Origin: a virus
Virus record (IMG/VR): IMGVR_UViG_3300047489_000453
Location: 64,001-128,000 of that record
Direction: 5' to 3' (one strand)
DNA length: 64,000 bases
Both the position numbers and the translations under genes were made by a program. Below are positions 1 to 64,000 of this stretch, in pieces. Position 1 is the first letter of the stretch, and each line of letters starts with the position of its first letter. A model generated the notes under the pieces. That model searched no databases and was not told the DNA's origin. It was given only the letters and a program-made list of their open reading frames with translations.

Positions 1-165
1 ACTTATACAGGAACACCTTACGAAGAGATCGATGAAGCCGAGTACAAGCGAAGAGTGGAGACGTTTCCACAAGTTGATTGGGCTAAGCTTTCTAGGTACG
101 AGAAGACAGACCACACTGAGTCAGCTCAGACCTACGCTTGCACTAGCGGCTCTTGCGAGCTGTAA
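1..165 (+). CDS. nrdJ: C-terminal fragment of class II (B12-dependent) ribonucleotide reductase, truncated by window edge
   Basis: Manual frame-1 translation TYTGTPYEEIDEAEYKRRVETFPQVDWAKLSRYEKTDHTESAQTYACTSGSCEL*; the PYEEI..DW..ACxxGxCEL tail is typical of phage monomeric NrdJ. Confidence 0.8.
   Translation, partial: TYTGTPYEEIDEAEYKRRVETFPQVDWAKLSRYEKTDHTESAQTYACTSGSCEL
55..70. repeat. Dispersed 16-bp palindrome copy GTGGAGACGTTTCCAC
   Basis: 1 mismatch to GTGGAGACGTCTCCAC; inside the RNR CDS. Confidence 0.8.
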
Positions 166-170
166 TACCC

Positions 171-218
171 AATAGCTAAAAAAATCCACTGTAGCTTACG
201 GGCTACAGTGGATTTTTA
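171..218. terminator. Bidirectional intrinsic terminator with TTTTTTTAGCTATT tail on the minus strand
   Basis: AAAAATCCACTGTAGC/GCTACAGTGGATTTTT stem between convergent genes. Confidence 0.85.
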
Positions 219-231
219 TTTGTTAATAGTT

Positions 232-1272
232 TTATTCAAACTTAACTATGCCAGCATCTATCAGTTCTTGCCGTAAAGATTCACCCTGGTATATGCCAGA
301 GTAAGAGATTACGCCAGGACTAAATGGATGGAAACTGAATATACCGTCGCTTCCCCTTACACGGCCATACCAGTCTCGATTAAAGTCGAAGTCGCTAGCG
401 TGCTTAAGAGTAGACTCATGGCACCTAGTACATGACTTAGTATCCACAGCTATAGTAGCCGCCTTAAAGCCTTTGGGAACAATATGAAACGCTTCCTCAG
501 TTGTTGGAGCAAATGCATCTTTATTCCACTCTTGCCCTAAGGCGTTTACAAACTTCTGGCTAAGGGCTTTCTTAATCAAGCCATCAGACAGCTTGCCTAG
601 TGAAGTTGTAGTCACATCGCCTTTGAATATCTGATGCGACTGGTAGACTCTCTTATCTGTGACAGACAACTCTTCGCCGTTAAAGCTGCAGAATCTCTGA
701 AACTCTTTAAGAGTTGCAAATGGCCTGTACGATGTCATCTTCCAGCCATCGCTTGATTTGCTTCTGAGCCTGACCTCAAAGGTGTAGTATTTCTCTTTGT
801 AGTAGATTTGAAGAACTTCACCTACTACAGCGCCCTCTGGGTACGCCCATACGTAAGAGGATCTTCTATCGCCTGGCAGAAACTTCTTGCTGACAACAAT
901 AGGCTTATCCTTAGGCAGCAGCAAGAATTTAAAGGTAGAGAAATTATCGTCTGGAACACTTTCTGTTCCAGCTGGAGACCCCCATGGAAACTCTACATTA
1001 GGGTTGCCGTACAACTCCCTTGGCTTGTCGGCAGATATGTTATACGAGGGAGAGTGAATGCCTGGAAGGGCTCCAGCAAAATCTTGATAAGCTTTAGGCA
1101 TTTCCTTTTCCGTATATATAAGAAGCCTGCTATCTTTACGGATTCTATCTAGAACTCCGTCTTTACTGTCCGGTATATGAGAGGACAGTATCTCGTGCCT
1201 CTCAGGCGTAATAAACTTATAACCGTCGTTTCCTAAAATAGCCGCCAATCCTAGCGCCACAAATGAAAACAT
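232..1272 (-). CDS. Secreted hypothetical protein with a single CxxCH (c-type heme-binding) motif
   Basis: Hydrophobic N-terminus MFSFVALGLAAILG; SCTRCH near the C-terminus; GGAGG RBS. Confidence 0.6.
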   Translation of the reverse strand: MFSFVALGLAAILGNDGYKFITPERHEILSSHIPDSKDGVLDRIRKDSRLLIYTEKEMPKAYQDFAGALPGIHSPSYNISADKPRELYGNPNVEFPWGSPAGTESVPDDNFSTFKFLLLPKDKPIVVSKKFLPGDRRSSYVWAYPEGAVVGEVLQIYYKEKYYTFEVRLRSKSSDGWKMTSYRPFATLKEFQRFCSFNGEELSVTDKRVYQSHQIFKGDVTTTSLGKLSDGLIKKALSQKFVNALGQEWNKDAFAPTTEEAFHIVPKGFKAATIAVDTKSCTRCHESTLKHASDFDFNRDWYGRVRGSDGIFSFHPFSPGVISYSGIYQGESLRQELIDAGIVKFE

Positions 1273-1400
1273 AAAAACCTCCTGTCAAATGGGCTCCCAC
1301 AATCGAGAGCCGGGACTAAGAATAGTACCAACGAGTTAATATTTTACAACTGTTAAATTAATATTGCCGTCTTGATTTAATAGGCAATAGTAATAGACTA

Positions 1401-2246
1401 TTGGTGAAAGGAGCCACCATGCCATCTAAAAAAATCGCCGTATTTAGCATCATGCAAAACGAAGATATATTTTCTAGGATATGGGTTAATCACTACTCTA
1501 AGCTAGTTCCTACATCAGATATGTTCATACTTAATCATAATACTTCAACTGAAAAAGCCATGAAGCACCTTGAGGACTTTAAACTAGAGGGCGTTAACGT
1601 CATAGATATAAACAACAGCGTCAGCTTTGATCATGAATGGCTCAGAGACACTGTCAAAGATTATCAAAAGAAGCTATTAGAATCCTATGAAGTGGTAATA
1701 TTTGCCGAGGCCGACGAATATATAGTAATAGACCCAAGTAAAACAAACCTAAGCCTATCAGAATATATTTCAGAATTCTTCAAAGACGGCGTTAAAAACA
1801 CAATACGCTGCACGGGGTACTGCGTTGATCATGTTGTAACACAGGAGCCACCGTTAAATCTTTCAAGGCCAATATTAGCCCAAAGATCCAGGTGGCGCAG
1901 AACCTTTATGTTTGATAAGCCTCTAATATCAAATCAACCTTGCGATTGGCATATAGGATTTCACTGGATTGAAGGCAAAGAAAACTCTCATACACCGGAT
2001 CGTAATGTTTTATTATTACATCTACACAAGATGGACTATTATTTATGCCTGCAGAAGCATGCTGAGTCTTCTAGAAGAAATTGGTCAGAAAAAGACATCA
2101 ACGAAAGAATAGGCGAGCATAACTATATAAGCGGCGACGTGGACCTATATAAATGGTTTGTATCTGGATCTAAGTTTCAAAAAACTGGCAACGAACTTGT
2201 AAAGTATCCTGACTATATAAGGAACATCGATCTACGATATTCTTGA
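1401..2246 (+). CDS. Glycosyltransferase family 2-like protein (start probably ATG at 1419)
   Basis: IAVFSIMQNE..WVNHY, ADEYIV DxD-like motif, GFHW and LLHLH; AAGGAG precedes the ATG at 1419. Confidence 0.7.
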   Translation: MVKGATMPSKKIAVFSIMQNEDIFSRIWVNHYSKLVPTSDMFILNHNTSTEKAMKHLEDFKLEGVNVIDINNSVSFDHEWLRDTVKDYQKKLLESYEVVIFAEADEYIVIDPSKTNLSLSEYISEFFKDGVKNTIRCTGYCVDHVVTQEPPLNLSRPILAQRSRWRRTFMFDKPLISNQPCDWHIGFHWIEGKENSHTPDRNVLLLHLHKMDYYLCLQKHAESSRRNWSEKDINERIGEHNYISGDVDLYKWFVSGSKFQKTGNELVKYPDYIRNIDLRYS

Positions 2247-2288
2247 TAGATAAAAAAATCAGCCGTAGCGCATAAGCTACGGCTGATT
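2245..2288. terminator. Intrinsic terminator between convergent genes
   Basis: AATCAGCCGTAGC/GCTACGGCTGATT stem; minus-strand tail TTTTTTTATCTATC. Confidence 0.8.
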
Positions 2289-2292
2289 AAAT

Positions 2293-2742
2293 TTATCTAA
2301 CCTTATCAAAGTACCTGTCCAGGTTTCTGGACACAAGGGCGGTGACTGCCCTATCCACCTTCAACCCTATTTTGGGCGTCGGGGAGTCTATAGCCAGCCA
2401 CCTGAGGTCTTTGGAGTTTTCTGTCATTTTCTTGTAGTCAGAAAATGACATCTCTCCGAATAGCTCACAGACGACTACTCTGTAAGCTTCCTGGCTAACT
2501 TCTCTCAGCATGGTTTCATTAGGCGTGACAACGTCATCGCCTAACGAGACTATGTTGAACCTCTTCTTGTAGGCTCTTCTATAGGCCTCGGAGAAGTTAC
2601 CGTAAACCTCGCCTGCAGCCAGCTTATCAGCTGGCATATCCATTACCGTCATAACTGGCCTTGGAGTAACGCCCTCCAAGGCTGGCTTGGTGTCGACTTC
2701 GACACCAAGCGCAAGGACTACCGAAAGTAACAAAGCATTCAT
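2293..2742 (-). CDS. Hypothetical protein with signal peptide
   Basis: ORF with AAGGA RBS and hydrophobic N-terminus. Confidence 0.6.
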   Translation of the reverse strand: MNALLLSVVLALGVEVDTKPALEGVTPRPVMTVMDMPADKLAAGEVYGNFSEAYRRAYKKRFNIVSLGDDVVTPNETMLREVSQEAYRVVVCELFGEMSFSDYKKMTENSKDLRWLAIDSPTPKIGLKVDRAVTALVSRNLDRYFDKVR

Positions 2743-2767
2743 GTTTTATCCTTTCTTAAAGTAAAAA

Positions 2768-3139
2768 TTATTTAACCACATCTTTTGCAGATCTTACCAA
2801 AACTATTCGCCTGAACTGGGCGAACGTCTTGATCTCTAAAAGGCCCTCCTGCAGAATACTGCAGGCGACCTTTATCGTCTTTTCCCAACCTTGTAACTCT
2901 TCATCACTTAAAAGCATGATGAGAGAGTCAGTTTGACCCCGGTAAAAATCTACCGTGGTCTTACGCCACTTCTTGCCGCCGAGCTCGGCGAATAGAAAAT
3001 CCGAGCTTGAGGTATATTTACCCCAATTTTTCCTCTTCCCGATTAGGAAGAGTTTCTCTCTCCCTTGGACGCCAAGAGAGCACACGCTCTCTTCGAAACA
3101 TCCAATCGTAAAATCATGATCATGCACTGCAGGTAGCAT
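2768..3139 (-). CDS. Hypothetical protein
   Basis: ORF with AAGGAG RBS, downstream of the promoter motif at 3210-3235. Confidence 0.6.
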   Translation of the reverse strand: MLPAVHDHDFTIGCFEESVCSLGVQGREKLFLIGKRKNWGKYTSSSDFLFAELGGKKWRKTTVDFYRGQTDSLIMLLSDEELQGWEKTIKVACSILQEGLLEIKTFAQFRRIVLVRSAKDVVK

Positions 3140-3209
3140 GTCATTTCTCCTTTAAGATGTCCGTCACGCCATGGCGAAAGCCATGGTTAAAACGCGCGGA
3201 TCACCTAAT

Positions 3210-3235
3210 TATGACGCTAAAATGCTTCTAATTTA
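3210..3235 (-). promoter_or_regulatory. Phage promoter motif TAAATT-N14-GTCATA
   Basis: One of 7 copies with identical 14-nt spacing. Confidence 0.7.
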
Positions 3236-4000
3236 GCTTTTCTTATTTAGATACATATCGCACAAAAATGTGAAAGAAAACTTCTTTAGCTTGTCTCTTA
3301 CGGTCGATATGTTAAGGCCAAACTTCTTAGCCCATCTTGGAAGTGTCATTGATTTGCCCATGTAGCTATACAGCTTAGGCTTGTTTATTTTTTTAGCCAT
3401 TGGAGACGCTGCTATGTCGTCTCCGCTGTATCCTTGGACATACAGGCTGCATACTGTTTCAAAATTAAGTCTAAGCTGCTTACAAAACGCGCTTAGGCTG
3501 AGTATCTCGCCCTTATAAACCACATCTCCGCATACCTTTGGAGGCTCTTCCATTATGGCCTCCTCAAAAGTCAACCCTCTCCTTAGCCTGGTATTTATAG
3601 TGTTGTAACACAGACCGAGATCTTTACACCAAACTGCAAGTGGTTGCTTTTTGCCTTTATATTCTATTATTCTGTTGGTTGACTTGTTTATAGCCTGCAT
3701 TTCAGAGACTATCCATTTCATGTTATTTGTCACGTAACCTTTATCATTATCTATCCTTTCAATCGTAAATTTATCCTTGGGTAAAGGGCATTCTCCAACT
3801 TCATTAAGAAAGTTTAAAAAGCTGTACCTGTAAAAGTCATCAAATACAAATCCTCTTCCGCCGTAGTTCTCATATCTTGCGTGTCTTGGATTGTGACACT
3901 TACTTATTATTCTTTGCCATGTTTTGTACTCTTTATAAAACCGTCTTCCTGGCATTGATGCGCCAGCCACGTCTAAATTTGTGAATGAATAATTTGGCAT
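3233..4000 (-). CDS. HNH-type homing endonuclease with repeated small DNA-binding domains
   Basis: W..I..KC.NP....Y.NYGGRG; TIERIDNDKGY...N.KW; three Y(K/M)G...L...C/W..L.L repeats. Confidence 0.8.
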   Translation of the reverse strand: MPNYSFTNLDVAGASMPGRRFYKEYKTWQRIISKCHNPRHARYENYGGRGFVFDDFYRYSFLNFLNEVGECPLPKDKFTIERIDNDKGYVTNNMKWIVSEMQAINKSTNRIIEYKGKKQPLAVWCKDLGLCYNTINTRLRRGLTFEEAIMEEPPKVCGDVVYKGEILSLSAFCKQLRLNFETVCSLYVQGYSGDDIAASPMAKKINKPKLYSYMGKSMTLPRWAKKFGLNISTVRDKLKKFSFTFLCDMYLNKKS

Positions 4001-4009
4001 TGGGCCCCC

Positions 4010-4051
4010 AATATCTAAAAAAAAGCCAAGCAGCCTTAAGGCTGCCTGGCT
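4010..4051 (-). terminator. Intrinsic terminator
   Basis: AGCCAGGCAGCC-TTAA-GGCTGCTTGGCT stem followed by T8AGATATT on the minus strand. Confidence 0.8.
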
Positions 4052-4063
4052 AATTAGTTATTA

Positions 4064-4261
4064 TTACCACTGCTTACGCAGGGTAACAGTTATGTCTATT
4101 TTGTCGACGAGTCTGCAGTCATACGGATTGACTGCAGTCCTAGAAGTCGTCTCGACTGAGTAGGACGTCTTTTCAGTCGACCTACATCCTAACCCTAGAC
4201 ATACCAAAGACAATAAAACAAGCCTGATCATAAATCCTCCTTGTTGATAAGGGCTTATCAT
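4064..4261 (-). CDS. Small putative lipoprotein (start probably MIRLVLL)
   Basis: Hydrophobic stretch ending in lipobox-like LGLGC; AGGAGG RBS before the second Met. Confidence 0.55.
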   Translation of the reverse strand: MISPYQQGGFMIRLVLLSLVCLGLGCRSTEKTSYSVETTSRTAVNPYDCRLVDKIDITVTLRKQW

Positions 4262-4266
4262 CTAAT

Positions 4267-4292
4267 TATGACTCAATTTCAGGCTTAATTTA
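4267..4292 (-). promoter_or_regulatory. Phage promoter motif TAAATT-N14-GTCATA
   Basis: Exact motif and spacing match. Confidence 0.7.
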
Positions 4293-4297
4293 CAACC

Positions 4298-4858
4298 CTA
4301 TTTAAACGGCGGACCTTCGTACCAGGTGACCAGGCTGTACCTGGTACCTGAGGTAACTGGAACAACCCGGTGCTTAATAAAAGATGGGAATACGATGGTT
4401 GTTCCTTTTATCCTTAGATCTGCCGGCATAGGAGACTGCTCATTCATCTGGAACTCGAGATCTCCGCCAGTGTAAGTTGACGGGTCACTAAGCTGCAGCA
4501 CAAACGATAGTTTTCTTTGAGAGTTACTGCCTGACTGTGGAATCCATCGAAGATCCTCATGCCAACCGTAATAACCTGTGTAGGCAGCGTCATACTCTGT
4601 GAACTGTATTTCATGAAATAGATTTATGTCGAAGCCAAATGCTGTATTGGCTCTTTTGCACACGTATTCTATGTCCCTAAACAGCCAGTCCCAATCTGAG
4701 TCAGATCTTTGTATCCACCTTATTTTTGATCTTCTCAAATCAGGGACATTACCATATGTAGTTGCCTGCACAGGTGCAATCTCAAGCGCTTGCTTGACAA
4801 CCTTGTCGCACTGGCTATCAGGCATGTAATTTTTCCACATTTGCCACATTGATCGCAT
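4298..4858 (-). CDS. 2OG-Fe(II) oxygenase (PKHD-type hydroxylase-like)
   Basis: WHED (HxD), RKLSFVLQLS, Y.GGDL, FPSF..HRVVPV..G.RYSLV.W motifs. Confidence 0.9.
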   Translation of the reverse strand: MRSMWQMWKNYMPDSQCDKVVKQALEIAPVQATTYGNVPDLRRSKIRWIQRSDSDWDWLFRDIEYVCKRANTAFGFDINLFHEIQFTEYDAAYTGYYGWHEDLRWIPQSGSNSQRKLSFVLQLSDPSTYTGGDLEFQMNEQSPMPADLRIKGTTIVFPSFIKHRVVPVTSGTRYSLVTWYEGPPFK

Positions 4859-4904
4859 CTTAGACTCCTTTTGTTAGGTGTATTAAACATCACTACGGTA
4901 CATA

Positions 4905-5062
4905 AAGTCAATAAAGAGAAGATGCCGGCTTCAGGAAGGAGGGTCCGTCCGGCATCTTCGGCCGAGGTTAGGCTGAAAGGGTAAGGCCTGCGCACTCTCG
5001 GCTTACGCCCCCATGCAGCCGTGATGCTGGCAGCCGCTTAAGGCTAGGAGGAGCCTCGGGAT
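4905..5062 (-). ncRNA. Putative small structured RNA or leader ending in a terminator, upstream of the oxygenase
   Basis: GC-rich intergenic island with several hairpins (GGC-GTAA-GCC; AGGCT-CCTCCT-AGCCT) and an 11-bp stem GAAGATGCCGG/CCGGCATCTTC followed by a T-rich tail. Confidence 0.4.
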
Positions 5063-5157
5063 TAGGTTATATTATCGAGTTCAAAAAGTAAATTCCATAA
5101 TTAATGGACGTAAACTTAAATAACCTGGGTAAATAGCCTATACACTGAAATAATGTA

Positions 5158-5835
5158 TTGACTATAATTCGTAGCTTCAATACTGGGCAGGAAAAAATTA
5201 TGGTTATGTACAACCTTTCTCATCTAATTCAATACGATCCTCAAATAGTGTTTGGACCGATACAGGATGATGAAGCTCTGTTTTTATTCTCGCTAGTTAG
5301 GGTTCTTAGACTTAAAAGAATTCTTGAGGTAGGGTTTTTCAAAGGCTATTCAGCCACTAACTTTCTAGCGGCAGTTGGCAAAAAGGGAACTGTCTATAGC
5401 TGCGATATAAATAAGATTACGGCCCTGGAAGAAAACCATAAGCCAATAAGCAAAGACGTTGGAGAATTAACAGCCCAAGACGTAGATGGTCTACCGTTAG
5501 ACTTGGTGTTCTTTGACTGCCACAACCTTATAGCGCAGATGAAATGTTTTCATAAGCTTAAAGAGGCCGGAATAATTACTGATAAAACTATTTTAGCCCT
5601 GCATGATACCGGGACTCACCCAGGCAAGCTCCATACTGCCGTTGTATACACGCAGATAGGGCCCGGAGAGTTTATACACCAGCCGGTTGAAAGAGAGATG
5701 GTTAACATATTTGCCGACATGGGCTACAGCCCTTTATGCCTTAATATGGACATAAGCCGATGCTCTGAGGATGATCTACCGTTTAGGCACGGTCTTACAA
5801 TAATGAGCAAGTTTACCAAGCTAAGACTGTCTTAG
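5158..5835 (+). CDS. Class I SAM-dependent methyltransferase (Methyltransf_24-like)
   Basis: ILEVGFFKGYS, YSCDI, DLVFFDCH, LHDT motifs. Confidence 0.8.
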   Translation: MTIIRSFNTGQEKIMVMYNLSHLIQYDPQIVFGPIQDDEALFLFSLVRVLRLKRILEVGFFKGYSATNFLAAVGKKGTVYSCDINKITALEENHKPISKDVGELTAQDVDGLPLDLVFFDCHNLIAQMKCFHKLKEAGIITDKTILALHDTGTHPGKLHTAVVYTQIGPGEFIHQPVEREMVNIFADMGYSPLCLNMDISRCSEDDLPFRHGLTIMSKFTKLRLS

Positions 5836-5837
5836 GC

Positions 5838-6236
5838 TTACTTATCAAGATTTAAATCGCCTATAAACTTACGAGTTATCCTGTAGGAATCGTCATCAAA
5901 GTGTTGAGTTGAGAACTCTGTTATTTTGGCGTCGGTCACACCATAGAACTGATGAACTACCCCAGGCTCGACGTGCCAAGCCTGCCCTGCGGATAGCATG
6001 ATCTGCTTAAAGCTAGGAACGTTGTCTCCAACTACAGGGCTTACAGAATATACAAATAGGACTTTGCCCTCAGTAACTAGTAAGACTTCGTCTTTTATCT
6101 TGTGATAATGATAACTACAGTATCCGTCTTTATTAAGAGTCAGTAGCTTACCGCAGTATTTGTCGCTGTTTGCTACCCATACTTCTGTGCCCCATGTCTT
6201 GGGAGCAAACGTCATTTTATCTACAAATCCCGGCAT
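5838..6236 (-). CDS. Cupin-domain protein (sugar isomerase-like)
   Basis: KTWG.E.W, CSYHYHKIKDE, PGVVHQF, EFST.H.D.DSYR. Confidence 0.8.
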   Translation of the reverse strand: MPGFVDKMTFAPKTWGTEVWVANSDKYCGKLLTLNKDGYCSYHYHKIKDEVLLVTEGKVLFVYSVSPVVGDNVPSFKQIMLSAGQAWHVEPGVVHQFYGVTDAKITEFSTQHFDDDSYRITRKFIGDLNLDK

Positions 6237-6331
6237 AAGAACTCCAGTTGTCTTAAAACAGCAAGTATGGCATTATTCTACCAGCCCGTGGTCTGGGCTC
6301 ATACATATTATGGCATACAGGCAGAGACAAT

Positions 6332-7057
6332 ATGATAAAAATACCGCTGGTTATAAACAATAGAAACAGGTTTACATATCTTAAAGCCATGATTGACTGG
6401 TTTAAACCTGATCGAATGGCTGAGATAATAATATTAGACAACGACTCCACGTATGAGCCGCTTCTTGATTACTATAAAACATTGGATTGCCAGGTGGTTA
6501 AGCTTGGCAAGAACCTTGGACATACGGCTTTATACAGCTGGAATGGGCATCATAACTTTAAGAGTAAAAACTTCATCTATACAGACCCAGATCTGCTGCC
6601 TACTGAAACCTGTCCTAAAAACATAATACCGTACTTGATGTACCTTAAACATGAGCACTTCTTTAGCAACAAGATAGGAATAATGCTTGAGACCACAGAT
6701 TTGCCTGATCATTATAAGTACAAGAAAGATGTCTTAGAGCTTACTAAGCATTACTGCCACAATAGGCTAAAGACTTGCTTTATAAGCCACGTTGATACAA
6801 CGTTTGCCATGTACGACATTGATAACGTAGCAGGAAAAGAACACTTTCTAGGTAACTGTCTTTTGACCGACAGGCCTTATGTAATGAGGCACCTGCCATG
6901 GTACGAAGACAGTAATAACCTTTCAGAAGAACAGGTATATTACGCAGCCCATGCTGACGCTACTTTTACAAACTTTAGTAATAAAGTTGTTACAGTAGGT
7001 CAGTGGACAAGGCTTACTAGAAAGGACTTGATAGATGAGGGAAAGATAAAAGTCTAG
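6332..7057 (+). CDS. Glycosyltransferase family 2-like protein
   Basis: IILDNDSTY, NLGH, YTDPD (DxD), VDTTFAMY, RHLPWY. Confidence 0.75.
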   Translation: MIKIPLVINNRNRFTYLKAMIDWFKPDRMAEIIILDNDSTYEPLLDYYKTLDCQVVKLGKNLGHTALYSWNGHHNFKSKNFIYTDPDLLPTETCPKNIIPYLMYLKHEHFFSNKIGIMLETTDLPDHYKYKKDVLELTKHYCHNRLKTCFISHVDTTFAMYDIDNVAGKEHFLGNCLLTDRPYVMRHLPWYEDSNNLSEEQVYYAAHADATFTNFSNKVVTVGQWTRLTRKDLIDEGKIKV

Positions 7058-7059
7058 TA

Positions 7060-7830
7060 TCACTTACGCCTAACGGCATGTGCATAAACATAAGAGATAG
7101 ACATCTGAAATGAGCTTATCTCGTTATTGCTGTGCTTTCCGTAAAAAGCGTTAAGTCTATCAACTAATATCTTGTTCTTTTCAAAAAAAGTCTCAACAGG
7201 CGTATAAACCGGCTGCTTATATATTGGCATAAGGCCTGACCTAGTCATGTAGGCGTCGTAGGTATAAAGAGGATAAATTGCCCTTTGAACTGGGAGTATG
7301 TTGCCAAGCTCCCTATGCTCTTTATCGCTTAAAACCATGTGCGCGAACGCTTTGTTTATTCTTTTATAGATATGCCCGCCATGTCTTGCACAGATGGGGT
7401 GAAACCTGATATAGGCCATGCCGTCTTCTTTTAGCATAGTCCTTATCTTATACAGATCGAACACGGGGTCGTGAGAGTGATCAAACACATCGTTCATGAA
7501 AACAAAGTCATAAGGCCCGTAGGTCATGACCTTATTCCATCTTGTTGTCATGGTAGCTGGGTTTTCTTTCCAGAAATCATTCTCATAAAATACAGCATCA
7601 AAGCCTACTGACTCGGCCCCAAGCTCGCGGCAGAGCTTAACTAGATGGCCTGTTCCGCAGCCGTAATCTAATACTTTCTTGTTCTTTACGTCTTTCTTTA
7701 CCACCTCTCGTAAGAACAGCTCTGCATTAGCTTTATGACTGGCATCGCTTCCTTCTGCGTCGACTACTTCTTGCGGTAAAGCTTCAGGCCATTCTTTTGA
7801 CTCAAGCATCTCCATAACTTGTTTTAACAC
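7060..7830 (-). CDS. Class I SAM-dependent methyltransferase
   Basis: VLDYGCGTGHL; YDFVFMNDVFDH. Confidence 0.85.
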   Translation of the reverse strand: MLKQVMEMLESKEWPEALPQEVVDAEGSDASHKANAELFLREVVKKDVKNKKVLDYGCGTGHLVKLCRELGAESVGFDAVFYENDFWKENPATMTTRWNKVMTYGPYDFVFMNDVFDHSHDPVFDLYKIRTMLKEDGMAYIRFHPICARHGGHIYKRINKAFAHMVLSDKEHRELGNILPVQRAIYPLYTYDAYMTRSGLMPIYKQPVYTPVETFFEKNKILVDRLNAFYGKHSNNEISSFQMSISYVYAHAVRRK

Positions 7831-7832
7831 GA

Positions 7833-8489
7833 TCAGCCCTTTCCTTTTGACTCCGCCTTTTTAAGGGCATCCATTATTGACGCCAGAGACGGGTGCCTTA
7901 CTATCATGCCATCAGTAAATGTTACATAACCTATACAGTCTAATTCTTCAAGAGACTTTGCAAACCTGGCCAGAGCGTTATTGTTTCTAAGATCGCTTTG
8001 GTCAGGGTCGCCACAAATAATAAGCTTTCCGCCCTTGCCTAGTCTAGTGATAAAAGCTTTCAACTGCTCCCATGTGCAGTTCTGGGCTTCATCAAGAATG
8101 GCTACGCAATCATCGAAGGTCCTACCTCTGATCATAGCCAGAGGGACGATCTCCATGGTCTTTATTATCTCTTGAGGCGAGACAGTAGTTATGCGCCTGA
8201 GCACGTCCTCTACTGGAGCTATCCACGGCCCCATCTTTCTGTTTACATCGCCTGGAAGAAATCCAAGCTTTTCGCCGCACTCTACGGTAGGCCTTGTGAG
8301 TATTATTCTATGGCATTTGTTGTTTAGAAATGATGTTATGGCAAGTTTTACAGCTTGATGGGTCTTGCCTGTTCCGGCAGGCCCTATAAAGAAAAGAACG
8401 TCTTTTTTTGGAAATATAGACTCTGACTCTCTCTGCGCCTCGTTAATGGGTAAAAGTACTGGGTTAAGGTCCTTTGGCATTTTTGCCAT
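7833..8489 (-). CDS. phoH: PhoH-family ATPase
   Basis: GPAGTGKT, LTRP.VE, LGFLPG, RGRTF, DEAQN, TRLG, GD..QSD, VRH. Confidence 0.93.
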   Translation of the reverse strand: MAKMPKDLNPVLLPINEAQRESESIFPKKDVLFFIGPAGTGKTHQAVKLAITSFLNNKCHRIILTRPTVECGEKLGFLPGDVNRKMGPWIAPVEDVLRRITTVSPQEIIKTMEIVPLAMIRGRTFDDCVAILDEAQNCTWEQLKAFITRLGKGGKLIICGDPDQSDLRNNNALARFAKSLEELDCIGYVTFTDGMIVRHPSLASIMDALKKAESKGKG

Positions 8490-8527
8490 TTTATCTCCAA
8501 CCGGGAAAGGCCCGGCATTTAGTAATT

Positions 8528-8543
8528 ATGGAAACGTCTCCAC
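8528..8543. repeat. Dispersed palindrome copy ATGGAAACGTCTCCAC
   Basis: 2 mismatches to consensus; intergenic. Confidence 0.75.
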
Positions 8544-8546
8544 TAT

Positions 8547-9140
8547 CTAACGCTGCTTGACCTCCTTCATAAAAGGAGCGTCGTCTATACGGATTAGGGC
8601 AACATTTTGTATGACAGACTCGTAAACAGGTTTTGTGTTCTTCCATATGACTAATCCAAACCTGTCATATTTCTTTCCTGTTTTATCTTTATCGTGCCAC
8701 CTGGATTCAAGCTCCGCCCACGGTATATAGCCTCGACAGTCATCCAAGGCTGGGTCCTCGAAGTACACGTTGTTAGAGTCGTAATCTATGGCTATTACGT
8801 AGTGTCCACTGTCACCTTCAAGCTCTGCTTGAGTGGAAGCCCACGCCTGCACTGTTATTATTACTGGTCGACCTGAGTCTAGATAACTTATAAGTTCAGA
8901 GTCAGACATGTCTTCATGCCATATCGTCTCAAAGCCACGTGACATGGCCGCTTGTTGAAGCTTATCCGGGCTTGTACCGCCTATTGGATCGGAATTAAGC
9001 TCCTCAGCTAGATTAAACTCGCTTTCAATACAGCCCCAGTAGTTAAACACGGAGCTTAAGACAGCTGGACCACAGGTATGGCTGCGCTGCTGCCTTATGT
9101 CTGGTAGGGGTATTCTATTTCCTCGCAGAGTCCTTATCAT
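8547..9140 (-). CDS. C39-family cysteine peptidase (stand-alone)
   Basis: QQ...TCGPA.L, GT, G.PVII, GHYVIA..YD, .DP catalytic layout. Confidence 0.85.
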   Translation of the reverse strand: MIRTLRGNRIPLPDIRQQRSHTCGPAVLSSVFNYWGCIESEFNLAEELNSDPIGGTSPDKLQQAAMSRGFETIWHEDMSDSELISYLDSGRPVIITVQAWASTQAELEGDSGHYVIAIDYDSNNVYFEDPALDDCRGYIPWAELESRWHDKDKTGKKYDRFGLVIWKNTKPVYESVIQNVALIRIDDAPFMKEVKQR

Positions 9141-9239
9141 GGTGGGCTCCCTGCAAGTTAAGGTTTAAGATGTAATAACGAACTACTAATATCCTACCCG
9201 ATTAGTAGTACGGATTAAAGAATTATGGTAAAAAATGAC

Positions 9240-9266
9240 GTAAGTTATTAATTTACAACAACTTAC
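9240..9266. promoter_or_regulatory. GTAAGT-N15-ACTTAC inverted site (IHF/recombinase-like)
   Basis: Same architecture at 27360, 30451, 30536 and 30919. Confidence 0.45.
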
Positions 9267-11164
9267 ATATAGTTAAGGCTGTTCCTATAGGGCCCAGTTT
9301 GACTCATATAACCCTGGTTCATGGCGGCAGTGACTGGATTACCTTGCTGCTGGGCGCTTGAGGCGCCTCCGCCCATCAATCGACTAATAGCGGCTCCGCC
9401 TAGCAAGCCTCCGCCTGCTAATAGAGCCCATTTGGCCCATGGGTTATTTTGAAAAAATTCTAATGCTGGAAGCGTGTATCCTGCAGCCATTCTACGGCCT
9501 TCACTTTGAGCCGCTAGCGACGAGCCATAATTGCCTAGCCCTTTAACTAACGGCGTTACGGGGCCTTTGAATCGATCGGCTACTGCTTTTGAAGTTTCGT
9601 ATAACGAGCTCAAAGGAGAGGTCTTCAAACCAGTTGCGTATTGTACAGCTTCTAATGGATTCTCCTTAGCCCATTGAACTTTTGCTGCGTCAAAGCTTTT
9701 TGAGGTTCTGTCTACAAAATTGTTAAAGCCTTGGCGCATGTTAGTAAAATTAGGCCTATTAACGTCCTCCCTTACTCTGTTCATTGCTTCTTCGTTGCCA
9801 AACAATCCTCTAGCGGCGTCATATACGCCAGCCCCTGCCCCTCTTAAAGCATTAGTAGTTGCTGGGCTTCTTACGGTATCAACAAAACTAGGTTTTTGCG
9901 GCTGGGCTGCGCCACTATTAGACGAAGACGTTAAGCCTCCAACTATTGGACCGAATGCCGCAGTGCCTGCAGAGCCTGCAGGGCCTGAAAGCGAGTCGGC
10001 TGTGGCGCCTAGAACATTCTTGGCCCCTGTGTAAGTTTGCTTAAAAGCATCAGACATAGGCCCCGCTGCATTAGATAACTGTTTTTGCAGTGGTTTGTAC
10101 TTACGATAAGCCGCAATAGCGCTTGGTGAATATCGGCGCTTACTTGCATTATCTACAATACCCTTGCCTATCGAATTGGCTCCTTGCCAAATAGATTTTG
10201 CCGCATCTAGTGGGTTAGACGGCTTACCGGCTCCCTGAGCGGCGACGTCTTGTATGGCTTTTAGCTTGTCTTTGTCAAAAGGCTGGCCTAGAGAGCTAAA
10301 GTCAAAGTTAGGCCTAGCAGAAGTGTCAGCCGCTGATTTTAGAAGGTTTAAAAGCTCTGATCTTTTTCCAAACATAGATCCGCCGGTAGGGTTCACGCCA
10401 AACGTGCTTCTAGTTGCGCCTATTAGAGCCTTTCTGGCTGACGAGGCCCGTAGCTTCTTGCTAAGAGGCATGACACCGGCTCCAGGAGATGACTTTCTAG
10501 CTCTAGGCAATCCATCAGATGGATCGAAGTTAACTACGCCATCTTTAGAATCACCTGCACCCCTATTAGGACTGGTTACTACTTCGGCTAGTTTTTGCAG
10601 ATTGGCATCTTTAGACCATAAGCTAATAAGCCTGCTCATGGCTTTCTTTTCTCCGTTTTCTTCCATTTTTTCTAGTTTTTTGTAATAGTCTTTGTCGTCA
10701 GTTAAATGATCCATGGCTATTTCTTTAGCCAGGTCTTTATTAACAGTGTGCTCTCTTTCGTGATCGGCCCCCATCTGAAGCGACTTAGCCGGGAAGTCGC
10801 ACGGCCTCTTATCGTCAGCTGCGCCGCCAGGAACTATATCCTGGCTAGATCTAGCTTTAGGCTTGCTATTCTCAGTGTCGCTACCATCCAGGCAGCTACC
10901 TGAGCTACTTTGGTCAGTGCTTTCGGGGTTTAACTTTTTTTTTAAAGCTTTGGTAGCCTCACTCATAGCTTCAGCAAGCTTGCTTATGGCGTTTGCTGCC
11001 TTATCTGCTGGCTTTGAATCTTTTGATTTGCCGTCTGCTACGTGCTCTGGAAGCTTTTCGTCTTTTGTTTCTTTGGCCCACTCGTCACAATTCCAAGAGC
11101 CAGCCTCTCCTTTCTCTTTCAAAGCATAGCATAGTCTACGTTGTGCTTCTGATTTAAACGGCAT
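9263..11164 (-). CDS. Probable virion-internal multi-segment protein with a DUF5661-like segment and C-terminal glycine zipper
   Basis: MG..HEREHT...AKEIAMDHL....YY.KL segment; repeated K-x-A junctions (SKLAE, QKLAE, LKSAA); GGGLLGGAA at the C-terminus. Confidence 0.55.
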   Translation of the reverse strand: MPFKSEAQRRLCYALKEKGEAGSWNCDEWAKETKDEKLPEHVADGKSKDSKPADKAANAISKLAEAMSEATKALKKKLNPESTDQSSSGSCLDGSDTENSKPKARSSQDIVPGGAADDKRPCDFPAKSLQMGADHEREHTVNKDLAKEIAMDHLTDDKDYYKKLEKMEENGEKKAMSRLISLWSKDANLQKLAEVVTSPNRGAGDSKDGVVNFDPSDGLPRARKSSPGAGVMPLSKKLRASSARKALIGATRSTFGVNPTGGSMFGKRSELLNLLKSAADTSARPNFDFSSLGQPFDKDKLKAIQDVAAQGAGKPSNPLDAAKSIWQGANSIGKGIVDNASKRRYSPSAIAAYRKYKPLQKQLSNAAGPMSDAFKQTYTGAKNVLGATADSLSGPAGSAGTAAFGPIVGGLTSSSNSGAAQPQKPSFVDTVRSPATTNALRGAGAGVYDAARGLFGNEEAMNRVREDVNRPNFTNMRQGFNNFVDRTSKSFDAAKVQWAKENPLEAVQYATGLKTSPLSSLYETSKAVADRFKGPVTPLVKGLGNYGSSLAAQSEGRRMAAGYTLPALEFFQNNPWAKWALLAGGGLLGGAAISRLMGGGASSAQQQGNPVTAAMNQGYMSQTGPYRNSLNYM

Positions 11165-11221
11165 TGCTCGACTCCTAAAATTTATTGCATTAAAAATTCT
11201 AGCAAACTGCAGAGGCAGGCG

Positions 11222-11956
11222 CTATAGGTTATTTAGATTGAAAAACTTTCGATATCTAGCGGCCTTAGCCTGGGTTCCAGTGTAAGTTACTCCTTTGTCG
11301 GTGAAGTCCGTAGCTGGATAATACCCAAACAAATTGTTTTTTGGCACTATGTTTGATTTAAACTTTGCCAGCAGGCCCTCATCTAATATTGCAAAGTTCT
11401 TATTGCAGTAGTTCATAACTTCTAAGTCTAAGCACCACATAAGCTTAGATGGTTTTAATAAGTCGCTTGCAACTTGATTTACCGTGCTTACGACATCTTT
11501 TCTAAAGAAATTTACCATCATGTTTTTAGGCCTGGTCTTATCTACAAAGACCCTTGGCAGCCTGTACTGGTGATACTTACTAAAGATGTCGTTTATTCTT
11601 TTAATGTCTGGCTTTTTTATAGCAACAACGTCTACGTCAGTCAGCCCGACGTGGTCATCTACGACAGGCATTGAAAGCCACCTGCTTAGCGCGTAGTAGC
11701 CGTAGCAAGCTTTAGGTCTTTTATCCTTTTCTGGCAGCTCTATCTGTGAGAAGTTTGCGTTTATTTCTTCAAAAGTTATTGGGTCGTGGGTAATAAGTAT
11801 GTCATTGTCTGAGCAGTACTTGTCTACAGATTTATTCTTAGGGCCTACAAACCTTAAAGAAAATCTGGCGTTTGGCCAAAACTTCTTTATAGAAGTGTGC
11901 CAATTTAGAAAAAACAAATCAAAATATACCTGCTCTGCTGCAGTGTGAAATATCAT
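11222..11956 (-). CDS. Putative nucleotide-diphospho-sugar transferase
   Basis: LTDVDVV DxD motif; adjacent to GT9 and FkbM genes. Confidence 0.45.
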   Translation of the reverse strand: MIFHTAAEQVYFDLFFLNWHTSIKKFWPNARFSLRFVGPKNKSVDKYCSDNDILITHDPITFEEINANFSQIELPEKDKRPKACYGYYALSRWLSMPVVDDHVGLTDVDVVAIKKPDIKRINDIFSKYHQYRLPRVFVDKTRPKNMMVNFFRKDVVSTVNQVASDLLKPSKLMWCLDLEVMNYCNKNFAILDEGLLAKFKSNIVPKNNLFGYYPATDFTDKGVTYTGTQAKAARYRKFFNLNNL

Positions 11957-12579
11957 GAAGGGATATAAATCCTCTCGTGCATTATTGATTCATATTTTGT
12001 GTAGTTTCTTTGAGCAAGCCAAGACTCTATGTCTGCGTCTTTAAACCCAAACCTTTCACCGTGGCTCATCCATTCCAAGGCAATTACTGGTCTATATTTC
12101 TCTATGGTAACAGCCGAGCCTCTTAGAGCAGGAAGCTCCCAGCCTTCTATATCGAAATGGATTAAGTCGCAGCCTTCAAGCCCCAGGTCGTCTACCATTA
12201 GAGTGGGTATAAGACCGGTAGTCTCAGGTATTATTGAATAACATCCGATGTTCTTTTTGCTGTTGGTCAGGGCTACGAGCTGCCTGCAGTCTCCTATGCA
12301 CGCCTGCTGCTTAAAAACATTAGCAGCAGAGGCGTTTAAGGTAAGGCAATAAAAATTAAGATTGTCGGGCTCAAATGTATAAACGGACTTAAATATGTTT
12401 CCGTAAAGCTTAGGATAAAAGCCGCAGTTACCGCCGGCTTGTACAGCTACATTTTTATTTTTGCAGTGTGACGAGATTATTGACGGTAAGTCTTTTTCTC
12501 TTTGAAGCCAAGGCCAGCATTTCATGTCTTTAGAGGGCCAGTACCAGCCGTCTTTTAAAATAACTTCTTTTTTTAGCAT
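11953..12579 (-). CDS. FkbM-family methyltransferase
   Basis: VQAGGNCG, VYTFEP, DLIHFDIEGWE..AL.G...TI....PVI.LE. Confidence 0.9.
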   Translation of the reverse strand: MLKKEVILKDGWYWPSKDMKCWPWLQREKDLPSIISSHCKNKNVAVQAGGNCGFYPKLYGNIFKSVYTFEPDNLNFYCLTLNASAANVFKQQACIGDCRQLVALTNSKKNIGCYSIIPETTGLIPTLMVDDLGLEGCDLIHFDIEGWELPALRGSAVTIEKYRPVIALEWMSHGERFGFKDADIESWLAQRNYTKYESIMHERIYIPS

Positions 12580-12604
12580 TTATGTGGCCTCTTGAGTTTT
12601 CTGA

Positions 12605-13381
12605 TTATACCTTACCGGCTTTCAGGGCGTATACCCAATCTCTTATGATTTCAGGAGTTATTCTGTTCATTGCCGCCGTACAGTGCGAACACTTTATCTT
12701 CATTCCACAGGGCGTACCACCTGTGAATATGTTTACGTGGATTGGGTATCCAGTCTGAACTGGGGATATGTAGCCGCCAAATATTACCACCGCTTTCTTA
12801 TTTACAGCAGCAGCCGCATGGTGCAGCCCTCCTTCCGGTAGAACGCATAGCGCTATATTTGATATCAAGGAGGCGGCATGCCTAAAGCTCGGTGGCTGTA
12901 TTACATTTATACCTTTTATCTTTTTGTATTCTGGTTTTGAGATCTGTACCCAATTGACATCTGGCGCCAGGCTTACTAGCTTTTCCCAGTTAGGCCAGCC
13001 CCAATCTTTGTTTACAGTGGCTATTTGTTTTAAGTTTGGCTCTATTATTACAGCGTCTCTACCTATCTTGCCTGCATTATCAATACCGTACTTAATCTCC
13101 TCGTCTGTAAAGAAAAACTCTCCAACAGAAGGACCGACGTTGGTCCACGTCCTTTTTTCTTTTGTCTCACTGGCCCTATATCTTCTTCCTGCGTTTGCGC
13201 CTATCCAGTGTACAAGTGCGCCCCTTTTGACTTCTTCAATGGTTGCCATATTAGGATTATTGAAAAATACTTCCGACCATCTCTGGCGGTTTTTATCCAT
13301 TTTTACGGCAATTTTACGATTAATGGTCTTGGCGAGTATTTTTACCTCACCAGTAACCATAAGGTCGTCACCTAGCCCCAT
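12605..13381 (-). CDS. Glycosyltransferase family 9-like protein
   Basis: MGLGDDLM, NKDW...W..LV, EGGLHHAAAA.....VVIFGG, PC...C..C..AM..I.PE. Confidence 0.8.
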   Translation of the reverse strand: MGLGDDLMVTGEVKILAKTINRKIAVKMDKNRQRWSEVFFNNPNMATIEEVKRGALVHWIGANAGRRYRASETKEKRTWTNVGPSVGEFFFTDEEIKYGIDNAGKIGRDAVIIEPNLKQIATVNKDWGWPNWEKLVSLAPDVNWVQISKPEYKKIKGINVIQPPSFRHAASLISNIALCVLPEGGLHHAAAAVNKKAVVIFGGYISPVQTGYPIHVNIFTGGTPCGMKIKCSHCTAAMNRITPEIIRDWVYALKAGKV

Positions 13382-13392
13382 GACTCATTCCT

Positions 13393-15216
13393 TTACATTT
13401 TCATACGAAATTTTTTATACCATACGGCGAACATAACTATAGTGAATAGCTCTTTTTGGGCATTTAGCCCAGGTCCGGCTGACGGCTTGCCGCTTGCCTT
13501 TTTAGGACCGATATGGTTTACATTATTTAAATATTTGTTGTCTATATCTGCGGAGTTTATTTCGAATATTTCCATTATTTCCCGGTCACTAAGAATATCT
13601 CTGAAATAAGCCCTTATAGGTGAATTCTTCTTGGCCGGGTAGGCCTGAGTGCCGATTACCCAATCGTCAGTAGGAGCCCTCCAGCCTGTCTTGTTTTTAG
13701 TTGTTATAAACTCTGGGAGCTTTGAGTTGTAAGCAAGCCTTAGTAAGTTTTTATTGCACTGATCCCATCTTAGCTTGGAATGCTTTGGAGCGGCTTTTAG
13801 GTTTCCAGGTATACTTCTAGCAAAGTTTTTAAAAACATTACACATCATTGGAAACCTGGCTTCCATTCCAAAGGCCATTCCCAACTTGTCGTTTCTTACT
13901 AAAAAATCCTCACTTAAAGTGTGGAGGCTCTCTATGTACATTATGTCATTAAGATTATTACCAGTCAGGCCGCCTTTTGGAATCCACGACATAAGATACT
14001 CGTGCTGATCTTTGTTTGTAAGCGCCTTTGCTGGATCTAATAGTTTTCTGTGGTGTAGCCTAAGGCTGTCAAGCCTGTCATTAAAAGTGGCATGATTAAA
14101 GTAGTGCTTGTACCCGGCTAGCAGTTCGTCTCCTCCGTCACCGCTCAATGTGACTATTACGCCGTTGTCGCGCAGAAACTTATTAGTGGCGTAATAAGCC
14201 GAGTAACTTTTACCCTGCCTAGGCTCTTCAAGGGCCAGAACCGCAGACTCAAGATTGTCCAGCCAAGCCTGTTCGTTTATTTTTATTTCTTTATGGTCAG
14301 AGCCATAAAGCTCTGCAAGCTGCTTGGCTAAGACGGCATCCTCGTTATGGTTGCACTTTTTATGCGGAATATCAAATTTTGTGGAAAAGGTATGGGCGCT
14401 TATACCAAGTGATTTTGACATTTCGTAAAGAACAGACGAGCTGTCCATGCCGCCGCTAAGAAACAAGCCTACCTGCCTGCGCCCCATAAGTGTCATACTT
14501 ACGGCTTGTTTAAGCTTATCGTGAAGTAGAAGCGGAATGTCTTCTTCGTTCGAAGTAAATGGGTCTATCGGCCTGTTATTAATATTACTGCTATATTTGA
14601 CTCCTGTTCTTATATCCAGCTCTATAATTTCACCGGGTACAAGCCTGCTTATATTCTTGAAGCACGTTATTGGCCCGGCCGTCAGGCCTGAATAATAGAA
14701 GTGCTTGAACCCGTCTATGGACACTTTTCTCTCAAACCCAAGCTCAAGTAAGCTTGCCACCTCTGACGAGAATGCGAGTTTATTTTTTAGATATCCATAG
14801 AATAAAGGCTTGGCTCCGTTACTATCCCTTGCCAGTAGCAGCTTCTTTGATTTCTTATTATAAATAGCCACGGCAAACATACCGTCGCACTCGTATAAAA
14901 AGTCTTTTCCAAACTTTTCATACCCTTTGATTAAAACTTCGGTGTCTGTATCAGACACGAAGTCGCCGCCTATCTTAGCTCTAAGGGATTTGTAGTTATA
15001 GATTTCGCCGTTGTATACCATGACACTTGATTCAGTGTGCCATGGCTGGCTTGATTGTGGAGGCGTATCCACTATTGATAAAAGATTATGCCCCAAGGTT
15101 ATAAAGTCGTCGCCCCATATACCTTCGCCGTCTGGGCCTCTGTGTCTTGCTTTTTTAACCATGGCCGGCATGGCGCCGGTGTCATCTTTCCAACAAAATC
15201 CATGAATACCGCACAT
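13393..15216 (-). CDS. asnB: Asparagine synthase (glutamine-hydrolysing)-family amidotransferase
   Basis: N-terminal MCGI, HRGPD, NGEIYNY, DTEV, GMFA, LSGGMDSS, SGDGGDE, E.RFP. Confidence 0.9.
   Translation of the reverse strand: MCGIHGFCWKDDTGAMPAMVKKARHRGPDGEGIWGDDFITLGHNLLSIVDTPPQSSQPWHTESSVMVYNGEIYNYKSLRAKIGGDFVSDTDTEVLIKGYEKFGKDFLYECDGMFAVAIYNKKSKKLLLARDSNGAKPLFYGYLKNKLAFSSEVASLLELGFERKVSIDGFKHFYYSGLTAGPITCFKNISRLVPGEIIELDIRTGVKYSSNINNRPIDPFTSNEEDIPLLLHDKLKQAVSMTLMGRRQVGLFLSGGMDSSSVLYEMSKSLGISAHTFSTKFDIPHKKCNHNEDAVLAKQLAELYGSDHKEIKINEQAWLDNLESAVLALEEPRQGKSYSAYYATNKFLRDNGVIVTLSGDGGDELLAGYKHYFNHATFNDRLDSLRLHHRKLLDPAKALTNKDQHEYLMSWIPKGGLTGNNLNDIMYIESLHTLSEDFLVRNDKLGMAFGMEARFPMMCNVFKNFARSIPGNLKAAPKHSKLRWDQCNKNLLRLAYNSKLPEFITTKNKTGWRAPTDDWVIGTQAYPAKKNSPIRAYFRDILSDREIMEIFEINSADIDNKYLNNVNHIGPKKASGKPSAGPGLNAQKELFTIVMFAVWYKKFRMKM
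15057..15072. repeat. Degenerate palindrome copy GTGGAGGCGTATCCAC
   Basis: 2 mismatches; preceded by TTGATT like the 28688 copy; inside asnB. Confidence 0.55.
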
Positions 15217-15269
15217 ACGATTCTACTCCATCGTAATTATTTTTACGCTAGTAGGTATGTATTGCACAG

Positions 15270-15983
15270 TTATTTGGGTGGTTGGTAGTTAGGGCTTAAA
15301 ACGCCGCTTCTATATAAATTATACAGGTGGTACGGCAAAACAGGGGCGGCCGGCGCTGGGTGCATTCCAGCGCCGTGAGCTATAGCATCGGCGGTGGTGT
15401 GACCGGCTAAGTGCCCCAAAGCTTTAGGAGCATGCTGAACTGCTAGATTTGAAGCTGTATGGCCTACGGTACTGGCAAGATGAGGCTGAGCTGCCTGTGC
15501 CGCAGGTGCGAGAATCTTGCCTCCATAATAACCTGCTGTGCGGCTAGCCCCTGATATTCCTAAAGTTGACGCCATCGTATTAAAAGCGTGCTGGTCTTGC
15601 TCGCTTTTTTGCCTAAATTTTTCGGCCTCTAGCCCTTTAGTAGGGAAGCTTTTTTGCTCCCCAAGCCTTGCAGTTTCTTTAAGCCTTTCCAGGTCTTGCT
15701 GCTTAGTAGTCAGGCCTTTATGGCTAAGATAGTCACTGGCTTGCTGCTGCATAGTAGGAGCTTGCCTGGACGCCCACAGCTCATTTAGCGTAGGGTTTTT
15801 AGATGGACTAAAGGAGCGATCTGGAGGAACAGGAAGCGGTCGACCTCTACCGTCTAAAGGTCTTATACGGTCAGGGCTATTATACGGCTGAGGGGATTGG
15901 CCGCCTGGCGCTACCGGTTGATTGCCTGCGGCAATTTTTCCCATAAGCTTGCCAAAGTTTTCCGCTCTTCGAATATTAATCAT
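15270..15983 (-). CDS. Leader-family protein (probable virion-internal)
   Basis: N-terminus IRRAENFGKLMGKIAA; low-complexity payload. Confidence 0.6.
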   Translation of the reverse strand: MINIRRAENFGKLMGKIAAGNQPVAPGGQSPQPYNSPDRIRPLDGRGRPLPVPPDRSFSPSKNPTLNELWASRQAPTMQQQASDYLSHKGLTTKQQDLERLKETARLGEQKSFPTKGLEAEKFRQKSEQDQHAFNTMASTLGISGASRTAGYYGGKILAPAAQAAQPHLASTVGHTASNLAVQHAPKALGHLAGHTTADAIAHGAGMHPAPAAPVLPYHLYNLYRSGVLSPNYQPPK

Positions 15984-16009
15984 GTATCACCTGTAAGTAT
16001 TGTATAATT

Positions 16010-16636
16010 CTAGCGTTCTAGGCTTTTACTCACTGCATTATTAACTGCTTTTTGAGCACTTATTGGATCTGTTAGTTTAATTGAACTGCCTGCTACGTTT
16101 CTAGCGTAATTACCCCAAGATCCTGCAGGAGTAAATAGGGCTTTAAGTACGCTTGGGCCTTTGTATGCCAGCGCCAAATCACCACTTGAACCTATTAACC
16201 CATGTCCTCTTTGTAGATTGTAATCAATCATTGCTTGGTGTTTAGCTTTGTTTTCAGCTTCCCATGCCTCTCTTTGCTCTGGACTGGCTGCGGCCCACCT
16301 GCTTTTATCGGTAGGAAAATACTTTCCGGCTGCTTGGTCTTTTGCTCTTGCAGTGTCAGACATCTCATAACTTGCATTGTACTTTTTGGGGGGAGAGCCT
16401 GATAAACTTGGAGCCGCATTATTAGCCTGGTTCCACATCTTATTTTGTTGTTCAAATCCTAAAGGTTGTTTTGTTTCTTTAAGGTTTACGCTTTTAACAG
16501 GAGCCCCCAGTTTGCCAGGAACTGGTGTTACTGATAAAGGGTCGGCAGAATTGGCGGAAAGATTGTCAGCTGCTATCTTTCCCATAATCTGGCCAAATCT
16601 AGCCGCTTTGGTAAATCTATTCATTATTTTACTCAT
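16010..16636 (-). CDS. Leader-family protein
   Basis: N-terminus NRFTKAARFGQIMGKIAA. Confidence 0.6.
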   Translation of the reverse strand: MSKIMNRFTKAARFGQIMGKIAADNLSANSADPLSVTPVPGKLGAPVKSVNLKETKQPLGFEQQNKMWNQANNAAPSLSGSPPKKYNASYEMSDTARAKDQAAGKYFPTDKSRWAAASPEQREAWEAENKAKHQAMIDYNLQRGHGLIGSSGDLALAYKGPSVLKALFTPAGSWGNYARNVAGSSIKLTDPISAQKAVNNAVSKSLER

Positions 16637-17193
16637 GAGTCAGCCGTTAGCTTACTTACGTTGTTTTCACCAGTTACGTTTTTCTTTTTGCAGCCAACCG
16701 GAATATAGAATCCTAATTGTGGAGACGTCTCCAAACCATAGCTCCGGCGTATATCCTCAAGATTATCACTTTCTATTGAAATTGCCCATAGCTTTTCGTA
16801 CTCACCGTTAGCTGGGAGCTCTACTATTGGGCCTAAAGTATAGTTATAAGCGTGCCCTCTTTCAGTTACTTTGTCAGGGCCGCCAATCTTATCTACTTCG
16901 GCTTTGGTCATTACTTTAATAGCAGCCTCAGTACGATTATTACGCACAACAAACTCAGCGCCAGGCTCATGTAGGGCATCGAATACTCCTTTGATTAGGG
17001 AAGCTGGGACAGTAAGTTCTATGCCGCCGTTAGGGCCTGCTTGAAGCCTACCGGATAAAGCATGCACAGCCGTATGTGACCCTGCTTTGCATAGATGCCC
17101 GTGAGCCTGACCTAATGAAAAGAACTCGGAGTCGATGAGCTTTGCTCTTTCGATTCCTTTAGATAAACCCAACGATAGCGGCGGTATGGTCAT
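16633..17193 (-). CDS. Hypothetical protein, possibly a degenerate 2H-phosphoesterase fold
   Basis: AAIKVM and FYIPVG at the positions expected for two HxS/T motifs; L..IR..YGL. Confidence 0.35.
   Translation of the reverse strand: MTIPPLSLGLSKGIERAKLIDSEFFSLGQAHGHLCKAGSHTAVHALSGRLQAGPNGGIELTVPASLIKGVFDALHEPGAEFVVRNNRTEAAIKVMTKAEVDKIGGPDKVTERGHAYNYTLGPIVELPANGEYEKLWAISIESDNLEDIRRSYGLETSPQLGFYIPVGCKKKNVTGENNVSKLTADS
16719..16734. repeat. Dispersed palindrome copy GTGGAGACGTCTCCAA
   Basis: 1 mismatch; inside a CDS. Confidence 0.8.
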
Positions 17194-17753
17194 TTGACTG
17201 AACCAGGTATAAGCCCTTTAGGATTAAAAAGGTAAGGTAATGCACTGGCGGCATTGCTATTGTATTCGTTGTTAACTCTCATACGAGAAGCTGCTATACC
17301 ATTAATATCTCTAGGTGGATTTGCCCTGTTCATATTGGCTAGTTCGTTATAGTGCTTAGCGTTAGATAGTTCTCTTACTTTATCAGATACGTTAGCTGAT
17401 CTCCACGGACTTGCCGCTGGTGAATCGCTGCGCTTGGGATCTTTAGCGACAGATAGTTGGTTTCTGTTATCTCTATTAGTATTTAACCAACTGTTAGGAT
17501 TAACAAATCCACTGGGGTCTTTTAATCCCCACAGCTGGCTTCTTGCGTCGCCTGTACTAAGACTTCTTCTTTCAGCCTCGCCCGGACTATTAACGATTGT
17601 ACTGATGCCGTTGCCTTTAGGGACATTATCGTGCTGGGGGTTAAAGATATCATTTCTAGGACGCTTGGCCATTCTGCCCATCATTCTTCCAAACTCTTCT
17701 GCTTGTTTAATACTCATTTGATAAACCCAATGATAGTGGAGGTATGGTCATTT
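17162..17753. repeat. 34-bp imperfect direct repeats (17162-17195 and 17720-17753) flanking a leader-family gene
   Basis: Both copies encode MTIPPLSLGLS; the 3 mismatches are synonymous. Confidence 0.85.
17190..17717 (-). CDS. Leader-family protein
   Basis: N-terminus MSIKQAEEFGRMMGRMA. Confidence 0.6.
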   Translation of the reverse strand: MSIKQAEEFGRMMGRMAKRPRNDIFNPQHDNVPKGNGISTIVNSPGEAERRSLSTGDARSQLWGLKDPSGFVNPNSWLNTNRDNRNQLSVAKDPKRSDSPAASPWRSANVSDKVRELSNAKHYNELANMNRANPPRDINGIAASRMRVNNEYNSNAASALPYLFNPKGLIPGSVK

Positions 17754-17779
17754 TTAATCCTTATAAGTTACCTTGCCAA

Positions 17780-18622
17780 TTACTCTAGGAAATCCTTATA
17801 AGTTACCTTGCCGATAACTCTACGACTCCCTCCATCAGAGCTTGGAGGTAGGGCTATTTCTCCGCCCCAATTCATATATGGACCTGCTTTTTGTCTACTA
17901 TAAGTGTTAGGGTATTTACTAGTATCGAGTATCTGATTCACAAGATGTCCGTAGTAGCTCCTCTCGGCGTCTGTTCTAGCAATGTTTTCTCTAGCCTTTA
18001 TGATGAGTGGCTCTGAATAGTACGGAGGTTTTTGTCTCAACTCTCTTGCAAGGTCAGCCCGAGCTCTTTGGTGCTCAAAGTCAGCTCTGTTTTGTTTTGT
18101 AGTTGCGTCATCAAGGTCACTTTGATAACGGAGACCTTCGAACTCAGGTATGCGGTTTAAATCAATCGGGTAAGGTTCATCTGGGTAATAATTTTTATAT
18201 TTTTTACGATAGTAGTCATCCATCTCTGCTTTTGTAGGCTCTCTAAACCTATGCCTACTCCAGAAATTAGATGAGGAATCATCTGATTTAGGGAGGCTAG
18301 AAGGTGAACCTTGCAAGTGCTTTTTAACTTCCCTTTCTAGCACTCTCTGTTCAGCCTGTCTATACTCGTCGTCTGAAGGCTTACTAGCAGGAATTAGCTT
18401 ACCAGCCAAGTGGCCCAATCCGGCTCCAGCCAAACCACCTAATCCTGCCCCAATCATAGCTCTTCTCAACTTATTCTCTTTGGTTCCTTTAAGCCAGTCA
18501 TAGATAGCGGTGCCTCCGCCACCTATAGCTGCCCCTGCCAAGGATGATAACATTGTAGGGCTTAAAGCTACTGCCCTTTTACCCATCATTCTTCCAAACT
18601 CTTCTGCTTGTTTAATGTTCAT
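17780..18622 (-). CDS. Leader-family protein with glycine zippers
   Basis: MNIKQAEEFGRMMGKRA; GAAIGGGG and GAGLGGLAGAGLG. Confidence 0.6.
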   Translation of the reverse strand: MNIKQAEEFGRMMGKRAVALSPTMLSSLAGAAIGGGGTAIYDWLKGTKENKLRRAMIGAGLGGLAGAGLGHLAGKLIPASKPSDDEYRQAEQRVLEREVKKHLQGSPSSLPKSDDSSSNFWSRHRFREPTKAEMDDYYRKKYKNYYPDEPYPIDLNRIPEFEGLRYQSDLDDATTKQNRADFEHQRARADLARELRQKPPYYSEPLIIKARENIARTDAERSYYGHLVNQILDTSKYPNTYSRQKAGPYMNWGGEIALPPSSDGGSRRVIGKVTYKDFLE

Positions 18623-18626
18623 TGCA

Positions 18627-20330
18627 TTAAATTCCTATTGTTCCGAGGGCTTTTTCATACCAAGGTTTTTCTTCGTCTGAATGGAGTAGCGGAAGCGCTT
18701 CTCTAAGATATTCAGGCTTCAGTAAACCATACTCTTTTAATACTTTAGCAGTAGCCAATAAGTTTCTATTGTAGCGTGAAGCGCCTAAGTGGCCCATACC
18801 GGCCCCTGTCAAGCCGCCCATAGCTGCAAGGCCTAACGACTTACCTAGCCCCTGCCCTGTGTACTTACCGGCTACCCCGCCTGCAGCAGCTCCTACAAGT
18901 CCTTTAATGATAGACTCAGCCTTTGGGCTTCTCTTCATTTCTGAGAACTCATAGCCTTCGTCTTTCTTATCAGCCAACTGCTTGATCATGTCGTTAAATG
19001 TTCCTCTGGAAAGACCGGCTGATTCCAAGGTATCAGTAGGGTCAACCAAGGCCCTGGCTTGATGGAACATGGACAAAGCGTTGGACATCTGCTGCGGGCC
19101 AGTACCTCTAGCAACAGAGCCTAAGTCCCTAAAGGCCGCTGTCTTAGCCAGATTTGCTCCAAACTTAGCCGCATTAAGGTACCTGTTATTGGACATGATT
19201 GTTTCCTTATTTAAAGTATCCGCAGCTTTGGCCATTGGCTTTTTAGCTTTTGGCTTTTTCTTCTTTGCCTTTTCTTTTTCCCTAATAGCGTCCCTAAGCC
19301 TAGTAAGCTTTGTAAGGGCTAGTTCTTTGGGAATATTGTACTCTTTTGAATAAGCGTCGGCGTACTCGTCCAAGTAACTTTGTAAGGCCTTTTCATCTCC
19401 AAGAGATTTTCTACTGCCCAATGCCGAGCCTATAGAATAACCCAGCGGAGTTCCAATACCTTTTCCTACAACGTTACCAGTTAAGGCTCCTAGTATGCCG
19501 TAGCCTAGTGGCCCAGCCGGTGATCCTCCGCCGATTGCTGAGCCCTTCATGGCGCCCAATATACCGCCTCCAACTGTTCCAAGAGCGCCGCCTAAACTAT
19601 GGCCCCAATAACTGCCAAGCCCCATAGGTTTGGTTCTAGCCGATTGCTCCAGGGTCTTTACTAAAAGATCTGGGTCAAGCTTTGTCTTGGCCGCGCCGCT
19701 TAGTAGTCTATCTTTGCCTTTGTTCCAGGCCGCATGTTCCATCCATAAAGTAGGCGCAAATCGCTGATATAGGCCAGCGAGTGCGCTTCTTACTTTATCC
19801 TCAGGATCGTATTCATTAAAGTCAGTAGCATGGCCCAGCTCGTGCATCAATACGCCTGGGTTTCCAGAAGGAAGCCATACCTCGTCGGGAGTGCTCCAGT
19901 AAGCGTCGCCAAGCTCCTGGGTGTGAAACTGCTCTTTAGGAAAGTATTTGTTTTTAGCTTTTTCATCTATGAACGGGTTTTGAAACGAGGCTTTATCTTC
20001 GTCAGACACCCTTGGGTTCATTTTGACGCGCTTTTCTAAGTCATCAAGACGTGAACCATGCAGGCCTATTCTAACGTTATTGAGCGCATTATGGGTGGCG
20101 GCAGCCTCCATAGCTTTTCCGATAGCCTTAACTTGTTTAAGATTAATAGTGCCGCCTTCATTAGCTCCGCTACCTGTAGGCCAGGCTGGATCGTAGACAG
20201 GCATCTTATAGTGCTGATAAGCGTCTATGGCTTTTTTTATCATGTCTTGTACATTTGTCATTTTAGGCGCTCTCCTCCACTCTTCTTTTCTTACCAAACT
20301 TTTTATCGACAAGTTTGTTAACTCCCTCAA
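18627..20330 (-). CDS. Leader-family polyprotein: HExxH zincin-like segment, glycine zippers, internal second leader (start probably 20261)
   Basis: VLMHELGHA; long GxxxG arrays; internal MSNNRYLNAAKFGANLAKTAA at 19196. Confidence 0.6.
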   Translation of the reverse strand: MRELTNLSIKSLVRKEEWRRAPKMTNVQDMIKKAIDAYQHYKMPVYDPAWPTGSGANEGGTINLKQVKAIGKAMEAAATHNALNNVRIGLHGSRLDDLEKRVKMNPRVSDEDKASFQNPFIDEKAKNKYFPKEQFHTQELGDAYWSTPDEVWLPSGNPGVLMHELGHATDFNEYDPEDKVRSALAGLYQRFAPTLWMEHAAWNKGKDRLLSGAAKTKLDPDLLVKTLEQSARTKPMGLGSYWGHSLGGALGTVGGGILGAMKGSAIGGGSPAGPLGYGILGALTGNVVGKGIGTPLGYSIGSALGSRKSLGDEKALQSYLDEYADAYSKEYNIPKELALTKLTRLRDAIREKEKAKKKKPKAKKPMAKAADTLNKETIMSNNRYLNAAKFGANLAKTAAFRDLGSVARGTGPQQMSNALSMFHQARALVDPTDTLESAGLSRGTFNDMIKQLADKKDEGYEFSEMKRSPKAESIIKGLVGAAAGGVAGKYTGQGLGKSLGLAAMGGLTGAGMGHLGASRYNRNLLATAKVLKEYGLLKPEYLREALPLLHSDEEKPWYEKALGTIGI

Positions 20331-21582
20331 TATCAGAGGGGTCCATGTCGTAAATTTCTTTTTTAGCTATTCCAAGGTTTATAAGATCCTTAGTCGGCCT
20401 GCTAGTTAAAAATGGGCCGCCCCATTCTGGGTGCAGGTGAGTGGCTTTGAGCCCAGTGTACGAGTCTTCTGAGACATGTTTATTTAACAAATTAGCCGCT
20501 AATAGGGCTGCATAGTCGCCAAAGTTGTATTGCTTATCAAACTTGCGACCGCCTCTAACGTGATCAAGGGAGCCGCCTAAGTTGTCAAAGACTGAACTAG
20601 CGGCATAATTTAAATAATTTCCTGGAACTTCAGCCGGGTCGTCAACGAATAACCTTGTTAGAAACCTTGGTTCCTTATTTCTAACTATACCAGTTGGCCA
20701 TATTTTGCTTGAATCGCCGCCTATGCCGTTAATTTTTAAAGGCAGGTCGACAGCCATCATAAGCTGTTTTGGTGTTATATCCCTATAAAACAAACCAGCT
20801 CTTTTATTAAAGCTAGGAGCAAACGGACTATTCAAAGAGAAGCCGTTTGAATACAGGTCGTTATAGGCATTCATGTGATGAATGTCGTTTAGTCTGCTTA
20901 TTGCTCTTAGCTTTCTCATAGACTCGTCCCTGTTATATACAGGGTCAGACAAAAGGTCTCGCTTGGTAGCCCCCTGAGGAAGCCTTAGCATTAAATCTTT
21001 TATTCCTTCGTTCTGGGCTTTTCTAGAGAAGTAACCGCCTATACCTGTTAGCCCGCCAAGACCTAACCCGCCTATAAGAGAGGCCCCAAGAATTTTATTA
21101 AGATTAGTATCTTGAAGCTGTGAGCCCAGTGCGGCTCCGCCTAAAGATCCTGCGAGAGCGCCACCTAGGCCGTGAAGTAAGGCGCCTTTAGCTGGGCTGG
21201 AAAGAAGTTCCTGGGCTGGAGTGCCGTAAGACGAGAAAATACGCGGAAACCATCTAGATTCCCCCTCCTGCATTTTCTTTTTATCTTCTTCAGTAATGTC
21301 CCTTCGCTCGGCTACTGGCATGTTTTCTTGGACGGCCAGGTTCTTTATACCGTAAGCGCTTGCCCATTTATAAGACAAGTTAAACGGCTTATAGCCTGCA
21401 GCGCTGACATGGGTGCGCCTGGCAAGATCTGACTTTCTAAGGTTTTTGGGCATCCTGACTGGTTTTTTGGACTCATGCTGCCCTTCTTCCTTGTCGTCTT
21501 CCTCTTCGTCTTTTTTAACTTCTTCCGCAGCTGCTTTTCCAAGATACCTTGCGAACTCGGCTGCCTCGTTAAACCTATCCAT
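20263..21582 (-). CDS. Leader-family protein with glycine zippers
   Basis: MDRFNEAAEFARYLGKAAA; GLGGALAGSLGG; internal FNKRAG junction. Confidence 0.6.
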   Translation of the reverse strand: MDRFNEAAEFARYLGKAAAEEVKKDEEEDDKEEGQHESKKPVRMPKNLRKSDLARRTHVSAAGYKPFNLSYKWASAYGIKNLAVQENMPVAERRDITEEDKKKMQEGESRWFPRIFSSYGTPAQELLSSPAKGALLHGLGGALAGSLGGAALGSQLQDTNLNKILGASLIGGLGLGGLTGIGGYFSRKAQNEGIKDLMLRLPQGATKRDLLSDPVYNRDESMRKLRAISRLNDIHHMNAYNDLYSNGFSLNSPFAPSFNKRAGLFYRDITPKQLMMAVDLPLKINGIGGDSSKIWPTGIVRNKEPRFLTRLFVDDPAEVPGNYLNYAASSVFDNLGGSLDHVRGGRKFDKQYNFGDYAALLAANLLNKHVSEDSYTGLKATHLHPEWGGPFLTSRPTKDLINLGIAKKEIYDMDPSDIEGVNKLVDKKFGKKRRVEESA

Positions 21583-21600
21583 GGTTATCTCCGGTTAAAA

Positions 21601-22857
21601 TTAGGCCATTCCAATTCCTGGTGCAGCCTGGTCTCCCTTGACGATTGATAATATCTGCATGATGGCTTTCTTTTTTAAGTCATCACTATTAAGTAACATG
21701 GGCATAATCCGCCTTAGAGCGTCTGTCTTTCTAGGATACCTGTCACTCATATAGTAATCTAATACCTTCTGTGCGTCAGCTGGAGTAGCTACTGGTTTTC
21801 CAAGATCTTTAGAGTAATAGCGTTTGGCTTCGCTAAGGTGGGCACCCCATTCAGAAGGATTTCCAACATATTTTGCGGTAGTATCAAACTCGCTTGGAGA
21901 CATATTTATCTTTTTTAAAAATTTTTTCATTACTTCGATTTGAGGTTCGCTTATGATCTGAGTCATATTTGTCGAATCGGCAGGCCCAAACGCAGCGTGG
22001 GTCATCTCGTGCCCCAGTATAGAGTACCTGTCTTTTGCGTCAGGATTTAATACAACGTCCCCATAACTACTGAATGGTCGTCTAGGAGCGGCTCCTCCTA
22101 GGTTCTCTCTGCTAACTTTACCTCCATAGGTTGATCGGCCAGAATTGACTATCTTTATCATCTTGTCGATGTCGCTACCTTTACTGCTTATGTTAATAGG
22201 GGCGTCGAGGTCTTTTTGATTAAAAGTAACTAGGCCTAGCTTTTTAGCATCGTCTCTGTACTTTTCGGCATTTTCAACGGCCTTGTCAAATCCGCCCTCT
22301 GTGTCTTTGTAAAAAGGACTTACCACTTCTCTTAAAGAGGCCTTGGCCGAAGTCTCATCTGGAAACTTGAATCTATTTAGTTCGTTAATCAGGCTAGTGC
22401 TAGCCACTTGCCTTTTGTCTTTTGATGGTGGCTGATATGTAGTTTCGCCAGGATTTCTGTTTGGTTGTTGGGGAGTGCTGCCGCCTCTGGCCTGCCCTAA
22501 AGAAAGTAAAGATTTACGCAACGAAGGCACGACTCCTACAGCTCCGCCTATACCGGCGCCTGTAAGACCTCGACTAAGTGCTTCTCGAAGTCTTGACTTA
22601 TCTTTCATTTCGTAGACAGGATCACCATCCTTGTCATACATTGGCTTGCCTTTTTTATCCTTCTTCTGAACATATTCAGATCTAGGAAACAAGGCTCCAT
22701 ACAAAGCGCCAACAGGCCCACCGATAGAGGCACCTATGCCTGCCCCTCTAAGAGGGCTTTCGTCCATATTTAAATCCCCAAACCTGTGAGCCAACCCTAC
22801 TATGGGGGCTATTAGTTTAGGAAGAGGCGCAGCGGACTTGTTGTGACCTTTGTTCAT
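21601..22857 (-). CDS. Glycine-zipper protein with C-terminal HExxH zincin-like motif
   Basis: NKSAA start; GAGIGASIGG; ILGHEMTHA followed by Y..NPSE..A. Confidence 0.6.
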   Translation of the reverse strand: MNKGHNKSAAPLPKLIAPIVGLAHRFGDLNMDESPLRGAGIGASIGGPVGALYGALFPRSEYVQKKDKKGKPMYDKDGDPVYEMKDKSRLREALSRGLTGAGIGGAVGVVPSLRKSLLSLGQARGGSTPQQPNRNPGETTYQPPSKDKRQVASTSLINELNRFKFPDETSAKASLREVVSPFYKDTEGGFDKAVENAEKYRDDAKKLGLVTFNQKDLDAPINISSKGSDIDKMIKIVNSGRSTYGGKVSRENLGGAAPRRPFSSYGDVVLNPDAKDRYSILGHEMTHAAFGPADSTNMTQIISEPQIEVMKKFLKKINMSPSEFDTTAKYVGNPSEWGAHLSEAKRYYSKDLGKPVATPADAQKVLDYYMSDRYPRKTDALRRIMPMLLNSDDLKKKAIMQILSIVKGDQAAPGIGMA

Positions 22858-22868
22858 TTGCCTATACC

Positions 22869-23282
22869 TTAAAACAACTTCTTAGGAGTTTTACTTTCAA
22901 TAACAGGAGACTTAGCCGGTAAAGGCTGTTCCTGGGGTAACTTTATATTAGACCAATCTATATCCTTTGGCGCCATACTACCTTGCGGAGTAAACGTAGC
23001 CCCTGGCTGGATTACGCCGTCTTTCATTATGGCCTTGGTAGTACCCGGACCAGTAGCACCTGCTGCCGCCCTGGCTGCTTGACCTTTTCTATATAGTTCC
23101 TGCCTAGTTTTATATATGTCGTTTTCTCTCCAGGTATAAGCCTTTCCATCTTCTGGCTTAGGCCTTGGTAGAGTTTCTGGAGTATATCTAGGCATATATG
23201 GCGGGCCTGCTAACTCTAATGGAGCGCCTGCGGCTTTTCCCATTCTTGCTCCAAAGCTTGCCGCTTTTTGAAATCTATTCAT
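22869..23282 (-). CDS. Leader-family protein
   Basis: MNRFQKAASFGARMGKAA. Confidence 0.6.
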   Translation of the reverse strand: MNRFQKAASFGARMGKAAGAPLELAGPPYMPRYTPETLPRPKPEDGKAYTWRENDIYKTRQELYRKGQAARAAAGATGPGTTKAIMKDGVIQPGATFTPQGSMAPKDIDWSNIKLPQEQPLPAKSPVIESKTPKKLF

Positions 23283-23284
23283 AA

Positions 23285-23539
23285 TTACTCATTCCTAGTA
23301 AAAACGTAAGTAATAAAGGATACCACTATTAACAACAGGCCTATGGGGGCTGTGAAGAAAAACCATAAAAAAGGCAATGCCGCCCCAGCTGATTTGTCGT
23401 TGGCTGGTAAATTCCATATGGCTGCAAAATAGGCTTCTGCTCTGCTTGGACTAATAAAGAAAGCCGGTAACGGCCAGCAAATTCCGTAGATTCCGGCTAA
23501 TAGTAGTATGACTGCAAATATATGGGCGTATAACTTCAT
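23285..23539 (-). CDS. Small membrane protein (2 TM)
   Basis: Two hydrophobic segments. Confidence 0.55.
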   Translation of the reverse strand: MKLYAHIFAVILLLAGIYGICWPLPAFFISPSRAEAYFAAIWNLPANDKSAGAALPFLWFFFTAPIGLLLIVVSFITYVFTRNE

Positions 23540-23547
23540 TTGTTTCC

Positions 23548-23970
23548 CTAAGCAGCGTCATGAATTCTTGGTTGTATGCCGTTAACTTCCTGTTCAAACA
23601 ACTTTCTTTTAAGTCCTATAATCTCTTCTTCCAGCTGAATGACTCTCTTTCTAAGTTCATCATTCTCTTTTCTACAGTTACGTCTGTCATTCTGCAGTTC
23701 TTCCATGTCTTTTTTCAAGTCCACTATCTCGTTTCTAATAAAATCGTGCATGGACTTGGTAGTTTCAACTATCATTCGATACTCTTCAAATATGGTGTCG
23801 TGCTCCTTATGCTCCATTCTTTGCTGCTGAAGATTGAGCTTTTGCAGCTCAACCTCCGCAGTCTTTGATGTCTTTAACTTATTTATGTAAATCATAGATA
23901 CGGCGCCAGCGATTGAGCCGATGGCGCCTATGATGATGCTAACTGCTGACAGGGCTATTTCAAAACTCAT
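23548..23970 (-). CDS. N-terminal TM plus coiled-coil protein
   Basis: Hydrophobic residues 4-28, then a heptad-rich charged region. Confidence 0.6.
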   Translation of the reverse strand: MSFEIALSAVSIIIGAIGSIAGAVSMIYINKLKTSKTAEVELQKLNLQQQRMEHKEHDTIFEEYRMIVETTKSMHDFIRNEIVDLKKDMEELQNDRRNCRKENDELRKRVIQLEEEIIGLKRKLFEQEVNGIQPRIHDAA

Positions 23971-23972
23971 AG

Positions 23973-24788
23973 TTATCTCCCTGGGTTAGTTAGGTTTAGA
24001 GTGTTTCTAGAAATAGGATCAGGAGCTGGGGCGGGTCCTGGGTTAGTAGAATTTATAACAGCCTGGGATATAGGAGCAGTATCGCCTGAAGATTGAGCCG
24101 ATGCAACCACTTGTGGCTTGGGTATAGTAGCTCCATAAGCATTTAACTTACTCAAAATTTCGGCCTGTCTTGCCTTCATCTTGGCAAGCGTAGCTTTAAG
24201 ATCCTTTAGTTGATTGTTAAGTGAATCTATTTCTTTCTTGCTAAGGTTCCTTGTGGCCCTGCCGTTGATGGCTCTATCCATTTGATTAATTTGCGCTTCT
24301 GTAGCTGGGATTTGCTTTTTGATATTAGCCAATTCAGATTGAAGGGCCGCTATATCTGCAGGCACCCCTGAGGAACCTCCGCCGCCAGAAGACGCACTGT
24401 TCTTGGCGGCATTATATTCTTTGTTGAGGACTACTAAAATGTCGGTGTACTTCTTTGATACGGAGTTAAGTTGGTCTTTACGTGGCCTGTACTGCTTTTC
24501 AAACGACTGAACCAGCTCAACCGCGCCTTTTACAGCAGGGTCCGCTAGCACCTTTTTAATGTCAGTAACTCCGGCTGCAGCGTACTTGTCCAAGGTTGCT
24601 TTATATATAAGGTTGTAAGTCGATACTGAGTTCTCGTAATTAAACTTGAGAAATAACAAATTATCCAAATCCCTGGCTGCGGCTTCAACCTGACTTACGG
24701 TCTTATTGCCAATACGGCCTTTCATGAACTTGTACGAGTCAAGTCCCTGTAAGGCAGTCATAGTAGGGGAATAAGGAATAGCGGCCAT
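23973..24788 (-). CDS. Coiled-coil protein with conserved C-terminal tail
   Basis: Tail AVINSTNPGPAPAPDPISRNTLNLTNPGR is shared with the next gene. Confidence 0.6.
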   Translation of the reverse strand: MAAIPYSPTMTALQGLDSYKFMKGRIGNKTVSQVEAAARDLDNLLFLKFNYENSVSTYNLIYKATLDKYAAAGVTDIKKVLADPAVKGAVELVQSFEKQYRPRKDQLNSVSKKYTDILVVLNKEYNAAKNSASSGGGGSSGVPADIAALQSELANIKKQIPATEAQINQMDRAINGRATRNLSKKEIDSLNNQLKDLKATLAKMKARQAEILSKLNAYGATIPKPQVVASAQSSGDTAPISQAVINSTNPGPAPAPDPISRNTLNLTNPGR

Positions 24789-24831
24789 CTTAGCTCCTTG
24801 CGCTTAGCGCTTATGATATAGGTCAAATCAA

Positions 24832-25797
24832 CTATCTTCTTGCTGGGTTAGTTAGATTTTTTACATTGTTTGAAATGGGGTCAGGTTTAGCTGGCTTTGG
24901 AGGATTAGTCTGAGCTATTACTGCAGATGACGGCTTTAAAGCGGCATTCTTTGTAGGAGCCGGTTTTGGAATAGGCCTGCTCTTCAAAGACTTAGCCGCT
25001 ATCGCGAGAGCCCCTTTGACTTGATCGAGGGTGGCTTCTTTAGGCAGCTCTCTTGCTATTTTAGACAGGTCTGTATTTGATAGCTTGTTTCCATCAGGCA
25101 CAAGGGTAGCTGCCAGGCCAAGAGTGGTTAGATTCCAAACCAATTGCTTAGACGCCAATCCATTATTCAATACGTTGGTTATATTGCCCGGAGTAAATGA
25201 GTCTTTGTTTACTTTGTTTGGATTGGTCAAGTCTTTTAAAGAATTCTGATAGTTAAAGGCTGCTTGTGCTTCTTGTCTGGCGCCAGCTACGGCCACGTCG
25301 TTGGCCGCCCTGGCATCAGCTACTATTGAACCCATTACTTGGTCAGGAGATGGAAGTGGAGATTGATTTGGATTGTTAGGGCTTTTGTAGTTGTTAATAG
25401 TAGACTGGGAGTTGAATATGTCCTTATTGTATTTTGTTATCTTGGCGTTGAAATCAGCTTCTGCCTGCCCTGGGTCGCCAATATAGCCGCCCGCAGATCC
25501 AGCAGATTTTAGCTTTCCGCCGTTTCTTATCACTATGGCTTTCCACTTATCTACCTCTAATTGAAGTTTTGTATAAGTAGCAAAGCTATAACCAGGCGCT
25601 CTTTGGTCAGGGTTAGCTACTTTAAAGTCCGCCAAAGCCTTGTAAGCGTTGTTATAAGACGTGGCTATTGATGTATAGTACTTTATTCTTTCGTTGGCTA
25701 TTACGATAATATTGTTTGCTCTGATTACGGTAGTCGGGGCGCCTGAGAACCCTGCTGCTGGTTTGTCGACGTCTATTCCTTCATATATAAAAGCCAT
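24832..25797 (-). CDS. Helical protein with conserved C-terminal tail
   Basis: Tail AVIAQTNPPKPAKPDPISNNVKNLTNPARR. Confidence 0.6.
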   Translation of the reverse strand: MAFIYEGIDVDKPAAGFSGAPTTVIRANNIIVIANERIKYYTSIATSYNNAYKALADFKVANPDQRAPGYSFATYTKLQLEVDKWKAIVIRNGGKLKSAGSAGGYIGDPGQAEADFNAKITKYNKDIFNSQSTINNYKSPNNPNQSPLPSPDQVMGSIVADARAANDVAVAGARQEAQAAFNYQNSLKDLTNPNKVNKDSFTPGNITNVLNNGLASKQLVWNLTTLGLAATLVPDGNKLSNTDLSKIARELPKEATLDQVKGALAIAAKSLKSRPIPKPAPTKNAALKPSSAVIAQTNPPKPAKPDPISNNVKNLTNPARR

Positions 25798-25821
25798 TTT
25801 TAAATTACCCCATATAAAATT

Positions 25822-25837
25822 GTGGAGACGTCTCCAA
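25822..25837. repeat. Dispersed palindrome copy GTGGAGACGTCTCCAA
   Basis: 1 mismatch; intergenic. Confidence 0.8.
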
Positions 25838-25895
25838 AAATAAAGGCCCTGCGGTAATTTTACACGCAGAGCCTTAGTAATTAAAGCAATATTTA

Positions 25896-26360
25896 CTAAT
25901 CCATGTCATCCGACGTGAACAATATCTCAGGGCACTTCTCGGAAAGCATCATTACGTCGTATTCAGTAGGGTAGTGTCTGAGGGCTGACCTTATTAGTTC
26001 TTTAGTTTCGTCCGTTATTACATCTTCTGATCGATCATTTATAAGAAGATTGGTAAGAAGCGTTCTAGCAAAGTTTATACTTCTTGCCCTTTCAAACGGT
26101 AAGGTCATATGAAAATCCTCAGCCTGATCCCATTCGACGTCACACCTGTTTACTTCCAAGATCTTATCAATTAACGACTTAAGTTTATCAGGATCATTGT
26201 TCATAAGAGTGTTAACCTGAAGTTCCCTCGGATCCCCTCCCCGAGGACCTACGGCTACTGTGAGCTCAGGGCAAGTAATATGAGTGTAAACTGCCCACTC
26301 CGCCTGCCGCATCTCGAAGCTTTCGCCATGATGCGGGTACCTTAGCGACGATAAAGGCAT
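25896..26360 (-). CDS. Hypothetical protein; C-terminal half BPSL0761-like
   Basis: MTLPFERARS...AR..L....RSALRHYP. Confidence 0.45.
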   Translation of the reverse strand: MPLSSLRYPHHGESFEMRQAEWAVYTHITCPELTVAVGPRGGDPRELQVNTLMNNDPDKLKSLIDKILEVNRCDVEWDQAEDFHMTLPFERARSINFARTLLTNLLINDRSEDVITDETKELIRSALRHYPTEYDVMMLSEKCPEILFTSDDMD

Positions 26361-26449
26361 CCTGCCACGCCGCTCCTAACCAGCTGACACTCTCAGCTAA
26401 ACTTCAGGTCAACGGCGGTATTCTATAGTATTGGCTGTCTTTGTCTATA

Positions 26450-27175
26450 CTATTCTTCGTTTTCGTCTTCTATCTCGTCTGTACTGGCAAAGTATATCTT
26501 TATCTCTTTTATGATATCCAGGCGGTTTAAAGACGGAAACAACATAAACAAAGCGTCTCTGACTTTACTTGGATTAGGCGTTATCTGGCACATATCCGGG
26601 TCGTTATCGGCTATGTGCATGGTTATTTGAAGAAATGGTGGCTTTTCGCCGTCGTAGTCGTCCTCATATTCGTCAGAGTTATCTTCGTATATTACGGCGT
26701 CTTCGCTATCACTATCGCTATCGCTGTCACTGTCATAAGATGACTCGTAACCCAAAGCCTCAAAGCTGGCTTCAAAGTTTTCGTCTGAGTCAGAGGATGA
26801 ATCTGAGTCAGACTCGCTCTCCCATGTACCCCAGGGCTTCTCCTCGTCAGCAAATATGTCGTCGCTTACTTCTTCGCTTTCTTTATTTACCTTGGGTTCT
26901 CTAACTTTTACCGTGTGCATAAACAACGGACCAAATCCACCTGACTTTGACTTCTCTACTAGTTTAGTAAAGTATTCGTTAAGAGCCTCTTTTGACTCAA
27001 ACCCCATTTCGGCAATGATGTCTATCATTATGAAGGTGTCGTAGACAGGCAGGAACTCGTCGTTAGGCGCCGTTACAACACCTACTAGGGCTCTGTCGTA
27101 TCCTTCTATAAGAGATATCTTTGGATAAAGGCCTTTTAACTCTTCGGCCGTAAGTTTTTTATTGCTTTCAAACAT
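26450..27175 (-). CDS. Acidic protein with Ser-Asp repeats
   Basis: SESDSDSSSDSD and YDSDSDSDSDSED tracts. Confidence 0.65.
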   Translation of the reverse strand: MFESNKKLTAEELKGLYPKISLIEGYDRALVGVVTAPNDEFLPVYDTFIMIDIIAEMGFESKEALNEYFTKLVEKSKSGGFGPLFMHTVKVREPKVNKESEEVSDDIFADEEKPWGTWESESDSDSSSDSDENFEASFEALGYESSYDSDSDSDSDSEDAVIYEDNSDEYEDDYDGEKPPFLQITMHIADNDPDMCQITPNPSKVRDALFMLFPSLNRLDIIKEIKIYFASTDEIEDENEE

Positions 27176-27359
27176 AATGTCACCACAAATTATGAAGTGT
27201 AATTATCTTGATTAAGTTGTATTACTTACCGGCTGCTAAATCAACCATAAGTGGAAGCTAATCCACTATTTTGTCTAATAAAAGTATACTGCAGTTATTC
27301 TTATTTTTAAGAATCTATTCTCACTTTTAAGAAACGGGTCGTAAATTTGTAAATTTTAC

Positions 27360-27386
27360 GTAAGTAGAAACGTAATAAGGACTTAC
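27360..27386. promoter_or_regulatory. GTAAGT-N15-ACTTAC inverted site
   Basis: Arms extend to ACGTAAGT/ACTTACGT; AT-rich intergenic region. Confidence 0.5.
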
Positions 27387-27420
27387 GTCGAGTCGGGGTT
27401 TAAGGTAAAGGAAGTTTACC

Positions 27421-27708
27421 TTAAGCAGTAGGGGGTTGCAACTTATTTTTAGCTAAAAAAGGATTATCTTCTTTATCACCTAACTGCTTCTGTGTCATAG
27501 GGTTAGGTGATATATTCTTATAATTGAGAATAGATGGTTTCATTTTTTTATTATTAGAACCAACATAGCCCAGATTACCCATGGCTGACTTAACAGCTGG
27601 ACCGCCTTTAGTACAGTTACAGAAGTCATAACCTGTCAGTAGGGTTAATATTTTTTTAACAGCTTCTAATTTATCGTTATTAGCCATGATTCTACCTTGA
27701 TGATACAA
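27421..27708 (-). CDS. Hypothetical protein
   Basis: ORF in a co-oriented, tightly packed run. Confidence 0.5.
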   Translation of the reverse strand: MYHQGRIMANNDKLEAVKKILTLLTGYDFCNCTKGGPAVKSAMGNLGYVGSNNKKMKPSILNYKNISPNPMTQKQLGDKEDNPFLAKNKLQPPTA

Positions 27709-27934
27709 ATGGGGTCATTTTGCCGTTATCCAATACAACTTTATCAGAGGCGTGTTCAGCGCAAAAGTCTAAGAATGACTCGAAGTGATTCTTAATATTG
27801 ATAATATCCATGTCAGACAGGCTTGTGTCAGCCTTGATCCTTGCTGATATAAAGTCATCAACAAGAGTCTCTACAAAAGATTCATACTGATCACCTGTAA
27901 ACAACCTAAGATTGGGTCGCTTTGACATAGACAT
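27692..27934 (-). CDS. Hypothetical protein
   Basis: ORF translationally coupled to the upstream gene. Confidence 0.55.
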   Translation of the reverse strand: MSMSKRPNLRLFTGDQYESFVETLVDDFISARIKADTSLSDMDIINIKNHFESFLDFCAEHASDKVVLDNGKMTPFVSSR

Positions 27935-28311
27935 TACTTACCCCCTGTAATAGGTGCTGATGTATCAATTTGATTCTCTGTCCTAGGTGAGGCCAGCATC
28001 TCAGTTGGACCCATGACATTGATAGATACAGATGGTGACGTAATAGTGCTGGACTTATTAAAAGGAATCTTCTCGCCTGTGGATAATATGACAGCTATGC
28101 CTGTATCAATATACTCCATGGCTACAACAGGTTTTTGGCTGATAAGTTCCTTTGACGATTTGATAAAATCAATCACTACTTTATTTGTTGCGTCGTCTGG
28201 ATTGCTCTTATCCTTCCAATTCGTATATAGCCAGGTAAGTAAATCAGGATCATCCTGGGTATACACATTGAACCCGACCGTGTTTTTAAGATACTGAGAC
28301 ATAGCTGACAT
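27934..28311 (-). CDS. Hypothetical protein
   Basis: ORF track. Confidence 0.55.
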   Translation of the reverse strand: MSAMSQYLKNTVGFNVYTQDDPDLLTWLYTNWKDKSNPDDATNKVVIDFIKSSKELISQKPVVAMEYIDTGIAVILSTGEKIPFNKSSTITSPSVSINVMGPTEMLASPRTENQIDTSAPITGGK

Positions 28312-28329
28312 ATGAAAGCCTTTCTAGTA

Positions 28330-28659
28330 CTACTTCATGTTTAGTTTCATTATAGTTAGCCCTATGGCAACTATAAGGGAACCCAGTGTTACATATTTAT
28401 TAGCGTTTAGACCAAAAAACACAAGAGGGATTACATAATCTGTTAGTATAACCGCAAATTCCCAGCAAAGGCTAAAGAAAAATATCCTGTCAGTGGTCTG
28501 GCATATCCTTACTCCACTGACCCATAGAGATCCTATAAGGAAACTGCAGCACAAAGACATTGCATAATAATACTTGGACTCACGTATGCTATCTGTGTAA
28601 GAGAAAACTAAAGAGGTGCTATAAACTAGTACTACCATAAACAGAATTAGGTAAGCCAT
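28330..28659 (-). CDS. Small 4-TM membrane protein (SMR/DMT-like size)
   Basis: Four hydrophobic segments; GGAGG RBS. Confidence 0.55.
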   Translation of the reverse strand: MAYLILFMVVLVYSTSLVFSYTDSIRESKYYYAMSLCCSFLIGSLWVSGVRICQTTDRIFFFSLCWEFAVILTDYVIPLVFFGLNANKYVTLGSLIVAIGLTIMKLNMK

Positions 28660-28687
28660 AGGCCCTCCGTTGTAGTAGTGATTGATT

Positions 28688-28703
28688 GTGGAGACGTCTC
28701 CAC
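28688..28703. repeat. Perfect palindrome GTGGAGACGTCTCCAC
   Basis: Exact consensus; intergenic. Confidence 0.85.
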
Positions 28704-28734
28704 TTTTGATTGTACATTATTATTGGCAGCACCT

Positions 28735-28783
28735 GATAGCTAAAAAAATCACCTCCAATCCCCTAAGGGATGGAGGTGGTTTT
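28735..28783 (-). terminator. Terminator with TTTTTTTAGCTATC tail
   Basis: CACCTCCA/TGGAGGTG stem plus the conserved tail. Confidence 0.8.
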
Positions 28784-28785
28784 AT

Positions 28786-29154
28786 TTAGTTGGTATCGCC
28801 ATCGCGATACCATGTACCGCCCGTGAAGGGCAGCTGGACAAGGGTTACCTTGTCAGCGCCCTCACCAGATGTGGCTACTCTGGTGAATCCCACATTCGTG
28901 ACTGTCCAACTTCGTGAAAACACGAAGGCTTTAAGTCCTATCTTCTGTGGGAGAGACGCTTCTTGGTAACCTGCACATTTGTCAGCGGACGGTAGTCCGC
29001 TGTACTGTGACAGGTCGTAAGCGGAAACGCCAACCGCTATCAACAGACATGTAAACGCCGCCAACAGAAGTTTGTTAAATATATTAACAACCCCTGCTAT
29101 AAAAGCCATTACAGTCTCCACCATGGCATTTTCTCCTTTCATAAAAGAGGGCAT
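28786..29154 (-). CDS. Membrane-anchored hypothetical protein (cassette gene)
   Basis: Hydrophobic N-terminal part; AAGGAG RBS before MVET. Confidence 0.6.
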   Translation of the reverse strand: MPSFMKGENAMVETVMAFIAGVVNIFNKLLLAAFTCLLIAVGVSAYDLSQYSGLPSADKCAGYQEASLPQKIGLKAFVFSRSWTVTNVGFTRVATSGEGADKVTLVQLPFTGGTWYRDGDTN

Positions 29155-29218
29155 GCCTGCCCTATATGAGATTAAGAATCATTCACGTCTGAATGATTAA
29201 CCTATCCCTTCATATATC

Positions 29219-29244
29219 TATGACACATTTGTGCCTTGAATTAA
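29219..29244 (-). promoter_or_regulatory. Phage promoter motif TTAATT-N14-GTCATA
   Basis: Motif extends into GATATATGAAGGG, similar to the neighbouring copies. Confidence 0.75.
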
Positions 29245-29254
29245 GGGCATGGGT

Positions 29255-29297
29255 GATAGCTAAAAAAATAACCCAACCCACTATTCAGTGGGCTGGG
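29255..29297 (-). terminator. Terminator with TTTTTTTAGCTATC tail
   Basis: CCCAGCCCACT/AGTGGGTTGGG stem on the minus strand. Confidence 0.75.
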
Positions 29298-29418
29298 AGA
29301 TTTTTATTAGTGCCAGGGAAGATATCCCTAGCATAACCAGACCAACCAGTCTTTCGGTTGGGCTGGAGTTAAATCCAAAGCTAAGCATTAGACCCAGGGT
29401 AATCATGATTTCAAACAT
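29281..29418 (-). CDS. 45-aa hydrophobic microprotein (not in ORF track)
   Basis: AAGGAGG RBS; MFEIMITLGLMLSFGFNSSPTERLVGLVMLGISSLALIKISQPTE*. Confidence 0.5.
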   Translation of the reverse strand: MFEIMITLGLMLSFGFNSSPTERLVGLVMLGISSLALIKISQPTE

Positions 29419-29450
29419 GATTACCTCCTTTCTGTATGACCAAGTCCCCC

Positions 29451-29633
29451 TTAGGAGAAGGACTTGGCGGCCACAGCGTTAACTGGTAACGCTTTGTGGC
29501 CTGACGAGAAGATCTTTGACCTGGCAACAACGCCGGTCTTAGATTCTTCTCTAATGGACTCTTCTTTCGGATGAGCCCATACAATCCGTCTTGCTTTTGA
29601 CAGAAGCAAGAAAAACTGTGTGCTTGACTGCAT
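29451..29633 (-). CDS. Small hypothetical protein (cassette gene)
   Basis: AGGAGGT RBS. Confidence 0.6.
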   Translation of the reverse strand: MQSSTQFFLLLSKARRIVWAHPKEESIREESKTGVVARSKIFSSGHKALPVNAVAAKSFS

Positions 29634-29709
29634 GTTACCTCCTATAACACTATCAAGCTGGGATCAGGGCCACATCGCATGTGGCAGATAACCCGTCCCT
29701 TCATGTATA

Positions 29710-29735
29710 TATGACACGGTAACGGGTTGAATTAA
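29710..29735 (-). promoter_or_regulatory. Phage promoter motif TTAATT-N14-GTCATA
   Basis: Lies 10 nt downstream of the preceding terminator tail. Confidence 0.75.
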
Positions 29736-29745
29736 GTGGTCCAGT

Positions 29746-29784
29746 AATAGCTAAAAAAAAAGAACCCGGCCTTTCGGCCGGGTT
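29746..29784 (-). terminator. Terminator with T-run-AGCTATT tail
   Basis: AACCCGGCC-GAAA-GGCCGGGTT. Confidence 0.85.
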
Positions 29785-29790
29785 GACTAC

Positions 29791-30075
29791 TTAGTAGTCT
29801 GACGCCGGTGAGGCGTCATTCTTTTTATTTTTGGGCTTTCGCTTCTTCTTCAGAAGCTTAGCCCGCCGGATTAGGCGAGCAGCCCGCTTGGCTTCCCGCT
29901 CGTTGTCGAGACGGGTAATGGCAAGCAATACCTCCTGTTGGAGGGTTGCTTGCGCATGCCTCTTCTTCATTAAGTCGTCAAGGCGACGACTTAAGAAGAT
30001 TCGGCTATGCAGCTCGGCCGCCAAAAGGCCAAGCCCGAAACAAAGGATACATCCAATGATGTACTCCATGTCCAT
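29791..30075 (-). CDS. N-terminal TM, basic coiled-coil protein (cassette gene)
   Basis: AAGGAG RBS; TM segment then an R/K-rich tail. Confidence 0.6.
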   Translation of the reverse strand: MDMEYIIGCILCFGLGLLAAELHSRIFLSRRLDDLMKKRHAQATLQQEVLLAITRLDNEREAKRAARLIRRAKLLKKKRKPKNKKNDASPASDY

Positions 30076-30166
30076 TGTTATACTCCTTTCAGTATAACGA
30101 GGTCAGCGTCTGCTCAAACGAGCAGACTGTAAGCCGCCTCTAATGGTTATGTCTCTTTCATGTATA

Positions 30167-30192
30167 TATGACACGTTTATGGCCCGAATTAA
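30167..30192 (-). promoter_or_regulatory. Phage promoter motif TTAATT-N14-GTCATA
   Basis: Extended identity with the 29710 copy (CGTGTCATATATACATGAA). Confidence 0.75.
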
Positions 30193-30353
30193 GGCCTGGT
30201 AAGTGATGCCTAAAAACATCTAGATCAACGCCAGCGACAGACTGCACTAGCGTTGATCGGTAATCCCCACGCATTATGGCCGTCGCCATAATGCAATATG
30301 ATGGTCGCTCAATATTCGCTCGGGGCTTGCGAATAGCCAACATATCATTTAAT

Positions 30354-30379
30354 TATGACGCAATTATTGATTGGATTAA
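30354..30379 (-). promoter_or_regulatory. Phage promoter motif variant TTAATC-N14-GTCATA
   Basis: Same spacing, one mismatch. Confidence 0.55.
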
Positions 30380-30380
30380 G

Positions 30381-31005
30381 TTGTTCCATAAGCCTGTTGT
30401 TCCATGTCTTGTGAGTTGTGGAACGCGTGGAACGCGTGGAACGACTTTATGTAACTTGTTATGTTTAAAGCAGTTATATTAATACATGTTGTTCCAAGTT
30501 CAATAAAAGCTGTGGAACGCGTGGAACAATCGCATGTAACTTGTTATTCTTAAAGTACTTACATAAATATATGTTGTTCGATAAAACTCTTGTCACTTTC
30601 TTCACCCTAGGTGCTAGTAACTGATTAGAGTTCCCCTATAAGGGACCATCTAATCCCTAAGCTCCCGCTGGCCCTACTAAGGATTGTGATTAAGGTACTT
30701 CTTGACCCATAGGTTCCTATGGTCCTGAAGGTCCTTGATAACATTCTCGTGGTTTATCCTGTATTGGAGACCATGGTAATCGAGAAGCTCGTTTACCTTA
30801 TTGGTATCCTCTAGGTCCCATGAGGTCCTTAGGGCCTGACTAGCTAACCAAGAGCTAACTATGGGCTTTCCTAGCTTATGGCTATTAGGCCTGTCGTATG
30901 CTCTTATGAGAGATTCGGATAAATTATTAAATTTAAAAGACTTATGCTTATATAGTCTGTTCCATAAACCCGCTGTTCCAAGTTCGATAAAAGTTGTGGA
31001 ACGTT
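30381..31005. repeat. Origin-like region: ~85-92-bp imperfect tandem repeats with GTTCCA/TGGAAC iterons and TAA(C/G)T-N15-A(C/G)TTA sites
   Basis: Units start at 30395, 30487 and 30572 (partial); related copy at 30958-31002; GTGGAACGC tandem 9-mers. Confidence 0.6.
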
Positions 31006-31041
31006 TTAGATTTATGACACGTTGAAACAAAATGATTTAAA

Positions 31042-31419
31042 CTAAGACATGCCGCCAGTGTCTTCTCTGAGGATATCCTCTTCGGAAACATTGACGGAGT
31101 AGATCTCTATGGCCTCGGTGTCTTCCATGGCATGAAACTTATGGTTAACGCCTGGCATTACTTTGATAGAGTCGTTGGGTCCAAGGTATAGAATTGAGTA
31201 AGGAGTTTTATCTCCCTCTTTAAATAGCTCGACGGCCAACTTACCCGATATGATGTAAAACTGGTTCCACTTATGAGTATGCCTGTGATTTGAGCAGAAC
31301 CCGCCTTTCTTTATGGTTATATGGCAAGCCTGGAATACGTTGTCTATGTGCATGATATAATTCATGCCCCATAGCTTTTCTTCCTGCCTAATTTTTATTA
31401 TCTGTATGTTCTTGTCCAT
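31042..31419 (-). CDS. Cupin-domain protein
   Basis: KLWG, CSNHRH..KWN.F, PGVNHKF, EIY. Confidence 0.8.
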   Translation of the reverse strand: MDKNIQIIKIRQEEKLWGMNYIMHIDNVFQACHITIKKGGFCSNHRHTHKWNQFYIISGKLAVELFKEGDKTPYSILYLGPNDSIKVMPGVNHKFHAMEDTEAIEIYSVNVSEEDILREDTGGMS

Positions 31420-31465
31420 ATTGCACCTAGGCCTGGCTACAACTTAATTATATCTTATTTTATCA

Positions 31466-32506
31466 TCATCCTTCTATAAGTCTTTTCCATTGTGAAAGAA
31501 ACTGGCTTCGGGCAGCCCTTCTACCTGACGCTGTATTTTTACTTATCGACAACAGGCCGTCTTTAATAGCGTTTACAACTACCTCTATGAATGCCTCTGG
31601 ATTAGGTTCTGCATACATTACGCCGCCCTTTGAGCCGCCACAATTACAGGGCACTAGTCTTCCGTTAACACCGTCTGTAATTATGTTTGATATAGGCGGC
31701 ACATCGTAGGCTATAACCGGCGTACCCATATAAAGAGACTCTATGCCAACCAAGCCGAATCCTTCTATTTCAGCTGGCCACAATACAAGATCATGCTTGC
31801 TGTAAAGAATAAGTGAGCTGGTACAAGTTGTTTCATCAATAACCAACTTAATAGACTTATGTTTTGTAATAAATTTAGCTAAGGATTTCTTACAAGACCA
31901 AGGCATACTCTTGGGGCTGTGCGATATAGTTATAACCACGTTTGGAAGCTTAGCCTGAATACCTGTCAGTATTTCATAAAGTGAATCCAGGTCACATCTT
32001 AGGCCTTGGCTTGAATGCAACGGAACTAGTATTCTAGGGGCATCCAAGTTTATATCAGATGCTTCTTTTTTAGTTATTGGAATAGGGCTGTCCCACTGAA
32101 TAGTGGAGGCGTCTCTAATATTTACTTCCTTCTGCAGAGTATTAGTATTATCAAGGCAAGGCGACACGACATGGGCACATATCTTAAATGACGACCTTAT
32201 ATAACCTGGCAGGCAGTCCCATGGCGCCAAGGCTATTGTTACTATTGATTTGCCTACTTTTTGAACAACTTCTCTACTAGGTGGTACAGGCCATATGATA
32301 TGGCTTATATCGCTGAGCCATTCCTCGTATGACATGTCTTTTGGAGTTTTTACTATGCTATCCCAGTTACAGCCGTAATGGTGCTTGGGAATCTTATTGC
32401 TGAATAGAGTTGTTTCGTATCCTATTATTTTAAACGAATCTGCTAATCTCAAGGCCGCGTATACGGCATCGTGTGGTTTATACTGGACATCGAAGCCTAT
32501 TTTCAT
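31466..32506 (-). CDS. Glycosyltransferase family 4
   Basis: EGFGLVGIESL..GTPVIAYD.....I.DGVNG.LV. Confidence 0.85.
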   Translation of the reverse strand: MKIGFDVQYKPHDAVYAALRLADSFKIIGYETTLFSNKIPKHHYGCNWDSIVKTPKDMSYEEWLSDISHIIWPVPPSREVVQKVGKSIVTIALAPWDCLPGYIRSSFKICAHVVSPCLDNTNTLQKEVNIRDASTIQWDSPIPITKKEASDINLDAPRILVPLHSSQGLRCDLDSLYEILTGIQAKLPNVVITISHSPKSMPWSCKKSLAKFITKHKSIKLVIDETTCTSSLILYSKHDLVLWPAEIEGFGLVGIESLYMGTPVIAYDVPPISNIITDGVNGRLVPCNCGGSKGGVMYAEPNPEAFIEVVVNAIKDGLLSISKNTASGRRAARSQFLSQWKRLIEG

Positions 32507-32508
32507 AA

Positions 32509-33132
32509 TTAGTTATGCGTAAATAAGTACCCATCAACCTTACTGGGCTTGAATGATGGATTCTCTTTAAGTTTGTTAACATACTCCCAGTCCGCTGCAA
32601 AGCTGTCACTGTTCCATTTAGAGCTTCCTACTAAGTCAGTATGAGCTATCCAGCCTCCTGCGTCTATAGCTCCTCTTTTAAGTTCTGTCTTTAGTGGTTT
32701 CCATAACTTATGGCTATGAACCATGTTACAGTATGCAAAGTTTGCTTTGTTATCCAGGGCGGTGCTTACCATCCACTCTAGATACACAGGAGCGTACCAG
32801 CAGTCAGCATTCATAGTTCCTATCCAGTTACAGCCAAGCCCCTTGCATATATCAAAGCCGGCCTGGCGCATATTGTGTCCAAACTTATTGGCTCTGGTAT
32901 CAGTGCTGTATTTAATAAACCTCTTATCCTTACCTATGGCAGAGACGCAGGCTTCCTCTGCTTCAGGAGTCCATGGGCCATCATGCATAATACATGCTGT
33001 GAAATTTCCGAATGTTTGGCATTTTAGGGCGTATATAAGAGATGATAGGCAATTTGTTTGATTGTAGGTTACTACAGCGAGTCCTACCTCGTTTGAGGTA
33101 GGTATCTTTCTACGCTTCCAGTATCTCATCAC
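32509..33132 (-). CDS. Glycosyltransferase family 2
   Basis: VVTYNQ, IMHDG, FGH..R..G, NADC, ADW. Confidence 0.8.
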   Translation of the reverse strand: MMRYWKRRKIPTSNEVGLAVVTYNQTNCLSSLIYALKCQTFGNFTACIMHDGPWTPEAEEACVSAIGKDKRFIKYSTDTRANKFGHNMRQAGFDICKGLGCNWIGTMNADCWYAPVYLEWMVSTALDNKANFAYCNMVHSHKLWKPLKTELKRGAIDAGGWIAHTDLVGSSKWNSDSFAADWEYVNKLKENPSFKPSKVDGYLFTHN

Positions 33133-33983
33133 TTTATCCTTAAAGAGCCTTTACCGGCGTTCCTTCCTGACGGGTGTCTAGTAACGCCTCTGTAGTGAAA
33201 AACAAAGCTTGAACAGGCTATTGAGTTTGATATGCCTAGTTTTTTCCAACGACCCATAAGTTCGTCTTCGTTTTTTACCATTTTATATTTTGGATTAAAG
33301 AATTGGCCTTCAGACAAATTATAGGCGCCAGCTTTCCATGTCTCTGCCTTGGATGCCAGACAAAAGCCATTTAGCGGGCCCTTTTCTATAATTCCTTTGC
33401 ACGAATCATATAGCCGGGTAGATACGCCGGCTATATATTCGTCAGAATCATTTACAGCATAGTCACTTATAAACCTTTTGACGTGCTGCCTAGGCCTGTG
33501 GCCCGGTGCATTCGTCATCGGCCCCACCACGCCTGCGCCTGCGCCTAGAGACTCTACGATTCCCTGACTCCACAGGCGGGGGAACTTCAGATCGGAGTTC
33601 CCCGCTATTATCACTTGGGCATGGTGCTCCAAGGCCAGGCTGATTCCCTTGTTCCATGACCGTGTCAAATTCTTGTCGTTCCGGGGGAATCTGAACGTCT
33701 GCAGTCGCGTCTTGGGATACTTCGACCACATTTCCGGGTTCCACTGCGGGCTCCCGTCGTCCACAAGAATCACTATCCCGTTCGCAGTGTTCGCCAGGAA
33801 GCTTTCCACAGCTATTTTCGCATAATCGAACTGGTTGTACGTCGGAATTACCACAGCTATTGTAGGCTGGGGCGTCTTGAAATGAGCCTCCAGCAGGTAC
33901 GCTGGCCTCCTTGCTCGTACAAGCCGGAGCAGCTTCTTCTGTTCCTTCGACCCCTTGCGGTCCTGTAGGCCCGGTACATCCAA
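33129..33983 (-). CDS. Glycosyltransferase family 2 (start uncertain; overlaps the upstream gene)
   Basis: VVIPTYN, ILVDDGS, SWNKGI, NSD, GFCL, ED, FVFHY. Confidence 0.8.
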   Translation of the reverse strand: MDVPGLQDRKGSKEQKKLLRLVRARRPAYLLEAHFKTPQPTIAVVIPTYNQFDYAKIAVESFLANTANGIVILVDDGSPQWNPEMWSKYPKTRLQTFRFPRNDKNLTRSWNKGISLALEHHAQVIIAGNSDLKFPRLWSQGIVESLGAGAGVVGPMTNAPGHRPRQHVKRFISDYAVNDSDEYIAGVSTRLYDSCKGIIEKGPLNGFCLASKAETWKAGAYNLSEGQFFNPKYKMVKNEDELMGRWKKLGISNSIACSSFVFHYRGVTRHPSGRNAGKGSLRIK

Positions 33984-34737
33984 TAGCTCCTTCAGGCAAA
34001 AATGACTTCTCTGGGAAAAATTCTTTAGGCTCAGGCTCCCCGTAGCAGGGGCTAACTTGAGACATCAAGAGATTTCCAAATCCTTTTAAAGTATTAGGAG
34101 TAAGCTGGGCAGTACACCTCATACGAAGAACTTTTATCTGTAGAGGACCCTGGCCATAAGGGTTCTTATCAAAAGTGTCTACTGGATCAAGTTCGGTAAG
34201 AGTGATGCCGTGCTTCTTAAGAACGTCTGTACACTTTAGCAAAAAGGCACAGCCTTTATCAAAAATGCCGGGGTAGCAGTCATCTAATAAGATATGGGTG
34301 TTTGCACCGCATACATGTAGAACGCCTTCGAGGTCGCTGGTAATAGTTTCAAGGCTATGCCCTCCATCAACAAAAACTACGTTTGCTGTAGGAATGCCGG
34401 TAACGGCTTGCTCCAAAGTTACTCTGGTGTCGCCTTTTACCAGTTGCACCTTGCTGGCACCTGCGGCTATAAGCTTTTGCCTAATCTCTTCTCTGTTCAT
34501 GGCCAAGGCAGGTTTGCCGAATTCGTTTGCATTTACCTCTACGGTCATGTCTTCAAACAGATCAAACCCGTAGTATTCAATGTTGGTTCTTCCAACTTTC
34601 TTGGCAAACTTAATCATGGCAGTTGCCCTTACGCCATGATGTACGCCAATCTCTACAATTCGGAAGGGCTTGTTCTTTTTGCTATCGTTAGCTGTGCTAG
34701 AAATAGCTTCATTTAAATTATCGTACCTACTAGCCAT
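33490..34737 (-). CDS. Class I SAM methyltransferase with a long disordered C-terminal extension
   Basis: IVEIGVHHG, YGFDLFE, VFVDGGHS, LLDD; the tail is encoded over the GT2 gene. Confidence 0.75.
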   Translation of the reverse strand: MASRYDNLNEAISSTANDSKKNKPFRIVEIGVHHGVRATAMIKFAKKVGRTNIEYYGFDLFEDMTVEVNANEFGKPALAMNREEIRQKLIAAGASKVQLVKGDTRVTLEQAVTGIPTANVVFVDGGHSLETITSDLEGVLHVCGANTHILLDDCYPGIFDKGCAFLLKCTDVLKKHGITLTELDPVDTFDKNPYGQGPLQIKVLRMRCTAQLTPNTLKGFGNLLMSQVSPCYGEPEPKEFFPEKSFLPEGAIGCTGPTGPQGVEGTEEAAPACTSKEASVPAGGSFQDAPAYNSCGNSDVQPVRLCENSCGKLPGEHCERDSDSCGRREPAVEPGNVVEVSQDATADVQIPPERQEFDTVMEQGNQPGLGAPCPSDNSGELRSEVPPPVESGNRRVSRRRRRRGGADDECTGPQA

Positions 34738-34746
34738 AATTAACTC

Positions 34747-35463
34747 CTACAAGGGTTTATCAGTTTTGCTTCTAGTGTACCCAGAAGTATCCTTAGGTTC
34801 TGGTAACTTATCAAGTCCTAATTCAGTTCTGAGCTTTACGTAGTCAGAGTCGTGGACCTTACCGCCGCAACCCAATAGCGGTGATAATGATAATACCGGA
34901 ATTTTAGCCTTTTCTCGAGCTAATTTTCTAGCAACATAGGTCCATTCTCTGTATTCAGCATAAACATCAGCTGGATCAAGACCGTGAAATCTCACATGTT
35001 GGTTGTGAGAATGGTGGTCTCCGCCTAGGCCTGACATGTCAACTCCGATTAGAAATATAGCTCTGGCTCCCATTCTGCAGGCCATATCTATGGCGGTCTG
35101 CTGAACTCCTCTGCCTATGAATAAAGTATTTTTGTCTTTTCCCAAAAACCCAGACCATTCAGGGTTAGTTTTAAAAACGTATCTGTTAGGGTCGTCAAAG
35201 GGTAGATTTGTAGGTGGTTTTTGTTTTACTATCCATTGGGTTTCTACGTCAGGATTTGACTTAACTACTTCTCTATATTCAACTTCCAGCTCAGGGTGAA
35301 CTGTTATTGAATAAGTAACTTTAAAGTTCTTATAAGCTTGATTGAGGCCTATAGATACTCTTCCACCCAAAAGGTCTTTGGGTATAAGCCTGGCTGTTGG
35401 GCCTGTTCCGACTATATAGATATCTGCGCCTCTATGTTTTCCGTAGAGTTTATCTATTAGCAT
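34747..35463 (-). CDS. MAF_flag10/MptE-like (glycosyltransferase-related) domain protein
   Basis: IYIVGTGPT, IGLN, A..MGA..IFLIGVDM. Confidence 0.65.
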   Translation of the reverse strand: MLIDKLYGKHRGADIYIVGTGPTARLIPKDLLGGRVSIGLNQAYKNFKVTYSITVHPELEVEYREVVKSNPDVETQWIVKQKPPTNLPFDDPNRYVFKTNPEWSGFLGKDKNTLFIGRGVQQTAIDMACRMGARAIFLIGVDMSGLGGDHHSHNQHVRFHGLDPADVYAEYREWTYVARKLAREKAKIPVLSLSPLLGCGGKVHDSDYVKLRTELGLDKLPEPKDTSGYTRSKTDKPL

Positions 35464-36215
35464 TTGAACTTTTCCAAGTACTTTTTGTAATGTGGATGAA
35501 GCCCCTGTGTTAGTCTTTTATCAAGTTTAGGCTTGCTCCAAAGGTCTAACGCAAAATTAAAATCAGCCTTTGAAACCGCTCCAGCAGTTATAGCTTTGAG
35601 AAGTTCGGATTCCCATAAATGAGCCAGAGGATGATTGGGCTTATACCAAGGCTGCTCAGGTTCCTTTGTATAGTGCAGAAGCCTGGTTGTCATCTCTTCG
35701 TATACGTTAAAGTGATTCCAAAATGTAGGTATCTGCAATGGTTTCTTATCCATGAAAGTAAGGTGCATAAAGTTTGCGTAGTTATAGCCCCTTCGTAGCA
35801 TGTCCCATAGATCTACAGGATTCCACCCTACCCTGGCGCAGTCTATAACCATTACAGAAGTCTGAGGCCACGGGTTTTTATTAAACTTATCTGGTTGATA
35901 AGTACAGGCAACAGACTTGTCGCCCATGCTGTTTTTATAATTAAATAGTTCTGCTATGTCGCCAAACACGAGCTGGTCGGCGTCTAAATAGATGGCGTGC
36001 CCTTCATAGTTACAGGCATGAGGAATCATAAACCTTCTGAGGCTAAACCCTGTACCCTGGTGAAGCCCTGATGGAACTTCCCAGTTAGCTCCTATCATTG
36101 GAGTTATTTTAATCTCACGTGAAGTATGCCTCTTTATAGAGTGAGCTAAAACGTCCATTGGCACTTTGGTTTTAATTTCTGTGCCGACGAATATTCTTAT
36201 AGGGCCTTCAGACAT
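35457..36215 (-). CDS. Glycosyltransferase (GT8-like)
   Basis: IFVG, T.FS..RFMIP, IYLDAD, SVMVIDC, WN, LHYT....PW. Confidence 0.8.
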   Translation of the reverse strand: MSEGPIRIFVGTEIKTKVPMDVLAHSIKRHTSREIKITPMIGANWEVPSGLHQGTGFSLRRFMIPHACNYEGHAIYLDADQLVFGDIAELFNYKNSMGDKSVACTYQPDKFNKNPWPQTSVMVIDCARVGWNPVDLWDMLRRGYNYANFMHLTFMDKKPLQIPTFWNHFNVYEEMTTRLLHYTKEPEQPWYKPNHPLAHLWESELLKAITAGAVSKADFNFALDLWSKPKLDKRLTQGLHPHYKKYLEKFKC

Positions 36216-36267
36216 AACGTTCTCCTTTAATATTGCGCTACTATAGCGATATCCTTTTTAAATTTCA

Positions 36268-36879
36268 CTACTGATTTTGAAAAATGGGGGCTATATCAGT
36301 GCCATACTGTTTCTTGGTAAGCTTGAACTCCGAGAACTGGCCGTCAAATGAACTTCGGCCATTTGCTAGTAAATCCTCTTTGTTAAAGTGCTTGCTATAG
36401 GTTGATCCGCCGTCTATGCCTATTGTGTATATCTTTTTAATGCCGGCTATGGCTAACAAGTTCATTACGGCAACAGAGCCAAATAGCCTTACTCTTACTG
36501 TAGGACCCATTGTTTTAAGGCTTTTTTTATTAGTCCTGCTGCTGTTGTAGTAGAGTACGTTATCGAACTTTAATCCGCCCTGCATCATAATATCCACCAA
36601 GGATTTACCCCCTGGTTTAAAATTTATATGCGGTTCCCACGGGCTTACCAGATATTTACACTTAAAGTCACTTGCCTCGGTGTGAACATCAAGGTCTATG
36701 GCGTGACCCAAAAGACATGGTATTTCAAACATCACGTGGTTTAGAGCTACAACATTATATTCATTAAGATTCAGCTCTTTTATTCTTTCAAACGAAGGTC
36801 CTTTTCCTGCCACCAGCCACGGCTTGTCAGACGCATAAGACCTTATCCAGTGAAAGAATGGAGATAATTTGAATCTCAT
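36268..36879 (-). CDS. MAF_flag10-like domain protein
   Basis: VAGKGPSF, VALN, G.K.IYTIGIDG. Confidence 0.55.
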   Translation of the reverse strand: MRFKLSPFFHWIRSYASDKPWLVAGKGPSFERIKELNLNEYNVVALNHVMFEIPCLLGHAIDLDVHTEASDFKCKYLVSPWEPHINFKPGGKSLVDIMMQGGLKFDNVLYYNSSRTNKKSLKTMGPTVRVRLFGSVAVMNLLAIAGIKKIYTIGIDGGSTYSKHFNKEDLLANGRSSFDGQFSEFKLTKKQYGTDIAPIFQNQ

Positions 36880-37637
36880 AGACTTATACCGTCCATCATC
36901 TTTCTTATAAGGATGTCATGGTCTTCTGAAAGAGCCTTGAACAGAGCTTCTTCTGTAATTGCGTGTGATTCTTTTTTTATAAAGTGGTCATACATTCCAG
37001 AGGCTGATAGCCTTGTCTGGGCGGCCGACCTACTGCCGGCTCCGTGATGGTAAAACATGTGGCCATATATGCCGCCAAATAGCGGATGAAAGTTAATTTT
37101 GTTTGTTCTAACCATTGGAAGAAAGTCTCTGTCAAAATCAACGTAGTTTGTTGACAGTTCGGTAAATAGGTCCCCCAGCATGTTAATCTGGGGTCTCATG
37201 TTAAAATTTATGCCTTTTTCTATGAGAGTTCTGTGGGCCATAAGAGCGCAGGGATGAGGAAAGGTGTCAAAGTTTTCACACCTTACTATGGCAACTCCTA
37301 GCTTTCCCTTTTCTGACATAAGTCTTTCGCACACTATAAACCAGTCATCAGTTATAGGCCAGGCGTCGCTGTCTAGAGTCAAAAACCAATCACAGTCAGA
37401 GCTCTTAAATGCTTCTGTCAAAGCCAGTAGGCCGCTTAGATGGCCTTTATTGTAGTTCCAAGACTTTACTATTGAGTAACCACTATTTACCCACGGTAAC
37501 TCGGCGGCTCCGTTTATGGCTACTTTTTTTATAATCTCTACGTGCTTGGTTTTATCAAGATAACTAGATTGAAGGCGGGCCCATACTTTGTTTCTTTCTG
37601 TAGGTGCCGCTACAGTGCAGGCCATTATTTTAGACAT
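36876..37637 (-). CDS. Putative glycosyltransferase
   Basis: FLTLDSDAWP (DxD), HP, YHHGAGSR. Confidence 0.6.
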   Translation of the reverse strand: MSKIMACTVAAPTERNKVWARLQSSYLDKTKHVEIIKKVAINGAAELPWVNSGYSIVKSWNYNKGHLSGLLALTEAFKSSDCDWFLTLDSDAWPITDDWFIVCERLMSEKGKLGVAIVRCENFDTFPHPCALMAHRTLIEKGINFNMRPQINMLGDLFTELSTNYVDFDRDFLPMVRTNKINFHPLFGGIYGHMFYHHGAGSRSAAQTRLSASGMYDHFIKKESHAITEEALFKALSEDHDILIRKMMDGISL

Positions 37638-37647
37638 TTTTATCTTT

Positions 37648-38205
37648 CTAAATATCTACAAGGTTCTCGGACATTTTAACTTTGGGCACGTTATGGGCTT
37701 TCTTAAGGCTTGAATAAATTGCGCACCAATAAAAATTCTTATCTTTGTATCCAATCGACTTACCTATACCAAATCTGTCGTACTTTCCAAGAATTATGGC
37801 CTTATGGGACTCTGACGTAAACCATGACTTCATTAGCCCTTTAGCGTCTCCGTTTACAGAAAATGATATACATTCGCCAAGAAGCTCTGGTTCCCTGCCT
37901 ACTATTGCCATTCTTTGGACTGGTCCAAAGAAGCTAAATCCCATATGTGAAACGCTTTGTGAATTAGACATCCATGTCGCATGTGACTGGGCTACCAAGG
38001 CACAATCAGAGTCCATTACTAGCGGAGGCAGTTCATATACTTCCCTAGTTTTGTTGTGCAGCTCTAGTATTTCAACTGCCTCGGTATTGGTTATCATGTT
38101 GTCATCCTTGACGGATGGCCTTGTGGGCCTAACGTCCATGATCATCCTAAGGAAGCTGCTTATAGCATTCATCAAAGTATTTACCAGCCTTCTACATTGT
38201 GCCAT
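37648..38205 (-). CDS. CAP/SCP domain protein
   Basis: HN..R, AQSHA..M....SH, W..S..H..IIL..Y..FGIG, YW. Confidence 0.85.
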   Translation of the reverse strand: MAQCRRLVNTLMNAISSFLRMIMDVRPTRPSVKDDNMITNTEAVEILELHNKTREVYELPPLVMDSDCALVAQSHATWMSNSQSVSHMGFSFFGPVQRMAIVGREPELLGECISFSVNGDAKGLMKSWFTSESHKAIILGKYDRFGIGKSIGYKDKNFYWCAIYSSLKKAHNVPKVKMSENLVDI

Positions 38206-40111
38206 ATTGTTGCTGTAATACCATCCTTGCGCCCTGGGTCTGGGCCTGCTGCCTAATATTATTTATGGTCTGTTTAACCAAGCTATGTATCACTGGATCC
38301 TGTGATTTAAGCTTTGTCATCTCAGACTGTCTCTGCGACTCTGGCATAGCAAGCATTTGATTTGCTAGAGCGTTTGCTTTGTCCTGTAGATCCTGTGGCG
38401 TGATCTTTTGGTTTGGAGCAGTAGGTGTGGCAATAGACATACCTTGGGCTGCCATACCAGCTGCCCCTGACGGAGGGGCGCTTTGAGCTGGGCCTGGAGG
38501 AGGCTGAGCACCAGCAGGAGCCTGCCCTCCGCCTTGATCTCCTTGAGCTTGAGATTGCATAAACTGAGTTGTGACAGACGGGGCCATCTGCTCCATAAGG
38601 GCAGAATCCTCCATATTCTTTTGCATTTTGGCCTGCTCTTCTTGAACAAACCTTTGCTCGTCAAGAATCTGTCTCTGCTCTTCTTTGAAGTCCATTCCAA
38701 GACTGCGAAGCACGCCTGTTTGGCTAACCTGCTGTGCCTGCATAAGCTGCATCTTGGACATAATGAGCTGTACATCATCAAGAATGGTAGGCTTGATAAG
38801 GCGGCAAGTAGCCGGCTCCCATCCAAAAGCGTCGCCGATGGATTTGGTAGTCTCTGTAAGAAATCCGTTAAGGCAGTGTATTAGGTACTGCCAGCTAGAC
38901 TCAAATAGCCTTATAGCTGGAAGAGCCGCCTGTAGGCTTAGAGTGCCTCTGTACAATTCTGCTGGCATACCAAAGCCGTTTAACAGCATATTTATACCTG
39001 ATTCAAGCAGATCGGTAGGAGCCAGGTTTCTGGCTTCTCCGCCAAGCATTTGGTATTGAACAGGTGTGCTTAAGAAGTGCCATGACGCTGGGTCTCTGCG
39101 TCTCTTTCTTAACATAGCCTGAACCTGACCTCGTAACCCGCCAAGATCCATATTCATCAAAGGATCTCCAGCCTCTGGCAGCGAGCTTGATTGGGGCGCA
39201 GGAGTAAGCACTCTGAACGGTATTACATAGTCTAGAGCTATGGCTTCGTTATATCTGTGAAGGACTTGGCAATACCAGGCATGTCTGAAATTAACTAGCG
39301 TTCTAGAAATACCCCATCCTCTTGACCTAACTCCTGACAGGGTAGGTTCGTACATATGGTGCACGGCTTTCCTATCAAATAGCAAAAAACCGTTAGCTGC
39401 TATGGCTTCTACTATTTCCCATGGAGCAGTCTCTAAAACTTGAGGATCTCCCCTTCTTACCTGCATCCTATAGTCTTCTGGTATTCTCCAGAGATAGTCT
39501 CTGTTATCCCTGACAGGGTCGTACCTTACTTCCATCTCAAAAGCCGGCCACCTTCTTACTCTTACTTCCTCTGGCTCATTAGTTCTTCTGTCTACTCTTT
39601 TCCAGTGGCCGCTGTATTTACACCTTGGGCAATTTGCGTGGAAATCGGGCATTTTCCATTTAAAAGAAAAAGCTGGGTTATTAATTACCTGCTTTAATGG
39701 AACGTCTAGACTGCACTGTGGGCAGTAAAGATAGCGCCTAAATGGAATTACTAGGGTTGTGAAGCTGTTACCGTAGCATAGAAAATCAAGGCCTACCGAA
39801 TGCAGTATGGTCCTTATGTCTAGAGTATCATTTAGAAATGATAGGTACTTCTGCTTCTCGTCGTCGCCTATATCTTTATCGTTCAGGCCTCTAATCTCAA
39901 TGTCAGTGATAAAATAGCTAAGAACTCTACGAGCCGCTTCACGAATCATTGAGTTTGAGTGAAATATGAATTCGCAATACCTCAAAGCATCCCTGATATT
40001 CTCAGGCATTACTGTTGATGCATAATCCATGAACGGATCTGGAAAAGGCTCGTCGCCCCTACTATTTAAAGCCCAGCCCCGTCCTAGCGCGCCTTCTGAG
40101 TAATCTGACAT
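38192..40111 (-). CDS. Probable portal protein with zinc-ribbon insertion
   Basis: Size, portal-like helical layout, RGWG.S motif, Q/P-rich disordered tail; CPQC..CPRC insert. Confidence 0.5.
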   Translation of the reverse strand: MSDYSEGALGRGWALNSRGDEPFPDPFMDYASTVMPENIRDALRYCEFIFHSNSMIREAARRVLSYFITDIEIRGLNDKDIGDDEKQKYLSFLNDTLDIRTILHSVGLDFLCYGNSFTTLVIPFRRYLYCPQCSLDVPLKQVINNPAFSFKWKMPDFHANCPRCKYSGHWKRVDRRTNEPEEVRVRRWPAFEMEVRYDPVRDNRDYLWRIPEDYRMQVRRGDPQVLETAPWEIVEAIAANGFLLFDRKAVHHMYEPTLSGVRSRGWGISRTLVNFRHAWYCQVLHRYNEAIALDYVIPFRVLTPAPQSSSLPEAGDPLMNMDLGGLRGQVQAMLRKRRRDPASWHFLSTPVQYQMLGGEARNLAPTDLLESGINMLLNGFGMPAELYRGTLSLQAALPAIRLFESSWQYLIHCLNGFLTETTKSIGDAFGWEPATCRLIKPTILDDVQLIMSKMQLMQAQQVSQTGVLRSLGMDFKEEQRQILDEQRFVQEEQAKMQKNMEDSALMEQMAPSVTTQFMQSQAQGDQGGGQAPAGAQPPPGPAQSAPPSGAAGMAAQGMSIATPTAPNQKITPQDLQDKANALANQMLAMPESQRQSEMTKLKSQDPVIHSLVKQTINNIRQQAQTQGARMVLQQQYGTM

Positions 40112-40156
40112 ACAACAAGCCTCCTAAGGCCCACTAGAAACAATTGTTTTGTAAGA

Positions 40157-40915
40157 TTAAAGAACACCATTGCCTGGTTTAAATTCCTTGGGTTTCTCAT
40201 CAATATAATCATAACCGCTTTGTGGAGACGCCTCCACTTCTTTATCCTTATCAATATTGTCCTTAACTTCGTCTGGAAGATCCTTTTCCTGGCTTATTGG
40301 AACCAGGCAATGCTCGTATGGGCCGAACTTATGGTGTATTGCTGGCGGCTTGATAAGGAACAAGCTATCTATGCCGTCAACCATAACGCCTATAAAAGCA
40401 GCAGACTCATTAGCCAGCTTGCTTGTAAACGGATAAAACTCTCCTGAGCCAGCATACCTTAAGTCAGTTGTTAAAACCAGATAACCAGGAACTACTGTTA
40501 CCCCATGATATTTGTAGTTCAAAGTTGCCAATCCAGGCATATCAAAATAAACTCTTACAGATGGCGGAATTACGGCAGAGTCTGGTAAAGGTGCTGACGG
40601 GTGGACATGATTACCGCCGTCTAAGGTAGGAGACACTGTGCCAAGATTAGGAGGCGGAGACCCGGTAAGATCGCTTCTAAATTTCTTCAAGTTTTCAGCT
40701 ATTACCTTTGATCTGTCAGTCTCGCTTAAAGACCTTAGCTCATTTACCTTGTCTTGTTTGACAGCGTACGGGTTGCCGCCTAGAGACTTCATAGCATTAA
40801 GGTCTATAGTGAATGAGTCTAGTTCATGGGGGTCTACTACTATTTTTGTTACGTTTTTGTTTGAATCTATGTTTGATCCATTGGTTATAGAAGCCAGGCC
40901 ATTATGATCATTCAT
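40157..40915 (-). CDS. Hypothetical protein
   Basis: ORF with AAGGA RBS. Confidence 0.6.
   Translation of the reverse strand: MNDHNGLASITNGSNIDSNKNVTKIVVDPHELDSFTIDLNAMKSLGGNPYAVKQDKVNELRSLSETDRSKVIAENLKKFRSDLTGSPPPNLGTVSPTLDGGNHVHPSAPLPDSAVIPPSVRVYFDMPGLATLNYKYHGVTVVPGYLVLTTDLRYAGSGEFYPFTSKLANESAAFIGVMVDGIDSLFLIKPPAIHHKFGPYEHCLVPISQEKDLPDEVKDNIDKDKEVEASPQSGYDYIDEKPKEFKPGNGVL
40222..40237. repeat. Dispersed palindrome copy GTGGAGACGCCTCCAC
   Basis: 1 mismatch; inside a CDS. Confidence 0.8.
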
Positions 40916-41154
40916 CTGTTATTCCTTTCGTTTACCTAACAATGTTAGTTTATAATCTAACTTTTTACTGTTTTACGTCTGAATAAGCAACATGATATCA
41001 ATAGAAAGGATTATAAGTTTTCTTGAAGAAGTCCAATTATTTATTGAGACTAGCACTTGGTTCCATTATGTTTTTGCCTTGTCTGCCGTATATCTTACGA
41101 TTAACGCCCCGCTTATTATAGACTACTTATTAGGCAGTGATCCTTTTGATGGCT

Positions 41155-41196
41155 AATAGCTAAAAAAAATCACAGGAGCGAACTCCTGTGATTTTT
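41155..41196. terminator. Terminator with T8AGCTATT tail
   Basis: AAAAATCACAGGAG-TTCG-CTCCTGTGATTTTT on the minus strand. Confidence 0.85.
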
Positions 41197-41198
41197 GG

Positions 41199-41399
41199 TT
41201 AGTCTTCGTAGATCATCTCTACGACCTCTAACCGGTAGCAGTCGTTACCAAGAAAGTTTTCTAGCTTCTTGGTCAGGTCAAGCATTGATTCTGCTTTGAC
41301 CATGGTTCTATACTGCCCTCCGCCTGGGAGTACAGTCCTGGATGGGCAGGGGTAAAGCCACGCTATTACTGCGTAGCTTGTTTCATCTTTTTCTTCTAT
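41199..41399 (-). CDS. 66-aa ORF with probable ATA start (not in ORF track)
   Basis: AAGGAG 8 nt before ATA; overlaps the upstream TAG; ends at the terminator. Confidence 0.4.
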   Translation of the reverse strand: MEEKDETSYAVIAWLYPCPSRTVLPGGGQYRTMVKAESMLDLTKKLENFLGNDCYRLEVVEMIYED

Positions 41400-41590
41400 T
41401 GTACTATCTCCTTATAAAAGGGATAAACCTTAACAACATAAACTTCAACAGTGTTATTCGAAACCGTCTCTATCCTAACGTCGCCAATGAAGTTGTTTTC
41501 ATCGGCAAATTTTAACGCTTTATGGACTATCTGTCTTTCCAATACAGTATCCAAAGACCAGTTGTTACAAACTTCAGCCTGAAGAATCAT
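41396..41590 (-). CDS. Small hypothetical protein
   Basis: GGAGGT RBS. Confidence 0.55.
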   Translation of the reverse strand: MILQAEVCNNWSLDTVLERQIVHKALKFADENNFIGDVRIETVSNNTVEVYVVKVYPFYKEIVQ

Positions 41591-41610
41591 AGTAACGTAA
41601 CCTCCGTGTT

Positions 41611-41661
41611 AAAAAATGAACCGGGTCTATCAAAACGAATGATTTAGTTTGATAGACCCGG
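41611..41661 (-). terminator. Terminator closing the putative large ncRNA
   Basis: 14-bp perfect stem CCGGGTCTATCAAA/TTTGATAGACCCGG, then TTCATTTTTT. Confidence 0.75.
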
Positions 41662-42230
41662 CCTGGTATGACGCCCGCCCAGACAGAATAGTTACAAGAC
41701 CGAAGTCTTTTATTCCCTGAGGCCGAACGGCGTTTTTGAGAAGATCGCTCAGACCTGGCTTTAGTTGACTAGCAGGGTTGAAAGCTTATAGCAGTAACCC
41801 AAGGCCAACAACACCAGCTGTTAGGTATAGTAATCCGCCGACGCTAATCGACAAACCTCTATACTAGCCGAACACCTTCTCCCCGTTAGATAATGCTACT
41901 TCACGGTTTAGGCAGCATTCTGACTAGGCGCTCTGGAACTAAGGGTATATCGAAACGAGTCAGACTAGTTATTAAAGGCTTGCGCCCTTAAAGGTCAGAA
42001 TGAGGTATTCGAAACGGCCTAAGCCTTATCTTAGCTCTGATCGACCTGGAAGTAGGTAGGCAAACTTATTACTGCGTTGGCGCTACTTGCGAGTCGCACG
42101 AAACCCGGTAAGAGAGGTATGTGTTTTATACTCTCCGCAGGGTAAGGCAGCAATGAGCCAGCTACGTACTCAGACTGGAGACGTCAGATTCTCCGGCCAC
42201 CGGAACTAATTGCTCAGCTCCGATACGAAG
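41611..42230 (-). ncRNA. Putative large structured noncoding RNA (~570-620 nt), class unknown
   Basis: No ORF of 60 aa or more on either strand; more than 12 stems with G-U pairs on the minus strand; GCAA and cUUCGg tetraloops; possible pseudoknot. Confidence 0.65.
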
Positions 42231-42232
42231 GA

Positions 42233-42922
42233 TTACTCCTCCGATTTTTTTATTACCTTGCTTTTCTTAGCAAGGTTATAGCCCATTCCCAGCTTATTAA
42301 GCTGGTGCTGAAAGCCGTATTGGGTTATGAAGTTTCCTTCATCACCCAGTAGGCCCTCAAAATCATAACACTGCGGGTTATCATCCCCCAGAACGAACCC
42401 CTCTGGGAGGAGTTCGTTGGGGATGAAAGTAAAATCCCCCATTTTATTTTTTATTAAGGTTTGGTAAAGAGCGTCCAGCTTTTTAGGCTCGTTAGAGCCC
42501 GCAAACCTGGACAACCCACCTATATCCAACACGTCTAAGTCTGGTACCTGACTTTCTAAAAAGCCGGTCACCAGTTTTGGTTGTCTCATGTGAACGCATT
42601 CCTGCGTCGACAGCCTAGCCTCCGCTAGGCAAGCAGCTGCCGCCACATACGGGTTTTTTCCCAGCCCGTGAAGGGCTGGTATGAACGAGCAGACTGCCTG
42701 GCGCTTGCCATCGCGCCACTGCCATATGGTAACCGAACGGTTACCATATCTGGACAGACATATTACCTTTTCAATAGGTAATATTTTGTTGAGCAGCACT
42801 GTCTTTGGCTTCTCTGGAAGCCAACACATCCACGCTTTGTCGTCGAACTTCCCACCAAATATCCTTTTTACTCCTAGTTCGGCGACCTGATCCATAGAAA
42901 CCTCAGACGCTACTACATCCAT
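42233..42922 (-). CDS. Hypothetical protein immediately upstream of the putative ncRNA
   Basis: AAGGAG RBS. Confidence 0.65.
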   Translation of the reverse strand: MDVVASEVSMDQVAELGVKRIFGGKFDDKAWMCWLPEKPKTVLLNKILPIEKVICLSRYGNRSVTIWQWRDGKRQAVCSFIPALHGLGKNPYVAAAACLAEARLSTQECVHMRQPKLVTGFLESQVPDLDVLDIGGLSRFAGSNEPKKLDALYQTLIKNKMGDFTFIPNELLPEGFVLGDDNPQCYDFEGLLGDEGNFITQYGFQHQLNKLGMGYNLAKKSKVIKKSEE

Positions 42923-42941
42923 GACTGACTCCTTTCATGGG

Positions 42942-43229
42942 CTACCTTCTGGGCAGCCATTTAACGCTGTCAAAAGGGACAGCTACCTTGGTGCGCCTTG
43001 CACCTCTATCGCCACCTTTAAGGGTGCAGATAAGTCTGTTCCCCTTAGAGTGGCGGCGAGTAACTTCTATGTACTCGCCATCTATTAGGACATGCGGCTT
43101 CAAGGGAAGCCTCTTATTCCCCTTGTTTGAGCCTTTACTAAAAGCCCAAACAAGGAACCCTATGATGGATATGGCAAATAATGCTTCCATTGGGTGTCCT
43201 TTCTTGTCGCCAATAACACATGGCAACAT
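42942..43229 (-). CDS. Small membrane-anchored basic protein
   Basis: TM segment ALFAISIIGFLVWAF; likely start at MEALF. Confidence 0.55.
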   Translation of the reverse strand: MLPCVIGDKKGHPMEALFAISIIGFLVWAFSKGSNKGNKRLPLKPHVLIDGEYIEVTRRHSKGNRLICTLKGGDRGARRTKVAVPFDSVKWLPRR

Positions 43230-43234
43230 AATAT

Positions 43235-43260
43235 TATGACGCGTTTTTGCCCTGAATTTA
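43235..43260 (-). promoter_or_regulatory. Phage promoter motif TAAATT-N14-GTCATA
   Basis: Exact motif and spacing; upstream of the operon ending in the putative ncRNA. Confidence 0.7.
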
Positions 43261-43263
43261 GGG

Positions 43264-43626
43264 CTAGGAATTGAACTCTTCGTCGTCGTCGATCACATCT
43301 GGATCATCAAAAAGAAAGCCGTCTACGTCTATCTCGACGGAGTCATCGACATGGGTAAGATCGGCTTCGATAATGTTGTTACTTGATATAAGCTTTCTTG
43401 GAGGAAGTGAAATGTGCCATCTCTCGCCTTTGACTATAAAGCAAGATACTCTTTTCTTGACTAGTTTTCTAAGCTCAACTACAAGGTCGTCCTTGGCAGT
43501 AAACTCCTTGCACTCGGGCTTTCCAAAATCAGGCACCACTATCAGATAGAACTTGTCAGGGTTGCTATCTTCAGCATGGCCTGTTTCAGGTTCGCTCTGG
43601 CCATTGTGCATCTGGTCCGCCTTCAT
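43264..43626 (-). CDS. Hypothetical protein with acidic tail
   Basis: ORF track. Confidence 0.55.
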   Translation of the reverse strand: MKADQMHNGQSEPETGHAEDSNPDKFYLIVVPDFGKPECKEFTAKDDLVVELRKLVKKRVSCFIVKGERWHISLPPRKLISSNNIIEADLTHVDDSVEIDVDGFLFDDPDVIDDDEEFNS

Positions 43627-43885
43627 AAATAATCGTCAAGGCAATTAATACTGCTCGGCTAGTCATATCCTTGTCGAGCCACCGGCTGCTAATTCCTGGT
43701 GGAGACGTAGACACAATTGTAACCCTGTTAGTAGCAACCCAATAGTTAATAGACTCGTCCAGAGGCTCAGTTACTTTAACCAGTCTCCAGTCATCAGGCG
43801 CTGCTCCTGCTGGTCGCTCGTATATTCTTTCTTCCACGAAAGTTTTAGTCTTTAAAAGCCTGGACTCATTGGTCGAGTGGTTCAT
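43586..43885 (-). CDS. Hypothetical protein
   Basis: ORF track. Confidence 0.5.
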   Translation of the reverse strand: MNHSTNESRLLKTKTFVEERIYERPAGAAPDDWRLVKVTEPLDESINYWVATNRVTIVSTSPPGISSRWLDKDMTSRAVLIALTIIYEGGPDAQWPERT

Positions 43886-44531
43886 TATTAATAGCCCTCA
43901 TTAACCTTATAGCTTCCCTATCTGCCGGTTTTTTAACTAGCTGTGGTACAGGGTAACCTGTGCATATCCAGCTGCAGGCAGATCCTTTTAGATCCCAAAC
44001 ATAAGGTTCTATGAACTTTCCTGGCATCTTCGGGTCAGGTATCTTAACCTTTACAGCCTCACAAAGAAACATGTAATTTTTGGCCCTATTTAGAATAGTC
44101 ATCTTTCCAATAGCTTTTTCTATATGTGGCCAGTGCTCAATTGAAGTAAAAGCCAACATCCTGTCATGGCCGCCGCTGTTGTCAATAAAGTCAAAGTTAC
44201 TGAATAACTTTCGGTTAAAAGTAAGAATGTTTACAACATCGTCTTTGCCACACCAGGCCTGATATTCGGCAAGGGGGTCAAAGTCTAATCCTCCCTTTGA
44301 GAACAGGGACGTATGGTTAAAGAATACGAAGTCCGAGGACAAGTCAGATAGCGAGCTAGACACATCAGCCCTTTTAAGAGGGGGCATCTTTTTGAGCTCT
44401 TCGGCTGACGGGGTATCTATTCTGCCGTCAACAATGCCTTCCTCTACCGGAACTTTTCCTATTAGCTCATACTCCGGTATGGACTTCATGTAGTCTTCTA
44501 CAACTTCTTGTGATAATCTCTTGCCGCTCAT
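43866..44531 (-). CDS. Hypothetical protein
   Basis: ORF track; tight packing. Confidence 0.6.
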   Translation of the reverse strand: MSGKRLSQEVVEDYMKSIPEYELIGKVPVEEGIVDGRIDTPSAEELKKMPPLKRADVSSSLSDLSSDFVFFNHTSLFSKGGLDFDPLAEYQAWCGKDDVVNILTFNRKLFSNFDFIDNSGGHDRMLAFTSIEHWPHIEKAIGKMTILNRAKNYMFLCEAVKVKIPDPKMPGKFIEPYVWDLKGSACSWICTGYPVPQLVKKPADREAIRLMRAINNEPLDQ

Positions 44532-44533
44532 TA

Positions 44534-45529
44534 TTATTTCCTAGGTATGGTTAGCACTATATTTGAGTGTTTATCCCTTACAAAAACACTGGTCTCGTCT
44601 GAGAAGCATTCGTAATAGTTAGACTTGTCAACCATTATTGATAAAGCCTCAGAGTCTTTTACTTTATCGTCAGAGTCGGCTTCCTGGAAAGCTAGAAAGA
44701 CTACGCCTCTGGCGCACGTACTTAGTGTGCAATTGTTAAAGCACATATGGGCCTTTTTAAGGCTGGTATAGTTCTTTTCAGAATAACCGTACCCGGCGCT
44801 CAGCTCGTCTACAACCATGACTTCAAGAGTTTTAAGTTTGCTGCCCTCGGCCATTAAATCTTTAATACCGCCACTACTGCGGCATTTTAATCTACCCTGC
44901 CAGTCTTCAGGTTTGACTCTTTTATAGTTTTTATTGAGCTTTTTGTTAAAGGTTTTAAGGCTTAGATGCAGGCAGCAATTTTCATTAATTTCACACCTAT
45001 CTAGGACATGAGCTATTACTGCGTCTAGGTCTTCGCGTTTACCGAGGAAAATATTAGGCACGTTGGAATTGATAATGTCGTCATTATCAAACCCAGCGTC
45101 AAACCTTTGCATATACTTTTCCCTGTTGTACACAGGTTTAAGAGACGGCATAGCTTTAGTGGACGCTGCCTGCTTGATCTTAACTACATTGTCAGAAAGG
45201 TACTTGGAGGCCTTTCCGCATGCCTTTGAGATTCTAAACGATTCTATAGGCGTAGCCTTGGCTATATGGATTACATCTTTTTTCAGCTTTTCAACGGACG
45301 CCTCGTCAGCGCCCATGGCTACTGCTTTTGACTTAATATCGTCAAGCGCCGCTTTTTCCAGCATTCTAGACAGCCTTAAGGCGTCCATAAAATACAGGCT
45401 GCTGGTGTTGTCTCCTGTCTCAAGTAAAAGACTTTTGAAAGAGTCCTTTGTAGCCTCAGTTATTTTCCTGTTACTTACTCTCATTGCCGTTATCCTTTCT
45501 TTTATCAAATCCCATTCCATATTGCTCAA
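44534..45529 (-). CDS. Hypothetical protein, possibly a degenerate P-loop fold
   Basis: Walker-B-like VMVVDE, no intact Walker A. Confidence 0.45.
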   Translation of the reverse strand: MSNMEWDLIKERITAMRVSNRKITEATKDSFKSLLLETGDNTSSLYFMDALRLSRMLEKAALDDIKSKAVAMGADEASVEKLKKDVIHIAKATPIESFRISKACGKASKYLSDNVVKIKQAASTKAMPSLKPVYNREKYMQRFDAGFDNDDIINSNVPNIFLGKREDLDAVIAHVLDRCEINENCCLHLSLKTFNKKLNKNYKRVKPEDWQGRLKCRSSGGIKDLMAEGSKLKTLEVMVVDELSAGYGYSEKNYTSLKKAHMCFNNCTLSTCARGVVFLAFQEADSDDKVKDSEALSIMVDKSNYYECFSDETSVFVRDKHSNIVLTIPRK

Positions 45530-46112
45530 CTGCTAGAGCGCAAACATATACGGAATCGGCTATGTTATCAACTCCAGAACTTTCATATCCTTCAGGGTCA
45601 AAGTCAAATCCAAACTCGTTATTACAAGCTTTGATTATATCTACCTTGTTGGCATTACCTTTTCCAGTTGCTCTTTTCTTTATAGTACCTATAGGCATTC
45701 CAGTGCAGGGTACACTGTTTTCTTCGGCCCAAGTGCTTACTGTGGCTTTGAGGGCTCCAAACCATTCGCAGGCAGGAGCGGCTCTTGCCAGTAAAGCTCC
45801 GGCACTCATAAAGCCTGTTCCGCTAGGAGGTGTATATCTTACGTCTTCATACGCAATAAGATCAGGTTTTATAGCTGACAAGAAATGCCTCAACCTAATA
45901 AACCTTATAGCGCCGGAATCATACGGCCCAGCCGACAAGTCTAACTGACCGGCATAAATTCTGGACTTGTTTATTCTGTCGTCTACGAAGCAATACGAGT
46001 AGCCGCAGTTCGTTCCAAGGTCTAAGCCTAGCACTGTCGCCATTCCAGTTACTTTGTTTAAAGCAACTTTTTCGGCCAGTTCGTCGGGATATCTTTCTAC
46101 GTTTAGTTTCAT
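45471..46112 (-). CDS. ruvC: RuvC-like Holliday junction resolvase
   Basis: VLGLDLG, IAYEDV, IKK.ATGKGNA.K, DNIADS. Confidence 0.85.
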   Translation of the reverse strand: MKLNVERYPDELAEKVALNKVTGMATVLGLDLGTNCGYSYCFVDDRINKSRIYAGQLDLSAGPYDSGAIRFIRLRHFLSAIKPDLIAYEDVRYTPPSGTGFMSAGALLARAAPACEWFGALKATVSTWAEENSVPCTGMPIGTIKKRATGKGNANKVDIIKACNNEFGFDFDPEGYESSGVDNIADSVYVCALAVEQYGMGFDKRKDNGNESK

Positions 46113-46891
46113 TTAACAGCTTTCATAATTGAATTTTTTGCTGACTCACAAAGTTTTCTGTATTCCTCAAACAAGTAATGCGTAAGTCTGCAGTCGTAAT
46201 CAGCCTCGTGGGCTGACCCAGTCATGTTGTACTTGTTGACTAGGTCGTACTTCTTGGCACAATGCCTGTCTAACGATGAGTATATTCGGCCTCCCTCGTT
46301 AACAAGTCTAGATGTAAAACTAAGCCAGTTATCGTCTTGAAACGGAGTTATTTTACTCTGCAGGCCTCTTTCTATGGCCATGGTGTCAAAGTAATTTATA
46401 CCCATTTTATCAAACTCAAAGTTCTCGTGATCGCCCAGTACTTGTTTTATATTATTATTCAACATTGGCTGGTCGAATCTTAGCCCGTTATGTGCTATCA
46501 GGCTGAAGTTATGGGACTTACAGATTTTTATAATATCCAAAAAATTTGTAAAAGCCTCATGAACAGGGACACCGTCCTTTTTCATTCTTTCAATACTATG
46601 CTTGTATGCCAGCTCTTGGTTATTGCTACGAGCCTGCATGTTGGCTCGGGTTGTAGCCATTCTGTTTTCAAGCCAGTCGCAAAAATGCTTATCTTTGTTA
46701 TGTGTCCAGTCTGGAGTATAGTTGGAGCACTCAATAAGCTCTTTGTTGACTACAACGGCGTATCCTAGTTGAACCACTAGGTCGTTATTGAAGTCCAGGC
46801 CTGTTGTTTCAATATCAAAAACCAAATAGTTTACTGGCAGAGGTCCAAGCTTGGACACTGTCTGCAGTAACCATATACTGCCGTCATCCAT
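46109..46891 (-). CDS. DEDDh 3'-5' exonuclease (DnaQ-like)
   Basis: VFDIETTG, AHNG..FD, AHEA.YD. Confidence 0.88.
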   Translation of the reverse strand: MDDGSIWLLQTVSKLGPLPVNYLVFDIETTGLDFNNDLVVQLGYAVVVNKELIECSNYTPDWTHNKDKHFCDWLENRMATTRANMQARSNNQELAYKHSIERMKKDGVPVHEAFTNFLDIIKICKSHNFSLIAHNGLRFDQPMLNNNIKQVLGDHENFEFDKMGINYFDTMAIERGLQSKITPFQDDNWLSFTSRLVNEGGRIYSSLDRHCAKKYDLVNKYNMTGSAHEADYDCRLTHYLFEEYRKLCESAKNSIMKAVK

Positions 46892-46906
46892 GACTATCCG
46901 ATCGCA

Positions 46907-47404
46907 CTAGAACCAGGAACTTATCTTTCTAAGAATCCGTCCCAAGAAAGATTTATTCCCTAAACATAAATTATTGGCTGCCTTGACGGCCTGCTCCTCA
47001 AATCTCTTGTCATTGAGCGGAGACGGCTCATCTTCAACAAGTACGTCTCTTATGCCAAGATAAAAGGCAGCCAGCATAGTTTCTCCCATGGCAGCGTAAG
47101 CCAGTGTCCTTGCGTCAGGGCTGCAATCAAATAAGCCACTGGCCTGGGCCGCTTCCTTGGGATTATTTGGGCATTCTTCAGGCTTATTGCACATGGCCAT
47201 AAAAGTGGCCAAGGCCTTAGCCGTTTTAAGAAGTTCTTCGTCGCTTATCTTGTTCTTGTCTATAAAAGACAGCGCCCAGGCCTCGCCTGTTCCGCTAGCT
47301 ATTCTGTCCATGGCTGCTCGCATTATCCAGGGCCAGCAGTACGCTATATCCCTGCTGGGGTTGTACCTTCTCTTGTCTACGTGCCCTAGGATATTGGTGG
47401 CCAT
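46907..47404 (-). CDS. Hypothetical protein
   Basis: ORF track. Confidence 0.6.
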   Translation of the reverse strand: MATNILGHVDKRRYNPSRDIAYCWPWIMRAAMDRIASGTGEAWALSFIDKNKISDEELLKTAKALATFMAMCNKPEECPNNPKEAAQASGLFDCSPDARTLAYAAMGETMLAAFYLGIRDVLVEDEPSPLNDKRFEEQAVKAANNLCLGNKSFLGRILRKISSWF

Positions 47405-47409
47405 AGTAT

Positions 47410-48087
47410 TTAGTCCTCGCTATTCCAATGTTTAAAACTATCAGGAAACGCTCTTTCAGCTATACTGGACATGCATTCGGCGTATTTTCTTATCTCGTAT
47501 TGGGCAGCCGTACTATTTCTAAGTGATAAGAAATGCATCAAAGACCTAAGATTACACGAAGCGAACATAGCGGTATAAGTGCATACCGGCAGAACTCCTC
47601 TGGCAATCTCTCTGGCTACTCCCGCCTCTATTAGACTGTTGTATGTCTCGGCAGCCTTTTCATTCTGCTCTACATACAATTTGTCTAAAGCTACGTCTTT
47701 AAATTCTCCTTCGGACGCTTGTTTGTTAGTCTTTGACTGGTATCTCCAGTTAACGGGCTTATAGAACTCCAAGGGCACTGTCTCATTCATTTTTAAATAG
47801 CGCATACTCCATTCGTTGTAACTCCAGCCCGCTCTGTGTCTGTGCCACTCTCTTAGCACAAATATAGGGGCTTTTACAAAAAACTTAAGGAAAGTATGTT
47901 CAAATGGAGAACCGTGATTATTCTTTATAAGGTACTTTATTAATTTGCTGTCCTGCTCTGTTAGTGTTTCTGACTCCTTGGCGTAGCTGACCCTAGCACA
48001 GTTAACTACATCCAAGTCAGAACCAGAATAGGATACTAACTGCAGCTTTGAAATTCCGTCGCCTAAAGGATCCATAACCTCAATCAT
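47410..48087 (-). CDS. thyX: Flavin-dependent thymidylate synthase
   Basis: ARVSY, H.SPFEH, RHR...SYNE.S.RY, EIAR.VLP, NLRSLMHFL.LR...AQYEIR. Confidence 0.95.
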   Translation of the reverse strand: MIEVMDPLGDGISKLQLVSYSGSDLDVVNCARVSYAKESETLTEQDSKLIKYLIKNNHGSPFEHTFLKFFVKAPIFVLREWHRHRAGWSYNEWSMRYLKMNETVPLEFYKPVNWRYQSKTNKQASEGEFKDVALDKLYVEQNEKAAETYNSLIEAGVAREIARGVLPVCTYTAMFASCNLRSLMHFLSLRNSTAAQYEIRKYAECMSSIAERAFPDSFKHWNSED

Positions 48088-48098
48088 AATAGCGCTTT

Positions 48099-49055
48099 CT
48101 AGTCGTTGTTCGACTTAATAAGGTCTAAGCTTAACGAGGCTGCACAATTTATGCAATAGCCTGATTTATCCGCGTCCATCCATTCAAGATGATTGCATTT
48201 TTTACATTCCCCAGAAATATAAGATTTTCTTTTAACAGCAGCCTCACATTGATCTGCTCCGGCCGGGCACCTGTGGCAGTGCAGGCTCTTTGGCATACTA
48301 AGCGGGCACGTAAAATCGTCACTAGGATGAATGTTTCTAAATCTTTTCTTTAATAAGGATCTATTTTGATTTACCAGATAGTCTGAACAAAAGAACTTTG
48401 TGTAATCAGGCTTATCGCCTTTTACAGACAAATGGTCAAAGTAGCCAAAAAAGTACAGGCCGAACATATACGATTCATCTAGAAAAGGATAGCTAGAGAC
48501 TGCTCTTGATGTAGGAGAAGACACAGGTCTGCTAAAGCCCATTCTGTATCTGGCAAAATTAAACATATCTGTCGACCAGAACTTCTTTATTCTAATTCCG
48601 CTGGCTGGTCCGCTGTGGATGTCTAAGTCAAGCCAAGCACCGCGCTGAGTAGTGCCGTCCTTAAAAGTTCTTATGGCCCTTTCTACACCTATTATTTGAA
48701 TAAGACCCCAGTCAGACCTGGATCTCCAGTCATTGTCGTATATAGGGTTGCCGGACATAACATAATCAAAGTTGCCGGCTATCCTGGTCGCTATTGTCTT
48801 TATGTCTTTAGCTGTAAGAGGCTGTCTTACATATTTGATAAGCAAGTCCTGGGCGCATGTAAGGTTTATACAGGACTTCGGAATACAAAACGCCAAAGCA
48901 TTAGTAGCCCTATCAAAATTATTATCGGCAAGGACGTTACCAGAAAAAGGGTTAAGAGAATCAGAAACTCTTTTCCTGACGTCCTGTATTTTGAAGATAG
49001 AAATCTTAACTTCTTCATGCTTAAAATCCTTTTTTGACATGTGGCCTCCAATCAT
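48099..49055 (-). CDS. Hypothetical protein with Cys-rich (Zn-binding) C-terminus
   Basis: CHRC, CKKC and CINC motifs. Confidence 0.6.
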   Translation of the reverse strand: MIGGHMSKKDFKHEEVKISIFKIQDVRKRVSDSLNPFSGNVLADNNFDRATNALAFCIPKSCINLTCAQDLLIKYVRQPLTAKDIKTIATRIAGNFDYVMSGNPIYDNDWRSRSDWGLIQIIGVERAIRTFKDGTTQRGAWLDLDIHSGPASGIRIKKFWSTDMFNFARYRMGFSRPVSSPTSRAVSSYPFLDESYMFGLYFFGYFDHLSVKGDKPDYTKFFCSDYLVNQNRSLLKKRFRNIHPSDDFTCPLSMPKSLHCHRCPAGADQCEAAVKRKSYISGECKKCNHLEWMDADKSGYCINCAASLSLDLIKSNND

Positions 49056-49774
49056 AGCCCTATGGGCGGCTCATCGTAGCCCCTTCTCTTTGAGGCTGAT
49101 TCTTTTCCGTTCTCGTCTGCGTTTATAGCTATACCTTTGTTAAATTTTTTAAGTCTAAGTCCTTCATGCTTTATAAGCTCTCCAAGCAATACATCACCGC
49201 CCCTATGCTTTAGATCTTTATGTGGCCAGTCGTATTTACTTAGTAAGCTTGACTTTATAGACCACCAACCGCCTGTTGCAAAAAGCGTCCTATTAGACAC
49301 CATGCTAGGCTTGAACCACGAACAGTGGAGACGTCTCCACTCATTTTGTTTTGGAAAAGATATTACCTGATACAGGGACCCTATCATGTCTGCCATTGTC
49401 TCTACCATGAAGTTCTCAACTTCTGTGAGCCACTTGACTGGACTAGGATCTTTTATATAGCTATCGTCATCAAACCACATTACATAATCTGTAGTTATTG
49501 GATCTGTTTTCCAGAGTAGCTCTCTCATCGCTGGATACTTATAGATCTGTGGATTATTTTCTAAGGTTATAAGTCTTTCGGGCTTTTCAAATAATTTTTT
49601 TATTACGCTTCTAGTCCTGTCGGATATCTCGTTACAGGATATTCTCACAGGCGTGCCATTATTATAAAGCTCGCTTATAGGCTTTAAGCACCTATAAGCG
49701 AGCTCAGGATAGTCTCCGTATAGAAGACAGCATACAGTGGTAGACCATCTAGATGGTCGTAATTCACTAGTCAT
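49052..49774 (-). CDS. Glycosyltransferase family 2-like protein
   Basis: YVMWFDDDS; GGD..LGE. Confidence 0.65.
   Translation of the reverse strand: MTSELRPSRWSTTVCCLLYGDYPELAYRCLKPISELYNNGTPVRISCNEISDRTRSVIKKLFEKPERLITLENNPQIYKYPAMRELLWKTDPITTDYVMWFDDDSYIKDPSPVKWLTEVENFMVETMADMIGSLYQVISFPKQNEWRRLHCSWFKPSMVSNRTLFATGGWWSIKSSLLSKYDWPHKDLKHRGGDVLLGELIKHEGLRLKKFNKGIAINADENGKESASKRRGYDEPPIGL
49325..49340. repeat. Perfect palindrome GTGGAGACGTCTCCAC
   Basis: Exact consensus; inside a CDS. Confidence 0.85.
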
Positions 49775-49775
49775 G

Positions 49776-50708
49776 TTAACGGGCTATTTTGCTCTTTCCA
49801 GACCTTGATGAAGAATCGTCTCTCTTCTCCGAGGTCTTCTTTCTTTCAGAGCTGTTCTTGATGATGGTGCCAGGAATTTTTCCTGTATACTCCGTAACTC
49901 TATCAATAAGCTCCGCAAGATTCTCAAGGCCCTCATTTACAGAGGCGGCCTGTTGAGCAAAAAGCTTTAAGTCCTCATCAGAGCCTGTTTCAATAGCCTC
50001 ATTTACGTCAGATAGAAGCTCATCGACTTTTGTCTTAAGCTTAAGGCCGTACCTACAGCTGCCGGTTATTATCTGTTTAAATAGAGACTTAACATTAGCC
50101 CTAACGTTATTTACCTTCTTTGCCTTCTTATTACCATATACGAGCTTAACTTCTGCAGCCAAAGCCCTTACTGATAACTTGTTCTCTACGGCAAGATTGA
50201 TCATCTTTCGCCTATCCTCGTGAGGATCGGTAGAGGACGAAGACTCTGGAATGTGAAGAACATTTACAAAGTGCGACCAAGTCAGGGTCATGCCTTTGTT
50301 TTCTGCTCCGTCAAGAACGGTCTCAAGCTCTTTCTTATTAACGTACATATTGCTGAATTTGATGGTCTTATACATGGTTGACCTATCAACTCCAAGCGCT
50401 GTCGCCATTAGATTAACGGCAGCCTCACCGTATTTTGGATTTCTATTAATCTCAGCTGCTACTGAGCCCCTGTCGTAGTTGAAAGTCACGATATCGCCCC
50501 TATGGTCTTTATAGGCTTCCTTTTCTTTTTCATAGATTTGACGAAGACCTTCGTCCATTCCTTCTATTGCTTTCTTTCTAAGCTCAATTTCCGCAGTAGA
50601 CAGCTTGGAGACATCATCGCTAATGGCTTCGTCTGCGTCCACATTATGCTCATTTACAGCGGCTTTGGTTGTTTTCTCAAGTTGTTCAAATTTTTCACTC
50701 ATGCTCAT
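49776..50708 (-). CDS. ParB/DUF1016-like helix-turn-helix DNA-binding protein with coiled coil
   Basis: MATALGVDRSTMY HTH; LTWSHF; AVENKLSVRALAAEV. Confidence 0.55.
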   Translation of the reverse strand: MSMSEKFEQLEKTTKAAVNEHNVDADEAISDDVSKLSTAEIELRKKAIEGMDEGLRQIYEKEKEAYKDHRGDIVTFNYDRGSVAAEINRNPKYGEAAVNLMATALGVDRSTMYKTIKFSNMYVNKKELETVLDGAENKGMTLTWSHFVNVLHIPESSSSTDPHEDRRKMINLAVENKLSVRALAAEVKLVYGNKKAKKVNNVRANVKSLFKQIITGSCRYGLKLKTKVDELLSDVNEAIETGSDEDLKLFAQQAASVNEGLENLAELIDRVTEYTGKIPGTIIKNSSERKKTSEKRDDSSSRSGKSKIAR

Positions 50709-50731
50709 ATGGCACCTCAGGTTTAAAAAAA

Positions 50732-51964
50732 TTACTCTCCGGCAACGTCCGGTAACGATAATTTATTAAAGAAAAGAGCCCAGGCAATCCTTTCTAGCCT
50801 GTCTTTTGAAAAGTAGTTCAAAAGGAGCTGTTCCCTGCATTCCTTAATAATCACATCAATCAAACACATGACCGACTTAGTCGGCCATGTCTTTGATCTT
50901 TCAAATATGGAGAAAGATCCTCCATCAGCGTCTGAGCCAGCAAGCGTCTTTGAAAGACACTTCTTGGCCATCAAGTAAGTCATACCAGCCCTATCGGTAA
51001 GAAACTCTATAAGCTGCTTAAATCTTTCGTCATCTTCTCCGTCGCCTGTAAATCCAAGCGATAGGGCTCTATTGGCTTCTATTCTTTTTTGTAGGCTAGC
51101 CTGCGTGAAGGTAGCGTTACTAAGTCTAGAAGATACCCCGGTTATAAGATTAGAAAGTTTACCTATTAAATCTCGACCTGAATGGGCCACTCGACCAAGT
51201 TTACCATAGGGTGCCGACATCATGGAATCTGTACTATCGATCAGTACTATTGTTGCCTTGATTGCGGCGTCTCCTATTTCGCTATTACTTACTAACAGGC
51301 CTGGAGTTAGGTCACAGTCGTCGTATCCATCGACAGAATATACGATTGATATTTTTCTATCGTATATGAGTGCGGACCTAAAACTGAACTTAATACCAGT
51401 AGCTTCTACTATCGACGATACCGCCGTAAGGAAGTCGTTATTTGAAATCCTTCTATACTTTGCACCTACTACAGCCTCAATAACGCTTGATTGCGTATTA
51501 ATGACAGCTTGGAAGCCAAATAGTCTGCCAAATCTTTTCTTGAGCGCGAGGTTGTATAGAGCGGCCGCTTCGCCTACCGTAAAATCTTCGTCAGGGTCAG
51601 CTTTCATTCTAGACATCTTGTCTGGGTCGTCTGGAAGTCTTCTAAGACCTACAAGATCAGATAAAGAAGAAGCCAAGCCTGAAGACAGAGCCTTGCAGAC
51701 CTGGCGTAAAGCTAACCACGACATCTTTTCACCCGAAATGGTTTTAGCCTTTCGGCTTAAAGCCAGCTGGGTTTCGTCATCTATCATTACAATCTCAGTA
51801 ATCCTCTCCTGGTCAGACAAGTAGTCAACAAGCTTGTTGTACTGGCTGGCAGTGAACATCATGCCGTCAACGTGTACGGCCAGTGACTCAGGATTACTGG
51901 AGTTGTAATTAGCCATTTTCTTTTTCGTCCCAATAATACTCAACGGTCTTTTCACAGAATCCAT
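50732..51964 (-). CDS. DUF932-like protein
   Basis: AVVGAKYRRISN; GLLVSNSEIG. Confidence 0.45.
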   Translation of the reverse strand: MDSVKRPLSIIGTKKKMANYNSSNPESLAVHVDGMMFTASQYNKLVDYLSDQERITEIVMIDDETQLALSRKAKTISGEKMSWLALRQVCKALSSGLASSLSDLVGLRRLPDDPDKMSRMKADPDEDFTVGEAAALYNLALKKRFGRLFGFQAVINTQSSVIEAVVGAKYRRISNNDFLTAVSSIVEATGIKFSFRSALIYDRKISIVYSVDGYDDCDLTPGLLVSNSEIGDAAIKATIVLIDSTDSMMSAPYGKLGRVAHSGRDLIGKLSNLITGVSSRLSNATFTQASLQKRIEANRALSLGFTGDGEDDERFKQLIEFLTDRAGMTYLMAKKCLSKTLAGSDADGGSFSIFERSKTWPTKSVMCLIDVIIKECREQLLLNYFSKDRLERIAWALFFNKLSLPDVAGE

Positions 51965-52295
51965 TCTTATCTGAGCTACCAGAAATGGTTACTGACATAG
52001 AAACGTTGGCTGGCTTGACCATATCAATAAGGGACTTGGCTGCAGAGCTAACAGCTGCACCGAGGTTGTCAATTGTGGGATTTGATCCGATAAGGACGCT
52101 CATCCAGTCCCTATCAAAGTTTTCCCTGTTCTGCTTATCTTCCTCGGTCATATGCTTAGGGCTGGGAGAATATGCCACTTCGACATTGATAAATCTGTCT
52201 CCGTTTCCAGGAGTAGGTTCGCCAGTTGTCTGGCAAGTTCCTGGAATGTTCATAGATTTCCAAAGCCTTACATACAAATTACTTTTATTGCTCAT
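51909..52295 (-). CDS. Possible QueF-like T-fold protein
   Basis: TCQTTGEP..I.V.YSP resembles the QueF C-P-x-T-G-x-P motif. Confidence 0.3.
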   Translation of the reverse strand: MSNKSNLYVRLWKSMNIPGTCQTTGEPTPGNGDRFINVEVAYSPSPKHMTEEDKQNRENFDRDWMSVLIGSNPTIDNLGAAVSSAAKSLIDMVKPANVSMSVTISGSSDKNGFCEKTVEYYWDEKENG

Positions 52296-52307
52296 TGATT
52301 ACTCCAA

Positions 52308-52850
52308 TCATCTAGACCAACTAACTGATTCAAGGAACTGATCGAACGGCTCGATCACAAAAGATTCCTCTTTGCTCAGTGTCCTTACAATCTTCATAGA
52401 ATCACTAACAGAGCTGCCAAGCTTTCCTCCAAACCTGCTAGATTCACAGTTATGCAGGCAGCATAGCTTCCATTTTGGCCAGTTAAAAACAACTACCAAA
52501 GGCTTAGTCATAAAGTCAGGTGCCGACTTCCAGTTGGCTTCTTCCTCCTTCCATGATAAATATAGGTCTGTCTTTTTAAACTTTTTGTACAGGCCGTCCC
52601 ACATGTCTCTGACCCATGGGACTTTCTTATAAACAAGCCTGACAGGAAATCCTGAGAACTCCTCAGAAAACCAGGCCAGCGTCACTCTGGCTGAAGAAGT
52701 CTGCGCTTTACACGCAGACTTCAATTCGGACATTGTTCCTACAGACGGAAACCTGTTAACAAGGACTTTTACTGCTGCCTCGGCTGAAGAGGATTCAGAG
52801 TCTATACCAACAGGCCTGTCTTTAAAAAAGCTGTCTCTGTCGTCAAACAT
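52308..52850 (-). CDS. Hypothetical protein
   Basis: AGGAG RBS. Confidence 0.6.
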   Translation of the reverse strand: MFDDRDSFFKDRPVGIDSESSSAEAAVKVLVNRFPSVGTMSELKSACKAQTSSARVTLAWFSEEFSGFPVRLVYKKVPWVRDMWDGLYKKFKKTDLYLSWKEEEANWKSAPDFMTKPLVVVFNWPKWKLCCLHNCESSRFGGKLGSSVSDSMKIVRTLSKEESFVIEPFDQFLESVSWSR

Positions 52851-52859
52851 TGGAACTCC

Positions 52860-54041
52860 TTAGCTGCACTCGCCAGACATCTGGTCACAGTACGGGACAT
52901 TGATCTTAAATGGAGTCCTTTTTCTTATACCATGCATCTTGTCCAGGCTAAGCCTTACTTCTTCGTTGTCCTCTATAGCTTGCCCGATTTCAGTCCAGCT
53001 GGTCTTGTTAAGCCCTAAGAGAGAACAATCTGCTGTCTTTCTGGCCTTGTCTATGTTTTCAAGGCCTAAGAACGAACACACTCTACCTTTTCTTGTAGGG
53101 GACATGGCGTTGATGACCGCTATAGAGGCTTCATGCCAATCCCATACTGTATGCTGTAGCCCATTCTCATCATGGGTCCACTTCATAGACACAGTTATCT
53201 CTCTGTTCTCACCAGCGTTACTTAGTGAGTTCTTCTCCATGACAAGCTCGACGATCCTTATGGATTCATTAAGCTTTTCAATCTTTTCTTTCAAAGACGT
53301 GTATATCTTCATGGTGGCGTGATAGGTTAGGGCCTCTCCGCCGGGAATTCTCTTTATGTTGAACCCCCTGGTATCCTTAGATATCTTTACGTGATTTACG
53401 CCTATGAAGCTAAATGGCCATATTCTCAGCTCATTGAACATAAACTTACAGTAGGTATTTATAAGATTGGCACCTTTGGCAAATCCTATGGAGGCGTGAC
53501 CTTGCTCCCATATGTCGCTGATATCAGAGTCGGTTGTAACGCCTGTAAGCGAATCAACTCCAATAGCTACGGGGAACGGGCACCCGCCTAGTACAGGATA
53601 CATGTCCCTTCCTTTTTTCATCCAAGAGGTAATGCTCTTCTGCCATTCCTCTATAGACCCGCATAAGTTGGTAGGAAAGTTTTTATCTCTACTATGGCCA
53701 ATTATGCTAGCCCTAAGGTCAGGGGTATCTCTTGCTTCAGTAAGGTTGTAGACATAACCACCGCTGTTATCTACGTGCCATTTAAACATTTCAAACAAGA
53801 AAGCCGTTTTGCACGAACCACTAGGGCCGTACAGCTCTGTCATTCTTGATAAAGGGAAACAGTCATTTTGAAAAAAGTACCTTAGACTAAAGGCTTTTAA
53901 TGGAAGACCTATAACGACTTCCTGTGACTCGTCCCCTATGTACACATCATTTCTACCCAGGCTGTTCTGTGATGAGCTCATCTGTGAAGAGAAGAAGTCA
54001 GTTAAAGTACCTTGTGCAATTTCAGCTTTCTTTTTAGCCAT
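52860..54041 (-). CDS. RecA/UvsX-like recombinase
   Basis: RMTELYGPSGSCKT, GVDSL, NH, PGGEAL.YHA, KN. Confidence 0.8.
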   Translation of the reverse strand: MAKKKAEIAQGTLTDFFSSQMSSSQNSLGRNDVYIGDESQEVVIGLPLKAFSLRYFFQNDCFPLSRMTELYGPSGSCKTAFLFEMFKWHVDNSGGYVYNLTEARDTPDLRASIIGHSRDKNFPTNLCGSIEEWQKSITSWMKKGRDMYPVLGGCPFPVAIGVDSLTGVTTDSDISDIWEQGHASIGFAKGANLINTYCKFMFNELRIWPFSFIGVNHVKISKDTRGFNIKRIPGGEALTYHATMKIYTSLKEKIEKLNESIRIVELVMEKNSLSNAGENREITVSMKWTHDENGLQHTVWDWHEASIAVINAMSPTRKGRVCSFLGLENIDKARKTADCSLLGLNKTSWTEIGQAIEDNEEVRLSLDKMHGIRKRTPFKINVPYCDQMSGECS

Positions 54042-54082
54042 GATTACCTCTATGAAAAATTATGAATAGTTATGAGATTAGG

Positions 54083-54115
54083 TAAAACTCCCCGGCTTAA
54101 AACCGGGGAGTTTTA
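54083..54115. terminator. Intrinsic terminator
   Basis: TAAAACTCCCCGG/CCGGGGAGTTTTA. Confidence 0.8.
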
Positions 54116-54123
54116 AATAGTTA

Positions 54124-55596
54124 TTACTGACCAGATACGTTGTTGTTCTGTCTAGCTCGCCTTAGTTTTTCTTTGATGTCATCTCGGATCTTTTCAGCTC
54201 CTTCAGACGACTCAGAGATACTATGGCTGATAATGCTGGACAAATCAGACATGTTATTTATAAGTGGAGCCACCTGCTCTTGAAGAGGAGTAGGGGCCAC
54301 TGGGAAAGGAGGACGTCCTTGAACAGCAGGCGATGCTGGGAAAGGATAAGTAGGAAGCTCTGGAACCTGTGGAACCTGTTGAACAGGTGCAGGTACCGCA
54401 GGAACTTGATACGGGACAGCAGGTTGCTGATAGGCATAAGGCTGAGCCATAGGCTGAGGAACAGGCTGCTGAGCCGGTTGCCACTGCAATCCTGGATTGG
54501 CTACTGTAGTTGCCATAAGCCCTACCTGCCTTAAGAACTCGCTTCCAAAGGAAACAAAATCTGCGGGCAGCAGTCTTTCGTATCTATCCCTGAGTGCATG
54601 AACAACTAATCCAGCACTTGCTGGGTTATCGCGCATGCTGTCTATAATAAACCTTACCTGCTCTTCATCTGAAGGGAAGGACAGTGAGTCCCTGATTGGA
54701 GTTGCCACTCTCTTGGCGATCATGGCAATTTCTTCATTGTTGAAAGTAGCAGGAACTCCCCTGTGGGATTTGGTAAGAATGCAGTCATAACCAATAGGCT
54801 TCATCTTTGAGTTGTATGAAGACATAGGCTGCTGAGGCTTCATGGCCTCGTAGCCTCTAGGCACGAATCCCATTTCAAAGAACATCATGAACGAGCCTTC
54901 GGTAAGGCTCACAAAGTCACCATGTTTGAATCTGAGATTTGGATCTTCAGACGTTACTCCGCTAGGGCTGTTGATTTCCCTATTCATAGCAGTCCATGCT
55001 GATTTTTTAAGAAGCATGAATACTGTTTGGTGAGTAGGAGCCAAGCCGTCTGGAGGAGTATTAGGTTGGCCTTTATATTCATAAATGGCGCACCTTACAA
55101 GAAGAGCTGTATCCGGCCTTGAGATAAGAGCCGACCTTCCCTGGCCGCCTTTAAGCATAAGCGCCCATTCCTGAGGGCCTCTCATCTTGCCGTTCTCTAC
55201 CTGCTTTACCAGATCATAAATAATAACCGCAGGGTTATTGCGGGTATCATAATGTCTGTCTTCGGGGTCGTAAGCTATCCATGACTTCTGTGGGTTACCA
55301 AATCCAAGTACCATAGAAGCAGCGTAGAACCAACCCGAGAAGTCGTTCTCCGTGTATCTTGATGGTTGGAAATTATTACCCTGGATACAGGGAAAAACTC
55401 TGATGACAGTAGGGTCCGATTTTGACCATGAAGGCCGCTTAATCATGCCAGAGCCTGGCTTAAGAATATGATCCCCTCTGTTAGACTCCCTAGCAGCATT
55501 TTCGCTAGGCATTTTAAAACCTTGAAAACCAGTCATTGAAACCTCCGAAAAATTTCGACCGTAAAAACGGTCTGGCCACAAAAAAATAAGTAACAC
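54124..55596 (-). CDS. Hypothetical protein, possibly ssDNA-binding (start probably MTGFQG at 55536)
   Basis: Upstream of the RecA-like gene; P/Q-rich linker; GGAGGT RBS before the internal Met. Confidence 0.45.
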   Translation of the reverse strand: MLLIFLWPDRFYGRNFSEVSMTGFQGFKMPSENAARESNRGDHILKPGSGMIKRPSWSKSDPTVIRVFPCIQGNNFQPSRYTENDFSGWFYAASMVLGFGNPQKSWIAYDPEDRHYDTRNNPAVIIYDLVKQVENGKMRGPQEWALMLKGGQGRSALISRPDTALLVRCAIYEYKGQPNTPPDGLAPTHQTVFMLLKKSAWTAMNREINSPSGVTSEDPNLRFKHGDFVSLTEGSFMMFFEMGFVPRGYEAMKPQQPMSSYNSKMKPIGYDCILTKSHRGVPATFNNEEIAMIAKRVATPIRDSLSFPSDEEQVRFIIDSMRDNPASAGLVVHALRDRYERLLPADFVSFGSEFLRQVGLMATTVANPGLQWQPAQQPVPQPMAQPYAYQQPAVPYQVPAVPAPVQQVPQVPELPTYPFPASPAVQGRPPFPVAPTPLQEQVAPLINNMSDLSSIISHSISESSEGAEKIRDDIKEKLRRARQNNNVSGQ

Positions 55597-56075
55597 TAAG
55601 ACTTTTTTATTAGCTGGAGTTTTTCCGCCAATAGGGAAACTTGAAGATTTAATAAATTTAAATCACCAGAATTTTCTAAGATATGAGTACAGTCTTCTGC
55701 CTTGTAAGTCAACGTTGGATCTGCACTAATTCCAGGTCTTTCAACCCATACCGCGTAACTAATATAACCCCTTTCTATACAAGACTTTAATTCTATTTTA
55801 TCCCTTATACCTGTAATAACTTTAGCTTTTTCAAGACACATCCTTACTAATTTAGTGGGGTCGTCTTTTCTAAAATCATTAAGTATATTATACCACTCCA
55901 TTCGCCTTTTATGACGAGTTTCCCAGGCAGTTTGCTCAGGTATTTCAAGGGCATCCGCAACTATGCCTTTGCATACCCATGAAGCACTTCCTGCATATTT
56001 AAGGCCTGTTAATTTGGAAAACATAAACGCTGCGGTATCTTTTCCAGATCTTCCATGGCCGCAAAAAGCTATCAT
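55596..56075 (-). CDS. Deoxynucleoside monophosphate kinase-like
   Basis: IAFCGHGRSGKDT; ITGIR...E; WVER. Confidence 0.7.
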   Translation of the reverse strand: MIAFCGHGRSGKDTAAFMFSKLTGLKYAGSASWVCKGIVADALEIPEQTAWETRHKRRMEWYNILNDFRKDDPTKLVRMCLEKAKVITGIRDKIELKSCIERGYISYAVWVERPGISADPTLTYKAEDCTHILENSGDLNLLNLQVSLLAEKLQLIKKS

Positions 56076-56151
56076 ATTTGACCTTTCAGCTAGCAGGTCA
56101 CCCTATTCTATTCATTTTTTAAATTTGTCAAGCCTAACAGCAAATTAATTA

Positions 56152-56167
56152 GTGGAAACGTCTCCAC
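56152..56167. repeat. Dispersed palindrome copy GTGGAAACGTCTCCAC
   Basis: 1 mismatch; intergenic. Confidence 0.8.
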
Positions 56168-56171
56168 ATTA

Positions 56172-56426
56172 TTACTTCTTAGAATCCTTAATTGGTTTCA
56201 TAGCCTTAATATCTCTAAGCATTCTTCTTAATAACCTGGCCACTTCTTCTGGGCTTTCAGCCCCTAAGGTTGCCTCCGTGTGCCCTATAACTTTGTTATC
56301 TTTATGTGTTATCTCTCTGAGAGCATACCAAGGGTCTTTCTTTGTACCCATATTTACTAGGCCGTAGCACCATGCGAAAGAATAGGTTGGTTCGCTTATT
56401 TCTTCTTTAACTTTAGTCTTTTTCAT
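56172..56426 (-). CDS. Small hypothetical protein, paralog of 58074-58322
   Basis: Shared W.Y....DPWY...E..HK....LG.ES.E....L.RM pattern. Confidence 0.65.
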   Translation of the reverse strand: MKKTKVKEEISEPTYSFAWCYGLVNMGTKKDPWYALREITHKDNKVIGHTEATLGAESPEEVARLLRRMLRDIKAMKPIKDSKK

Positions 56427-56445
56427 AAATCCTCCGTTGTTTAAG

Positions 56446-57573
56446 TTAGTAACAATACCGAACTCTTGAATAAGGCGTTATTTGTTCAATCATATTTTTA
56501 AGTTTACCTTTAAGTACTGTCTTATCTGGTCTTGAGTATGAGAGAACGTTGGGCTTATTAGGTTTTGGTGTCAGGCCGAAAGGCCCTCCAACCATCATGC
56601 TATGTGCCTTGGGGGCATAGGCGTTTACCATTTCAAATTGCTTCTCTGAATGAGTGAGAAATATTATCTCATAAGCAAGTTGCTTTTTTACACCTAAGAC
56701 AAGCACGTCGTCTATTAGTTTAAGTAAATCGCTATATTCTTTTTCGTAGTTATCTGTGACTACGATAGGTGACAAGTTTAAATGCACCTCAAACCCAGCC
56801 AAGAACAGCTTATTAGCGGCATTTAACCTGTCTATTATTGGAGCAGTATTCATCTCTAAAATTTTACGATGATGCTCTGGCATCACTGATAGCCTAATCC
56901 TGTGATGACTAGGCCTTACGCAGTTCTTTATAAATGAATCAAAACTTGCAGACTTAGTAGCAAAAGACGTTTTTGCGTTAGGTATGGCGGATATCTTATT
57001 CATAATATCAACAACATGACCTGGAAAATTATCATGAGCTGTGAGCTGGTTGTCCAGTGTACAGTCGCTATCACAGCCTAGATCAAAAGTAATCCAATCG
57101 CCATGCTTAGGGTCTCTGTATTTTTCAAAGTCCCTATGAGTTAGAGATATCATTTTTTCTCTGTAAAACTCTAAGTTGTCCATGGTGTGTTGCACCATGT
57201 TTACAACTTCATAAACATCGCCATATAGTTTTGGGTAGTTATTCAAATAATGACGCTCTGTGTAGCAATAGGTGCAGCCGAAAGCGCACCCTTGCGTCAT
57301 CATAAGGCCCGGCAGAAAATCCGTAGAATTGCCATTAGGATCAGGCTTCCACTTAGCTGCTCTGTGTAGCAAGGCGGCTTTGGTGCCTTTTTCTCTGAAA
57401 TGGTCTTTGTATTCTGCGCTTACATTTCCATATTTTGGATTGTAAGCATGCGTGTTTGCTTTAATTATAGATACCCTGGCTTTAGGATGTGCCAGAGTCA
57501 TGTGATTTAAAAGTTCAGAATCAACTTCTTTCTCGCTAACATATAGTTCTTTTACTGATACTTTTTTCTCCAT
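56446..57573 (-). CDS. Spore photoproduct lyase-like radical SAM enzyme
   Basis: GCAFGCTYCY; FDLGCDSD (cf. SplB FEAACTSD); ATKS; RLSVMP. Confidence 0.75.
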   Translation of the reverse strand: MEKKVSVKELYVSEKEVDSELLNHMTLAHPKARVSIIKANTHAYNPKYGNVSAEYKDHFREKGTKAALLHRAAKWKPDPNGNSTDFLPGLMMTQGCAFGCTYCYTERHYLNNYPKLYGDVYEVVNMVQHTMDNLEFYREKMISLTHRDFEKYRDPKHGDWITFDLGCDSDCTLDNQLTAHDNFPGHVVDIMNKISAIPNAKTSFATKSASFDSFIKNCVRPSHHRIRLSVMPEHHRKILEMNTAPIIDRLNAANKLFLAGFEVHLNLSPIVVTDNYEKEYSDLLKLIDDVLVLGVKKQLAYEIIFLTHSEKQFEMVNAYAPKAHSMMVGGPFGLTPKPNKPNVLSYSRPDKTVLKGKLKNMIEQITPYSRVRYCY

Positions 57574-57589
57574 ACAAAATTTGTCTCCT

Positions 57590-57697
57590 TAAAACTCAAA
57601 AGAATGGTACTCGTCTCCTAACGCTCTTTTTGCAGCTTTCTTTACAAGCCTCGTCAAAGTTAGGATGACGAGGCTTTTTAGTATTAGGGGTTTTCAT
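57590..57697 (-). pseudogene. Chimeric remnant: sigma-gene 5' end joined to a copy of the 3' end of gene 58325-58573
   Basis: 57645-57697 matches 59222-59274 at 52/53 nt; the adjoining frame encodes LVKKAAKRALGDEYHSFEF. Confidence 0.65.
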
Positions 57698-57872
57698 TAA
57701 TGCGATCTTCGTGAATGAAATTTTTGCCTACAAATTTAGGGTCAGCGAACATAAAGATGCTGTCCGTAGGAACCAAGTCCTGCTTGATGGAGATGCTCCA
57801 ACGAGCATTCATGAAGAATGCCACATCTTTTTCATGTCTTAATCTCATAGCTTGTTCTTCAGTATGATCCAT
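57684..57872 (-). CDS. Small hypothetical protein
   Basis: AAGGAG RBS. Confidence 0.55.
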   Translation of the reverse strand: MDHTEEQAMRLRHEKDVAFFMNARWSISIKQDLVPTDSIFMFADPKFVGKNFIHEDRINENP

Positions 57873-57884
57873 GCGTATTCTCCT

Positions 57885-58064
57885 TTAACTCTTACAAAAG
57901 GTGTGATCGTCTATGTTAAAAAACAGCTTTGAAAACACAATAGACCTTAGGACGGTCTGTTGTTTTTCTGTTAATCTTTTAAACAGCTCTCCGCGGCTTT
58001 CACCAGAAAGCTGATACATAGCAACAATCAAATTCACCATTTCCTTTTCCTGATAATCTACCAT
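57885..58064 (-). CDS. 59-aa hypothetical protein (not in ORF track)
   Basis: AAGGAG RBS; MVDYQEKEMVNLIVAMYQ...; fills the gap between neighbours. Confidence 0.55.
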   Translation of the reverse strand: MVDYQEKEMVNLIVAMYQLSGESRGELFKRLTEKQQTVLRSIVFSKLFFNIDDHTFCKS

Positions 58065-58073
58065 GCTACTCCT

Positions 58074-58322
58074 TTACCGTCGGGGTTTAGTCGCCGTTGG
58101 ATTAACCAGCTCAATTACGGGATGGTCGAGGGCGTCCATCATCCTTTGAAGCTGCTGCTTTAAGCCTTCCAGCGACTCACTCCCTAACCTAGCTGTCACT
58201 CCTATGTGGGAAGGTGCCTTTATGTCGCCTTCTTTGTGCACAACTTCTTCTATTGTGTACCACGGATCTCCACCGTTATACACCTTTCCAACTTCAAACA
58301 CCCTGTAGTCCCATGTAAACAT
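58074..58322 (-). CDS. Small hypothetical protein, paralog of 56172-56426
   Basis: Shared motif pattern with 56172-56426. Confidence 0.65.
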   Translation of the reverse strand: MFTWDYRVFEVGKVYNGGDPWYTIEEVVHKEGDIKAPSHIGVTARLGSESLEGLKQQLQRMMDALDHPVIELVNPTATKPRR

Positions 58323-58324
58323 TA

Positions 58325-58573
58325 TTAATCTCCTTCATATTCACAAGAATAGTAATCGCCTTTTAGCGCCCTTTTTACAGCCTTCTTTACGAGCTTGTGA
58401 AACTTGCCGACTATTACTCTTTGCAGTTCCCTTTTTATTAGCTCAAAATTACCGTCGTCTACTAAGTCAGGGTCTAACCCTATGTTCTTAAGATCCTTGT
58501 CTCTAAGACAAATCTTTTTTCCGCCCGGGAATGAGAGGTTTACGTGTCTTTTTTGGGTCCTTTTTTTGGTCAT
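58325..58573 (-). CDS. Small hypothetical protein
   Basis: AAGGAGG RBS. Confidence 0.6.
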   Translation of the reverse strand: MTKKRTQKRHVNLSFPGGKKICLRDKDLKNIGLDPDLVDDGNFELIKRELQRVIVGKFHKLVKKAVKRALKGDYYSCEYEGD

Positions 58574-58584
58574 AGTAGTCCTCC

Positions 58585-59274
58585 TTAGTCTAATTTACTT
58601 CCATACACGCCGTCATATAGCCTGTAGCAGTACTCCGGTAAACGAACACCGTGTTCGTTCATCAACTTTCTAAACTTTTTGTCGTAAAACATAACCCTTC
58701 TTATTCGCTCAATAGCCAGGCTTTCCAGCTGCCTTATCCTTTCTCTGGTGAGTTCTAAAATGTTTCCAATAGCTTCCAAGGATAGCTTTTCGTAGATTCT
58801 CTTTTTCACTATGTACTGCTGTCTACCATCAAGCTTGGACAACATGTAATTACTAAGACTGCTTGCTTCTCCAAGCTCCAGTAAAAAATCCGTAGGCCAG
58901 CTGTAGTAGTCTCTACGGTCTTTATGGGCTATGTTGTTTAGCCTTAGTCGGTAAAGTACCTTGGCTTTAAAGTTGTCGTCACGTACCCCCGACTTTCTAT
59001 ACTTTGCGCTCAAACGATCTGAGTCGGTCTTTATTATCCTAAACACATAACTAAACACCCTAGTCATAAAATAAGTGCTAAACTCACCTTTGTTTTTATT
59101 CCAGCCCCATAACGCAGTGTTAAATCTTATTAACAAGATTGCCCAATAGTCTTCAGCGTCTCCACCAAACAACTTAGATACCTTTATGGCGGCCCAGTAT
59201 AGAATGCGCTGATACTTTATCCAAGCCTCGTCAAAGTTAGGATGACGAGGCTTTTTAGTATTAGGAGTTTTCAT
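58585..59274 (-). CDS. Phage-encoded sigma70-family sigma factor
   Basis: Region-2-like KGEFSTY; region 4 LSLEAIG..L.LTRERIRQLE..A. Confidence 0.85.
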   Translation of the reverse strand: MKTPNTKKPRHPNFDEAWIKYQRILYWAAIKVSKLFGGDAEDYWAILLIRFNTALWGWNKNKGEFSTYFMTRVFSYVFRIIKTDSDRLSAKYRKSGVRDDNFKAKVLYRLRLNNIAHKDRRDYYSWPTDFLLELGEASSLSNYMLSKLDGRQQYIVKKRIYEKLSLEAIGNILELTRERIRQLESLAIERIRRVMFYDKKFRKLMNEHGVRLPEYCYRLYDGVYGSKLD

Positions 59275-59822
59275 CAGTTATTCGAAAACTTTGGAAGTTT
59301 ATGCATCTTATATAGTGTGTCATCAAACTTATCACGGCAGGACTCGTTAATCGTAAGCTTATCCAACGAAACCACATCGTCACCAATGACACTAACTTTG
59401 GAAACAAAATCATCCATGCAGGCATCCACGTAAGCACCATAAGAGTCTTTACGCATTACGATTACATCGCCAAATACAGCTGGAATTAATAATTGGTCAT
59501 GCATGTCTTGTGGTATTTGATGTTTTAAGATGAACATTGCCACCATGTTCAAATTAGACTCATCGACTACATAATCTCCATGCTCATCACGCTCTAGCTC
59601 CTTATGAGCACTGCTGGCAAATACCAACTCGTACCCATCATTAATTTTGACTCTTACCAAATCTCTACAATCCAGGTACCTGCAACAGGCAGCGCTGTAT
59701 TCACTGTCATCGTTTGGATGTGTAAAGAACTTACACACGGAGCCAGCTATAATCATTGAATCTTTGCTACATTCGCTTTCTTGCGCCTTAATTACCCCAA
59801 CACTAACGGATTTCTTACTCAT
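59274..59822 (-). CDS. Hypothetical protein (weak DUF3846-like resemblance)
   Basis: N.VA..I....VFGDVIV motif. Confidence 0.45.
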   Translation of the reverse strand: MSKKSVSVGVIKAQESECSKDSMIIAGSVCKFFTHPNDDSEYSAACCRYLDCRDLVRVKINDGYELVFASSAHKELERDEHGDYVVDESNLNMVAMFILKHQIPQDMHDQLLIPAVFGDVIVMRKDSYGAYVDACMDDFVSKVSVIGDDVVSLDKLTINESCRDKFDDTLYKMHKLPKFSNN

Positions 59823-59869
59823 TGTATTCCTTTCTGCTTTGCTTCAAGGTAATCATACCCTTTGAAAAC

Positions 59870-59990
59870 AAAAGCCCGCCACAACAAGTGACGGGCCGCA
59901 CGCAAAACTATAGTCAGTAATAAGATACTTATACACGCGCCTCTCGGCAAGCATGTATAAATAAAAAGCCCGCCACAACGAGTGACGGGC
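59870..59990 (-). terminator. Two tandem near-identical terminator hairpins
   Basis: 27-bp repeat AAAAGCCCGCCACAAC(A/G)AGTGACGGGC at 59870-59896 and 59964-59990. Confidence 0.7.
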
Positions 59991-60047
59991 AGCAAGGCTT
60001 AGAATCATTGATTATGATATGGCATTCAGCTAACGGGTCAACGTAAA

Positions 60048-60833
60048 TTATAAAGATATTAGAAAAGGATCGATGTCTGAGCCAAGAGCCTTTAAAGCCT
60101 CTTTAGCATATCCCCCAGATCTTTCTTTATCTGAAAGATACTCAAGGGCGCTTTCTCTAAAATCTTTATTGCTTAAAATAAACTTCCAACGCTCTAAGTA
60201 AGCTTCTTCGATCTTTAAGCTGCTTTTAAATCTAGTGTCGACAACATCGTCATCGTTAGTACGAAACTGAATGCTGGCCCTGTAGCGGCTTCTTGAACTT
60301 TTTAATTTTTCAATCTTTATGCCTGGATAGTAGTGTTTATAGAACTTTCTATTTAATGCGTTTTGCCAAGGATCTACAGGTCTTAGGTTTTCTATATTAT
60401 CGTTTAGTGAGTTATTGTCTTTATGGTCTATAAATTTATTCGCTATGTCAGCTTTACTGTTATGCAACATGTAAACTATTCTGCTTGAAAAAAGCCGCAT
60501 AGGTACCTTGTTTACGGTTAAATAAACTTGGTAGCAGTACCTGTCAATTGTGGCGCTTTCACCAGAAGTTCTAAGACTTCCAGCCGGCTTACCGGCATTT
60601 TCTGTGTTCCAAGCCTGAGACGTTTTGCTATTAGAGAAATGATGACTTGGTCTTTTTTTCCACCTAAGGCACGAAGGCGATGTTTTGTCGTAAATAAAGC
60701 ATTCTTCCAAATACTCTACTGGAGGCATGTTCCTAGTTCTTATATTAAATTTTTTGTCTTTCTTTACGACTTGAACCCAATGTTTCATGATGGCCTCCGG
60801 TGCCTTAAGTGAAAAGATATTAATGCTGCGCAA
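60048..60833 (-). CDS. HNH homing endonuclease
   Basis: IDHKDNN.LND.IENLR......NALN; L.WK N-terminal motif; abuts the polymerase gene. Confidence 0.8.
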   Translation of the reverse strand: MRSINIFSLKAPEAIMKHWVQVVKKDKKFNIRTRNMPPVEYLEECFIYDKTSPSCLRWKKRPSHHFSNSKTSQAWNTENAGKPAGSLRTSGESATIDRYCYQVYLTVNKVPMRLFSSRIVYMLHNSKADIANKFIDHKDNNSLNDNIENLRPVDPWQNALNRKFYKHYYPGIKIEKLKSSRSRYRASIQFRTNDDDVVDTRFKSSLKIEEAYLERWKFILSNKDFRESALEYLSDKERSGGYAKEALKALGSDIDPFLISL

Positions 60834-63800
60834 ACTTTTCAGGTATACCCATGGATTTGCAGTCTTCTTTAGTCAATGGGATTGACCACTTTGTAAAAAC
60901 TTCAGTGGCTATTCCAAGATTGTAAGGACCGCTATCTCCACTCCTACGTGTACCGTCCAAGTGGCATGAATATATATCAACTTTATTGCTCATGCAAGAG
61001 GGTAATACGTTTTCTACCACCCAAGACACGCACTCATAAGGTACTTCTAATATTACAGCGTCGTGTACCTGCAATATTATGTCATACCACATACCTGATG
61101 GAGCAGATTTTCTATACTCGTAAATATGGTCAAGAGCCCTAGACATTGCGTCAGCAACGCAGGACTGAATAGGGAAGTTCATGCTTTGTCTTTCATACTC
61201 AGCAATTACCGACCTATCCGTAGTAGGAGCAAACCTCCTGTATCTTCCAAACGCATTACATACCCAGCCTGGGGTCTTTACCCTTGATTTACATTCTTGA
61301 AAATATACTGGTAGCGCAGGATACATGGCGACTAGACCATTTATTAAATCTTGAGCTTCATTGACAGATATCTCAACGCCTTCTTGTTTTGCTTTTCTGG
61401 CTGTAGACTCCGCTCCTTGGCCGTAAGCGTATCCAAATACCACAGCCTTGGCTGCTGTTCTCAAGCCGGACTTGCCTGCCTCTTTTAATCCTTTCTTGGT
61501 TGGCGGGCAGGAGAGCTTAAAGGTATTAACAGCAACATTGCTATGGATGTCGTAATAGTCAGGATCAGACTCTGGAAGATTGGCTCTCATGACATGGTTA
61601 ATCATGTTCTTATCGCCTGATTGCCAGGCCATAATAGCCAGTTCTGCACCTGTATAATCAGCCTCGACAAGAACATGCCCAGGTCTTGCGCTTATAGCAG
61701 ATCTGAGAGGATAAGAGTATTCAAGGGACAAACTTGGACCGTGAGCAGAAAATATAGCCTTGTATCTGTCTTCTATAGTCTTGCCAAGGTTCTGCATATT
61801 GGGCCTGGAAGAAGACGCCCTTCCAGTTTCTTTGGTCTGCGAGAACATTGACCTGACTCTGTTATCAGAATGTATATAGGACAGCAGACCTTTTTCGTAT
61901 ACAAGGTCGCCGTCGTCATCGACCATCTCCATCCCGTCTTTATCGCACTCAGGCGGCCTAAGCACGGTTGTCTTAAGGTAGTGCAGTGCCCTGACATCCC
62001 TTAGGGCTGACACAACTGGGTTTCCGTCAGACAGTATGGTTAGAGATTCTTTATCGGTGGCTGGGGAATATAAATGATCTATTCCTCTGCCTACAAGCTC
62101 AGACCAGAGCTTTCCCTTTGAGCCTGTTCCAGTGCTTTTATACGGCTGTATATTCAGGGAAACAGCCTCTTCAGGTCTTAGTCTGATAGACGCCCCAGAG
62201 GCGTCTCTTTTACCTGAATACTTTTCACCAAACAGCAACTCTCTTTTATGAAATGTGCTAGACGCGTTGAAGTCCGGCCATTTTATCATAGCTCTGAGCT
62301 TATCTAACAAGCTTTCATGCAAAGTATCATAAAGCTCTGTTAGTTCGCTTACTCTGGCTTGGTCTATTAGTATTCCCTTCTGTCTCATCTCTATGAACGC
62401 TGGGTACGCTCTCATAGATAACCAGAAAGGAAGTCTACAGTTATTTCCGTACTTATCTTTGTCCAGCTTGCCTGGCTGATCTCCTATGCCGTTGTAAAAG
62501 TCATATAATCTTCTAGTCACATCGGCATCATAGCAGCCGTAAGGTATAATAACCTCGTCAGGGCATTCTCCATAACCTTCAAGAGCAGAGTCTTTAATTC
62601 CTTTCTCTTTGCAGTGCTTTTTACGCCATTCGGTTACAGGGCCTTCCCATCTTGGCACGTTGCAGTAACGTACAGCCTGTTCTTCTAGGTTGAACACATC
62701 GGTCTCGTTTACAGCATGCGCCGCAAGCAGAGTGTCGAAGCCGCCCTCAAACTTGGTCTTTTCAAAACCAAATTTAAACGCCGCCATATCGTCATCAGAA
62801 ATAACAGTAGAGAAGTCATCGTCATTTGGAGCTTCAAATATTGAAGTAAGATCCACTCCAAGCGACTTCATCCATGGTAAATCTGCTGTTAGATAGTGTC
62901 CTACTACCCTTACCTTTCTTCCATCTTTTGGAAAGAATATCTGATTAAGTATTTCCTTAAGCCTATCCATGCCGCCACCAAACACTACTCCGCCTCCAGC
63001 TTTATTAACAACAATACTGCAGGCTACCTTTGGCTTCCAAGAAAGTTGAAGAGTTCTGACGTAGGCATTTTTTTCTGTAGGCCATTCTCCATTCCATTCT
63101 AAATCTATTGCTATTACAGGGTTAGGTTCATTTAGTATTTCTTCGGCTATTAAGGCTAGCTCGGCGTCTGACCTTATATCCATGTGAGATATGTCTGTTT
63201 CGTTAGATAGAAACTCTCTTCCGTTGCAAAGCGCTGCAAAGTGCTCTATTGAGGAGGACAACCTGTCAGAGTGTTCAGGATATCTAAGAACATATGACGG
63301 GTTAACAGCAGCTACTGCTTTAGCCACATGGGTTGTTCCGTCGATACAAGGAATCTCTATATCAAATACTTTACCGACGGCGTCTGATAGTTTTTTATCC
63401 CTGCCGGCAACAGCTTTAAGAGCTTCATCCCCTGTCAGTAGAATGAAGTCAGGCTTAGCTAGCATAAGCTCTAGTTTTAGTATTGGAGAGCAATTATTTA
63501 CCCATACCGATTTTAGTCCGTTTGAAGACGGGTCAAGGGTCTTATGCTTTATTACATTTGTAAGGTAGAAGTCTGCCTTATCAAAGCCGTGCTGTTCAAG
63601 CAGGCTCCACAAGTAATCTCCATTAATACCGTAATTTATACGTCCGGCATTTATATCCTGGTCGATAGGGGCTTTTCCTATGACCATGTATTTAAACTTT
63701 CTAAACGGCCCAGGCTTGGAATTTGTAAGCCAGCACGCGCCAGGCACCATTCTTGCTTCCAGTATGTTTCCATTAAACATCACAGGAAGCATAAAAGTGT

Positions 63801-63900
63801 TGTCATATAGGGTGCGAAAATATAGGAAGTCAAGATAGGCATCAACCATCATCTCGTCTCTTTCGCCGGATCTAGACGGATTTGCTAATAGCTCAGCCAT
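60820..63900 (-). CDS. polA: Family A DNA polymerase with N-terminal UDG-like domain and 3'-5' exonuclease; frame is open to the window edge so the true start may lie upstream
   Basis: DLE exo I, YGCYD exo III, TGRASS..PNMQN, ADYTGAEL, RTAAKAVVFGYAYG, NFPIQS, QVHD. Confidence 0.93.
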   Translation of the reverse strand: MAELLANPSRSGERDEMMVDAYLDFLYFRTLYDNTFMLPVMFNGNILEARMVPGACWLTNSKPGPFRKFKYMVIGKAPIDQDINAGRINYGINGDYLWSLLEQHGFDKADFYLTNVIKHKTLDPSSNGLKSVWVNNCSPILKLELMLAKPDFILLTGDEALKAVAGRDKKLSDAVGKVFDIEIPCIDGTTHVAKAVAAVNPSYVLRYPEHSDRLSSSIEHFAALCNGREFLSNETDISHMDIRSDAELALIAEEILNEPNPVIAIDLEWNGEWPTEKNAYVRTLQLSWKPKVACSIVVNKAGGGVVFGGGMDRLKEILNQIFFPKDGRKVRVVGHYLTADLPWMKSLGVDLTSIFEAPNDDDFSTVISDDDMAAFKFGFEKTKFEGGFDTLLAAHAVNETDVFNLEEQAVRYCNVPRWEGPVTEWRKKHCKEKGIKDSALEGYGECPDEVIIPYGCYDADVTRRLYDFYNGIGDQPGKLDKDKYGNNCRLPFWLSMRAYPAFIEMRQKGILIDQARVSELTELYDTLHESLLDKLRAMIKWPDFNASSTFHKRELLFGEKYSGKRDASGASIRLRPEEAVSLNIQPYKSTGTGSKGKLWSELVGRGIDHLYSPATDKESLTILSDGNPVVSALRDVRALHYLKTTVLRPPECDKDGMEMVDDDGDLVYEKGLLSYIHSDNRVRSMFSQTKETGRASSSRPNMQNLGKTIEDRYKAIFSAHGPSLSLEYSYPLRSAISARPGHVLVEADYTGAELAIMAWQSGDKNMINHVMRANLPESDPDYYDIHSNVAVNTFKLSCPPTKKGLKEAGKSGLRTAAKAVVFGYAYGQGAESTARKAKQEGVEISVNEAQDLINGLVAMYPALPVYFQECKSRVKTPGWVCNAFGRYRRFAPTTDRSVIAEYERQSMNFPIQSCVADAMSRALDHIYEYRKSAPSGMWYDIILQVHDAVILEVPYECVSWVVENVLPSCMSNKVDIYSCHLDGTRRSGDSGPYNLGIATEVFTKWSIPLTKEDCKSMGIPEKFAQH

Positions 63901-64000
63901 TTGGCTAAAATCAGGTCCTGTTTTAGGGAACAGGCCTTTATGTTCACTTGTATAAATAAAAGGCCAGTCCTTTAATGGTCCGGCCTTTTCTATCTTAAGT

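Follow-up and report, generated by a model that had tools for sequence, protein, structure and literature searches.

What does a large phage encode in a stretch of DNA whose open reading frames are too short to suggest a gene? The question is raised by positions 41611..42232 (minus strand) of a 64,000-nucleotide stretch of viral DNA (positions 64,001 to 128,000 of IMG/VR record IMGVR_UViG_3300047489_000453; ‘the window’), where the open reading frames (ORFs) within the gap measure 32-40 aa and none is above 40 aa. A sequence-only reading had called this the longest ORF-free gap of the window and proposed that it specifies a large structured RNA; the description holds for stretches without a minus-strand ORF of at least 50 aa, when stretches with a plus-strand gene are excluded. 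The RNA itself would probably run from about 42229 to the U tract ending at 41611 (~619 nt). The explanation that we consider best, and to which we give about an even chance, is that a new family of structured, minus-strand, ORF-less RNA, restricted to one clade of large freshwater phages, is encoded here. Annotated RNA genes are nearly absent from large phages of uncultured freshwater hosts. For this non-coding stretch, covariation, a conservation that exceeds that of the genes on either side, and representation in RNA libraries give three independent lines of support.

The folding of the gap depends on the strand. Compared with dinucleotide shuffles, the minus (sense) strand reaches -221.0 kcal/mol (z -5.13, 0 of 100 shuffles as good) and the antisense strand a z of -1.85 (7 of 100 as good); runs with 20 shuffles gave -3.29 and -1.33, respectively. 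The same asymmetry is seen in all four lineages for which gaps were folded, with sense z values of -5.13, -3.58, -3.45 and -8.02 and antisense values of -1.85, -0.08, -1.16 and -4.90. Cut into 240-nt pieces the gap folds unremarkably (z -1.3 to -1.9), and three sub-segments of the body of the RNA give only -1.6 to -2.6; direct repeats inside it are short (13-17 nt) and were judged uninformative. Folding energy alone would not single the gap out, because the neighbouring coding genes fold better. The earlier argument that mismatches resolve as G-U pairs on the minus strand, as expected of RNA, holds for the gap; the gap does not stand alone as a structured region, however, the whole operon being hairpin-rich.

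At the same site, related phage contigs (given L numbers here) have a gap without coding sequence, 326-642 nt long. Comparison of the window with the relatives’ loci by BLAST found no similarity in the gap, and when gaps are aligned locally with one another, the scores are within or close to those of shuffled sequences; a blastn search of 50,697 phage records with the region as query gave no match, and a protein-guided IMG/VR search with the 229-aa protein encoded upstream as its only guide found no relative. Nor does the gap resemble a decayed protein gene: its six-frame translations lack protein similarity to genes of the relatives, and the best match of 35 stop-free segments of at least 15 aa (E 0.016) fell in non-syntenic places. 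Within the sister pair L010 and L006, the RNA core is 94-99% identical, as against 55-80% for the upstream gene and 72-80% for the downstream gene. The first ~90 nt past the stop codon are poorly conserved in the L010 group (0 of 16 pairs covarying), and the 5' 350 nt of the window RNA are without comparative support, since this RNA has just one other copy, which is 100% identical.

Common to all of the related gaps is a compact module, in which a covarying outer helix and a bulged G lead to an invariant G-U-rich inner helix (GUUCGG/YYUGRGC) of six pairs that opens either into a three-way junction (type I) or into an internal loop (type II). The 7-mer TGTTCGG occurs in all four gaps, where shuffles average 0.03 shared 7-mers. 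For the module helix, which was defined by eye on the sequences used for its statistics and which represents only ~7 independent lineages of one phage clade, 10 copies (9 distinct) are 94.9% paired, with changes on both sides in 6 of 13 pairs; 0 of 500 shuffles match it on four of five measures, and slid registers reach 60.7% at most. Inclusion of copies from a second locus (11 copies, 10 distinct) gives 95.4% pairing and 22 double-change cells, again with 0 of 500 shuffles as good. These 11 copies form an alignment (A11) that was fitted to a covariance model and that replaced a MAFFT alignment (A10) with two 3' strands out of register. Such paired changes were kept, among the relatives, in the module helix only; an example is the outer-helix replacement of G-C by U-A between L161 and L166, and substitutions in the L008 group mostly preserve pairs. 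None of the 10 distinct copies departs from the U-G and G-U pairs of the inner helix, which, read on the opposite strand, would be C-A mismatches. With RNAfold alone, four of six modules fold into the bulged-G helix and the remaining two into another register of it.

A rule-based scan of the 136.8-kb genome found exactly two copies, both in the gap (20 shuffled genomes yielded one match in total), and a covariance model, R1, matched just these two at E<=10. The second locus, in L161 and L166, lies behind an unrelated 167-aa gene. Across IMG/VR, a loose type I pattern picked out 109 stretches, the plausible ones after an outer-helix test being the known L010-group and L007 contigs; a type II pattern matched one stretch, the L007 contig; and a junction pattern matched 32, comprising three known family contigs and chance matches in redundant contigs. 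Five 4-bp cases and one 9-bp case of the type I pattern, which have no inner hairpins, were set aside as likely chance. A scan of 185,579 prokaryote genomes yielded 27 stretches, all of which score 15.9 bits or less under R1. The model found nothing at E<=0.1 on the whole records of the relatives G001, G002, G003, G008 and G009.

The core unit of the family is a hairpin, Hx, followed by one or two GUUCGG modules. In the window, where two modules stand in tandem (41881-41738 and 41733-41671), Hx (41892..41919) has an 8-bp stem, AAUGCUGC/GUAGCAUU, and a 12-nt loop, CUAAACCGUGAA, whose sequence is conserved, and ends 10 nt upstream of module 1. L007 (3464-3490, loop CCUAAACGGUACC) and the L008 group (3537-3564, loop CACAAAUGGUAA) each have a hairpin 10-11 nt before the first module; read by eye, the three independent sequences have similar loops on stems that differ throughout. 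Module 1 (41738..41881, minus strand, type I; located with a custom scan, R1 score 50.4 bits, E 1.1e-11) consists of the outer helix GAGAAGGU/AUCUUCUC, the bulged G, the inner helix GUUCGG/UCUGAGC, the junction CUA and two inner arms, and a G-U-rich stem lies within 41864-41825. Module 2 (41671..41733, type II; the same scan, 41.2 bits, E 4.4e-9) has the outer helix ACGCC/GGCGU, the bulged G, the inner helix GUUCGG/UCUGGGC, the internal loop CCUCAG and a UUCG hairpin, AAGAC-UUCG-GUCUU (41709-41696); its nearest counterpart is L007:3502-3564. A linker, CAUACCAGG (41662..41670), joins the last module to the predicted intrinsic terminator T1 (41611..41661), and the letters ACCAGG(G)CC stand at the linker position in L010 and L007 (by eye) although the terminator stems differ. 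T1, with arms at 41661-41647 and 41636-41621 (15 and 16 nt), a 10-nt loop and a U tract at 41620-41611, has a fold z of -6.6; it is absent from the list of a terminator consensus scan that accepts loops of 3-8 nt.

Upstream of this core, the RNA is particular to its lineage. All of the structural elements named in the sequence-only reading were found again when their coordinates were recomputed. A 5' hairpin (42199..42224) directly 3' of the stop codon (42233-42235) has no recognised counterpart in relatives. Its AGCAAU loop (42214-42209) is complementary to AUUGCU at 42154-42149, which had been read as a possible pseudoknot; in the minimum free energy structure the AUUGCU(GC) segment pairs instead with GCAGUAAU. 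A GGAGA/UCUCC hairpin is likewise present within the gap, and a GCAA-tetraloop hairpin (41972..41991), seen in this lineage only, sits inside a domain closed by a 9-bp long-range helix (42002-41994 with 41924-41916).

Comparison with known families places the RNA in none of them. The 64-kb window has no match at the gathering threshold in Rfam 15, a comparison that included ROOL, GOLLD, HEARO, OLE, raiA, riboswitches and ribozymes as well as group I/II introns, RNase P, 6S and SRP, and seven related loci (49.8 kb) have none either. At E<=10, positions 41300-42600 gave no match in the gap and two weak ones (E 7.1 and 8.8) inside the 229-aa gene, and the L007 and L010 gaps reached just 10.6-16.7 bits (E 1.7-5.9), far under thresholds. 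The remark that hallmarks of tmRNA, RNase P and group I/II introns are missing agrees with these results and with ARAGORN, which reports no tRNA or tmRNA gene in the window.

ROOL and GOLLD are large ornate RNAs, often found in phages or prophages, and the gap had been assigned to their size class. That it holds a structured minus-strand RNA stands; a single conserved ornate RNA of ~600 nt is not shown, since only a 60-145-nt module and one hairpin are shared and the length ranges from 326 to 642 nt. The gap RNA resembles ROOL and GOLLD in being ORF-less, several hundred nucleotides long, rich in helices, phage-borne and, if it accumulates as proposed below, abundant; it differs in having no Rfam match even at E<=10, in the sharing of a module of ~60-145 nt and in a two-fold variation in length. 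A further point of comparison is the pRNA of phage phi29, which is stable, has a three-way junction as its framework and is conserved well in structure and poorly in sequence. The likeness, drawn from description only, lies in the three-way junction and in structure kept over sequence; the phage that carries the gap RNA (~190 kb) is of a different type. RNAs of the ROOL and GOLLD type are the subject of a cryo-EM paper (10.1101/2024.12.08.627333, in the portion available). No description of this RNA was found in the literature, the supplementary alignments of PMC10690425 lying outside the comparison. That paper, in its accessible part, reports 8,495 unnamed candidate structured RNAs of 29-151 nt from phage intergenic regions of IMG/VR; by description only, the module falls in the same size range and the same collection, where it has at least three distinct copies.

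The RNA gene would close an operon on the minus strand. A promoter-like motif, AATTCAG-N10-GCGTCATAAT (43233..43258), stands at its head, followed by a 95-aa gene, the 229-aa gene and the RNA. The exact 10-mer GCGTCATAAT occurs three times on the minus strand (11 matches with at most one mismatch, 3.28 expected), AATTCR-N9-13-GTCATA occurs four times (0.10 expected), and nine of nine relatives examined keep the motif ahead of their 95-aa homologue. The sequence-only reading had the RNA transcribed from this point. The gap does lie downstream of a recurrent, conserved motif, and an RNA contig continues into the end of the 229-aa gene; the motif would act as a promoter.

Neither upstream gene has a recognised family. 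The 95-aa ORF (42942..43229), unusually hairpin-rich with a fold z of -6.1, has tblastn homologues of 30-37% identity in L007, L008 and L011-13 and no match in Pfam, PHROG or NCBIfam. The 229-aa gene (42233..42922) is a real, fast-evolving protein gene with many local hairpins: its homologues in L008 and L040 differ at 8, 2 and 52 first, second and third codon positions (51 synonymous and 6 non-synonymous codon changes), its fold z is -12.4 sense and -13.1 antisense, and it holds 17 hairpins of at least 6 bp. Its protein matched no family in Pfam, PHROGs or NCBIfam, and an atlas lead at 0.85 lay under the useful range. The suggestion that it is a partner of the RNA is not supported, since L011-L015 have homologues without the RNA and since the module at the second locus sits behind an unrelated gene. 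That upstream coding genes should be more hairpin-rich than the RNA was unexpected.

Downstream of the RNA, a 64-aa gene (41396..41590, minus strand) has GGAGG 7 nt before its ATG. In L007 and the L008 group, homologues with 41-51% identity likewise come after the RNA, and two others, P0002 and P0003, are 80% and 78% identical; BLAST detects no relation to the 65-aa gene that L010 has in this position. An AF2 model of the 64-aa protein (pLDDT 87.5) shows a strand-helix-strand-strand order; as an RNA-binding partner it was rejected, having no recognisable RNA-binding fold and no PDB fold match (best E 0.57). A second terminator, T2, with a TTTTAGCTAT box (41156..41196, minus strand) closes the unit; the box occurs five times on the minus strand and six times on both strands (0.52 expected). 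A neighbouring conserved 639-aa protein was considered as a portal, for which Pfam, PHROG, NCBIfam and a further search gave no support.

The gap is represented in RNA libraries. In four of four RNA runs, all chosen for containing this stretch, contigs fall only within 41514-42317 of the 2.4 kb from 40900 to 43300; these are assembled contigs, which do not show strand, ends or level, and the uncovered flanks mean absence of contigs only. Contigs from two studies end at 42228 and 42229. Strain variants of the stretch, at 87-97% of words, are present in runs X10-X14.

Armed with these observations, we tentatively favour, at somewhat below an even chance, a stable RNA that acts in trans. The RNA would form the 3' part of a transcript starting at the promoter-like motif (43258-43233) and ending at T1 (41661-41611), and would be freed from, or outlive, the mRNA from ~42229, just past the stop codon, so that it would accumulate as a discrete stable RNA of ~0.6 kb. 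The invariant wobble helices and junction nucleotides may be docking sites for protein or RNA, two per RNA here, and the lineage-specific 5' domain (~350 nt) may be their scaffold.

The element might instead act in cis, as an attenuator or riboswitch-like leader whose module senses a ligand or protein and decides termination before the small downstream gene, a reading that we consider unlikely. In the window, L007, L008 and L010, only 9-25 nt separate the module from an intrinsic terminator downstream, and in L046 and L161/L166 the 3' strand of the module meets a U-rich tract, so that the helix itself could be a terminator stem. A small gene follows in four of four lineages at the gap locus, but L010 has a promoter motif of its own between terminator and gene, and the second locus has no following gene for ~470 nt. 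Tandem riboswitches resemble the two modules in tandem, and the covarying closing helix, the adjacent terminator and, in type I copies, junction nucleotides (CUAA, UGAAC) that stay constant while all three helices change are aptamer-like; unlike known aptamers, however, the RNA matches no family, Rfam riboswitches included, and most of its conserved letters fall inside a helix rich in wobbles. The junction GAAC offers GUUC an alternative partner, and a base there that varies between L008 and L040 (G/A) keeps that pairing, but type II copies are without the GAAC alternative. No convincing anti-terminator pairing involving the module was found, and the terminator follows the module. The large additional 5' domain, conserved over 180-350 nt, would not be needed for a leader.

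Quite unlikely, in our view, is that the structure belongs to the 3' end of the upstream mRNA, where it would serve stability or processing, in the manner of the RNase III hairpins of phage T7, and would have no separate function. The gap’s position at the operon end, directly past a stop codon, would suit such a role, as would the hairpin-rich operon as a whole and the one RNA contig (42100-42317) that bridges the gap and the end of the 229-aa gene. Against this, the four RNA runs show the gap and not the coding part of the operon beyond 42317 (as contigs only), the module recurs behind an unrelated gene, and specific recognition, rather than bulk stability, is what the invariant wobbles, the bulged G and the junction letters indicate.

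A lack of any selected function is very unlikely. The gap would then be a spacer or decayed cassette, its hairpins the product of the mutational process, template switching at quasi-palindromes for example, to which the neighbouring genes would owe their many perfect palindromes; those genes do fold better than the gap, with both strands alike (z -12.4 and -13.1), relatives differ in the length and content of the region, and its 5' part is poorly conserved in the L010 group. Such a process would not account for strand-asymmetric folding in four of four lineages, for invariant G-U pairs and a covarying outer helix in ~7 independent copies, for a core conserved above both flanking genes, or for coverage in RNA libraries, and no protein remnant was found. 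A small self-cleaving ribozyme that processes the transcript, for which ~25 conserved nucleotides around a three-way junction with variable arms and the apparent separation of the RNA from its mRNA might speak, is barely credible, given no Rfam ribozyme match even at E<=10, the absence of the junction from type II and single-arm copies, and RNA contig ends that do not cluster at a module position.

A broader form of the trans-acting reading, doubtful as it is, would make the family a new class of abundant, early-made RNA of ~0.3-0.6 kb, carried as an ORF-less cassette, whose repeated wobble modules would bind a host protein, such as a defence or RNA-processing factor, with high affinity as docking sites or decoys, in an operon whose coding sequences are selected for extreme structure. 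If the RNA were a decoy, it would be one of a small number of phage counter-measures that are based on RNA; should the module be a site of specific docking or sensing, it would represent one half of a new RNA-protein or RNA-ligand pair. The module is compact and well defined, and can be synthesised and probed.

The flanks of the unit recall the PeSL cassettes of T4-type phages, which the available portions of PMC2839356 and PMC4122927 describe as promoter-early stem-loop composites that shuffle small genes. Composites of a terminator, TTTTAGCTAT and AATTCR-N10-GYGTCATA end at ~29219 and ~29710 in the window, and T2 lies at 41196-41156; a terminator stem-loop followed by a predicted early-type promoter is thus repeated around variable small genes. 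To the extent that those accounts allow, the likeness is that the RNA and small-gene unit is present or absent among relatives between composite elements, as befits a variable region so bounded. It concerns the flanks and not the RNA (T1 is without a TTTTAGCTAT box), and is one of description, not of motif sequence.

The hairpin-rich genes may matter equally. In three units under one and the same promoter motif, the coding sequences are folded to a degree far above chance expectation, and it may be asked why a phage would select for such structure within genes, or generate it. The far greater hairpin content of the genes adjacent to the gap suggests that a process in the operon may favour hairpins irrespective of RNA function.

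From the end of the 229-aa gene (stop codon 42233-42235) to the 64-aa gene that starts at 41590, the minus strand of the window holds 642 nt in which no ORF exceeds 40 aa. The claim of the sequence-only reading that this gap is the longest ORF-free stretch holds for the coding strand, excluding stretches filled by a plus-strand gene, and the structural elements that it named are all present where it had placed them. The proposed folding of the minus strand was likewise borne out (full-length sense fold of -221.0 kcal/mol, z -5.13 against 100 dinucleotide shuffles; antisense z -1.85), as was its distance from known RNAs: Rfam 15 gave no match at the gathering score anywhere in the window, none in the gap even at E<=10 and no family match in the relatives, and ARAGORN found no tRNA or tmRNA. 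Nor is there a sign of a decayed protein gene: peptides translated from the gap in six frames match nothing significantly in the relatives. The source record (136,787 bases, of which the window is bases 64001-128000) has a CheckV completeness of 67%; related records reach 181-192 kb at 88-93%. Nearly all of the window's genes are on the minus strand. Genes of replication type, for DNA polymerase, an exonuclease subunit and a RuvC-like resolvase, lie upstream of the RNA, and the genes immediately flanking it match nothing in Pfam, PHROGs or NCBIfam. DNA runs containing the stretch are labelled as lake, river or freshwater metagenomes.

To gather related loci, the conserved 252-aa and 639-aa neighbours served as protein queries, which yielded four and then 30 loci from IMG/VR and 10 from metagenomes. 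One of them, L037, is 100% identical to the window over 2401 nt and therefore carries no comparative information. Gene order is conserved among the relatives, and four lineages retain a non-coding gap that separates the 229-aa homologue from a small gene: the window (642 nt), L007 (510 nt), the L008 group (L008, L039/L040 and L046; 326-370 nt) and the L010 group (L003/L010/L042, L006 and L041; 477 nt). In L011-13, L014/15, L016-19 and L036 the long gap and the small gene are both absent, and the site is reduced to a terminator and a promoter-like stretch of 130-264 nt. BLAST detects no similarity between the four gaps; in all four the sense strand folds better than its shuffles (z -3.45 to -8.02), with the antisense strand weaker or no better.

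What the four gaps do share is the 7-mer TGTTCGG, which marks a structural module. Its 5' strand consists of 5-10 variable nucleotides followed by GU(U/G)CGG, and its 3' strand, 35-114 nt further on, of YYUG(A/G/U)GC, an unpaired G and the complement of the variable nucleotides. The window carries two modules in tandem on the minus strand (41881-41738 and 41733-41671), L007 also two, and the L008 and L010 groups one each. The covariation expected of a structured RNA was found in this helix: in a MAFFT alignment of 10 copies (9 distinct), 94.9% of 117 cells across 13 pairs are paired, with both-sided changes in six pairs (19 cells), and registers shifted by 1-3 columns reach at most 60.7%. None of 500 shuffles matched its paired fraction, double-change cells, pair types or covariation score, statistics that are somewhat inflated since the helix was defined on those same sequences. 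The module copies come from about seven independent lineages. Within the inner helix, two pairs are U-G and G-U in every copy, and a third position is U-A, U-G or G-U; because such wobble pairs are mismatches on the opposite strand, the module is, as judged from sequence comparison, a helix of minus-strand RNA.

The interior of the module takes more than one form. In type I copies (window module 1, L008 and L010), GUUCGG is followed by CUA(A) and a three-way junction; L008 and L010 have the same junction strands, CUAA and UGAAC, despite differences in all three helices. Type II is represented by window module 2 and L007 module 1, each with an internal loop (YCUCAG) and a single arm, and module 2 of L007 has CUA and a single long arm, as do copies at a second locus. 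In three sequences read by eye, from the window (41919-41892), L007 and the L008 group, a hairpin stands 10-11 nt 5' of the first module, its stems entirely different and its 12-13-nt loops similar, and a similar reading of three lineages finds ACCAGG(G)CC between the last module and the terminator.

That second, non-syntenic locus emerged in two L010-group genomes (G005, E 2e-5; G007, E 2.7e-6) from searches with R1, a covariance model made from the 10-copy MAFFT alignment, which recovered only its training copies over 39 loci (418,652 bases) and, even at E<=10, hit nothing in the window's own genome beyond the two gap copies. There the module, with an outer helix of 14 bp, lies downstream of an unrelated 167-aa gene and without a 64-aa-type gene, and a double change, from G-C to U-A, distinguishes the two copies. 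Its inclusion in a model-fitted alignment (11 copies, 10 distinct) gave 95.4% paired cells and 22 double-change cells, again matched by 0 of 500 shuffles. At this locus and in L046 a U-rich run directly follows the module's 3' strand, so that the helix could itself serve there as a transcription terminator. Downstream of the second-locus module, G-rich repeats that are short and degenerate, with units like GGCGAGGC and GGCGTGGC, extend for about 470 nt without a long ORF and are followed by a 21-codon ORF (L161:950-1480, minus strand, and L166:1590-2150); the window's own contig contains nothing comparable.

Conservation of the RNA exceeds that of its flanks. Between L010 and L006, DNA identity is 55-80% in the upstream gene and 72-80% in the downstream small gene, versus 94-99% in the RNA from about 90 nt past the stop codon through the terminator; those first 90 nt display neither conservation nor covariation. 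Within the L008 group, predicted stems carry few substitutions, most of which keep pairing, and lineage-specific insertions fall at one hairpin tip. As a separate observation, the 231-aa homologue (L010:2350-3340) is just 55-80% identical to that of L006 within flanks of 96-100%, and is therefore a local hot spot of divergence.

Folding energy must be read against unusually hairpin-rich neighbours. The 229-aa gene, used as a coding control, gives z -12.4 on the sense strand (-11.8 for a 642-nt piece) and -13.1 on the antisense strand. The z of homologues from five other lineages is -6 to -10, and that of the 95-aa gene upstream (42942-43229, minus strand), which like the 229-aa gene folds just as strongly in antisense, is -6.1, versus -1.2, -1.0 and -2.3 for the 120-aa, 252-aa and 64-aa genes. 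The 229-aa gene contains 17 hairpins of at least 6 bp, many of them perfect, and is truly coding and clearly under protein-level selection, judging by L008 and L040 (8/2/52 differences at codon positions 1/2/3; 51 synonymous and 6 non-synonymous codon changes). In the same pair, 19 of 34 substitution-touched predicted pairs remain canonical, against 9.4 +/- 2.4 under a crude null in which transition bias is left out of account. Scanning 266 windows of 240 nt (median z -0.9) yielded three runs of z <= -3.5 (2161-3360, 28801-30240 and 42241-43200), each directly downstream of one of three promoter-motif copies, and the perfect hairpins of at least 8 bp (49 in the genome vs 7-14 in shuffles) cluster in them. 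The first two runs (minus strand) reach z -9.4 and -18.8, with copies of GCGTCATAAT at 3217 and 30361; elsewhere, 57574-58073 comprises 500 nt without a minus-strand ORF of at least 80 aa, one 240-nt window of which has z -4.0. With neighbours so strongly folded, the RNA forms the end of a unit that is generally rich in hairpins, an end that is itself non-coding, G-U-rich and strand-specific, and the case for it therefore rests on comparison and expression rather than on folding energy.

Expression was sought in sequencing runs, and the suggestion that the gap is transcribed found support. Six runs recorded as RNA contain 34-55% of sampled words of 41400-42400, and contigs of four of them (four study codes), chosen for containing this stretch, were placed on 40900-43300; all eight contig pieces fall inside 41514-42317, and none in the 95-aa gene, most of the 229-aa gene, the 3' part of the 64-aa gene or the next intergenic region. 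Uniform DNA carry-over would be expected to reach the flanks within the search stretch (41400-41513 and 42318-42400), which are empty in four of four RNA runs. One contig covers 42100-42317 and another runs from the terminator into the 64-aa gene (41514-41664); the near-coincident contig ends of two studies, 42228 and 42229, lie four to five bases beyond the stop codon and hint weakly at an RNA 5' end, assembled contigs being evidence of presence and not of strand, ends or level.

A promoter-like motif copy at 43258-43233 is kept upstream of the 95-aa homologue in nine of nine relatives examined, and L010 has a second copy just 3' of the RNA terminator. The 10-mer GCGTCATAAT has exactly three minus-strand occurrences, and AATTCR-N9-13-GTCATA occurs four times (0.10 expected). 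We infer a transcription unit that would lead from the promoter at 43258 through the 95-aa gene, the 229-aa gene, the RNA, its terminator T1 (41661-41611), the 64-aa gene and a 34-aa ORF to a second terminator, T2 (41196-41165); the 252-aa gene beyond T2 has conserved upstream sequence of its own. The 34-aa ORF, the two-way terminator (41165-41196) and an AGCTAT box occupy a second ORF-poor stretch (40916-41395, minus strand, 480 nt), which also includes, at about 40950-41011, sequence that L007, L008, L013, L040 and others conserve as DNA upstream of the 252-aa gene.

Within this unit the RNA would be co-transcribed with the operon, end at T1 and accumulate as a separate RNA from about 42229. 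The mechanism favoured here is that of a stable RNA acting in trans, for which the invariant wobble helices and the junction letters would be docking sites; a recognition site fits better than bulk structure because there are two copies per RNA (window and L007), the non-Watson-Crick pairs are strictly conserved and everything distal is free. Its main rival, less likely but compatible with the data, is an attenuator or riboswitch. As for a partner of the putative trans-acting RNA, the 229-aa protein, nominated earlier, is not supported, since its family occurs without the RNA and the module also stands behind another gene. The 64-aa gene lies 3' of the RNA in the window, L007 and the L008 group, and a 65-aa gene at the same place in L010 has no detectable relation to it; a confident model of the 64-aa protein (strand, helix, two strands; pLDDT 87.5) has no counterpart among solved folds (best E 0.57). 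In pattern scans that covered IMG/VR and 185,579 prokaryote genomes, the module turned up in the window's clade only. The literature searched holds no description of the RNA; PMC10690425 lists 8,495 phage RNA candidates from IMG/VR, unnamed and 29-151 nt long, whose alignments are in its supplements, and the module may be among them.

Finally, a terminator followed by TTTTAGCTAT occurs five times on the minus strand, and six times on both strands vs 0.52 expected, and such units are joined to the promoter-like motif at 29155-29790. In that region (minus strand, 636 nt, z -18.9) two composites, each made of a terminator, the TTTTAGCTAT box and the promoter-like motif AATTCR-N10-GTGTCATA, stand around ORFs of 45-60 aa; they resemble the PeSL (promoter-early stem-loop) shuffling cassettes of T4-type phages (PMC2839356, PMC4122927).
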